Source of the DNA: Bdellovibrionales bacterium
GTDB lineage: Bacteria > Bdellovibrionota > Bdellovibrionia > Bdellovibrionales > UBA1609
NCBI GenBank assembly: GCA_963692945.1
Contig: OY843585.1
Coordinates: 150,001 to 182,000 of the forward strand
DNA length: 32,000 nt
Direction: 5' to 3'
Part shown: positions 1 to 32,000 of the stretch, one piece after another
How the letters are laid out: the number at the start of each line of letters is the position of its first letter
How positions within the stretch are numbered: the stretch's first letter is position 1
Notes under the pieces: generated by a model
The model's input: only the letters and a program-made list of their open reading frames with translations
The model's database searches: none
What the model was told of the DNA's origin: nothing
Position numbers and translations under genes: made by a program

Positions 1-79
1 ATTCTTTCATATAAGGCTGATTAAATTCAGAATCCAATCGCTTTTTCCAAGAAGATTCTAGTAAAATTTGACTCGACAT
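1..79 (-). CDS. ung: Uracil-DNA glycosylase (family 1), first 26 codons only; the gene runs off the left edge
   Basis: Reverse-strand ATG at 79..77 with GGAG upstream. My translation MSSQILLESSWKKRLDSEFNQPYMKE fits the conserved UDG N-terminus (SWxxxLxxEFxxPY). Confidence 0.5.
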   Translation of the reverse strand, partial: MSSQILLESSWKKRLDSEFNQPYMKE

Positions 80-118
80 TAAGGAAAACTCCTTTTTTAA
101 TATAAACCTATATAAACC

Positions 119-727
119 ATGAGCCTATTAAAAAAAAGTTTTTTTACAAAAAAGACCACAGAAGTCGCTGAAAACCTCCTAGGTTGCTATTTAGTAAGGA
201 AAACAAGAGATGGGTCACTCCTCAAAGGAAAAATTGTAGAAACAGAAGCCTATCTTGGAATAGAAGATTCTTGTTGCCATAGTTATAAAGGCCTTTATAC
301 AAATCGCACAAAAACCATGTATCTTGAAGGAGGACATGCTTATATCTACTTCACTTATGGAATGCATCACTGCTTTAATGTTGTAACAGCCAAAAAAAAT
401 CAACCCGAAGCGGTTTTAATAAGAGCTCTAGAACCCATTGAAGGGTTAGAAAAAATGAAAAAATATAGAAAAAAAGCAGACTTGAAAAACCTTACAACAG
501 GACCTGGAAAATTGTGTCAAGCCTTGGATATCACAAAAGACCTAAATGGAATAAACCTTGTAGATTCAGATAAACTCTATATAGAAAAAGGAAAAAAACG
601 ACAAGAAAAATCTTGTGTTGATACTCGTGTTGGTCTATCTCCATATAAAGAGGCTTGTTATTGGCCTTTAAGATTTTTCCTAAAAGACAATGACTATGTA
701 TCTCTAAAGAAAAATTTGATAAAATGA
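119..727 (+). CDS. mpg: DNA-3-methyladenine (alkylpurine) glycosylase, Mpg/AAG family
   Basis: 202-aa ORF with VETEAYLG...DSCCHSYKG.T.RT..MY..GGHAYIYFTYGMHHCFNVV and TGPGKLCQALDI, all typical of the Mpg family. Confidence 0.8.
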   Translation: MSLLKKSFFTKKTTEVAENLLGCYLVRKTRDGSLLKGKIVETEAYLGIEDSCCHSYKGLYTNRTKTMYLEGGHAYIYFTYGMHHCFNVVTAKKNQPEAVLIRALEPIEGLEKMKKYRKKADLKNLTTGPGKLCQALDITKDLNGINLVDSDKLYIEKGKKRQEKSCVDTRVGLSPYKEACYWPLRFFLKDNDYVSLKKNLIK

Positions 728-755
728 TATTCTTCTATAAAATGGAGTTACTGGC

Positions 756-2126
756 ATGCTTTCTTTAATAAAACATATTTTTATCTTTCTTACTCTGTCT
801 TCTTCCCTTTGCTTTGGAAAAATCTATGTCAACATAGGTTCTCCTAAAATTAAAAAAAGCGTTATTGCTCTTTCTCCTTTTATTCTAAGAGATGTTCAGC
901 CTAATAGAATGAAATTAAATTTGGGAAAAAATATAAATAGACATTTAAATAAAAATCTAAATTTTTCTAGTTACTTTAAACTTTTATCTCCAAAAGCTTT
1001 TATTGAACACCCATCTGAAGTCTCTTCTATCCCTTATCCTAAAGACCCTAATGGTTTTCGTTGGAAAAATTGGAAGCTCAATGGGACTGATTTTCTTTTT
1101 TTTGGATATTACTCTATTGTAAAATCACAATTGATCCTAAATGTTTCTCTTTATAATATAAATTTACAAAATCTTGTTTTCCGAAAGAAATACTCAGCGG
1201 AAATCTCTAATGCCAAATCAGTTATAAATACACTCTCAAATGATATTGTTAAAAGTTTAAGTGGCACACAAGGAATCTTTAATACAAAAATTGTCAGTAC
1301 TAGAAGCACCTCTGGATCAAAAAAAGAGCTTTTTGTTATGAATTGGGATGGCAGTCAGCAAAAAAGACTAAGCTATCATCGCTCTATTGTGCTTTCACCC
1401 TCTTGGTCTCCTAATGGAAACCAAATTGCCTATACTGCTTTTGTCTATAACACAAAATTAAAAAAGAGAATGACAGCTCTTTTTCTTTTAGACTTAACTA
1501 CAAATAAGATTAAACTCCTGTCTAATAGAAATGGAGCCAATTTAGGAGCTGACTTTTTTCCTAATGGAAGAGAGTTATTAATCACTTTAGGATTGGGTTC
1601 AGGTTCTATGGATATTTTTAAAATGAACATCTCCTCTGCTTCTATCAAAGCTCTTACAAGAGGCCCCAGAGGTGCCATCAATGTAGAACCATCTATACAT
1701 CCTAAAAGTAAGCTCATTGCTTTCTCCTCAGACAAAAGCGGGAAAACAATGATTTACACTATGACTAGATATGGAACCCAGATCAAAAGAATCACTTTTG
1801 CTGGACACTATAACTCCACACCAGATTGGGACCCTAAGGGTCGTAGAGTTGTTTTCTCTGGTCAAGATAAAGGGAGGTTTGATCTTTTTATAGTTAACTC
1901 TAATGGAACGGGATTAAAAAGATTAACAAGTTTAAAAAAGTTTAATGGAAAGTGGGCAAATTGTGAATCTCCAAGTTTCTCACCCGATGGAAGATTTATA
2001 GTTTTTAGTAGTGATCTATCTGGAACTTATCAACTCTACATAATGAATGTAGATGATTTATCTATTGAAAGAATCACTTTTGATCGCTACAATTACAAAT
2101 CTCCAAAATGGTCTCCTTACCTATAG
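756..2126 (+). CDS. tolB: Tol-Pal system periplasmic beta-propeller protein TolB
   Basis: Signal peptide, then repeated WSPNG/FSPDG...IAF/VFSSD..G...LY blades. GGAG lies 8 nt upstream of the ATG. Confidence 0.85.
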   Translation: MLSLIKHIFIFLTLSSSLCFGKIYVNIGSPKIKKSVIALSPFILRDVQPNRMKLNLGKNINRHLNKNLNFSSYFKLLSPKAFIEHPSEVSSIPYPKDPNGFRWKNWKLNGTDFLFFGYYSIVKSQLILNVSLYNINLQNLVFRKKYSAEISNAKSVINTLSNDIVKSLSGTQGIFNTKIVSTRSTSGSKKELFVMNWDGSQQKRLSYHRSIVLSPSWSPNGNQIAYTAFVYNTKLKKRMTALFLLDLTTNKIKLLSNRNGANLGADFFPNGRELLITLGLGSGSMDIFKMNISSASIKALTRGPRGAINVEPSIHPKSKLIAFSSDKSGKTMIYTMTRYGTQIKRITFAGHYNSTPDWDPKGRRVVFSGQDKGRFDLFIVNSNGTGLKRLTSLKKFNGKWANCESPSFSPDGRFIVFSSDLSGTYQLYIMNVDDLSIERITFDRYNYKSPKWSPYL

Positions 2127-3136
2127 ATTTAAATCATTATATAAAAGAAAATCCCTTTTTTTTGGCACCTATGGCAGGAGTTACAGATAAACCTTTCCGT
2201 TCTTTTATGAGAGAAATGGGTTGTGGGATTATAACTACAGAACTTATTTCTGCAAGAGCTCTTCAAGATGATAATAAAAGAACTAAACAACTTCTACAGT
2301 ATGATGAGACTCAAAGACCTTTTGGGATTCAAATTTTTGGTGAAGATATTGAAAGTATTAAAGTTGCTGTTCAAAAATTACAAGAAGAGCATCAACCTGA
2401 TTTTATAGATTTAAATTTAGGATGTCCTGTTAATAAAATTGTCAAAAAGGGAGCTGGCTCCGCTCTTTTAAAAGATTTAAAAACTCTTTCTAAAATTTTA
2501 AATGCTATGAGAAAAAACTCTTCCTTACCTCTATCTCTAAAAGTAAGAACTGGATGGGATAAAGATCACTTAAATGCCGATCAAGTTGCTCATATGGCTT
2601 ATAATGAAGGCTTCTCTTGGATGACCATTCATGGAAGAACAAGAGCTCAAAGTTATTCAGGGCAAGCCGATTGGGCTTATATAAAAAAAATCAAGAAAGA
2701 ATCACCTCTACCTATTGTAGGAAATGGAGACATAACCTCTCCCTTAAAAGCCATTGATGCTTTTAAATTTAGTCAATGTGATGGTGTTATGATTGGGCGA
2801 GGTTGTTTGAACAATCCTTGGATTTTTCTAGACACAATGAATTCTCTAAAAGGAAACCCTATTCATCAAAATAAAGATTTTAATGATATCCTTCTTAAAC
2901 TGAAAAAGCACTTGGAAAAATTTTATGACACTCGTGGATTTCTTCTGCAACTCAAGAAATTTGCAGCTTGGTTCTCAGCAGGATTTCCAAACTCTACAGA
3001 ATTTCGTAAAAATCTTTTTCAAGAAAAAGAACTAGAAAAAATACTCCTTTTTATTGAAGAATTTTTTGAAACCCATAAAAATTTTAAAAAAGAAAACCCT
3101 GAGTATGAACCTTTTTTAATGCAAGGTCATGGGTAA
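2108..3136 (+). CDS. dusB: tRNA-dihydrouridine synthase (DusB-like)
   Basis: LAPMAGVTDKPFR, DLNLGCPV.K and HGRT motifs of the Dus family. It overlaps the tolB stop by 19 nt. Confidence 0.85.
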   Translation: MVSLPIDLNHYIKENPFFLAPMAGVTDKPFRSFMREMGCGIITTELISARALQDDNKRTKQLLQYDETQRPFGIQIFGEDIESIKVAVQKLQEEHQPDFIDLNLGCPVNKIVKKGAGSALLKDLKTLSKILNAMRKNSSLPLSLKVRTGWDKDHLNADQVAHMAYNEGFSWMTIHGRTRAQSYSGQADWAYIKKIKKESPLPIVGNGDITSPLKAIDAFKFSQCDGVMIGRGCLNNPWIFLDTMNSLKGNPIHQNKDFNDILLKLKKHLEKFYDTRGFLLQLKKFAAWFSAGFPNSTEFRKNLFQEKELEKILLFIEEFFETHKNFKKENPEYEPFLMQGHG

Positions 3137-3249
3137 AAAACTATATTACTTTATTTTTAACTATTTAAATTTTATAATAATTTACAAGGTGATTCTTATA
3201 AAAATATTATTAAAGAGTTCCAAATCCTATAATGACTTACAGGAGTTTT

Positions 3250-4974
3250 ATGTCTTTTAAAATACCAAATCATCTTAAAAAATACTTAGTGTATCAAAAC
3301 TACAAAAAATACACTCCAGAAGATCAAGCCGTCTGGAGATACATTATGAAAGGCATACAATATACAATGTCTCTTTATGGTTACAGAGGATGCCTTTCAG
3401 GTATGAAAAAAACAGGTATTACTTTTGATAAAATACCAAAAGTTTCAGACATAGATAAAAATCTACAAGAGTTTGGATGGAGAGCTGTCACTATAAGTGG
3501 ATTTATACCTCCTAAAATTTTTATGGAATTTCAACTCAATGGTATTTTACCCATTGCTTCAGAATTGAGATCTATTGATCATATATTTTATACACCAGCT
3601 CCTGACATCGTGCATGAATCTGTAGGACATGTTCCATTCCTAATGCATACTAAATACACTCAATTTCTTAAAAAGTATGCAAATACTGCTTTGAAATCTC
3701 TTTCAAGTATTGAAGATAGAAATTTGTATGTAGCGATTAGAAAATTAAGTGATTTAAAAGAAAACCCAAAAGCAACTCAAACTCAAATAAATAAAACTGA
3801 GAAAAACCTAAAAACAATCACAAAAAATACCTCCCATATTAGTGAGTCATCTTACTTATCTCGTTTTATTTGGTGGACTTCAGAGTATGGACTTATAGGA
3901 AATCTAAAAAATCCAAAAATTTATGGGGCTGGACTTATCTCTTCCATTAAGGAAGCTCAGCAAATGAATAAAGTAAAAAAAATATGGCTAGACGAAACTT
4001 GTTTAAATTACTCTTATGATATTACAAAAGTTCAACCACAGTATTTTGTCATAGAAAGTTTTTCACATCTTTTAGAAGTTCTAGACAAAATCATAGAAAA
4101 TCTTTCTTGGAAACGAGGTGGTATTTACGGAGTTCAAGAAGCCATTAAATCTAAAACTATTAATACAGCAGAGTTAGACAGTGGGTTACAAATATCTGGT
4201 ATTGCAGAAAGAGTAATAACTCATAAAAATAATATTGTTTTTTTAAAATTTTCTGGACCCTGCCAGCTTTCTTTTAAAAATAAAGAACTCTCTGGTCATA
4301 ACAAATCCTACCATAATCACGGTTACAGCACTCCTCTTAATCTCATTTCAAAAAATAAAAAACCTTTTCACTTATGGAACCAAAAAGATTTAGAAAGAGA
4401 AAAATTAAAAATAGGAAAAAAAGTTCATTTGGTTTTTCAATCTGACATTCATCTTCAAGGAGAAGTTACAAAAATTTTTAAAATCAACAATCTTCCATTG
4501 ATCATTACTTTTAAGAACTGTCTTATAAAACAAGGGGATTCACTTTTGTTTGATCCAAGCTGGGGGCTCTTTGATTTAGCCATTGGACAAACCGTCACTT
4601 CTGTATTTTCAGGACCTGCAGATAAGATGGCTTATAAAGAAAAAGATGATTTTACTCCATCTAAAGTTCCTGAAAAAAAATTCTCAAAAAAACAGAAAGA
4701 CATTTTTAAAATCTATCAAGAAGTAGCCTCTCTAAAAAATACAAAAAAATCTTATGTACAAAAAGAAAAAACTTTACAAAAAATAGTAGCAAAGGTTTTA
4801 AACCAAAAACATTTATGGCTTATATCTTTAGAACTTCTTGAATTTGTAAAAAAGAACCCTACATTAAGAAATAAAATTTTAAACCATTTAAAAACTATCG
4901 CAAACACTGAAAAATCAAATGTTAAAAAATACATAAAAGAAGGACTTGCTTTTTATAAAAAGAAAGCAACTTAA
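3250..4974 (+). CDS. Aromatic amino-acid hydroxylase (phenylalanine-4-hydroxylase-like), long form with a ~290-aa C-terminal extension
   Basis: Iron-ligand motif PDIVHESVGHVPFL, WWTSEYGLIG and YGAGLISS match the biopterin-dependent hydroxylase core. I chose the ATG at 3250 because AGGAG (3241-3245) precedes it; the longest ORF starts at 3232. Confidence 0.7.
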   Translation: MSFKIPNHLKKYLVYQNYKKYTPEDQAVWRYIMKGIQYTMSLYGYRGCLSGMKKTGITFDKIPKVSDIDKNLQEFGWRAVTISGFIPPKIFMEFQLNGILPIASELRSIDHIFYTPAPDIVHESVGHVPFLMHTKYTQFLKKYANTALKSLSSIEDRNLYVAIRKLSDLKENPKATQTQINKTEKNLKTITKNTSHISESSYLSRFIWWTSEYGLIGNLKNPKIYGAGLISSIKEAQQMNKVKKIWLDETCLNYSYDITKVQPQYFVIESFSHLLEVLDKIIENLSWKRGGIYGVQEAIKSKTINTAELDSGLQISGIAERVITHKNNIVFLKFSGPCQLSFKNKELSGHNKSYHNHGYSTPLNLISKNKKPFHLWNQKDLEREKLKIGKKVHLVFQSDIHLQGEVTKIFKINNLPLIITFKNCLIKQGDSLLFDPSWGLFDLAIGQTVTSVFSGPADKMAYKEKDDFTPSKVPEKKFSKKQKDIFKIYQEVASLKNTKKSYVQKEKTLQKIVAKVLNQKHLWLISLELLEFVKKNPTLRNKILNHLKTIANTEKSNVKKYIKEGLAFYKKKAT

Positions 4975-4988
4975 AAAAGTTGCTTTCT
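4961..4988. terminator. Bidirectional hairpin terminator between convergent genes
   Basis: Perfect 12-bp stem AGAAAGCAACTT (4961-4972) / AAGTTGCTTTCT (4977-4988) with loop AAAA. It overlaps the hydroxylase stop codon and is flanked by A/T runs. Confidence 0.55.
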
Positions 4989-5018
4989 AGAAAAATCTAA
5001 TTTTTTATAAATGACTAA

Positions 5019-5465
5019 TTACAGTCTACAGTTTTTTTCAACTTCTTGTAACTTCTTAGCTTCTGCTGGTGTGTTAACACCGTCTACAAGACTTGCTGTA
5101 AAATCTACTACTCTTTGACGAACTGCTGGTTCCCAACTTTTAGATTCAGCAAGAGCAACTGCCAAACCTTGTACTTTTCCAGCATCTGCAATTTGTAAAG
5201 TAGCTTCTGATAAAAGGTTATAACCTTCTCTCAAATCTTTTACACTATTGTTTGAAAGAGATCCTGAGTTAAGCGATTCATTTATATAACTTCTAGTCGG
5301 ACCATCAAACCCATTTACCATTGAAGCACTAGCTCCTAAAATAGATGTAGTCTGTGCAGGCAATTTAAACGCAGGTTGTGGTTTAGCCATCGGCTTTACT
5401 GCCATTCTGGCTTGAGCCAATAAAGGCATAAAACTTGCAGCCACTACTAATAACAATACTCTCAT
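5019..5465 (-). CDS. Small secreted protein of unknown function (signal peptide MRVLLLVVAASFMPLLAQA)
   Basis: 148-aa ORF with a very strong SD (AAGGGAGGA about 7 nt before the ATG). It is Ala/Val/Gly-rich and visibly GC-richer than its neighbours. Confidence 0.6.
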   Translation of the reverse strand: MRVLLLVVAASFMPLLAQARMAVKPMAKPQPAFKLPAQTTSILGASASMVNGFDGPTRSYINESLNSGSLSNNSVKDLREGYNLLSEATLQIADAGKVQGLAVALAESKSWEPAVRQRVVDFTASLVDGVNTPAEAKKLQEVEKNCRL

Positions 5466-5501
5466 AATTTTCCTCCCTTTTATTATGTTAAGTTAATTAC
5501 A

Positions 5502-5531
5502 TATATATTACTAAAAGGTAGAGACATTCAA
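5502..5531 (-). promoter_or_regulatory. Candidate sigma70-type promoter for the small secreted protein gene
   Basis: On the minus strand, TTGAAT (5531-5526), an 18-nt spacer, then TATATA (5507-5502), about 35 nt upstream of the ATG. AT-rich context makes this weak evidence. Confidence 0.3.
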
Positions 5532-5651
5532 GCTCATTTCAAAAAAATGTAATTTTTTCCATTTTTTTCAAAATAATAAGCAAAAAACCTTTTTAAATTC
5601 ATAAAATATCAACTTCTTTGGCTCTTTTACAGTATTTCTCTAATAAGTCTT

Positions 5652-6863
5652 TTAAAGCCTTTTTCCAGAAAAAAAGCCCATCTCTTGAACTGAAATCTGT
5701 AAATTATATTGGTTAGACATGACATAACCATAGGCTCCTACATCAGCTAAAGCCAGCCAATCCCCCTCTTTTACAGGTAATAAAGGATAATTTTGAGCAA
5801 AAGTGTCTCCCGTCTCACAAATAGGCCCTACAACATCATACGGTTCTTTCTTCTTTTTGTTGTCCAGTAAAAAGGGCAATATTCTATGTTTAGCCCCATA
5901 AAGAGCGGATCTTAAAAAATGGTTCATCCCACTATTTAAAATGATAATTTTTTTATAGGGTGTTTTTTTTACATATTCCACCTTTGCACACAATAAGCCA
6001 AACCGAGCCACTAGAAATCTTCCTGGTTCGGCTAGAATTTTTCCAGAAAAACCCTTAAAAATATCTCTAAAATTTTGTCCAAATTTTTCAAGAAGAAGCC
6101 TTTCTCCCTCTAATCCATCTCTATTGTAATCAACACCTAAACCTCCTCCGATATCTAGAGTTTCTAAAGAGGGAAACTCTTTTTTTAAGTCTTCAAAAAG
6201 GGTCTTTATATGTTCTATAGCCTTATAAAGAGGGTCTAAATCAAAAATTTGAGAACCCAGGTGCATGCTTAGCCCTTGTAAAACAACTTCTTCTGGATGA
6301 GATTTAATAAAACTTAATATAGAAGGGAGTTCCGTTTCTTCTATCCCAAATTTATGCCCCATTAAACCTGTTTTAATATAAGGATGTGTTTCACAATCAA
6401 TATTAGGGTTAAGTCTTAACCCTATAAAAACTTTCTTTTTTAATTTTTTAGCAATAGGAATCATTCTTTGTAACTCTTCAAAACTTTCTACATTGATCTG
6501 AAAAAACTGCTGAGAAATCCCCATTTCTAATTCTTCTACACTTTTACCAACTCCTGAAAATATAATTTTTTCAGGAACAAAACCCATAGATTGAGCTAAA
6601 AGAGCTTCCCCACCTGAAACAACATCAACTCCAGCACCTAACTCCTTAAAGGCTTTTAAGACATGTTCATTACTGTTAGATTTCATTGAAAAAAAAACTT
6701 TGAGTTGATGAGAGCTATGATCTAAAAAGTTTTTGTACCATTCTTTAATTCCTTGAATATCATAGATATAAAAAGGAGTTTTTTCTTTTTGAGCAATGGT
6801 TTGCAAAGGAAGAATGTGTTCTCCTTGTTCTAAAACCAACTGATTTTTTATGTATTTAAACAA
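5652..6863 (-). CDS. lysA: Diaminopimelate decarboxylase
   Basis: PFYIYD, the PLP-lysine context FSMKSN, DIGGGLGV, EPGRFLVA and GPICETGD. Confidence 0.9.
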   Translation of the reverse strand: MFKYIKNQLVLEQGEHILPLQTIAQKEKTPFYIYDIQGIKEWYKNFLDHSSHQLKVFFSMKSNSNEHVLKAFKELGAGVDVVSGGEALLAQSMGFVPEKIIFSGVGKSVEELEMGISQQFFQINVESFEELQRMIPIAKKLKKKVFIGLRLNPNIDCETHPYIKTGLMGHKFGIEETELPSILSFIKSHPEEVVLQGLSMHLGSQIFDLDPLYKAIEHIKTLFEDLKKEFPSLETLDIGGGLGVDYNRDGLEGERLLLEKFGQNFRDIFKGFSGKILAEPGRFLVARFGLLCAKVEYVKKTPYKKIIILNSGMNHFLRSALYGAKHRILPFLLDNKKKKEPYDVVGPICETGDTFAQNYPLLPVKEGDWLALADVGAYGYVMSNQYNLQISVQEMGFFSGKRL

Positions 6864-6871
6864 AATAATTC

Positions 6872-8083
6872 CTACTTAGACAATTGAAATTCAGAGTGAA
6901 GAGCTTGAGCCACTTTTGCAAGATGAGATTCATCAATCACAGCACTTATTTTTATTTCAGAAGTTGTTACAAGATGCAAAGGAACACCTAGTGATTGGAA
7001 AACAGAAAAAAACCGACCAGCAACACCTGAATGATGAGACATACCCACTCCTACAACAGAAATTTTAGAAACTTTATCAATAATTATAATATTTTTTTCG
7101 TTCACCATAGTTTTCAAAATATCTAAACACACTTTGGAATCGGTTTGAGAAACAGAAAAAGCAAGGCTAGATGTGCCAGACACCCCACTTTTAGAAATAA
7201 TATCTACAAAAATAGATTGTTTCCCTAATTTTTGAAACAGCTCTGAAATAAAATCCAAATCCTCTGCTGGAATCTCTTTTATTTTAATAACTATAGTATT
7301 TGAATCATGAGCGACGGCTGATACAACTGACCCTTCCATAACATTCTCCTTGTTTACAATCCAAGTTCCTTCTTCTTTTTCAAAGGCATGACGAACATGA
7401 ATTTTTATTTGATGTTTAGCTGCTAACTCCACACAACGAATTTGTAAAACCTTTGATCCTAGAGAAGACATTTCCATCATCTCAGAAAATCCTAGTTTTT
7501 TAATTTTCTTTGCTGATGGAATAATCTTAGGATCTCCTGTAAAAACTCCGGCAACATCTGTATAAATTTCACACATTTCTTGTTTTAAAACAACTGCTAA
7601 AGCTATAGCCGTCAAATCACTCCCCCCACGACCAAGAGTGGTGATCTGTTTTTCTTTAGTAACTCCTTGAAATCCTGCTATTAAAGGAACAGCTCCTCTC
7701 TCAAGAACTTTTCCTATAGTGTCTGTCTCAATGGATTCTATGTTGGCCTTAGAAAAAAAAGAATCGGTATGAATCCCCGCTTGATAACCAAGCAAAGGAT
7801 GGGTTTTTATTTTTCTCTTTTCTAAAGCCATACTCAAAAGAGCAACACTCACCTGCTCTCCAGAAGAAAGAAGCATATCGTAAGAAAGTCCCCGATACAA
7901 AGGATAAACTTTTTCAGCCATTTCTACCAAATGATTGGTATGACCAGACATTGCAGAAATGACAACAACAGGATGTTCACCTTTCTCATAATCTTTTAAA
8001 AGACGATCCGCAATGAGTTCTATTTTCTCTATAGAACCTACAGAGGTTCCACCAAATTTTTTAATCACTAAATTGTTATCCAC
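6872..8083 (-). CDS. lysC: Aspartate kinase
   Basis: KFGGTSVG, TLGRGGSDLTA and C-terminal ACT-like repeats. I chose the GTG at 8083 because AGGAG (8093-8089) lies 5 nt upstream; the longest ORF starts at the TTG at 8107. Confidence 0.9.
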   Translation of the reverse strand: MDNNLVIKKFGGTSVGSIEKIELIADRLLKDYEKGEHPVVVISAMSGHTNHLVEMAEKVYPLYRGLSYDMLLSSGEQVSVALLSMALEKRKIKTHPLLGYQAGIHTDSFFSKANIESIETDTIGKVLERGAVPLIAGFQGVTKEKQITTLGRGGSDLTAIALAVVLKQEMCEIYTDVAGVFTGDPKIIPSAKKIKKLGFSEMMEMSSLGSKVLQIRCVELAAKHQIKIHVRHAFEKEEGTWIVNKENVMEGSVVSAVAHDSNTIVIKIKEIPAEDLDFISELFQKLGKQSIFVDIISKSGVSGTSSLAFSVSQTDSKVCLDILKTMVNEKNIIIIDKVSKISVVGVGMSHHSGVAGRFFSVFQSLGVPLHLVTTSEIKISAVIDESHLAKVAQALHSEFQLSK

Positions 8084-8122
8084 AATAACTCCTGCTAAAA
8101 ACCACAAGATGAATTTAAAAAG

Positions 8123-8908
8123 TTAAGTCTTATAACCTATTAACATAAATCTTGTATATTTTTCTAAATCTAAATGCCCTTCATAAATCAAACGTCCCAT
8201 AGAGGCCATCTTTTTAAATTCTTCTAGAGAAGAAACACAATTCACATGCTCTTTAAGACCTTTATAGTTATTACTTTGTAAAATAATTAGTTTTTCAGCT
8301 GGAATCTTATCCCACCATTCTTTAAATTTTTCTATATGTTCACAAGATGTATTAATAATTGTATCTGGAACCATGGTTAATTTCTCAGATTCTCCATTAA
8401 ATTTCAAAGTTGTAAAAGTTTCTCCAGCATAATGAATATCTAAAATATTTTTTAAAGTGGCTTTAAACTTCCAGTTATCCTTTACAAAATAACGATTGAT
8501 ATCTTCTGACACTTTGACACTCAATTCATCTATTTCAAAAAGAAAAATATTCTTAGTAGAAAAAAAAGAATCTCTGAAAAAAAGAAAAGCCAAAAATCCA
8601 TACCAGCCAGCACATAAAGCCACAATCCCTAGATTTGATATTCCTTTTTCTTTTAAAACCTTTAATATCCACTCCTTTGACTGTAGCTGACCACGAGAGG
8701 TTGCTTTTTTTAAACCCTGAATAATTTCTGAACTATGAGCTTTAAAGTATTCTGATTCTAAAACCCTTTTTAATCCTTTTAAATAAGTTGTAGTAAAGAA
8801 GGGCTTCTTTTCCGATAAGCTTTGAGATTCTTCTAAATGAAGCGAAGGTTGATAGATCGCTTCAAACAAAGTAAAAAGATCAGATGTTGATTTGTTATTT
8901 TTTTCCAT
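8123..8908 (-). CDS. Hypothetical protein with weak class-I (Rossmann) methyltransferase-like features
   Basis: 261-aa ORF inside the operon. IVALCAGWYGFL (a G-x-G-like loop), an acidic FEID and DTIINTSCEH resemble SAM-methyltransferase motifs I, II and IV. No firm family assignment. Confidence 0.5.
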   Translation of the reverse strand: MEKNNKSTSDLFTLFEAIYQPSLHLEESQSLSEKKPFFTTTYLKGLKRVLESEYFKAHSSEIIQGLKKATSRGQLQSKEWILKVLKEKGISNLGIVALCAGWYGFLAFLFFRDSFFSTKNIFLFEIDELSVKVSEDINRYFVKDNWKFKATLKNILDIHYAGETFTTLKFNGESEKLTMVPDTIINTSCEHIEKFKEWWDKIPAEKLIILQSNNYKGLKEHVNCVSSLEEFKKMASMGRLIYEGHLDLEKYTRFMLIGYKT

Positions 8909-8973
8909 ACCGTTTTTCTAAGAATCAAAAATAGTATGAAATAATAAAGAAATAAAGAAGTTTTTAGAAAAGA

Positions 8974-10131
8974 TTAGAACAAAATGAGATATTGACCATA
9001 ACCTTCTACTGCCATTTTGTCTTTAGGAATAAATCTAAGAGAAGCCGAATTGATACAATAACGAAGATAAAAAGGAGCTGGTCCATCTTTAAAAAGATGC
9101 CCTAAGTGAGAATCTCCATATCTAGAACGAACTTCTGTTCTTACCATAAAAAAACTTCTATCCTCTTTCTTTACAACAAATTTTTCATCAATAGGCTTTG
9201 TAAAAGAAGGCCAGCCTGTTCTTGAGTCATATTTATCTACAGAACTAAATAGAGGTTCTCCAGAAACAATATCCACGTAAATTCCCTCTTCTTTTAAATC
9301 CCAGTATTCATTAGAAAACGCCCTTTCCGTTCCATCCTTTTGTGTCACTTTATATTGTAGTTTTGTTAATCGTGTTTTCAGTTCTGGCCCAGAAGGTTTC
9401 ACATAAGATTCAAACCCTTTATTTTCAACAACTTGTTGAGAGGTTTTTGTTTTTTTCAAATCATTTACTTTTTTTTTTGGCAAAGTCTTAAAATCTTTAA
9501 ATTTTTCCCAAGTTTTCTTTAAAAACTGGTCTCTACCTGAAGCCCGTCTATAGTATTTGTATTTAGCAGCACTTATCAAAGTTCTTTTATAGTAATTTTG
9601 ATGATATTTTTCGGCCTTATAAAAACGTTCAAAAGGACGAATATCAGTTACAATTTTATCTTTAAAAGGGCCTTTTTTTTGTAACTCTTTTTTAGACTGT
9701 AAAGCCTGCCTTTTTTGCTCCTCATTATGATAAAAAATAGCAGAAGAATATTGATGCCCTCTATCTACAAATTGCCCCTTAGCATCTGTTGGATCAATGA
9801 TCCTCCAAAAAATATCTAGAACTTGAGAGTAAGAGATTTTATTAGCATCATAGAGAACTTGTATTGTTTCTATGTGATTTGTAGTGCCACTTGAAACTTC
9901 TTTATAAGTAGGATTTTTTTCAGACCCTCCTGAATAACCTGAAGTCACTTCAATAACAGCTTCATATTTTTCAAAATCAGACTCCACACACCAAAAACAA
10001 CCTCCAGCAAGAGTTGCTGTTTCTAAAGAAGTTTTATTGTTCTTCATGGAATCCTCTTTAGTTTTAGCCATAGAAGTCATTGGATTAAAAATCATATTCA
10101 ATAGAAATAAAATGGTTAACTTTAAAGTCAT
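8974..10131 (-). CDS. msrAB: Exported bifunctional peptide-methionine sulfoxide reductase MsrA/MsrB
   Basis: N-terminal signal peptide, the MsrA motif GGCFWCVE and the MsrB C-terminal motif [11 protein letters not shown]. Confidence 0.9.
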
Positions 10132-10138
10132 AACAAAT

Positions 10139-11014
10139 TTATTTTATCAAAGTTTTTTTAACAAATCTATACAAAGTTTTATAAATAATCAAAATAAAAA
10201 CAGGAATCATCACATATAATAAAAATAGTCTTTTATCTGTCTCAAAATAGAGCTGATTTCCCAAAGATTTCTCCAACAAAATCCATACACCATATAAACT
10301 ACCTAATATAAGTCCTATAATAACTGCCAAAGATTCATCTAAGTGTTTTTTAAGTAACCTTTTTATTAAATGAACCATAGTAAAAAATCCCAGAATGATA
10401 CCTAAAAGAAAAAAGAAAATAGCAAAAAGATTAAATTCTTTTAAAACTTCTAAGGTGGTTTGATAAAGACCTAATAAAATAAGAATATAAGACCCTGAAA
10501 CTCCTGGAATAATTAAAGCCGTAGCTATTAAAAAACCTGTTGGCAAAAATAAAAAGGGAGTGATCTCTCTGTGAACAACAGGAGATTCTTTGAATATATA
10601 AAAACAAAGAAAATGCAGACAAAAAGAAAGTATCAACAAAGAAAAGGTTCTTGAATTTTTTTTCATCTTTTTAAAAGGACTATAGAGAGAAGCTATAACC
10701 AAACCAAAAATAAGCGTATAAAACTCTACAGAATATTCTTTCATAAGAGGTGGAGCTATAAAAACAAAAAGAGCAATGGCAACAATAGAACCCACAAATA
10801 ATGGAGTGATAAAAGACCAATCATAAACACTAATAAAAGAAGAAAAATTTTTGAAAAACTTTTCTTTTTTTAAGGTAAAAAGATTCAATAAATATTTAAC
10901 TTGTTGAAACCGAAGTTTTGCTATTTCATCTAGCAATTTTTCATAGATACCTAAAATAAAAGCCATCGTTCCTCCAGAAATTCCCGGCAAAACCATAGAA
11001 ACTCCTAAAAGCAT
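10139..11014 (-). CDS. DUF368 family polytopic membrane protein (the family recently linked to undecaprenyl-phosphate recycling, PopT)
   Basis: Duplicated PG(I/V)SGG/SGS motifs ([33 protein letters not shown]) and multiple TM helices. Confidence 0.75.
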
Positions 11015-11062
11015 TCCTTTTAAAAATAAAATAGCTAACTTTTTAATGGATAACTCCTAAAT

Positions 11063-11662
11063 TTATAATAACATCTCACCTGAAATAATTTGAAGAATTG
11101 TTTTAAAATAAACTTCCTTTTCTATTTTTTTAACCTTTTCTTCTAAATCAGAAGCCTTCTCCCCTTTTTCCACTCTTATAATTTCTTCTTTTAAAATTCT
11201 ACCTTCATCGTAATTTTCATTAACCAAATGTATGGTAACCCCTGTTTCCTTCTTATTTTCATCAATGACGGCTTGATGTATGTGAGAACCGTACCTACCT
11301 AAGCCTGAAAAATCACGGACAAGAGCGGGGTGAGAGTTAATGATTTTATTTTCAAACTTACTTAAAGTTTGAGGTCCAATTTTTTTTAAAAATCCAGCGA
11401 GTAAAATCAATTCAGGTTGATAATTCAAAAGAATCTGACAAAGTTTTGAATCCCAGTCCTCTTTTTCTACTTCCTTAAAAGGAATAATACAACAGGGAAT
11501 ATGAAATTTTTTTGCAACAGAAACAACATTGGCTTTAGGATTATCTGTAATGATAGCCGCAATGTTTGCTGGTAATTCTTCAGATTTCATTTTTCTACAA
11601 AAGAAATCAATAGTAGATCCCGCACCAGAACCTAACATGACAATAGAATATTTTTTACTCAT
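11063..11662 (-). CDS. purN: Phosphoribosylglycinamide formyltransferase
   Basis: VMLGSGAGST, LILLAGFLKKI, NSHPAL and TGVTIHLV..EYDEG-like motifs of formyltransferases; 199 aa. Confidence 0.8.
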   Translation of the reverse strand: MSKKYSIVMLGSGAGSTIDFFCRKMKSEELPANIAAIITDNPKANVVSVAKKFHIPCCIIPFKEVEKEDWDSKLCQILLNYQPELILLAGFLKKIGPQTLSKFENKIINSHPALVRDFSGLGRYGSHIHQAVIDENKKETGVTIHLVNENYDEGRILKEEIIRVEKGEKASDLEEKVKKIEKEVYFKTILQIISGEMLL

Positions 11663-12560
11663 AAACTAAATAAAAAAACCACTTATCCATAATAGGCACA
11701 GACAAATAAACTATAATACTTAAGTTGATCCATAAAAAAAATCTTAACCATTTTGTTTGATGATTCAAATAATGATAAAATTCATAAATGATTTTTAAAA
11801 CGAGAGGGCATAGAAGAAAAATATACATCAAACCGGCTCTCAAAAATAATGGAGAGATGAGAGCTAAACCTACATAAGCAAGCATATAAAAACCCATTTC
11901 ATAAATGGTTTTTTGAAATCCATAAATGACAGGTAAAACAGGAACCCCTGCTTGATTGTAATCTTCTTTATATCGGATGGCTAAGCTCCAAAAATGTGGC
12001 ATTTGCCACAGAAACATAAGTAAAAAAAGATACACACATTCTGTTGAAAAAAGATTGTTGTTTGAAAGAGAGTATCCAATAACAGGAGGTAAGGCACCAG
12101 GGATAGCACCAAAAACAGCTCCATGACTAAGTCGTTTCTTCCAAAAAAGAGTGTAAAAAACATTGTATAAAAAAACGGTCAAGAGAGCTAAAAAAGATGT
12201 TAAAGGTTTTAATAGAAATAATAAAAAACCACCAAAAACAATCATGGTAAAAGCCAAGACATAACCTTGAAGAGGAGATAAACTTCCTCTTGCAATCGGT
12301 CTCCTTTTGGTTCTTTCCATTTTCTGATCCAATCTCCATTCTTGAGATTGATTCAATACAAAACTTCCACTAGAAACAAGATAAAGACCTACAAGGAAAA
12401 AAAGAAAAATCTCTGTAGAAAAAATGGAAATCTCATTTAAAGATAAAAAATAGCCTGCACTGGCTGTTAATAAAACAAAGATAACTATGCCAAATTTAGT
12501 TATTCTTATAAAATCTTTTAGTAAATGTTTCATAATTTTTTTAAAACTAACTTGTCCCAT
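11655..12560 (-). CDS. ctaB: Protoheme IX farnesyltransferase (heme O synthase)
   Basis: UbiA-type polytopic protein (NQSQEWRLD...RTKRRP) sitting directly downstream of the oxidase genes. Confidence 0.85.
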   Translation of the reverse strand: MGQVSFKKIMKHLLKDFIRITKFGIVIFVLLTASAGYFLSLNEISIFSTEIFLFFLVGLYLVSSGSFVLNQSQEWRLDQKMERTKRRPIARGSLSPLQGYVLAFTMIVFGGFLLFLLKPLTSFLALLTVFLYNVFYTLFWKKRLSHGAVFGAIPGALPPVIGYSLSNNNLFSTECVYLFLLMFLWQMPHFWSLAIRYKEDYNQAGVPVLPVIYGFQKTIYEMGFYMLAYVGLALISPLFLRAGLMYIFLLCPLVLKIIYEFYHYLNHQTKWLRFFLWINLSIIVYLSVPIMDKWFFYLVYE

Positions 12561-12691
12561 AAATATCTTTATCCTGTCAAACGATAAAACTCATTACCCT
12601 TTTACCACACTCTAGCTGTCCAACAGATTTTAAATAATACTAAAAAACACTCTGACTGAACTTTATGAACCCATGAAGTAAAATCTTCAAA

Positions 12692-12991
12692 TCAAAGAGT
12701 GTTTACTTCTAAAACACGAGTGGCTATATCTATTTCTGAAAGAAGAAAAAAAAGAATCAAAAAAAACACAGAACTTCCAAAAACAACCCAATAAGATTTA
12801 TCATCATATTTTAAATGCATAAAATACAATAAAACGAGCATTCCTTTAATAGTGGCAATCAACATAGCTATAAAAGTGTTAAGCATCCCAAAATCTACTA
12901 AAGAGACTCCTAAGGTCAGTGCTGTAAGGACAAGAAGAAGGATTAAAATCCTCAAATATCCTTTAAAACCAATGGTATGTTCTTGTGACAT
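12692..12991 (-). CDS. Cytochrome c oxidase subunit IV (small prokaryotic type)
   Basis: 99-aa protein with three TM helices, positioned immediately after subunit III. Confidence 0.6.
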   Translation of the reverse strand: MSQEHTIGFKGYLRILILLLVLTALTLGVSLVDFGMLNTFIAMLIATIKGMLVLLYFMHLKYDDKSYWVVFGSSVFFLILFFLLSEIDIATRVLEVNTL

Positions 12992-12994
12992 AAT

Positions 12995-13642
12995 TTACTC
13001 CACCAAATATAATAAAGGAAACAAATAAATCCAAATTAAATCAACCAAATGCCAAAATAAACCCACATACTCTAAAGGAACATAATGTTTAGGTCCTATC
13101 TGTTTTTTAAAAGTTTTATAAAGCATCCAGCCAATTAAAACCAACCCGATAATAACATGGCTAGCATGCAATCCTGTCATTAAATAATAAAAAGAAAAAT
13201 AAAGAGGTAACCCTTCCACAAAACCTTCCCCTGTATAAGTGAAAAATTTTCCAGGCAAAATACCAACATGCATTTTATGAGAATACTCTAAGTATTTAAT
13301 GAACATAAAAAGCAAGCCACACAAAATAGTTATAACAAGAGCTTGTTGACATTTTTTCATTTGATTTTTTTGAGCATAATAAATGCTGATGGCCATTGTG
13401 AAAGAACTCACAAGAAGAACGACCGTATTGATAGCTCCTTTTTTCCAATCCAAAAAGTAAGCACCCGCTTTAAAAATATCAGGATACTCTACACTATAAA
13501 TAACATAGCCTACAAACAAACCACCAAACATAAGAATCTCTGTTGCAAGAAATAACCATACACCAAGTTTTCCAGCAGAAGCTTGCTGTTCATAATTATC
13601 AAAATGATGAGCTAAGGGTTGGTAATCCGAATTTTTACTCAT
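12995..13642 (-). CDS. ctaE: Cytochrome c oxidase subunit III
   Basis: Heme-copper oxidase subunit III pattern (FFATGFHG-like [19 protein letters not shown]). The start is either the ATG at 13642 or the GTG at 13648. Confidence 0.85.
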
Positions 13643-15206
13643 AAACACCTTTTGTAACTTTTGGAGTCGTTAAAAAATTTTCATGAGGAGGTGGAGAGGA
13701 AGTTTGCCACTCTAAAGTTTTTGCTCCCCAAGGATTATCTCCCGCTATAGGTCCTTTAAAGATACCTTTTAATAAAGTAACCAAAGCAATAATAAATCCT
13801 ATGGTTATCAACCAAGAGCCTACTGTAGAAACTTGATTTAAAGATTCATAAGGAGCTATATAATCTGCATAGCGACGAGGCATTCCTGAAAAACCTAAAA
13901 TAAATTGAGGAAAAAAAGTGACATTGAAACCTAAAAAAATAAAACCAAAACTGATTCTTCCTAAAAACTCATTATACATACGACCAAACATTTTAGGAAA
14001 CCAGTAGAAAAAACCACCCATGATTCCCATAATACTTCCACCAACCATGACATAGTGAAAATGAGCCACCACAAAATAGGTGTCATGAAAATGCACATCT
14101 AAAGCGATAGTCGCTAGCATAACTCCCGTCACCCCTCCTATTAAAAATAAAAACAAAAATCCCATAGCAAAAAGAAGAGGAGTATCAAATTTAATAGAAC
14201 CTTTATAGAGGGTACTAACCCAGTTAAATATTTTTACAGCTGTAGGCACACCTACAAGCATAGTCAAACCCGAAAAAATAATATTAGCCCACTCCGATTG
14301 ACCACTAACAAACATATGATGTCCCCATACAAAAAAACTCAAAGCAGCAATACTCAAACTTGCAAATACAATAGCCTTATAACCAAAGATTTTTTGTCTA
14401 GAAAAAGCAGCAATCAATTCACTGACAACACCCATCGCTGGTAAAATCATAATATACACAGCGGGATGAGAGTAAAACCAAAAGAAATGTTGAAAAAGAA
14501 CAGGGTCTCCTCCACTTTGTGGATCAAAAATTCCAACACCTAAAACTCTCTCTGCAATTAACAATAATAAAGTGATGGCTAAAACAGGAGTGGCTAAAAC
14601 TTGGATGATCGCTGTTGAGTAAAGAGACCAAACAAAAAGAGGCATACGAAAAAAATGCATACCAGGAGCCCTTAACTTATGAATAGTGACAATAAAATTA
14701 AGTCCTGTCAAAATAGAGGAAAATCCCATAACAAAAGCACCCAAAACAACAGGCACAACAGCTGTATTAGATTCAATGCTATAAGGAGTATAGAAAGTCC
14801 AACCTGTATCAACTCCTCCTAAGAAAAGAGATATCAAAGCAATACCTGCCCCTATAATTAAACAATACCAACTCAAAAGGTTAAGTCTTGGAAAAGCAAC
14901 ATCCTTAGCTCCAATTTGAAGAGGCAAAACAAAATTTCCTAAGAAAGCAGGTATCCCAGGAATAATCACCATAAAAACCATAATAGCACCATGATAGGTC
15001 ATAATGTGGTTATATAAGTTGGAGTTCATAATCGTTTCACCAATACTAAAAAGTTCAATTCGCATTAAGAGAGCAAAAACTCCCCCCACAAAAAAGAAAG
15101 AAAAAACTGTGATCATATACAAAATACCAATTCTCTTGTGATCCAAAGTAAAAAGCCACGAAGCTATTCCTTTTTGCCAATTTAAATAATTTTTTCCAGT
15201 AGCCAT
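13635..15206 (-). CDS. ctaD: Cytochrome c oxidase subunit I
   Basis: 523 aa with the canonical WFFGHPEVY-like [15 protein letters not shown] and HFHYV histidine ligands. Confidence 0.95.
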
Positions 15207-15224
15207 AAAAAACCTCTTTTCTTT

Positions 15225-16181
15225 TTACTTTAAAGTCTTAATGTATTCAATTAAACCAGACAGTTCTTCTTCCGACAAAATTCCAACAAAAGGAGTCATT
15301 TGATCAGGATACCCTGATACAATTTGAGCCGAAGGATTTAAAATAGACTCTCTTATATAATTTTCATCAGCAATAACATTCTTTCCACTCACTAACAATC
15401 TTTGAGCCTTAAAGAGATCAGCTAAACCAGGGCCAATCTTTTTTTCTTTTGTAATAGTATGACAAGCCGTACAACGACCTTGAAAAGTTTTTTCCCCGAT
15501 TTGAGATAAAGTTAATCCTTTATAAGGGTCCTTTCGTAGCCACTCTTCCCAAACTTCTAAAGACATCACATTGATTTTTGCCAACATAGTAGAATGACCT
15601 GTTCCACATAGTTCTGTACAAAAAACATTGAACTGACCTTTCTGATTCGCTTTAAACCAAAGAGAAGTGTACATTCCTGGAACGACATCCTGTTTTATTC
15701 TAAAAGATGGAATAGAAAAACTATGAATGACATCTCTTGAAGTCATTATCAGTTTTACGGGTTTCCCTACTGGAACATACAATTCATTGGTCGTTTTTCG
15801 TCCATTTTTATACACAAAACCCCAACTCCATTTTTGACCGTAAACATGAATCTCTAAACTATTTGCTGGAGCCGTTTTTAAATCACTATAAAGCAACCAT
15901 CCCCAAACAAAAGCCACCATAAAAATAACAAAAGGAATGAAACTCCAAGAAAATTCTAAAATAGAATTATGTAAGGTTTTTGCATGACCTTCTTCAAGGT
16001 CTGACTTTCTACGATAACGAATGGCAAAATAAATAAAACCAAAAGTTATCAGCAAACAAAACACAACACTTATTCCTATTAAGAACTGATTGAGTTGATC
16101 GAGTTGATGAGCATAGTCTGTAACAGCAGTTGTCTCACTCTGTCCAAAACTTAAGCCTGAAAATAAAAATAACTTCAACAT
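15225..16181 (-). CDS. ctaC: Cytochrome c oxidase subunit II with a fused C-terminal cytochrome c domain (caa3 type)
   Basis: CuA site HSFSIP...CTELCGTGHSTM plus the heme-binding motif CTACHT. Confidence 0.9.
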   Translation of the reverse strand: MLKLFLFSGLSFGQSETTAVTDYAHQLDQLNQFLIGISVVFCLLITFGFIYFAIRYRRKSDLEEGHAKTLHNSILEFSWSFIPFVIFMVAFVWGWLLYSDLKTAPANSLEIHVYGQKWSWGFVYKNGRKTTNELYVPVGKPVKLIMTSRDVIHSFSIPSFRIKQDVVPGMYTSLWFKANQKGQFNVFCTELCGTGHSTMLAKINVMSLEVWEEWLRKDPYKGLTLSQIGEKTFQGRCTACHTITKEKKIGPGLADLFKAQRLLVSGKNVIADENYIRESILNPSAQIVSGYPDQMTPFVGILSEEELSGLIEYIKTLK

Positions 16182-17012
16182 TTAAATTTTACCTTTTTTT
16201 TCTTTCATCCAAAACGATACTAAAAAAAATAGTAACAACATCACTGTTAAAGCTCCACCCAGTCGCATTATATTGTAAGCATAGAGGGTGTAGCGATTCT
16301 TACCAGAATTAAACCGATAACAAAAAAGTAATATTCGATCAACGATATTTCCTATTTTTCCTTGCCCTGCCTCAATAAGAGCCATTTTGAGAGTTGAGGA
16401 ATCAAACTCAACACCATACAAGTAGCGAGAAATCAAAGATTGCGGACTCAACACATAAGCCACAGGAGAATGAGCAAATTGCTCCGTCTCTTCATCCCAA
16501 CGAAAAGAAAAACCTAATTGACTTGCAAGTTTTTGAATAGAACCTTCTGAACCCGTTAAAAAATGCACCCCTTGATTAAAATCTGTAAATTTTTTCAAAT
16601 AATTATTTTTTTTCTTTTTGGCTAAAGAAGGTTTTTCTGAGGCATCCATACTCACAACCACCAGTTGATAATCTTGACCTGACTTCAAAGAGATTTTTTC
16701 AAGTCCTTTAAATAAACCATTAAGATGGAAATTACAAAGACTTGGACAGTTATAATAAATAATCGTCATTAAAACAGGAGATTGATAAAAGTAATCCTTT
16801 AAAAAAACAGATTCTGATTCTTCATTAAGAAAAGATAAATTAAGATCAATGACTTTCCCTAAATTTTCTTTAATTCCTAAATTTTCTAAATCTTTAGGCA
16901 CTTCATGAGCTACATAATTATCTGATCTTTCATAGGAAAAAGAAAAAAAACAAAAAAAGATTAAAAAAAGATTAAGGAGCTTGTTTTCCAAATTCTTCCA
17001 GTTCTTTCCCAT
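16182..17012 (-). CDS. SCO1/SenC copper chaperone
   Basis: Membrane anchor plus the CPSLC thioredoxin-like copper motif. Its stop abuts the ctaC ATG (TAAATG). Confidence 0.8.
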   Translation of the reverse strand: MGKNWKNLENKLLNLFLIFFCFFSFSYERSDNYVAHEVPKDLENLGIKENLGKVIDLNLSFLNEESESVFLKDYFYQSPVLMTIIYYNCPSLCNFHLNGLFKGLEKISLKSGQDYQLVVVSMDASEKPSLAKKKKNNYLKKFTDFNQGVHFLTGSEGSIQKLASQLGFSFRWDEETEQFAHSPVAYVLSPQSLISRYLYGVEFDSSTLKMALIEAGQGKIGNIVDRILLFCYRFNSGKNRYTLYAYNIMRLGGALTVMLLLFFLVSFWMKEKKGKI

Positions 17013-17496
17013 TATCAGATACCTTATTTTTAGTAATGGAACGAATATAGTGAACCAAAGCCCATCTATCTATTTTTGGAAGATGCCGAAAAGACACCAT
17101 AGAAGAACCTGCTATACCTTTTTCTAAAGTTACAAAAAGATCTTTAGAAGAACCACCTTTTGTCCATTTTCCTTCTACAAGATTTCTAGGTGGAGGTATA
17201 AGCCCTGGTGTTCCATCACCTAATCCTTTAGCTCCATGACATAAAGCACATTGTGCTTTATAAATTTTAGATCCATGAGCCACTAAGTTTTCATTTGAAA
17301 GCCAAGGTTTTTCTTGCTCTTCTTTAGTCCATTCTCCCTCCTGAGCCATTTGAACAGCCGGCTCATTAGAGATCTCCCCTAAATCAATAAAATTATTGAT
17401 AAAAAGATAATAAGAAACCCATAAAATACTAAAAATTGTAGTACCTAGAAAAAAATACAAACCAAATCTATTGTAGGAGTTATTTGATGGTTTCAT
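16972..17496 (-). CDS. Membrane-anchored monoheme c-type cytochrome
   Basis: N-terminal TM helix and a single CALCHG heme motif; it sits first in the oxidase gene string. Confidence 0.75.
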   Translation of the reverse strand: MKPSNNSYNRFGLYFFLGTTIFSILWVSYYLFINNFIDLGEISNEPAVQMAQEGEWTKEEQEKPWLSNENLVAHGSKIYKAQCALCHGAKGLGDGTPGLIPPPRNLVEGKWTKGGSSKDLFVTLEKGIAGSSMVSFRHLPKIDRWALVHYIRSITKNKVSDNGKELEEFGKQAP

Positions 17497-17611
17497 TAAG
17501 ACAATCCATAGCCTTTAAGCCTTTTAAGGTCAAGCTTTTGATTTTAAGACTTTTGTCGTGAAACAAGAAAAGCGGACCACTAATTTAGACAGAACTAGAT
17601 ACAATAAATCT

Positions 17612-17968
17612 ATGTTTTTAAGTTTAAAAATTCTTCTCCTTTTTTTTCTCTTATCTATTATAAATTGCACCCACCTACATGAAAAAATTAACAATCTTCC
17701 ATACAACACCTCTAAATCAGATGTCTTAGATGATCTTGGTCGCCCCTTTCAAATTAAAAGAATGAGAGGTTTTGATTATTGGATTTATAAATTTAAACTC
17801 AATGGCCAAGAGTACACAAAAGCTATTCTATTTAAAGAAGGATATTTTTTAAAGAGTACAAAAAAACAACCTTATCCCAATCCAGAAAATCTTTTAGAGG
17901 CCGCTGAAAATTTTGAAGAATATAAAGAAGCTGTAAAACTTATTAAAAAAAATCGGAGGAAAAGATAA
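17612..17968 (+). CDS. Small lipoprotein, BamE (SmpA/OmlA)-like
   Basis: Lipobox LSIINC after a hydrophobic leader. DVLDDLGRPF....WIYKF resembles BamE. I chose the ATG at 17612; the longest ORF starts at the GTG at 17558. Confidence 0.45.
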   Translation: MFLSLKILLLFFLLSIINCTHLHEKINNLPYNTSKSDVLDDLGRPFQIKRMRGFDYWIYKFKLNGQEYTKAILFKEGYFLKSTKKQPYPNPENLLEAAENFEEYKEAVKLIKKNRRKR

Positions 17969-17980
17969 CCGTTTTTTCTA

Positions 17981-18742
17981 TTAAGTCTTATCCATAATTA
18001 AATGTTGTTTCCAAAATATTTTTATAGGTAACCCTATTAAAGCTTTAACAATGATATGAACTTTCACTGGAGATATTTCAGAAATTTTTAAGACCCCATC
18101 TTCAATAAGAAGACGGTTTTTTTCAGGGTCTATTTTAAGAGCCTCATCCTCTAAAATCCTTTCCAACTCTTTATGAACTTCTTTTGAATTGATTTCACTT
18201 AAAATTAAATCATAATAAAAAACACCCTCTTCTCCTAAGCTGTGTTGATTCCCATATTCTGTAACTTCAGAAAAATTTTCAAGAGATTGATCTGCTTCTC
18301 TAGTCTCCAAATTTTCTTCTGACTCTTTTTCTGGTTCTTCTATCTGCTCCTCCAGTTCTTGTTCCTGTGGCTCCTCGGAAGCCTGATCAGAAAGCACATC
18401 TTCTTCTAGATTCTCTTCAGGAACAAAAGGGTCAGGAGATTCCTCTTGTGGCTCAGAATTAGAAGAGGAATCCAAACTCTCTTCTGAAATAGAAAGTTCA
18501 GGAACTTCTGTAACTTCTAATGGTTCTGCCTCTTCTTGAGATTCAGAAACAAGCTCTTCATCTTGAGATTCAGAAACAACTTCTTCTTCACCCTCTCGCT
18601 TTAAAGACCCTTCACTTAAAACCTCGCACTTCCCTTCTTTAAAAAAAAGACTGGAGTGACAATGATCACAATCATAGTAAAAATCTACTTGAATATCTTT
18701 TTCAGACAATTCAAAATCTTGATTACAAACTGGACATTTCAT
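17981..18742 (-). CDS. Zinc-ribbon protein with a long Glu/Ser-rich acidic linker and a conserved-looking C-terminal domain
   Basis: N-terminus MKCPVCNQ...CDHCHS (CxxC...CxxC). The start is coupled to the secA stop (TAA-T-ATG). Confidence 0.6.
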   Translation of the reverse strand: MKCPVCNQDFELSEKDIQVDFYYDCDHCHSSLFFKEGKCEVLSEGSLKREGEEEVVSESQDEELVSESQEEAEPLEVTEVPELSISEESLDSSSNSEPQEESPDPFVPEENLEEDVLSDQASEEPQEQELEEQIEEPEKESEENLETREADQSLENFSEVTEYGNQHSLGEEGVFYYDLILSEINSKEVHKELERILEDEALKIDPEKNRLLIEDGVLKISEISPVKVHIIVKALIGLPIKIFWKQHLIMDKT

Positions 18743-18743
18743 A

Positions 18744-21380
18744 TTAAATCTTTATTTTTTGTTTTTTAGAACGTAACCCTTGTCTTCTTCTTTGCTCTCT
18801 ATTTAATTGAGCATCCCTATTTTCTAAATTCCTTTCACCCGACATTTGTGCCTTTTCGTTAAAGGAAAAATTTTGTGCTTCCTCTTCATTATAAATCAAA
18901 GGCATTGATTCTTCCTGTCTTCTTTTTAATTGTGAACCTTCATCTATTTGAATCTTAAAGAAATTTTCAACAACCTCGTTAGATACAGCCAAATTAACAA
19001 GCTCAAACATATTAAAGGATTCTTTTTTATACTCTATAAGTGGATCTTTTTGAGCAAAAGACCTTAAGTTAATCCCTTCTCTTAGATGATCTACATTTTC
19101 TAAATGCTCTCTCCAACGAGCATCTATGACCTGCAATAAAAGAAACTGTATCAAAGACTCAAAATGCTCTCCTAATTCTGTTTTTTTCTCTTTGTATTTA
19201 TTTTGCACCGATTCTTTGACTTGACGATTCAAATCTTCCAAAGTGATTTTATCTAAAGAAGGAAATACAATATCTTCATTAAAAGACTTCTTTAAAAAAA
19301 TTTGTAAAGAATTTATATCCCATTGTTCTTTTCTTGTGTCTTCTCCTGCAAAATTATCCAACCTGTCAGAAATAACATCACCGAGACGATCTAAAAAAGC
19401 TCTTTCTAAATCTTCCCCTTTCATAATTTGTTTGCGAAGAGTGTAAATGGCTGTTCTTTGCTGATTCATAACATTGTCATATTCTAGTAAATGTTTTCTA
19501 ATTTCAAAGTTATGACCTTCTACTTTTCTTTGGGCATTGGCAATGGCTCGTGTTAAAAGACGATCTGTGATAGGAGCCTCTTCATCCATTCTTAAAGTGG
19601 ACATCATTTTTTTCATTCTATCTCCTCCAAAAATTCTCATAAGATCATCTTCAAGAGATAAATAAAATTTAGAAGCTCCTGGGTCTCCTTGTCGGCCAGA
19701 ACGACCTCTTAGCTGATTGTCAATTCTACGAGATTCATGCCTTTCCGTCCCCATAATAAAAAGACCACCTGCTTGAACAACTTCTTCTCTTTCTTTTTCA
19801 CATAGATCTCTATATTTTTTTAACCTTTGTTCATAAGAGGAATCACTTTCTCCTTTTTGCTTTGCTCCCGCTAAGGCCTCTGGATTCCCACCAAGAATAA
19901 TATCTGTTCCACGACCTGCCATATTTGTTGCAATAGTGATAGCCCCCTTACGACCGGCTTGAGCAACAATTTCCGCTTCTTTATCGTGATGTTTTGCATT
20001 TAAGACTTTGTGAGGAATATTATCCCTCATAAGAACTTGAGATATCTTTTCCGATTTCTCTATGCTAATAGTCCCTACTAAAACAGGTTGATTTTTTTGA
20101 TGAAGTTCCTCAATGGCTTCTACAATCTTTTTATATTTAATAGACTCTGTCTTATAAATCTCATCGTTGTGATCCTCTCGGCATATAGGTTTATTCGTAG
20201 GTATCACTTTAACATCTAATTTATAAATCTTTTTAAACTCTTCGGCTTCTGTCTCTGCTGTTCCTGTCATCCCAGCCAATTTATTATACATTCTAAAATA
20301 ATTTTGAAAAGTGATCGTAGAAAGAGTTTGATTTTCAGATTTAACTTTGACCCCTTCCTTAACTTCTATCGCTTGATGAAGACCCTCACTCCATCTCCTC
20401 CCTGGCATGAGTCTTCCAGTAAATTCATCCACAATAACAATCTCATCATTTTGAACCATATAATCCACATCTTTTTTATACAGATGATAAGCTTTTAAGG
20501 ATTGATAGATGTTATGTAGGTATTCAATATTATGGATGTCATAGAGGTTGTCTATTTGTAACAATTCTTCAGCTCGGGTGTTCCCCTCTTCTGTTAAAGA
20601 AACTGTTTTTGATTTTTCTTCAATAGTAAAATGAATTTCTGGCTGAAAATGAGAGATGATCTTTTTCACTTCATAATATTTATCTGTAGAACGATCTTTT
20701 GGTCCTGAAATAATAAGAGGAGTTCTGGCTTCATCAATAAGGATAGAATCACATTCATCTACTATGCCAAAATTCAATTCTCTTTGGACACAAGAAGAAA
20801 GAGAGTATTTCATATTGTCTCTTAGATAATCAAAACCAAACTCATTATTTGTTCCATAGGTAACATCTGCTCCATAAGCACGTTTTCTTTCTTCATCATC
20901 TAAATCATGAACAACAGCTCCTGTGCTTAATCCTAAAAAGTGATAGACTTGCCCCATCCATTCCATATCTCTTTTGGCCAAATAATCATTGACCGTTACA
21001 ATATGAGCACCCTTCCCAGAAAGAGCATTTAAATACACTGGTAAAGTTGCAACTACAGTTTTACCTTCTCCTGTTTTCATCTCTGCAATTTGTCCTCTAT
21101 GCAGAACCACTCCTCCTATAAGTTGAACATCGTAATGTCGCATCCCCAAAACTCTTTTTGAAACTTCTCTACATACAGCAAATGATTCGGGAAGTAAGTC
21201 TTCTAAAGACCGACCTTTATCTATTTGTTCTTTAAAATAAGGTGTCTTATTTTTTAATTCCTCATCACTTAATTTTGAAATTTTAGGCTCAAAACTAGTG
21301 ATATGATTCACCAAAGGTTGCATGACCTTTAAATCACGATCATATTTAGTTCCAAAAACCTGAGTTAATAATTTAAACAT
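18744..21380 (-). CDS. secA: Preprotein translocase ATPase SecA
   Basis: 878 aa with MKTGEGKT (Walker A), DEVDSILIDEARTPLIISG-like IVDECDSILIDEARTPLIISG and TNMAGRGTDI. Confidence 0.95.
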   Translation of the reverse strand: MFKLLTQVFGTKYDRDLKVMQPLVNHITSFEPKISKLSDEELKNKTPYFKEQIDKGRSLEDLLPESFAVCREVSKRVLGMRHYDVQLIGGVVLHRGQIAEMKTGEGKTVVATLPVYLNALSGKGAHIVTVNDYLAKRDMEWMGQVYHFLGLSTGAVVHDLDDEERKRAYGADVTYGTNNEFGFDYLRDNMKYSLSSCVQRELNFGIVDECDSILIDEARTPLIISGPKDRSTDKYYEVKKIISHFQPEIHFTIEEKSKTVSLTEEGNTRAEELLQIDNLYDIHNIEYLHNIYQSLKAYHLYKKDVDYMVQNDEIVIVDEFTGRLMPGRRWSEGLHQAIEVKEGVKVKSENQTLSTITFQNYFRMYNKLAGMTGTAETEAEEFKKIYKLDVKVIPTNKPICREDHNDEIYKTESIKYKKIVEAIEELHQKNQPVLVGTISIEKSEKISQVLMRDNIPHKVLNAKHHDKEAEIVAQAGRKGAITIATNMAGRGTDIILGGNPEALAGAKQKGESDSSYEQRLKKYRDLCEKEREEVVQAGGLFIMGTERHESRRIDNQLRGRSGRQGDPGASKFYLSLEDDLMRIFGGDRMKKMMSTLRMDEEAPITDRLLTRAIANAQRKVEGHNFEIRKHLLEYDNVMNQQRTAIYTLRKQIMKGEDLERAFLDRLGDVISDRLDNFAGEDTRKEQWDINSLQIFLKKSFNEDIVFPSLDKITLEDLNRQVKESVQNKYKEKKTELGEHFESLIQFLLLQVIDARWREHLENVDHLREGINLRSFAQKDPLIEYKKESFNMFELVNLAVSNEVVENFFKIQIDEGSQLKRRQEESMPLIYNEEEAQNFSFNEKAQMSGERNLENRDAQLNREQRRRQGLRSKKQKIKI

Positions 21381-21525
21381 AAGTAAGTTTTAAGATATGA
21401 TTTTTATTTTAAATTGTCTATATAATCTCTAACAAGTATTTTAAATTTTACTAAATGGGTAAGCCCTTCTACCAAAGCCAACCAAGAATGGCAGGCTTAA
21501 GATTTCTTCCCCTACTCTTAGAGTA

Positions 21526-21987
21526 TTAAAATTTTCTTAATTGACGAAGTCCTTCAAATAAAACCACAGAAACCGCATTGGCTAAATTTAAACTTCTCAC
21601 TTCCCCCTCAAAAGGAATTAACAAACTTTGTTCCTTATAAGTTGACAAAACTTGTTCATCCAATCCTTTAGTCTCCCTCCCAAAAACAAAGGTATCACCT
21701 GGCTTGAAAGAAATCTCATAAAAAATCTTATGTCCTCTGGTAGAAAAAAACCAAGTGCGAGAAGATATAGGATTTTTAGTTTTCCAACTTTCCCAATTTT
21801 TATACTCCTTGTATTTAAGGTAAGGCCAATAATCTAAACCTGCCCTTTTTAACCTTTTATCGGAAATCTCAAAACCTAAAGGTTTTATCAAATGCAATTC
21901 ACTACGAGTCGCTACACACGTCCTTCCTATATTACCTGTGTTGGAGGGAATCTCAGGCTGAACTAAAACCACTTTAAAATTTGTCAT
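21526..21987 (-). CDS. trmL: SpoU-family tRNA (cytidine/uridine-2'-O)-methyltransferase TrmL
   Basis: 153 aa with NIGRTC, FGRETKGL and LNLANAVSVVLFE, the SPOUT knot motifs. Confidence 0.8.
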   Translation of the reverse strand: MTNFKVVLVQPEIPSNTGNIGRTCVATRSELHLIKPLGFEISDKRLKRAGLDYWPYLKYKEYKNWESWKTKNPISSRTWFFSTRGHKIFYEISFKPGDTFVFGRETKGLDEQVLSTYKEQSLLIPFEGEVRSLNLANAVSVVLFEGLRQLRKF

Positions 21988-21990
21988 TTT

Positions 21991-22632
21991 TTATTCCCAA
22001 GATAAAATCTTTTGTTTCTTATAACCTTTTGTAGATAAAGAAAAAATATCTTTATTGAATTTTTTTCTTAACTCTTTCATCTTTTTAATTTTGATTTTTT
22101 CTTGATGACCATTAACCAAATAGGCTTCCTTCCAGTGAGAGTCTTCAAAAATCCACTCTGCTGTCCAATCTCCTATTTTACATCTTGTTTTAATTTTAGA
22201 AACCAAAAAGCATTTCCAGTTTTTTAATGGTTTTGCTTTTAAAATAGCAAAAAGCCATGTTGCAGGAAAGGAATCAAACTGAGGAAGAAAAAGCTGACTA
22301 TGAAACTCTCCTTCATAAAATTCTTTTTTTAATGGCATTTGAAATAAAATCTTATTTTGATTTAATACAAGTCGTCCTATAGTTCCACGAAAAGGAATAA
22401 CAAAATCCATTCGTAAAAGATGCTCCCCCTTCCTATAGATAAAGGAAGTCACTGGCCGAGTTTTTTGTTGAGAAGCAAGATAAGACCATTGAATAACAAA
22501 GGCCTGATCTACCACAAAAAATGGATTTTTAGAAGTTGTGTGACAAGAAGTGAATACAGATACAATAGCAATATTAAAAATGAGACTGCAAAGAAGCCAG
22601 TCGTTTTTTAATTTGTGAACGTTTTTTCTCAT
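21991..22632 (-). CDS. Lipoprotein of unknown function (possibly LolB/DUF4292-like)
   Basis: Lipobox VFTSC; about 210 aa, directly downstream of the TPR gene and overlapping it by 59 nt. The function is inferred only from size and context. Confidence 0.5.
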   Translation of the reverse strand: MRKNVHKLKNDWLLCSLIFNIAIVSVFTSCHTTSKNPFFVVDQAFVIQWSYLASQQKTRPVTSFIYRKGEHLLRMDFVIPFRGTIGRLVLNQNKILFQMPLKKEFYEGEFHSQLFLPQFDSFPATWLFAILKAKPLKNWKCFLVSKIKTRCKIGDWTAEWIFEDSHWKEAYLVNGHQEKIKIKKMKELRKKFNKDIFSLSTKGYKKQKILSWE

Positions 22633-24334
22633 CGGTTTCTAGTTCAAGAGCCTTTTTAAAGAAATACTCATATTTTTCAAAATTTTTCAACCTATAATAT
22701 ATTTCCCCAAGATGATTTGCTATAGAACTGTCTTTTTGATTGTATGAAAAGGCTTTTTTCAAATAAAATAAAGCCTTCTCCGTATCGCCTTTTTGAAATA
22801 AAACCCAACCAAGAGTATCTAAAAAATAACTGGAAGCAGGATTTAAAAGAAGAGCTTTATGAGCTAGAATTTCGGCTTGATCTAATTTCTGTTTTTTTTC
22901 AGCGTAAGTGTAAGCTATAAAGTTAAGAGACTCTCCATGCCTTTCATCTAGTTCTAAAATCTTCTCCATATCTTTTAAAGCGGAAGCAACTCTTCCATGT
23001 TCCTTAAAATACAGTCCTCTCAAAAAAAGAATATCTGTATTTTTTGGGAACCTCTGTAGCCCTTTTGTAAGTACAGAAAGAGATAAGTCTTTTTGACCTT
23101 CTTCCCATAAATACTGAGCATAGAGTAAAAGAGGCTTTGGCTCCTTTACATTTTCAGAGGAAAAAACTACTTTTTCTAAAAGATTGAGAGCCTTTTTGGC
23201 TTGTCCTTGATCTTTCCAGATTTGCCCCATCTGTATTTGAGCTGCAATAAAATAAGAACTCTCTTTTCGTATCTTCTTATACTCTTGAAGAGACTTTTTC
23301 CATTCTTTTTCTTGCTCATAAGTCGCTCCTAATAAATAACGGTAATAACTTGTTTGGGGATAGGCCTGCACTAAATCCTTAACAAAAGGTATAGCTTTAG
23401 CATATTGTTTTTTTGAAAGTAAAAAAGAGACCATAAAGAAATAATGAGGGTCATCTAAAGAATCCAATTTCTCAAGTTGGCGAAGCTGTTCATAGGCTCC
23501 ATTGAGCTGATTTAAAGAAAGAAATAAGTTGAACAAAGCTTTAGTAACTCCTATAGAGGTTTCCTCCTTTTGTTGATATTTAAGAAGCAAAAGCTTAGCC
23601 CTTTCTAATTGATTGGAAGACATATAAAATTGTGCCGTTTTTAATAGAAGATCTTCTTCAGAAAGGTCTAAATTTAAAATTTGTTTAAAAATTTTCTCTT
23701 GTTTTTCTTTTTGATGAGTCTGTTCATAAATATAAGCCTTAGAAAGAAAGATATCCACCCTTTCTCTTTCTTTAACAGTCTTTTTCTCCATTTGATTTAA
23801 AGTTTTTAAAGCTAAAGACCATGCCTTTTCATCTATAAATAAACGAGCCTTTTGAAAGACTACAGAAAAACTCTTATCTTTGTTGAGTTTTTTATAGTTT
23901 TTTGAATTCTCTTGGTTTAACCCTCTAAGAGAGTAAATCTTTGCCAATTTATAATAAAATTTTTGGTCATTGGTTTGATCAAAAAGAGTTTGATACTGCT
24001 GTGCCGCCTCAGCAAAAAGTTTTTCTTCAAAATAGATATCTGCTAGACGAGACCTCAAATGAAGAGATTGTGGGGCCTGTAAAATAGATTCCTTAAGAAA
24101 GTCTATGGCTACCCCAGTTTGATCTATATAATAAGCCATTTCTGATTTTAAGTAAGCCATGTCAGATTGGGTTTGAAAATAATTCTGATCTATAACTACA
24201 GGTTTTTTACTATCTTTTGCAAAATCAAGGGAAAATTCATTTTTATCTATGGATAAACTTTTAAGAGAAAAGCAAGAAAAAAATAACAGAAAAAAAAAAG
24301 TTTTTTTTCGGAGAATTTTAAATAAAAAGATCAT
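22574..24334 (-). CDS. Tetratricopeptide-repeat protein with a signal peptide
   Basis: 586 aa with many A..YY..A......G....A TPR-like units. Confidence 0.8.
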   Translation of the reverse strand: MIFLFKILRKKTFFFLLFFSCFSLKSLSIDKNEFSLDFAKDSKKPVVIDQNYFQTQSDMAYLKSEMAYYIDQTGVAIDFLKESILQAPQSLHLRSRLADIYFEEKLFAEAAQQYQTLFDQTNDQKFYYKLAKIYSLRGLNQENSKNYKKLNKDKSFSVVFQKARLFIDEKAWSLALKTLNQMEKKTVKERERVDIFLSKAYIYEQTHQKEKQEKIFKQILNLDLSEEDLLLKTAQFYMSSNQLERAKLLLLKYQQKEETSIGVTKALFNLFLSLNQLNGAYEQLRQLEKLDSLDDPHYFFMVSFLLSKKQYAKAIPFVKDLVQAYPQTSYYRYLLGATYEQEKEWKKSLQEYKKIRKESSYFIAAQIQMGQIWKDQGQAKKALNLLEKVVFSSENVKEPKPLLLYAQYLWEEGQKDLSLSVLTKGLQRFPKNTDILFLRGLYFKEHGRVASALKDMEKILELDERHGESLNFIAYTYAEKKQKLDQAEILAHKALLLNPASSYFLDTLGWVLFQKGDTEKALFYLKKAFSYNQKDSSIANHLGEIYYRLKNFEKYEYFFKKALELETDEKKRSQIKKRLASLQSHF

Positions 24335-24507
24335 AAGTATCTTTTCGGACTTAATAGAAAAAATCTTAAATGGATTTTGTATAAGAAACGCCTTTAAATT
24401 AAAAATTAAAAAATTCAGGGGTTTCTTGATGATTAAAAAGTAATCATTCCCTTATTTAAATAGCTCAATTTAGTCTTTCATTTATTTTCTATAAATTATT
24501 TTATTCG

Positions 24508-24537
24508 TTGACAGAATTTTTAAAACTAGACTATAAA
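24508..24537 (+). promoter_or_regulatory. Candidate sigma70 promoter for the PhaR-like gene
   Basis: TTGACA (24508-24513), an 18-nt spacer, then TATAAA (24532-24537), about 70 nt upstream of the GTG start. Confidence 0.4.
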
Positions 24538-24610
24538 AAATTTAGGGAAAAGAACAATTCAGGACGAGTTCTAATACTGGCATTAAGCCCTAATTAATAA
24601 GGAGACACAA

Positions 24611-25141
24611 GTGGATAAAGATACTATTCAGAAAAGCACACAAAATGCAACCATCAGGTTTCATATTAAAATCATCAAAAAATACGGCAATAGGAAGCTT
24701 TATGATACAGAACAAAGTTCCTATGTTGTATTAAAGGATATTGAAAAAATGATACGCAATGAAGAAGAGATTTGTGTTATTGATAATGAAACCCAAGAGG
24801 ATATTACAATACCCACTTTAACCCAGATTATTTTTGGAGCTGAAAAAAAATCTAATGTTTCTGCTCCATTAGATATATTAAAATCTATTATTAAAGAAGG
24901 AGATGGTGGATTTTCTTCTTTTTTAGCAAAATTAGGTCTTTTTAAAGCTGAAAAAAATCTAAAAAATAATGAAAAACATATTTCTTTTAAAGAAAATCTC
25001 AGTGGACCTAAGAAAAGAAAAGTGGAAACTTCAGAAAGTGTAGAAGAAAAACTAGCTAATCTTATTAATTCCGATGAAACAAGAACTTCTCTCTCAGATA
25101 ATGTTGTTCCTCATTTACCAGGCAGTGGTCTAAACGACTAA
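24611..25141 (+). CDS. PhaR-type regulator (PHA/PHB accumulation regulator DNA-binding domain protein)
   Basis: IKKYGNRKLYDTEQSSYVVLKDIEKMIRNEEEICVID..T.EDIT..TLTQIIF matches the PhaR N-terminal domain. GTG start with AAGGAG 6 nt upstream. Confidence 0.7.
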   Translation: MDKDTIQKSTQNATIRFHIKIIKKYGNRKLYDTEQSSYVVLKDIEKMIRNEEEICVIDNETQEDITIPTLTQIIFGAEKKSNVSAPLDILKSIIKEGDGGFSSFLAKLGLFKAEKNLKNNEKHISFKENLSGPKKRKVETSESVEEKLANLINSDETRTSLSDNVVPHLPGSGLND

Positions 25142-25192
25142 ATCTGTTATATAGCAACTCAACATAAAAAACTTTCCTGAAGAGGACAGTTA

Positions 25193-26509
25193 TCATCTGC
25201 CCTTTAAAAAGAGAACTTTACAACCACCTCTGTTTTCTACATCTGCGGCTTTTTTAAGAATTTTAATTAACTTCTTATCCCTATTTTGAATGGCATACTG
25301 TATGGGTTTAGATTCAACACCATCCATAGCTTCTACATCTGCACCTGCTTTAATAAGAATCTTAGATTCTTCTACCAACTTATTTTGAGCGGCAAGATGA
25401 AGTGGTGTCATACCTGAGCTATCCCTTACATTCACATCCACATTTTTATCAAGGAGACGATTAACCAATTCTGTATATCCTTGTTTAACGGCAAAATGAA
25501 GTAATGTCCCACCAAAAGCATCTTTCTTTTTTAGATTTGTAGTTTTTTTCAAAAGTTGTATAGCAAGATTCACATGTCCGTTTTCAATAGCATAATGAAT
25601 CGCTTTTCTACCAAAATCATCTACCATATTTACAATGTTATCAGGTATTGAAGGTTGTAAAGCCACTATACTTGATGCTTTATTTCCTAAAATATAAGTA
25701 TTATGCCCTCCCACTTTTTCTTTTTTGTTTATAATAAGATCTACTATAGCTGAGTAACCTCCAATTCCACCATAATGTAATGCTGTCTTCCCAAGATTAT
25801 CTTTTAAACCTACATCTACACCTCTAGTGAAAAGAACCTTAACTATATTTATATGTTTATTTTTAACAGCAAGGTGTAGTGGTGTCACACCCAACTTGTC
25901 TTGCTTATTGAAATTAGAATCTCCTCCTGTAAGTAAAATTGTAGCTATTCGTGTGTAATCTGATATAGCGTTAAAATTTAAACTATTCCAAATAAAGGAA
26001 TCATTTTTCAACCGGTTGTTACCATTTACATTTTCTGTATTTTCTGAAAGAACTTTTTTTTCTATTCCACTAGGTCCTTTATCAACAGTGAAATGCAGGG
26101 GAATCCGACCAAGATTGTCTTCTATATTAGGATTTGCACCTTTTTCAATTAGAAGTTCAACAGATTCTATATGTCCATTTTCAACAGCAAGATGAAGTGG
26201 TGTCTTATATTTTTTATCTTGAATGTTAACATCCATCTTTGGATCTTTTGTAAGAATTAAATCAATAATATTTGTATAACCTCTCTCAGCAGCAAGATGC
26301 AATAGACTTGAGCCTCTTGAATCTTTTAAATCTATAGGATAACCTTTTGAAATAAGATCTTCGGCTTTTTCTACATTCTCATGTTGAATAGCCCACAATA
26401 CAGGATGTTTAATATTTTGTTCATTGATTTTTTTGGCATTAGTGTAACCTATTTTTGGAATAAATAATAAAATTCCTGATAAAATAAAAAATAAACGAAA
26501 ATATTCCAC
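25193..26509 (-). CDS. Secreted ankyrin-repeat protein (about 9-10 ANK repeats)
   Basis: Signal peptide MEYFRLFFILSGILLFIP, then repeated G.TPLHLAV..GH..IV..LL..GA units. Confidence 0.85.
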   Translation of the reverse strand: MEYFRLFFILSGILLFIPKIGYTNAKKINEQNIKHPVLWAIQHENVEKAEDLISKGYPIDLKDSRGSSLLHLAAERGYTNIIDLILTKDPKMDVNIQDKKYKTPLHLAVENGHIESVELLIEKGANPNIEDNLGRIPLHFTVDKGPSGIEKKVLSENTENVNGNNRLKNDSFIWNSLNFNAISDYTRIATILLTGGDSNFNKQDKLGVTPLHLAVKNKHINIVKVLFTRGVDVGLKDNLGKTALHYGGIGGYSAIVDLIINKKEKVGGHNTYILGNKASSIVALQPSIPDNIVNMVDDFGRKAIHYAIENGHVNLAIQLLKKTTNLKKKDAFGGTLLHFAVKQGYTELVNRLLDKNVDVNVRDSSGMTPLHLAAQNKLVEESKILIKAGADVEAMDGVESKPIQYAIQNRDKKLIKILKKAADVENRGGCKVLFLKGR

Positions 26510-26672
26510 AATCTCTCTTTCAAAATAAATTTCTTAACCACAAAGATATAATATAAATTTAAATAAAAATCCATAAGCTATTTATATGTATGTAAAAATT
26601 TCCTGTTTGTTTATTTTAGATCCGATGAACTTAAGGGTTTATGTCCTAACAGGAAAAAAATTCATTTTCATT

Positions 26673-26699
26673 GAAAAAATAAAAAGCTTTCGCTTCCCC
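26673..26699 (-). terminator. Second (distal, truncated) copy of the tRNA-spacer terminator hairpin
   Basis: Part of the 90-nt direct repeat 26670-26759 = 26929-27018. The GGGGAAGC-GAAA-GCTTTT stem-loop on the minus strand is followed by a T-run. Confidence 0.3.
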
Positions 26700-26738
26700 T
26701 TTTTTTAATTTAGTAAATATTTATTTTTCCGTGTAAAA

Positions 26739-26898
26739 TGGCGGAGAGGGAGGGATTCGCCTACTACATTCCCTCGCATCCAGCTCACTCATTGCGTAGG
26801 CTCACCTCAATCACTAAGAAAAACTTCCTGTTTTTCTTCCCAGTATTCCTTGCTCCTAAAGTCGCAAGCAACACAGGTCGTTCTTTCGTTTCGAATCC
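26739..26898 (-). repeat. tRNA-tagged module, copy A: 139-nt GC-rich core (26760-26898) plus a 21-nt copy of the tRNA-Ser 3' end (26739-26759)
   Basis: The core is nearly identical to 30227-30365 and 30409-30547 in inverted orientation. TGGCGGAGAGGGAGGGATTCG is identical to 26998-27018 of the intact tRNA-Ser gene. Confidence 0.9.
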
Positions 26899-27089
<191 letters not shown>

Positions 27090-27246
27090 TAAGACACTTT
27101 CTAAATAATAGCTAAATTGTATCCTTACAAGAATCAACAAGAAAAAACAATTTATTAAATAATGTCTTTCTTTTTTGAATTTAAAACTAAAAAATACAAA
27201 AAAGACTTATAATCAAACTTCGTTCTTAGTAAAGTAAAACTCTAAT

Positions 27247-27323
27247 GTGCCCGTAGCTCAATTGGATAGAGCATCTGACTACGGATCAGAAGGTTAGGGG
27301 TTCAACTCCTCTCGGGCACGCCA
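27247..27323 (+). tRNA. tRNA-Arg (anticodon ACG), CCA encoded
   Basis: Acceptor GTGCCCG/CGGGCAC, anticodon stem TCTGA/TCAGA with loop CTACGGA, and T-arm AGGGG-TTCAACT-CCTCT. Confidence 0.95.
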
Positions 27324-27341
27324 TTTTTAAAACATTGAAGG

Positions 27342-27914
27342 TTACTGGCTTTGAGGAATTTTTTTAATAGAAAGAACTTCATAATATTCGTCTAAAGTGA
27401 TTTCATAACCATCTTCTCTAGCCTTTTCCACTAAAGTTTTGGCTAATTCTTTTTTAGTTTCTTCTGAAGCCGCTTCAAAAAATTGCTGCCCTTGAGATTC
27501 TAAATTTTCTTCTAAATTTGTTTTTTTACGCTCCTTACCTGTTCTTTCCTTCAAAGTCTCTAGCAATTCCTCTTCATACTCTACTTTCAACTCATTTTCT
27601 AACCTCTGTTGTATTGTATCAACAATCTTCGGGGTTTTTTCCAAGCCATCTTTCCATTGAGGATGAACATCAAGCTCTGAATAATCTGAAGATTCTTCTA
27701 ATAAAAAATTTTCAGCATATTCTATTTCATCATTTGAAAAGTTAGCAATATCCCTAAAGGTTTCCGATGAAAAAAAATAAAACCCTATCCCTATTGCAGA
27801 AACACACAACAATCCAACAAATAAAAAAATAGATTTTTTAGATAAATGTATCCATCTCATAATAAAATAATCGGTAAATTTGGACTTCATCCTTAGCAAA
27901 TAATAAATTTTCAA
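27342..27914 (-). CDS. Hypothetical membrane-anchored, Glu/Lys-rich protein
   Basis: ORF with one TM helix (IFLFVGLLCVSAIGIGFYFF) lying 3 nt downstream of the glutamate-synthase-like gene. The start is uncertain: TTG at 27914, or ATG at 27890 or 27860. Confidence 0.55.
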   Translation of the reverse strand: MKIYYLLRMKSKFTDYFIMRWIHLSKKSIFLFVGLLCVSAIGIGFYFFSSETFRDIANFSNDEIEYAENFLLEESSDYSELDVHPQWKDGLEKTPKIVDTIQQRLENELKVEYEEELLETLKERTGKERKKTNLEENLESQGQQFFEAASEETKKELAKTLVEKAREDGYEITLDEYYEVLSIKKIPQSQ

Positions 27915-27917
27915 GAA

Positions 27918-29312
27918 CTAAAGATGTATAATATGCTCTTTTTTTAGATCTGAAAAAGATTTTAACCCTAAAGCACTTATTAATTCATACTGGTAATTCA
28001 CCAAATGGTCCACATAGCATTTAATTCTTTCTGATTTTTCCTCAATATTTAATCCTCTCATCAGTTTTTTAGAATGTGTTGTGATTCCTGTAGGGCAATT
28101 ATTGGTATGGCATTTTAAAGCTTGAATACAACCCAGAGCAAATAAAAAACCTCTTGCCGTGTAAATAGCATCAGCCCCTAAACCCAAAGTCATTACTTGA
28201 TCTCCTGAATTGATAAGTTTTCCTGCACATAAAATTTTAAACCGATCTCTAATATGTAATTCTTTTGATAAAGCTTCAGTGATTTTTAAAGCCTCAACCA
28301 ACGGAAAACCCAAATCATCCATAAAAGTTTTAGGAGAAGCTCCTGTCCCACCCTCAGAACCATCAATAGATATGTAATCTGGAAAAATATTTTCTTTTTT
28401 CATTGTTAAGAACAACTCTTTCAATTCACTCTCTCTACCTAAACAAAATTTAATTCCTGTAGGAAGGCCACTGATTTCTTGCACATCTTTTATAAAATGA
28501 ACTGTGGAAAGAGCATCTTTACATTCTCTATGCCTAGCTGGAGACAAAACATCTTGTCCTAAAGCAATATTTCTCAATTCAGCAATTTCTGCTGTGATTT
28601 TTTCTTTAGGCAATAGTCCTCCTTTACCTGGTTTTGCTCCTTGAGAAAACTTAATCTCTATCATCTTGACTTGTTCCAACTCAGAAATAACTTTCAACTT
28701 GTCAGGATCAAAACTTCCATCTTCTTTTCTGATACCAAATTTGGCTGTTCCTATTTGAAAAATAAGATCTGCTTGCTCCATTAAATGATATTTAGGGTAA
28801 CCTCCCTCTCCTGTATTTATAGGTATTTTTGCTTTCTTTGCTCCTCTTGAAAGAGCACGAACAGCATTTTGACCTAAAGACCCAAAACTCATTCCTGCAA
28901 TTAAAACAGGTTTAGTGATTTTATAACTGGTTTTTAGATTTCGCTCTTCTCCAAAATAAAGAGAAAAAGGTGTGATCTTTTCCATGTTAGGAAAAAAGGA
29001 GTGTTTTAATTTTATTTCTTGAGAATCAAAATTAAGAAGTGAACCAAAAGCAGAAGCTGTATCCATATTTTTAGCTTTCTTATACACATCCGTTCTTTCC
29101 GTTCGGCTAAAAGGTTTTTCTTCTGTATCACTAGCATAAAGATACTGACGAAACTCTGGACCTAATCCCTCTAAAAAATAACGAAAAAAAGCCAATAAGC
29201 CAAAGTTACGAAGTAGAGTGTGACGTTTTTGTATATACTTACAATAGAAATTTAGAATAATGAGTAAAAAAAGAAAGACACTCAAATAAATATAACGAGG
29301 AAATTGAATCAA
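27918..29312 (-). CDS. FMN-binding glutamate synthase family protein (GltB FMN-domain homologue), membrane anchored
   Basis: GEGGYP, KFSQGAKPGKGGLLP and IDGSEGGTGASP motifs of the GltS FMN domain, plus an N-terminal TM. The start is uncertain (see findings). Confidence 0.85.
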   Translation of the reverse strand: MIQFPRYIYLSVFLFLLIILNFYCKYIQKRHTLLRNFGLLAFFRYFLEGLGPEFRQYLYASDTEEKPFSRTERTDVYKKAKNMDTASAFGSLLNFDSQEIKLKHSFFPNMEKITPFSLYFGEERNLKTSYKITKPVLIAGMSFGSLGQNAVRALSRGAKKAKIPINTGEGGYPKYHLMEQADLIFQIGTAKFGIRKEDGSFDPDKLKVISELEQVKMIEIKFSQGAKPGKGGLLPKEKITAEIAELRNIALGQDVLSPARHRECKDALSTVHFIKDVQEISGLPTGIKFCLGRESELKELFLTMKKENIFPDYISIDGSEGGTGASPKTFMDDLGFPLVEALKITEALSKELHIRDRFKILCAGKLINSGDQVMTLGLGADAIYTARGFLFALGCIQALKCHTNNCPTGITTHSKKLMRGLNIEEKSERIKCYVDHLVNYQYELISALGLKSFSDLKKEHIIHL

Positions 29313-29650
29313 ACTTATTAAAAATAAAGAGGGTAATAAAATTTGTACAAAAGCTGATAATTTTTCAATCTTAAAAAAAATAAGACCTCCTAATATCCTT
29401 ATAATAGCAATTTAAATATCATTACAAAAGACTTTCTTTTAAAATTATAGGGATTATTTTATCTGTTCTTGTATAGACTACTACTATGTTTTTAAAAATG
29501 ATAAAAAATACATTAAGAAATCAACAAAAAAGCTAATCCATCTCTCTACTATCTTTGAATCTTCATCAGATCTAAAAATTTTCCTTGCAAAATTTTTCTA
29601 GGCTGGATAAAAGAAAAGGACTGGTTCATCAAAACAATAGAGGTCAACTC

Positions 29651-29926
29651 ATGTTTTCCAAGTTCTTCTTAAAATCTAAAAATAAAGACCTTGCATTTTT
29701 AATCATCCAAATTCATTTATTAGTCTTCATTCTTGTTGGGGTTTTATGGTCTATGTCCAGACTCAATCAAGGGTCTCCTTCTTTTTTAACAATGCTTTTT
29801 TCTGGTAAAAATCATTCACAAATTCAAGCCAAAGATCAAAAAAGGTCTGCTACTATTGTTTCTCCTGATAAAAAAAAACCCTCCACAATTCATAATATAG
29901 ATTTTCAAAATCCTCCAAAAAAATAA
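29651..29926 (+). CDS. Small hypothetical membrane protein
   Basis: The ATG at 29651 is preceded by GAGG. One TM helix (LAFLIIQIHLLVFILVGVLW) and no recognisable family. The longest ORF starts at the TTG at 29585. Confidence 0.3.
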   Translation: MFSKFFLKSKNKDLAFLIIQIHLLVFILVGVLWSMSRLNQGSPSFLTMLFSGKNHSQIQAKDQKRSATIVSPDKKKPSTIHNIDFQNPPKK

Positions 29927-30049
29927 AGAATGGTCTTCCATTTTATAATAAGTGTTATTCTATATAATGAGAGTTCCCTATAAAATCCGATAAAAAGTAA
30001 GGACTGCTCTTGAAAATAAGTTTAGTTTTATATAGGATGGTTTTTATTC

Positions 30050-30125
<76 letters not shown>

Positions 30126-30226
30126 TTTTTAAACGGAAAAATAAATATTTACTAAATTAAAAAAAGGGGAAGCGAAAGCTTTCTATTTTTTTAATTTATT
30201 ACTGCTTTAAATAGGTAGAGGTTGTA
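30126..30226 (+). repeat. Spacer module downstream of tRNA-Asn, an inverted copy of 26899-26997
   Basis: TTTTTAAACGGAAAAATAAATATTTACTAAATTAAAAAAAGGGGAAGCGAAAGCTTTCTATTTTTTTAATTTATTACTGCTTTAAATAGGTAGAGGTT matches the reverse complement of the tRNA-Ser spacer with only a few differences. Confidence 0.85.
30166..30192 (+). terminator. Terminator-like hairpin downstream of tRNA-Asn (possibly bidirectional)
   Basis: GGGGAAGC (30166-30173), GAAA loop, GCTTTC (30178-30183), then TATTTTTTT. An A-run precedes the stem. Confidence 0.5.
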
Positions 30227-30386
30227 GGACTTGAAACGAAAGAACGACCTGTGTTGCTTGCGACTTTAGGAGCAAGGAATACTGGGAAGAAAAACAGGAT
30301 GTTTTTCTTAGTGACTGAGGTGAGCCTACGCAATGAGTGAGCTGGATGCGAGGGAATGTAGTAGGCAAGTCCCTCCGCCTGAGCCA
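30227..30386 (+). repeat. tRNA-tagged module, copy B1: 139-nt core (30227-30365) plus an exact 21-nt copy of the tRNA-Asn 3' end (30366-30386)
   Basis: CAAGTCCCTCCGCCTGAGCCA is identical to 30105-30125. By hand count the core has 65 G+C in 139 nt. Internal 9-bp hairpin at 30287-30309. Confidence 0.9.
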
Positions 30387-30408
30387 TTTACAAAAAACAA
30401 AACTTATT

Positions 30409-30568
30409 GGACTTGAAACGAAGGAACGACCTGTGTTGCTTGCGACTTTAGGAGCAAGGAATACAGGGAAGAAAAACAGGATGTTTTTCTTAGTGACTGA
30501 GGTGAGCCTACGCAATGAGTGAGCTGGATGCGAGGGAATGTAGTAGGCAAGCCCCTCCGCCTGAGCCA
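30409..30568 (+). repeat. tRNA-tagged module, copy B2: core (30409-30547) plus a 21-nt tRNA-Asn 3' end copy with one mismatch (30548-30568)
   Basis: Tandem to B1 after a 22-nt linker, with 3 substitutions in 160 nt. Both tags are followed by TTTACAAAA. Confidence 0.9.
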
Positions 30569-30577
30569 TTTACAAAA

Positions 30578-30946
30578 CTCTAGTTCAGTTAAGGTAAATT
30601 TCTACTCTTATTCTAACGAGCTTTTCATCGCAAGAGAGACGCTCTTCAAATCTCGTTAGAATAAAAGTTACTTAATAGGCTTATGTTTGAACTAGAGAAA
30701 AACTGCTGTTTTTCGCATATTAATTTAGGAGGTTTTCATCGTAAGAGGGACACTCTTCAAATCTCGTTAAAATAAAAGATTTAAACATAGAGAAAAACTA
30801 CGGTTTTTCGCATATGGGTAATCTCTTCAAGTTCAGAAAATAAGAAAGGTATTCCTAGAGAAAAACTGCTGTTTTTCGCATATTAGTAATCTCTTCAAAT
30901 CTCATTAAAATAAGAGTTGCTTAATAGGTTTATGCTTGAACTAGAG
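30578..30946. repeat. Mosaic of four degenerate tandem units built from shared sub-repeats; the first unit is a ~120-nt imperfect palindrome (MITE-like)
   Basis: The sub-repeat CTAGAGAAAAAC-NNNN-GTTTTTCGCATAT occurs at 30692, 30787 and 30855. CTCTTCAAATCTCGTTA(G/A)AATAAAAG occurs at 30642, 30753, 30823 and 30891. TT(A/G)CTTAATAGG.TTATG.TTGAACTAGAG occurs at 30668 and 30917. The inverted ends are CTCTAGTTCA (30578) and TGAACTAGAG (30688, 30937). Confidence 0.8.
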
Positions 30947-30962
30947 TTTTTTATCATAGACT

Positions 30963-32000
30963 CTACTTTGATGAGAACTTAATGTTATTATCTCTCAAAA
31001 ACTTTTTTACATCGTTAATCGCTATAGCAAAATTTAAATTTTGTGTAGCAACAATATGATCTATAATCAAAACAGGAACACCTATAACCTCTTGAGTACT
31101 CTCTAAAAATAAAGCACCACCACTGTTTCCAGAAGACGTTGGACTTGTGTATTGGATATAATTACGATGCTCTTCTTTGCGGATTTGTGAGATATACCCT
31201 TTAGTCAATGTCCCACGAAGACCTTGAGGAGATCCTGAAACTACAACTTCTTGTAAAAGTTCCAAGTTATCAGAATTTCCTAGTTTCACAGGGATCCCTA
31301 CAGGTTTATCTATTTGTAAAACCGCTAAATCCTTTGTTGAATCTATAGCTAAAATTTCTTTAACTACAAATTCCCGTCCATCAAAAAGACGAACTATATA
31401 CTTTGTTTCATATTCATGGTCTTTAATCCTCTCTTTAGAAGGTTGAACAACATGGTAATTGGTTACAATCTTATCTTTATCAACAAAAAAACCACTCCCT
31501 AAACCACCTATTTGTTTCCTCATGTTGTTTTCTATCATTTCCATAATCTCTTCTAGCTCTCTATTAGTGTCATCATCATCTTCTTCTTCCTTCACACTTC
31601 CTATGTCTTCCATCACACTTCTTACGTCTTCAACCAACTTTTCTATTTCTTTTTTTCTCTCTTTTTCTCTCTCTTCATCCTTATAAGTTGCTTTTTCAAT
31701 AGACGTAATTGTCACAACAGAATTTAAAAAAACATGACTAGATATCTTTGCATCTTCAAGGTCTTCCATTTTTACATCTGGTAAATCAAGAACTTCTTCC
31801 ACATTGTATAAAGACACATTTGAAGCCACACCTGCACCTATACCTCCACAAATAACAGGAGCCTTCAAAATTCCAGGTAATAAAAACATTCCAACTGTCG
31901 TTAACCCATAAAGCAATACTTTAGGATCTTTAGTTACAATGTGTTTCCCTGTTTGATAAGATGTGAAACAAGCTACACCATTTAAAGCAAGAGATGTCCA
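30963..32000 (-). CDS. Trypsin-like (S1/DegP-type) serine protease with a hydrophobic N-terminal region and an acidic linker; the 5' end probably lies beyond the window
   Basis: Catalytic motifs TNYHVV (His), DLAVLQI (Asp) and GNSGGALF (Ser). The frame stays open from 31916 to the window end; a TTG at 31916 or a downstream ATG are alternative starts. Confidence 0.75.
   Translation of the reverse strand, partial: WTSLALNGVACFTSYQTGKHIVTKDPKVLLYGLTTVGMFLLPGILKAPVICGGIGAGVASNVSLYNVEEVLDLPDVKMEDLEDAKISSHVFLNSVVTITSIEKATYKDEEREKERKKEIEKLVEDVRSVMEDIGSVKEEEDDDDTNRELEEIMEMIENNMRKQIGGLGSGFFVDKDKIVTNYHVVQPSKERIKDHEYETKYIVRLFDGREFVVKEILAIDSTKDLAVLQIDKPVGIPVKLGNSDNLELLQEVVVSGSPQGLRGTLTKGYISQIRKEEHRNYIQYTSPTSSGNSGGALFLESTQEVIGVPVLIIDHIVATQNLNFAIAINDVKKFLRDNNIKFSSK

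Follow-up and report, generated by a model that had tools for sequence, protein, structure and literature searches.

The window, a 32,000-nt stretch of a Bdellovibrionales genome, contains three copies of a module that occupies the 3′ trailers of two tRNA genes, and a homologous module follows tRNA-fMet at a locus of a distant relative (L015). These modules are best read as a new family of tRNA-trailer RNAs that resembles RtT and has spread to several tRNA loci. More precisely, they would constitute a lineage-restricted family of structured non-coding modules of ~150 nt, which lie in tRNA 3′ trailers on the tRNA strand and are built like RtT, a reading that we hold with about even confidence. 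It is based on the observed anatomy, conservation, covariation and strand of the modules, on the empty sites in relatives and on the tracking of three tRNAs.

Modules downstream of tRNA-Asn and tRNA-Ser

The intact tRNA-Asn(GUU) gene (30050–30125, plus strand; anticodon GTT in the DNA; 69.2 bits) encodes its CCA end and lies downstream of a candidate sigma-70-like promoter (30010–30038, plus strand; TTGAAA-17-TAGGAT, consensus match only). It is followed on the same strand by an AT-rich trailer (spacer S, 30126–30193) with a terminator-like hairpin (30167–30184) and a T-run, and by a linker (linker L, 30194–30226) that is common to the Asn and Ser loci, as judged from its identity with the Ser locus. 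Between tRNA-Asn and the module, no promoter-like site was detected. The first module (unit 1; 30227–30386, plus strand, 160 nt, 193.6 bits) consists of helices P1, P2, P3 and P4 and a terminal tag. It begins with a 9-mer, GGACTTGAA (30227–30235), which is the reverse complement of T54–C62 of tRNA-Asn and matches the tRNA at 9/9 and the tag at 7/7 positions. The first 7 nt of this 9-mer pair with 30366–30372 to form P1, a helix that was also predicted independently by RNAalifold. P2 (30248–30285), P3 (30287–30309) and P4 (30324–30366) follow, and the 14-nt apical loop of P4, AUGAGUGAGCUGGA (30333–30346), is the same in all window copies and in the fMet copy of L015. The tag, CAAGTCCCTCCGCCTGAGCCA (30366–30386), is a copy of C56–A76 of tRNA-Asn (30105–30125).

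A linker of 22 nt (30387–30408), the first 9 nt of which (TTTACAAAA) recur after the second module, leads to unit 2 (30409–30568, plus strand, 160 nt, 192.5 bits). The 139-nt core of unit 1 (30227–30365) recurs in unit 2 (30409–30547) with exactly two substitutions (30241 A/G and 30283 T/A), and the tag of unit 2 (30548–30568) carries one T>C change, with one P1 pair broken. The two units look like a local tandem duplication. The G+C content of the core is 46.8% (65/139), compared with 22.8% in the spacer and 32.1% in the whole window, and a 20-mer from the core occurs three times in the window, where shuffles give an expectation of 0.00. The first-pass annotation had placed the core, its repeat, the 21-nt tags, the 22-nt linker and the shared post-tag sequence correctly, and its AT-rich spacer with a terminator-like hairpin, its 9-bp hairpin at 30287–30309 and its estimate of ~47% G+C for the core were likewise confirmed. 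Its description of tandem modules after tRNA-Asn is right for the two copies present there but incomplete, as a third resides at tRNA-Ser.

On the minus strand, the intact tRNA-Ser(GCU) gene (26998–27089; anticodon GCT in the DNA) is followed by spacer S and linker L (26899–26997), including a terminator-like hairpin (26957–26940), and then by the third full module of the window (26739–26898, minus strand, 191.6 bits). The 5′ 9-mer of this module, GGATTCGAA, is the reverse complement of T54–C62 of tRNA-Ser (9/9), and its tag, CGAATCCCTCCCTCTCCGCCA, is identical to C56–A76, the last 21 nt of that same tRNA. The Ser core is 97% identical to that of unit 1. The loop of the 9-bp hairpin had been taken as the only difference between the two loci, but the Ser copy also differs from the Asn core at 30315 (C/T) as well as at 30230 and 30232, which belong to the core's 5′ end.

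A second copy of spacer S lies past the Ser tag (26670–26738, minus strand; 97% identity over 69 nt), so that the duplicated segment at the Ser locus extends from C56 to ~64 nt past CCA. The spacer after tRNA-Asn is nearly identical to both the tRNA-Ser trailer and this post-tag sequence, and the AT-rich spacer with its hairpin is thus a repeat present in three copies (30126–30193, 26929–26997 and 26670–26738). In two of the three window copies, the terminator-like hairpin is located between the tRNA and the module. Linker L shows a weak alignment to the stretch of tRNA-Ser that spans the anticodon arm to the T-loop (p ~0.005 when the 9-mer is counted in); in a proxy test that combined this linker with the Asn 9-mer, which does not match, the value was ~0.09. 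This alignment is suggestive only; linker L may possibly be what is left, in decayed form, of the 5′ portion of a tRNA-Ser copy.

Correspondence between modules and adjoining tRNAs

Each of the three window modules, which are distributed to two tRNAs, carries as its tag the last 21 nt of the adjoining tRNA (with one change in unit 2). The 5′ 9-mer is the reverse complement of T54–C62 of the adjoining tRNA at 9/9 positions in the Asn, Ser and fMet (L015) contexts, and the fMet 9-mer fits its tRNA better than it fits its own tag. P1, which comprises 6–7 bp, changes along with the tRNA. An analogy with guide RNAs had been drawn earlier for the 3′ tag; the guide-like segment is instead the 5′ 9-mer, which is complementary to the T-loop. 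The junction between module and tag falls at T-loop position 55|56 (T55|C56) in every module, and all copies and remnants are downstream of a tRNA and co-oriented with it. On its outer side, the duplicated tRNA segment stops at different positions (3, 9 or 64 nt beyond CCA, or 5 nt before the tRNA), and the duplicated segments in the window are 24, 30 or 85 nt long. A MITE or another inverted-repeat DNA transposon was considered and rejected, since the 5′ arm and the tag vary with the tRNA and the length of the duplication is not fixed.

The homologous module after tRNA-fMet in L015 is 71% identical to the window modules overall and 85% identical in the 3′ block, and the scaffold is conserved in this distant relative. 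L015 also contains a mirror-image junction, in which nt 1–55 of tRNA-Gly(GCC), forming a pseudo 5′ fragment, are joined to a module-like sequence of 138 nt, with the intact tRNA next. In three closer relatives (L003, L004 and L005), the tRNA-Asn and tRNA-Ser sites are empty. Because the modules are absent from the same sites of these three closest relatives, any function that they have for the host must be dispensable. Copies are 97–99% identical inside one genome and 61–85% identical between genomes. At loci of four further relatives (L016, L017, L020 and L021) and at the two loci for P0010 (L018 and L019), synteny was lost and at most one tRNA was present in each. A search of 204 kb of relatives with a covariance model of the module (model R1) yielded no further copies, and the matches obtained with nhmmer were limited to the L015 copies and remnants.

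The close correspondence between 9-mer and tRNA raises the possibility, which we regard as tentative, of a non-autonomous, guide-bearing element, i.e. a unit of ~148 nt (9-mer plus core) moved as RNA or ssDNA by an enzyme encoded elsewhere. Its 9-mer would pair with T54–C62 of a tRNA gene and steer insertion between T55 and C56, an event would survive only if the 3′ or 5′ portion of the tRNA were duplicated along with it, so that one intact gene remained, and one or two mutations in the 9-mer would redirect the unit to another tRNA. The 9/9 matches in three tRNA contexts and the better fit of the fMet 9-mer to its tRNA than to its own tag favour such an element, although the T-loop of tRNA-Ser, UUCGAA, is palindromic, so that the 9-mer could have started as a plain direct copy of the T-arm. 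Also in favour is the single-step intermediate between the Ser and Asn 9-mers, GGATTTGAA, which is itself a valid complement of the T-loops of fMet, Gly and Ser(UGA). The constant T55|C56 junction, together with its mirror image at tRNA-Gly(GCC), also fits, and the variable outer end of the duplicated segment would follow from staggered breaks in which one nick is fixed; however, no complete interrupted tRNA (1–55, element, 56–76) was seen, and the Asn copy has the spacer and linker of the Ser locus in front of an Asn-specific 9-mer, a pattern not predicted by simple cut- or copy-and-paste of a fixed unit. The higher identity of copies within than between genomes and the occupation of different tRNAs in different genomes, with the sites of closer relatives empty, are likewise consistent with mobility, but units 1 and 2 resemble a local tandem duplication rather than two insertions, and no candidate enzyme is encoded in the 32 kb or beside the L015 copies. 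A bolder version of this idea, in which a protein-less element is directed by its guide to T55|C56 of tRNA genes and retargeted by 9-mer mutations, and in which E. coli RtT is the fossil of an analogous process, appears somewhat more doubtful.

Conserved structure and database searches

Single-sequence minimum free energy folds disagreed between copies, and comparative analysis was used instead. In a structure model with four helices, 91.5% of cells are paired. Pairs with both sides changed numbered 11, compared with 4.0 ± 1.5 in shuffles (0/500) and 0–4 in slid controls, and RNAalifold, run on an alignment that had not been fitted to the model, recovered P1, P2, P3 and the inner P4 stem with eight compensatory pairs; this covariation derives from three or four independent lineages, and one of the alignments was model-fitted. 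Between the window and the fMet copy of L015, the P4 stem and apical loop (GCCUAC through the 3′ strand of the inner stem) differ by two substitutions, which together form a compensatory change from an A-U to a C-G pair, and the 3′ internal loop adjoining this stretch varies. G-U pairs are restricted to the tRNA-sense strand, and the fold z-score is −3.0. A T-stem-like pairing, GAGGGA:UCCCUC, which might have mimicked a minihelix, is found in the window copies; it is missing from the fMet copy of L015 and is therefore not a feature of the family. Conservation, compensatory changes in the four helices and the strand bias of G-U pairs lend sequence-level support to one of the two explanations offered in the first-pass annotation, namely that the module would be a small RNA made of a conserved scaffold and a tRNA-derived 3′ tag.

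The possibility that the conserved sequence is a small protein gene was also considered and is very improbable. The candidates are a 62-codon ORF on the minus strand (30387–30199), whose start is the complement of CCA, and a short ORF on the plus strand, whose AUG lies in the conserved loop and is preceded by a GAGG box. The former is open in the same frame in the Asn and Ser copies, and the differences between units 1 and 2 are synonymous in it, but its 62-aa product has no homologue among 5.8 billion proteins and no Pfam match, and its ATG lacks an upstream ribosome-binding site. The latter has a GAGGNGAG box ~10 nt ahead of its conserved AUG, and a small ORF (tpr) is annotated within E. coli RtT; however, the plus-strand ORF comprises only 8 codons in L015 (23–27 in the window) and extends into the variable tag. 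Conservation reaches beyond both ORFs and tracks base pairing rather than codons.

The search against Rfam that had been proposed earlier was performed and produced no family match for the modules: with 4227 models at the gathering threshold, only three tRNAs were detected in the whole window, and around the locus (29900–31100) at E ≤ 10 only noise was obtained. ARAGORN did not recognize the module as a tRNA or tmRNA. A blastn search of one unit against phage and plasmid collections returned nothing relevant, and four exact-pattern scans of viral sequences were empty. The exact 20-mer CCTACGCAATGAGTGAGCTG had two chance matches in 185,579 species genomes, both inside a gene that we take, from its ...RRITYAMSELG... 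motif, to encode a GyrA/ParC-type topoisomerase, and the exact 19-mer GCGAGGGAATGTAGTAGGC had seven chance matches in JGI metagenomes, on contigs of 60–65% G+C. Both scans were too strict, since each of the two sequences has one mismatch to the L015 homologue.

The remaining alternative is that the modules are scars left by tyrosine integrases, either attR remnants or cis-mobilizable mini-elements, with the tags as att core repeats and the core as the attR-proximal arm. We consider this unlikely. Integration into tRNA genes usually leaves a stretch of identity that runs from the T-loop to the 3′ end, and partial tRNA genes usually originate in this way (PMC9897764); direct repeats of the tRNA 3′ part, tandem units and empty sites in relatives are all compatible with this origin. 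However, the same core bears Asn, Ser and fMet tags, which is not expected from one attP, and it does so together with a co-varying 5′ 9-mer and a conserved RNA-type structure in which compensatory changes occur and G-U pairs are confined to one strand. To the left of the junction, GTAGTAGG contains no inverted T-stem copy at the expected 7-nt spacing, and no dyad-symmetric core site was present. No integrase, reverse transcriptase or transposase was found near the modules; as the first-pass annotation had noted, the 32 kb contain no recombinase gene, and recombinase domains were detected neither in window ORFs of ≥60 aa nor among the neighbours of the L015 copies (with ~200 kb of relatives covered). 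Integrase-encoding islands at tRNA-Asn in relatives had been named as a potential refutation; the sites in L003, L004 and L005 are clean and empty, no island occurs at these tRNAs in L003, L004, L005 or L015, and the phage, plasmid and viral collections contain no match. The three tags on one core, the co-varying 9-mer, the empty sites and the lack of an integrase also speak against the other explanation of the first-pass annotation, miniature att-bearing cis-mobilizable elements.

If the modules are tRNA-trailer RNAs, as preferred here, they would probably be transcribed by read-through from the tRNA promoter. Such read-through may be weak, since two of the three window copies have the hairpin between tRNA and module and a promoter-like site is lacking in front of the module. 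Excision of the tRNA would free the module, whose 5′ end is predicted to close the fold by pairing with the first 7 nt of the tag (P1); hairpins P2 and P3 would come next, then the P4 stem presenting the 14-nt loop, and the last 14 nt of tRNA sequence would form a single-stranded tail ending in CCA. The 3′ end may be finished and protected by the tRNA 3′-maturation machinery, yielding a discrete, stable RNA whose amount would track transcription of the tRNA operon. Partial duplication, with template-switch recombination at the conserved T-loop, may generate new copies, and recombination between tRNA and tag may remove them, with P1 pairing restored or selected at each change of tag. Host recombination alone leaves unexplained the joint change of the internal 9-mer and the tag between copies with just two other core differences, a point against this reading.

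Comparison with RtT and other known systems

Direct repeats of a tRNA 3′ end starting in the T-loop, possible tandem arrays and empty sites in relatives are features shared with the attL/attR repeats that tyrosine-integrase islands form in tRNA genes (T-loop class). The modules differ from such islands in having several tRNA-specific tags, a co-varying 5′ segment and a conserved RNA structure, and in lacking an integrase or island. Several mobile elements carry guides, including group II introns (EBS-IBS pairing), IS200/IS605 elements (guide–cleavage-site pairing), IS110 (bridge RNA) and TnpB (omega RNA). The resemblance to these is limited to a short internal segment complementary across the insertion point and a structured scaffold. 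Unlike them, the modules have no protein gene with them, show no Rfam match to intron or ribozyme families and are far below intron size, and no tnpB, iscB or IS110-type recombinase gene, such as would accompany an omega or bridge RNA, was found in the window or beside the L015 copies. Were the guide-directed reading true, it would represent a new kind of target-programmable insertion in bacteria.

Another parallel is provided by RNAs released from tRNA operons. In E. coli, the 3′ETS-leuZ sponge is a non-coding RNA derived from the 3′ external spacer of a tRNA operon and freed by tRNA processing (PMC8166272), and rtT RNA, which derives from the tyrT operon, offers a precedent for tRNA-trailer RNAs (bioRxiv 10.1101/2024.07.17.603846). 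The modules would share with 3′ETS-leuZ the origin in such a spacer and the release by tRNA processing.

The link to the RtT repeats of the E. coli tyrT operon was missed in the first-pass annotation. To our knowledge, RtT dates back to the first sequenced tRNA operons, has no agreed origin or function, and until now was one family at one tRNA. RtT (RF00391; gene rttR; 178-bp repeats in the tyrT-tyrV operon) and the modules described here both consist of tandem units of ~130–180 nt in a tRNA trailer on the tRNA strand, and both are G+C-rich and structured. Every unit terminates with a repeat of the tRNA 3′ sequence that starts in the T-loop and includes CCA (21 nt in the modules, 19 nt in E. 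coli). In both, a 5′ segment pairs with the start of the tRNA-derived segment to form a closing helix, leaving a tail ending in CCA, and both contain a small ORF of doubtful meaning (annotated as tpr in E. coli). Sequence or profile similarity is undetectable in either direction: RF00391, which scored 133–138 bits on four E. coli copies in a control with the same library, did not match the window at the gathering threshold or the region 29900–31100 at E ≤ 10, and model R1 scored at most 9 bits on the RtT loci of E. coli and Klebsiella.

The two families also differ in several details. All of the RtT copies examined are associated with tRNA-Tyr at one locus, whereas the new family occurs at least at Asn, Ser and fMet, with remnants at Gly and Ser. 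The closing strand of RtT resembles the native acceptor and T-stem partner, whereas the 5′ strand of the modules complements T-loop nucleotides and thus cannot be a direct tRNA copy, and the junction is located at G57|A58 in E. coli RtT and at T55|C56 here. For comparative work, the constant parts of the modules are the 14-nt loop and P4, the parts that follow the tRNA are the 9-mer and the tag, and the T55|C56 junction provides a further handle; because the modules create partial tRNA genes, annotation may mistake them for integration scars or pseudo-tRNAs. The modules thus represent a second family with the RtT plan, unrelated in sequence, found in a distant phylum and at several tRNAs, and with a closing helix that is rewritten for each tRNA. 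The existence of such a second family indicates that the RtT plan is a recurrent solution rather than an accident of the tyrT locus.

Modules at tRNA genes in the window

The tRNA-Asn(GUU) gene (30050–30125) is directly followed by a 101-nt AT-rich spacer containing a terminator-like hairpin (30167–30184), a 139-nt core (30227–30365) and a copy of the tRNA's final 21 nt (C56–A76; the tag). The core then recurs with two substitutions (30409–30547) and is again followed by the tRNA end, here with one change, and TTTACAAAA lies directly 3' of both tags. All of these elements had been described in the first-pass annotation and are present in the sequence, and its estimate that the core is richer in G+C than its surroundings is borne out (46.8%; spacer, 22.8%; whole window, 32.1%). 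The two modules that it had counted at tRNA-Asn also stand, but a third had been missed: a 20-mer of the core has three occurrences in the window (none in shuffled sequences), the third of which belongs to a full module (26739–26898, minus strand) downstream of tRNA-Ser(GCU) (26998–27089). The core of this module is 97% identical to that of the first Asn copy, whereas its tag, CGAATCCCTCCCTCTCCGCCA, is the 3'-terminal 21 nt of tRNA-Ser instead of those of tRNA-Asn. The hairpin-bearing spacer is itself repeated, being found after tRNA-Asn, after tRNA-Ser and again after the Ser tag. tRNA-Arg(ACG) (27247–27323), also in the window, carries no module.

In every module, nucleotides 1–9 are the reverse complement of T54–C62 of the adjacent tRNA, namely GGACTTGAA against TTCAAGTCC in the Asn modules and GGATTCGAA against TTCGAATCC in the Ser module. 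Besides the tag, the Asn and Ser modules differ at exactly the two matching positions of this 5' segment and at two further positions only, 30300 and 30315. The earlier view that a hairpin loop is the sole part varying between loci was wrong.

The Asn locus (30126–30386) and the Ser locus (26739–26997) form inverted repeats of approximately 260 nt with 95% identity. The repeats are 3.1 kb apart and have tRNA-Ser, tRNA-Arg, two genes and tRNA-Asn between them. They are likely to undergo inversion or gene conversion, which could explain the presence of the Ser-locus spacer and linker at the Asn locus. A 62-codon ORF on the minus strand (30199–30387), whose ATG arises from the complement of CCA together with an adjacent A, is uninterrupted at both the Asn and the Ser locus, and the two substitutions between the Asn units are synonymous in its frame. 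No ribosome-binding site, protein homologue or Pfam match was found for this ORF, and a small protein gene, considered as a candidate and rejected, is an extremely improbable explanation of the module.

Distribution in relatives and at other tRNA genes

The genes neighbouring the modules in the window are ordinary chromosomal genes (encoding SecA, cytochrome c oxidase, TolB, aspartate kinase, ankyrin and TPR proteins, PhaR and a trypsin-like protease), none of which contains an integrase, transposase or reverse-transcriptase domain, in line with the initial remark that the 32 kb hold no recombinase. A glutamate-synthase-domain protein is encoded between the Asn and Ser loci, and its named relatives come from Bdellovibrionales MAGs. 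Three relatives (85, 84 and 79% identity in this protein) retain the gene order and tRNA-Asn, tRNA-Arg and tRNA-Ser(GCU), and neither a module nor a second copy of any tRNA end was found at these tRNAs. These are clean empty sites, and not the integrase-encoding islands at tRNA-Asn that would have marked the modules as deletion remnants. Arrays with a 99-nt period adjoin the tRNA-Ser(GCU) site in two of the three (L003, 12542–13160; L005, 12901–13998), within or beside the ankyrin-type genes called there; each genome compared has its own number and order of ankyrin genes between these tRNAs and phaR.

In the remaining relative, L004, the end of tRNA-Asn is only 14 nt from the protease gene, and therefore the whole of the ~840 nt after tRNA-Asn in the window is extra. 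Directly after the last tag lies a 383-nt block (30571–30953) bounded by 17-nt inverted repeats (TACAAAACTCTAGTTCA ... TGAACTAGAGTTTTTTA) and composed of repeated hairpin-bearing subunits (families D2, D3, D5 and D7). It has no match in Rfam, and a homologous stretch (~79% identity) follows tRNA-Ser(UGA) in L003 (7959–8054). From its sequence, this block seems to represent another family of tRNA-trailer repeats, distinct from the modules.

L015, which is more distantly related (71% identity in the glutamate-synthase-domain protein), carries a homologous module downstream of initiator tRNA-Met, so the core is not confined to this strain. Its 5' 9-mer, GGATTTGAA, is the reverse complement of T54–C62 of that tRNA (9/9), its 3' end is the last 21 nt of tRNA-fMet with one mismatch, and over its whole length it is 71% identical to the window module (5' part, 61%; 3' block, 85%). 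At 8280–8478, a pseudo 5' tRNA-Gly(GCC) fragment (nt 1–55, three substitutions; not called by ARAGORN) is fused, at T55, to 138 nt of module-like sequence in which helices P2 and P3 are retained and the 3' block and tag have been lost. Next comes the intact tRNA-Gly(GCC), and the 5 nt immediately upstream of the tRNA, GATAA, are also duplicated. The P2 region of this copy is 87% identical to the window but 59% identical to the fMet copy of its own genome, which indicates old sub-lineages in the module family. Remnants of the 5' part of the module lie 27 nt behind tRNA-Ser(GCU) and tRNA-Ser(GGA). tRNA-Ser(GGA) and tRNA-Ser(GCU) share a trailer of ~40 nt (GATGTTAGTGTATAAAATAACA...GAGGGGTTC.AA; regions 8677–8725 and 11809–11874, respectively), which behind tRNA-Ser(GCU) runs on into the first half of P2 and then stops; because UUCGAA is palindromic, the 5' segment here can read as a direct copy of the 5' half of the T-arm (GAGGGGTTCGAA).

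Every copy in the window and L015 is co-oriented with a tRNA, with the boundary at T55|C56. This fixed junction, the joint change of internal 9-mer and tag between near-identical copies, the mirror-image arrangement at the Gly locus, the differing outer ends of the duplicated tRNA segments and the patchy distribution would fit an element that encodes no protein and uses its 9-mer as a guide for insertion into the tRNA T-loop; we consider such an element possible, if rather unlikely.

The Rfam search proposed at the outset matched no family, and the module likewise matched no tRNA or tmRNA and nothing among phage, plasmid and viral contigs. Species genomes and JGI metagenomes, scanned for exact words, yielded chance matches only, a weak negative because both words have a one-base mismatch to the L015 copy. 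The most conserved 20–21 nt of the module (CCTACGCAATGAGTGAGCTGG) are identical to the coding sequence for ...TYAMSELG... in two gammaproteobacterial MAGs (L001, 1433–1452; L002, 5247–5266), a motif that we take to be typical of GyrA/ParC. The flanks are unrelated and about one chance match is expected, and this match was dismissed as coincidence.

Secondary structure and possible origin

Comparison of the copies yielded five helical segments: P1, formed by the 5' 6–7 nt and the tag's first 7 nt, P2 (13 bp), P3 (9 bp), P4a (GCCUAC with GUAGGC) and an inner stem, P4b (3 bp). P4 encloses a 14-nt loop, AUGAGUGAGCUGGA, which the L015 fMet copy shares unchanged with the window copies. Over the stretch that begins with the 5' strand of P4a and ends with the 3' strand of P4b, the fMet copy differs from the window copies by only two substitutions, which convert an A-U into a C-G pair. 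In the alignment fitted to the covariance model, standard pairs occupy 91.5% of cells, and 11 pairs changed on both sides, compared with 4.0±1.5 in shuffles (0/500) and 0–4 in slid controls. RNAalifold, applied to a MAFFT alignment not fitted to the model, recovered P1, P2, P3 and the inner P4 stem with eight compensatory pairs. G-U pairs occur only on the tRNA-sense strand. Because the sample comprises only three or four independent lineages, support for a structured RNA transcribed in the tRNA sense is good without being overwhelming.

Within the apical loop (30333–30346; 26779–26792, minus strand), UGAGCUG is complementary to U8–A14 (UAGCUCA), the common 5' strand of the D-stem in many tRNAs, including tRNA-Asn, tRNA-Arg and tRNA-Gly; this complementarity is absent in tRNA-Ser and tRNA-fMet. 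The loop also appears D-loop-like (AGCUGG), and a GAGGNGAG box lies ~10 nt ahead of an AUG in it.

Integrase scars are the textbook reading of partial tRNA genes (PMC9897764), and the first-pass annotation had named a T-loop junction as the known footprint of tyrosine-integrase insertion. The three different tags, the co-varying 5' 9-mer, the conserved RNA structure and the failure to find an integrase or island in the window or at the loci compared in relatives all argue against this origin, which we regard as very unlikely. Our favoured reading, to which we give roughly even chances, is that the module is a tRNA-trailer RNA, for which rtT RNA (10.1101/2024.07.17.603846) and 3'ETS-leuZ (PMC8166272) provide precedents. 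Such an RNA would be transcribed by read-through from the tRNA promoter, released through tRNA processing and finished at the tRNA-like CCA; a promoter-like site lies upstream of tRNA-Asn (30010–30038), and none was found between the tRNA and the module. Modules may be duplicated, transferred and lost via recombination at the conserved T-loop, with P1 maintained by selection or templated correction. The terminator-like hairpin ahead of two copies and the 9-mer that changed in step with the tag speak against a trailer RNA.

Comparison with the RtT repeats of Escherichia coli

The tyrT-tyrV region of E. coli (L013; NC_000913.3, 1286200–1288200), analysed with the same tools, contains four RtT units (RF00391) behind and between two tRNA-Tyr genes. 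The 3' end of every unit is formed by the final 19 nt of tRNA-Tyr, CCA included, with the junction within the T-loop. In the Rfam consensus, a 5' segment, GGGGAAGGA, makes a closing helix with the first part of the tRNA-derived segment, UCCUUCCCC, and a CCA tail is left. The module family follows the same plan, but no sequence or profile similarity was found in either direction, and it is therefore not a member of RF00391.

Within the RtT units (860–1040, minus strand), AAATATTCTGCCCATGCG resembles the anticodon loop and variable arm of tRNA-Tyr and CTTCGACCAAGGTTCGA the 5' half of its T-arm, and a G+C-rich insert of ~66 nt with inverted ends lies in the T-loop ahead of AATCCTTCCCCCACCACCA. 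The RtT unit thus looks like a 5'-truncated pseudo-tRNA-Tyr with a T-loop insertion. The linker ahead of the Ser module shows a weak alignment with the part of tRNA-Ser that extends from anticodon arm to T-loop, which hints that the module may have the same pseudo-tRNA origin.

The feature is real, and the family is wider than the first-pass annotation saw. It is best filed with tRNA-linked repeats of the RtT kind and not as an att scar. RtT has been a single-locus curiosity for 45 years and is linked, as far as seen, to tRNA-Tyr at one locus only, whereas the module family is associated with at least three tRNAs, with the closing helix rewritten for each, and makes repeats of this type a recurrent, comparable phenomenon.

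Follow-up and report, generated by a model that had tools for sequence, protein, structure and literature searches.

The analysed window (32,000 nt) contains three copies of a repeated module, of which two are located after tRNA-Asn and one after tRNA-Ser(GCT) (Table 1). Each module in the window comprises a 139-nt core and a 21-nt tag that matches the adjacent tRNA from C56 to the CCA end, and the CCA is genome-encoded in these tRNAs. The region of tRNA-Asn from the T-loop to the CCA (residues 30105–30125) is the source sequence of the Asn tags. The two Asn units are arranged in tandem with a repeat period of 182 nt, and the Asn and Ser loci form inverted repeats 3.3 kb apart. A filler, which we designate filler S, separates each tRNA from its first module and was not found in relatives; at the Asn locus, the terminator scan revealed a bidirectional terminator-like hairpin (residues 30167–30184) followed by a T-run within it. 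Unrelated repeats and a convergent protease gene lie downstream of the Asn-locus modules.

The cores are 97–98.5% identical within the genome. Outside the first 7 nt (the 7-mer), 2 of 132 core positions differ, which bears out the description of the core as nearly invariant in an earlier note on this DNA. The 7-mers GGACTTG (both Asn modules) and GGATTCG (Ser module) were confirmed at the positions given in that note, and the start of the Ser tag had to be corrected from 26738 to 26739.

Table 1. Features of the Asn and Ser loci in the window.
Feature	Position	Strand	Evidence or remark
tRNA-Asn(GTT)	30050..30125	+	ARAGORN; Rfam tRNA, 69 bits
Filler S (about 98–101 nt), tRNA-Asn to module 1	30126..30226	+	99% identical to filler after tRNA-Ser
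Guide-like 9-mer GGACTTGAA, includes 7-mer GGACTTG (30227–30233)	30227..30235	+	5' strand of helix P1
Module 1 core (139 nt)	30227..30365	+	consensus fold; CM match 195 bits; no Rfam family
Tag 1 CAAGTCCCTCCGCCTGAGCCA	30366..30386	+	tRNA-Asn nucleotides 56–76 copied, 0 mismatches
22-nt filler, unit 1 to unit 2	30387..30408	+	sequence inspection
Module 2 core, tandem copy; 5' GGACTTG at 30409–30415	30409..30547	+	98.5% identical to core 1
Tag 2, tRNA-Asn 3' copy	30548..30568	+	one mismatch, T>C at 30552, breaking one P1 pair
tRNA-Ser(GCT)	26998..27089	-	ARAGORN; Rfam
Filler S after tRNA-Ser	26899..26997	-	99% complementary to 30127–30224
Ser-locus module core; 5' 7-mer GGATTCG = complement of 26892–26898	26760..26898	-	
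Ser tag CGAATCCCTCCCTCTCCGCCA	26739..26759	-	exact tRNA-Ser nucleotides 56–76 (26998–27018)
Partial second filler S (first 69 nt, terminator included) after Ser tag	26670..26738	-	repeat comparison

Further copies, tandem arrays, and empty sites

Searches with nhmmer and the CM revealed a 67%-identical copy after tRNA-Met in a related metagenome genome (L012). Truncated and decayed copies exist after the tRNA-Ser genes of L012, and the fragments after tRNA-Ser(GCT) and tRNA-Ser(GGA) read GGGTTCG and GGGTTCC, respectively. All tags, in the window and after the L012 tRNA-Met, begin exactly at C56, and a pseudo tRNA-Gly copy in L012 stops exactly at T55. In about 190 kb containing 25 tRNA genes, each extra copy of a tRNA 3' end adjoins a module. 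The left flanks of the modules end with GTA, ATT, TGA, AAT, and GAG and have no common motif, and the duplication is variable in length (24–30 nt, the tag plus 3 to 9 nt). A MITE was rejected, since the module had no TIR beyond the 7–9-mer and this duplication varied.

At least 8 further clusters of 2–4 tandem units were found by phmmer with the ORF on the antisense strand of the modules (120 aa in the window). These arrays are seen as antisense ORF read-throughs that end in antisense tRNA-Asn, tRNA-Ala, or tRNA-Pro; identical units occur within tandem arrays, and one of the clusters bears the name Bdellovibrionales. A word-index protein search with the same ORF gave no match, whereas exhaustive phmmer did find homologues, and a profile search added P0132 alone to the phmmer matches. 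The ORF has been called as a protein in several assemblies, which would suit an antisense protein-coding repeat. However, (i) the window ORF reads its two units in different frames; (ii) the frames also differ among P0127, P0129, P0131, and the remaining arrays; (iii) the 182-nt period is not divisible by 3; and (iv) the start codon is the complement of CCA, and a Pfam domain is absent. A protein-coding repeat was rejected on the basis of the period, the shifting frames, and the missing domain. The module encodes no real protein, and it explains why spurious repeat “proteins” have been annotated downstream of tRNA genes in Bdellovibrionales MAGs.

The three closest relatives (L001–L003) keep tRNA-Asn and tRNA-Ser without the module; that is to say, these are empty sites, and the tRNA-Asn of the window is syntenic with theirs. 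The regions downstream of these tRNAs are gene-insertion hot spots in the relatives. Exact patterns of 18–25 nt from the module gave five chance matches on genome contigs (L004–L008), confined to the 19-mer, and these patterns fell in variable positions; on metagenome contigs, L009 and L010 shared just the apex of hairpin P2 (described below). Exact patterns on viral contigs, including the conserved GCCTACGCNATGAGTGAGCTGG, and blastn of the module against plasmids and phages gave nothing or chance matches. Literature searches did not find a published description of such an element. In the sequences collected, a unit consists of a lineage-specific filler (about 12–100 nt), a core of ~139 nt, and the last 21 nt of the local tRNA, and such units lie, singly or in tandem, directly 3' of tRNA genes and in the same orientation in Bdellovibrionales-like bacteria.

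Covariation between the 7-mer and the tRNA T-loop

The first 7 nt of the core are complementary to nucleotides 56–62 of the attached tRNA, and the first 9 nt, which include an invariant AA, are complementary to nucleotides 54–62; at the Asn locus, the 7-mer and the 9-mer are the reverse complements of these two stretches. T-loop positions 57 and 59, which differ between tRNA-Asn and tRNA-Ser, are accompanied by complementary changes at module positions 6 and 4, respectively, so the proposal that both differences had changed on both sides is upheld. The tRNA-Met copy of L012 (5' GGATTTGAA, T-loop TTCAAATCC) obeys the same rule. The arrays were read through amino-acid sequences alone, in which position 57 and some codons are ambiguous; decoded in this way, position 59 and module position 4 fit in 8 of 8 informative cases (L/S four times, F/N once, I/I twice, and L/V with GTN once). 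P0127 was dropped as a G-U exception because Asp (GAY) leaves its position 59 ambiguous. Thus, 57:6 and 59:4 covary wherever the case is informative, and 59:4 takes three states, one of which, in the arrays, is the transversion state U59:A4.

Both changes fall within just 7 nt of cores that are 98.5% identical, and both are exact complements of the T-loop, a match beyond chance. The internal sequence tracks tRNA identity; a plain target-site duplication is therefore insufficient, and a base-pairing requirement is indicated. The earlier note had argued along these lines and had suggested a search for copies that break the rule; the additional copies, which follow tRNA-Met and tRNA-Ser and occur in Asn/Ala-type arrays, all fit. 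The modules are explained neither by simple duplication of the target nor by a remnant of a classical attP or by chance; unlike a classical attP, the module has an internal inverted 7-mer that tracks the T-loop. Gene conversion between the inverted Asn and Ser loci could have homogenised the cores, and the contrast between core and 7-mer could therefore partly reflect selection rather than recent retargeting.

The T-arm is itself partly symmetric, and the 7-mer might be a direct copy of part of the T-stem and the loop. In TTCGAA loops, a single base separates the direct reading from the inverted one; the L012 Ser fragments GGGTTCGAA agree fully with the direct reading, and in the CM alignment the T-arm of tRNA-Ser itself falls on the helix of the 7-mer and the tag (P1, described below). 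By contrast, the Asn (CAAGTCC) and Met (CAAATCC) loops fit the reverse complement alone, in 9 of 9 positions as had been claimed for the 9-nt similarity, and the direct reading fails for both. The three covarying states at 59:4, with the transversion among them, also argue against symmetry, which the Asn and Met copies largely refute. Chance, T-arm symmetry, or the antisense coding repeat, taken as one alternative, is very improbable.

The 7-mer matches the upstream tRNA-type sequence in 4/4 sequenced units and its own downstream tag in 2/4. The 7-mer had been described as the perfect reverse complement of the tag in every copy, which holds for module 1 and the Ser module but not for copy 2, whose tag begins with CAAGCCC (residues 30548–30554) and matches the 7-mer at 6/7 positions, compared with 7/7 for the tRNA and the upstream tag. 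The tags of copy 2 and the L012 Met copy (2/4) carry uncompensated mutations inside P1; thus, P1 shows no visible purifying selection after insertion. Since in both copies the 7-mer fits the T-loop of the tRNA rather than the mutated tag of its own unit, the pairing is a mark either of origin or of pairing with a genuine T-loop. Pairing between the 7-mer and its own tag is not kept up afterwards.

Predicted fold, transcription, and neighbouring genes

The RNAalifold consensus contains five helices: P1 (residues 30227–33 with 30366–72), Px (30237–45 with 30311–19), P2 (30248–30285), P3 (30287–30309), and P4 (30325–30354). The consensus has 43 pairs, 12 of which are changed on both sides, and 96.4% of its cells are paired; these values were equalled in 0 of 500 shuffles, and slid controls gave 35–48%, with the fold derived from the same few sequences used to test it. 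Four full copies were available as DNA. The predicted helices contain 1-nt bulges at most. Folding had been suggested as a check of the helix between the 5' end and the tag: P1 is part of the consensus, but single-sequence thermodynamics do not favour it in any copy (pair probability ≤0.02; enforcing it costs 3–5 kcal/mol). The helices have 12 G-U and 3 A-C cells on the tRNA-sense strand, and this G-U excess points weakly to RNA on that strand. Of the three forms of pairing considered earlier, an RNA helix is therefore slightly favoured over folded DNA and an inverted recombinase site.

Whole cores are 67% identical between genomes, and the 3' domain (residues 30320–30366) is highly conserved, with GAGCCUACG..AUGAGUGAGCUGGA 85% identical between genomes and an R-R-L motif invariant across all antisense translations. 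This conservation would also fit an immobile host small-RNA gene located behind tRNAs and co-processed with them, in which compensatory evolution keeps the helix between the 5' end and the tag and gene conversion keeps the copies similar. The fold with its compensatory changes, the conserved 3' domain and R-R-L, and the inverted arrangement of the Asn and Ser loci 3.3 kb apart are consistent with such a gene. It is improbable, however, in view of the lack of the module at these tRNA loci in L001–L003, the different tRNAs occupied in different genomes, the truncated and decayed copies, the uncompensated tag mutations, and the identical units in tandem arrays.

Several other resemblances to tRNA or intron structures were weighed. 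The local pairing of GAGGG (residues 30350–30354) with CCCTC (residues 30371–30375) proposed in the earlier note is present, but its suggested role as a T-stem mimic is unsupported, with 3/5 pairs in the Met copy and shuffles that equal the observed value in 108/500 trials. An acceptor-stem mimic (89–96 with 66–73) is likewise unsupported: 78% of its cells are paired, and shuffles match it in 151/500. Any longer inverted similarity to the tRNA 3' end, beyond the 7-mer on its upstream side, is marginal (p 0.17 for Asn, 0.03 for Ser), and the reverse strand of the module has zero similarity to tRNAs past 9 nt. A resemblance to group II domain V (GAGCC..) was dismissed by inspection, as the AGC triad is unpaired.

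Three tRNAs were the sole matches in the whole window to Rfam 15 at the gathering threshold, and at E≤10 there was no sense-strand match to the module in residues 26500–31000; the sole overlapping match was ylbH (17.7 bits against a threshold of 50, E 1.7). The families covered include group I/II introns, HDV-like, hammerhead, twister, hatchet, and pistol ribozymes, retron msr, HEARO, tmRNA, and Y-RNA-like RNAs. Pfam detected no integrase, recombinase, transposase, or RT among window ORFs of at least 80 aa or ORFs near the L012 copies. There was no Rfam match to msr; intI and cassette ORFs were absent, and tnpA and tnpB were absent from the window and the L012 neighbourhoods. A consensus promoter scan found no promoter-like site for the module, and in the window copies the tRNA is separated from the module by a strong terminator; transcription of the module can therefore only be inferred.

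A possible RNA guide for the T-loop

We propose, at a probability of roughly 0.45, that the module is the unit of a new family of mobile, non-coding, structured, repetitive tRNA-linked elements whose 7-mer pairs with the T-loop as an RNA guide. The unit would be read through from the tRNA gene as tRNA-sense RNA, in which P1 would form between the 5' 7-mer and the T-loop portion of the tRNA 3' fragment. P1 would bring the 3' end of the core beside C56, with the 14-nt acceptor strand and CCA left over as a tRNA-like tail. During spread, this pairing would also be the guide by which a copy is linked to its tRNA: a new copy would require a match between the 7-mer and the local T-loop, the target tRNA or its gene would supply the tag, which would not travel with the element, and a switch to another tRNA would take one or two transitions in the 7-mer. 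Machinery acting in trans, a reverse transcriptase (RT) or a recombinase, would presumably be required. The guide alone leaves the 21-nt duplication of the tag unaccounted for, and no enzyme was identified.

A more specific version, which we advance tentatively and consider rather doubtful, is a new class of selfish, protein-less, RNA-guided bacterial elements, in which an RNA of ~140 nt rides on tRNA transcription with a reprogrammable 7–9-nt T-loop guide and a tail from C56 to CCA and spreads via a host or unlinked enzyme (RT, recombinase, or ligase) or its own catalysis. If correct, the guide would be a compact natural case in which a protein-less mobile element selects its target through base pairing; together with group II introns, IS605, IS110 bridge RNAs, and OMEGA/CRISPR, it would make nucleic-acid guides a recurrent feature of mobile DNA, and it would point to a partner enzyme. 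The near-universal T-loop target, the 7–9-nt guide, and retargeting by a single transition would make such an element experimentally tractable and potentially useful. Whatever the mechanism, the modules would define a new family of conserved, structured RNAs confined to a bacterial lineage that has received little study.

The constant border between T55 and C56 could alternatively be read as the crossover of a miniature integrative DNA cassette that is moved in trans by a tyrosine-type recombinase acting in the T-loop (55|56). On this reading, the 7-mer and the beginning of the tag would be core sites in inverted orientation or, like R''/R' of integron attC, the two strands of a folded single-stranded site; the hairpins would be DNA structure, and the arrays would result from repeated insertion. 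In line with this, all tags start at C56 and the L012 pseudo tRNA-Gly ends at T55; the units occur in tandem; the 7-mer matches upstream sequence in 4/4 units and its own tag in 2/4, as attC-like phasing predicts; and the downstream regions of these tRNAs are insertion hot spots in relatives. Seven nucleotides is a typical length of an overlap or core box, and a unit of 168–261 bp is in the size range of attC and attP. On the other hand, a cassette carrying a tRNA 3' end would make a chimeric tRNA at a new target, whereas all tRNAs are intact and all tags are local. There is also no integrase gene in the window or the L012 loci and no R-box-like consensus; the G-U pairs favour RNA, weakly; and excision of DNA circles smaller than 260 bp is sterically hard. 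We consider a DNA cassette unlikely.

Comparison with integron attC revealed shared features, namely complementary 7-nt inverse-core/core boxes 60–140 nt apart, arrays, structure kept more than sequence, and a box right of the crossover that belongs to the neighbouring unit. The module differs in (i) its boxes, GGAYTYG / CRARTCC instead of RYYYAAC/GTTRRRY; (ii) its branched five-helix interior, in place of a single imperfect hairpin; (iii) the lack of intI and cassette genes; and (iv) its target, a tRNA T-loop, and its 21-nt duplication. Elements integrated in tRNA genes (tyrosine integrase attL/attR, CIME-like remnants, and tandem tRNA/tmRNA islands) likewise have a direct repeat from T-loop to CCA, an intact tRNA, tandem accretion, and empty sites in relatives. 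Unlike these, the module has a unit of 170–260 bp without an integrase and RNA-type structural covariation in its arm, and, in place of one fixed attP core that targets one tRNA, the same core (98.5% identical) occurs after Asn and Ser, each with the local tag, with other family members after Met, Ala, Pro, and Asn.

The order of tRNA-CCA, a few nucleotides, and one or more units each ending in CCA is as predicted by end-to-end template switching, and it raises the alternative of a retroposed element. A CCA-tailed module RNA would be copied by an RT, template switching onto tRNAs or module RNAs would give a tRNA-(unit)n cDNA, and this cDNA would enter the chromosome by recombining homologously with the tRNA gene, the tag providing the second homology arm; the 7-mer would merely shape a tRNA-like 3' end or align the fragment. 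The variable duplication (tag plus 3 to 9 nt) and the absence of an enzyme gene inside the unit, which fits a non-autonomous element, are in keeping with retroposition. A precedent is offered by the Neurospora Mauriceville/Varkud plasmids, whose hybrid cDNAs with mitochondrial tRNAs reportedly integrate by homologous recombination. However, an RT gene was not seen, and retroposition leaves both the resetting of the 7-mer and the constant tag stop at C56 unaccounted for; m5U54 and pseudouridine 55 do not block RTs. The CCA is genome-encoded here, and a post-transcriptional CCA is therefore unusable as a marker of retroposition. To our knowledge, bacteria offer no established case of retroposition of RNAs other than introns, which also counts against this alternative, and we consider it quite unlikely.

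The Mauriceville/Varkud retroplasmids share with the module a tRNA-like CCA 3' end, a tRNA joined at the CCA, and integration beside a tRNA gene via homology; they differ in being 3.6-kb RT-encoding mitochondrial plasmids without a T-loop-complementary guide. Likewise, R2 5' HDV-like ribozymes, in which P1 includes the 28S target, and SINE-like retroposons resemble the module in co-transcription with a host RNA (inferred for the module), a helix with a host-derived flank, non-autonomous copies, and target duplications of variable length, but these are eukaryotic, whereas the module has no ribozyme match or known RT and has its host-derived strand at the 3' end. A retron ncRNA (msr-msd) was rejected: a closing helix exists, but a unit, repeats, and the protease gene lie downstream, with no RT and no msr match.

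For the guide reading that we prefer, the closest parallels are elements in which an internal sequence covaries with a complementary flanking target, that is, EBS/IBS of group II introns, P1/P10 with the IGS of group I introns, the guide tetranucleotides of IS200/IS605, and the bridge loops of IS110. The 9-mer of the module is complementary to the uninterrupted T-loop across 55|56, like an internal guide sequence to ligated exons. The module differs from all of these in that (i) there is no Rfam intron match; (ii) the 139-nt core is too small; (iii) the 5' flank is not the 5' part of the tRNA; (iv) a transposase or IEP gene is absent; and (v) 21 nt of the target are duplicated, which is not known from any of them. 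A group I intron was rejected, as there is no RF00028 match, the core has 139 nt, U55 would face A8 and not G, and the upstream DNA is filler and not tRNA nucleotides 1–55. An IS200/IS605 PATE or a TnpB omega-RNA was rejected in view of the left flanks without a common motif, the 21-nt duplication, and the absence of tnpA/tnpB from the loci searched. For IS110, there is no recombinase gene nearby, and the predicted helices of the module contain only 1-nt bulges.

The guide RNAs of type V-K CRISPR transposon homing and TnpB omega-RNA differ from the module, since no cas12k, tnsB/C, tniQ, or tnpB genes were found in the loci searched, CRISPR repeats and transposon ends are absent, the units are arrayed with identical “guides”, and the 5' segment of the module would occlude the seed. 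The likeness lies in a scaffold of ~140 nt followed by ~21 nt, here the 3' end of the tRNA gene, and in insertions 3' of tRNA genes; the matching tRNA protospacer is preceded by GTT (G53 T54 T55), a Cas12k-type PAM.

The 7-mer and the T-loop of the local tRNA

The 5′ 7-mers of the three window modules (GGACTTG, GGACTTG, and GGATTCG) are reverse-complementary to CAAGTCC, CAAGTCC, and CGAATCC, and both positions that distinguish the Asn T-loop from the Ser T-loop are altered on the module side and the T-loop side alike. The cores are nearly invariant, as an earlier note had described, differing at only 2–4 of 132 positions; therefore, two exactly compensatory changes within a 7-nt island are not due to chance. 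The 7-mer and the tag are the only locus-specific parts of the unit. Each tag repeats the 3′-terminal 21 nt of its neighboring tRNA (C56 in the T-loop through CCA), with a single T>C change in tag 2. The earlier claim of a perfect match between the 7-mer and its own tag in every copy did not hold, since only 6 of the 7 positions pair in copy 2, whose tag is CAAGCCC. In both units whose tag differs from the tRNA (n = 2), the 7-mer follows the tRNA, which argues that the complementarity is set at the birth of a copy and is not repaired later. An invariant AA behind the 7-mer extends the pairing with a genuine T-loop to T54-T55 (9 nt), whereas the nucleotides preceding the tag are GG. As the pairing partner of the 7-mer, the T-loop of the cognate tRNA or of a fresh tag fits best.

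Features of the tRNA loci and predicted helices (helices in module 1 [M1] numbering, all others in window numbering)
Feature	Position	Strand	Remark
tRNA-Asn(GTT)	30050-30125	+	
Filler S (spacer between tRNA and module) behind tRNA-Asn	30126-30226 (101 nt)	+	bidirectional terminator hairpin
Module 1 core	30227-30365	+	
Tag 1 (21 nt)	30366-30386	+	
Inter-unit filler (22 nt)	between tag 1 and module 2	+	
Module 2 core	30409-30547	+	
Tag 2	30548-30568	+	one T>C change
tRNA-Ser(GCT)	27089-26998	-	
Filler S behind tRNA-Ser(GCT)	26899-26997	-	99% identical to Asn-side S
Ser-locus module core	26898-26760	-	
Ser tag	26759-26739	-	
Partial S after Ser tag	26670-26738	-	first 69 nt again
Antisense ORF, 62 aa	30199-30387	-	spans module
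Antisense ORF, 120 aa	30207-30569	-	spans modules; annotated publicly as P0121
P1	1-7 with 140-146		RNAalifold
Px	11-19 with 85-93		RNAalifold
P2	22-59		RNAalifold
P3	61-83		RNAalifold
P4	99-128		RNAalifold

The module contains an open reading frame on its antisense strand; the ATG start of this ORF is the complement of CCA plus the following T, and the annotation of the source genome lists it as a protein (P0121, 120 aa). An exhaustive phmmer search with this ORF revealed eight further clusters, one of them from a Bdellovibrionales MAG, and a profile search added P0132. These “proteins” consist of 2–4 identical units of 56–68 aa each and end in an antisense tRNA translation; spurious repeat “proteins” in other Bdellovibrionales MAGs reach 267 aa. 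The P0122 end (...EGLEPPTGWLTATCSTN) derives from tRNA-Asn, and back-translation of P0123 and P0131 leads to tRNA-Ala(UGC) and tRNA-Pro(GGG), respectively. The array “proteins” are read-throughs of tandem tRNA-(filler-module-tag)n. A real protein was rejected, since the reading frames vary between arrays and inside the window ORF, where the period is 182 nt.

In the window frame, nucleotide 59 can be read from the tag residue that follows Gly (G for Leu CTN, A for Phe TTY, and U for Ile ATH), and module position 4 from the residue that precedes Pro at the opposite end (C for Ser AGY, U for Asn AAY, and A for Ile ATH). The tag and module residues are L/S in the window Asn units, P0122, P0124, and P0132, F/N in the window Ser unit, I/I in P0123 and P0126, and L with Val (GTN, in another frame) in P0129. 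Nucleotide 59 and module position 4 are complementary in 8 of 8 informative cases, which comprise three states, one a transversion; P0127, P0128, and P0131 stand outside the 8 because their decisive codon positions are ambiguous. Across DNA copies and decoded arrays, the T-loops CAAGTCC, CGAATCC, CAAATCC, and CGATCCC are each matched by a module 5′ end. The observation from which the earlier note had deduced a required pairing was confirmed and generalized, and the deduction itself is partly supported; an RNA nature of the pairing is favored rather than proven.

The target of the 7-mer evolves itself. Among the tRNA genes of the window, the related genomes' loci L001–L003, the ENA metagenome contig L012, and the loci L013 and L016, T-loop positions 57 and 59 vary between orthologous tRNA-Asn genes (CAAGT, CGAAT, and CGAGT) and between tRNA-Ser(GCT) genes (CGAAT and CAAAT) of related genomes.

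Occupied and empty tRNA genes

The module belongs to a family of structured, repetitive, non-coding elements whose copies are gained and lost at tRNA genes, as indicated by (i) empty sites in close relatives; (ii) occupied tRNAs that differ between genomes; (iii) copies that are near-identical within a genome versus 67% identical between genomes; (iv) truncated remnants; and (v) tandem arrays. In three related genomes (protein identity 79–85%), the tRNA-Asn, tRNA-Arg, and both tRNA-Ser genes are syntenic, and the module, filler S, and tag are all absent at these loci (in L002, tRNA-Asn and the stop codon of the trypsin-like gene are 13 nt apart); therefore, the window modules are insertions. 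Tags do not travel between sites, since their sequence is always that of the local tRNA and the tRNA itself is intact. The window derives from a Bdellovibrionales-like genome: the closest homologs of its glutamate-synthase-family protein are labeled Bdellovibrionales, and its gene content is AT-rich and includes numerous ankyrin and TPR genes. Across the 32 kb, the genes are housekeeping genes, and no recombinase, transposase, reverse transcriptase, or nuclease ORF was found.

Exact-word scans of public DNA collections gave no additional module copies. An HMM of the three window copies, run over loci reached via a neighboring protein, detected relatives on L012 (neighboring protein 71% identical). 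There, tRNA-Met(CAT) is followed by an unrelated 55-nt filler, a full module (67% identical to that of the window), and a tag (CAATTCC...) with one mutation; the T-loop of this tRNA-Met, TTCAAATCC, is perfectly complementary to the module 5′ end GGATTTGAA. Behind tRNA-Ser(GCT) and tRNA-Ser(GGA), a common 26-nt filler precedes 5′ module fragments that begin with GGGTTCGAA and GGGTTCCAA and can pair with CGAAUCC via G-U; they also equal the directly read T-arm, because TTCGAA is a palindrome. A P2-P3 fragment (L012 8364-8426) sits between two tRNA-Gly genes. The region L012 8262-8478 contains a pseudo-copy of the leader and nucleotides 1-55 of tRNA-Gly(GCC), ending exactly at T55, followed by a possible second tRNA-Gly fragment, the P2-P3 fragment, and the intact tRNA-Gly(GCC); the 55|56 breakpoint thus recurs here, yet the duplicated part is the tRNA 5′ portion. 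At all examined loci (25 tRNA genes), the additional tRNA 3′-end copies are all joined to a module. Behind tRNA-Ser(GCT) of L012 (L012 11875-12072), the module is broken after the P2 5′ strand by a different structured segment, which includes an extended inverted repeat (TTCAGATAGCAAGTT...AACTTGCTATCTGAA) and terminates in ...GTCTAGGCAATT, resembling a module 3′ end.

Predicted fold and possible routes of copying

The RNAalifold consensus, which includes the diverged L012 Met copy, contains five helices with compensatory changes in 11 pairs. In a five-sequence CM alignment, 12 of 43 pairs changed on both sides and 96.4% of cells were paired, values reached by 0 of 500 shuffles (slid controls, 35–48%), with the caveat that the sequences are few and the structure was derived from the very sequences tested. 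Among the window copies, either A15G or C89U mends the A15-C89 mismatch of copy 1. The P2 and P3 stems are kept between genomes despite only 53% identity, and the 3′ domain (GAGCCUACGCNAUGAGUGAGCUGGANGCGA...AGUAGG) is 85% identical. Helix cells include 12 G-U versus 3 A-C; the tRNA-sense strand is weakly preferred. P1, the helix formed by the 7-mer, is present in the consensus, but its single-sequence folding probability is at most 0.02 and its enforcement costs 3–5 kcal/mol. Neither the T-stem mimic proposed earlier nor an acceptor mimic found support as an alternative pairing of the tail.

The P2 hairpin apex (GCTTGCGACTTTAGGAGCAAG) occurs exactly in two unrelated JGI metagenome contigs (L009 3258-3278 and L010 1312-1332), where it likewise caps a longer hairpin; these contigs carry small phage-like ORFs, and either coincidence or a protein-binding hairpin in common could account for the match. 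The sense strand has a Shine-Dalgarno-like GAGGUGA 9 nt 5′ of an AUG, and the small ORF (MSELDARECSRQVPPPEPF...; 30318-30416, 30500-30583, and complement of 26705-26807) crosses the tag. The L012 Met copy retains the pair with an ORF of just 8 codons, probably reflecting structural conservation, not coding.

As the most likely mechanism, we infer that the element would act as an RNA made by read-through from the tRNA gene and that its 5′ 7–9-mer would anneal to the T-loop portion of a tRNA 3′ fragment. Such pairing would set C56 beside the conserved core 3′ end (...AGUAGG), leave the acceptor strand and CCA as a tRNA-like tail, and determine beside which tRNA a new copy forms; single transitions (GGACUUG > GGAUUUG > GGAUUCG) could retarget it among CAAGUCC, CAAAUCC, and CGAAUCC loops. 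A DNA copy might arise in one of three ways: through recombinase cleavage at 55|56 of a folded, attC-like site; through reverse transcription, either target-primed or template-switching, whose product then recombines with the tRNA gene, as in Neurospora retroplasmids; or via an RNA-level joining step. Each of these candidate routes fits some features and fails others.

The element works like guide-bearing mobile elements (group II EBS/IBS, IS605 guides, and IS110 bridge RNA) and looks like a miniature tRNA-integrated cassette, and it fails the defining tests of each. G53-T54-T55 directly before the tag is a Cas12k-type GTN PAM, which makes a scaffold-plus-guide reading tempting; however, CAST and TnpB genes are absent, and this reading leaves the 5′ complementarity unexplained. 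No Rfam family matched the module at gathering thresholds or at E ≤ 10, and no description of such an element was found in Rfam 15 or by literature searches. The element is new as a family and unusual in its logic.

Filler S and a second repeat family

Filler S, which carries a strong bidirectional terminator, is present three times in the window, each time starting 7–8 nt past a tRNA-type CCA; one of these copies lacks a module, and S may be a separable unit. A second repeat family occupies the gap that separates the trypsin-like gene from the last Asn tag (30569-30962); its units contain GAAAAAC...GTTTTTC hairpins and a ~56-nt repeat, and it starts directly after a tRNA 3′ end (the tag). A 79%-similar relative (L001 7927-8150) starts directly after tRNA-Ser(TGA), and this family may be another tRNA-end-associated element. 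The trypsin-like peptidase ORF (30963-31916, minus strand) encodes 317 aa, compared with 455 aa in L002. Because an in-frame stop closely precedes it, the ORF may have been truncated or may represent a pseudogene.
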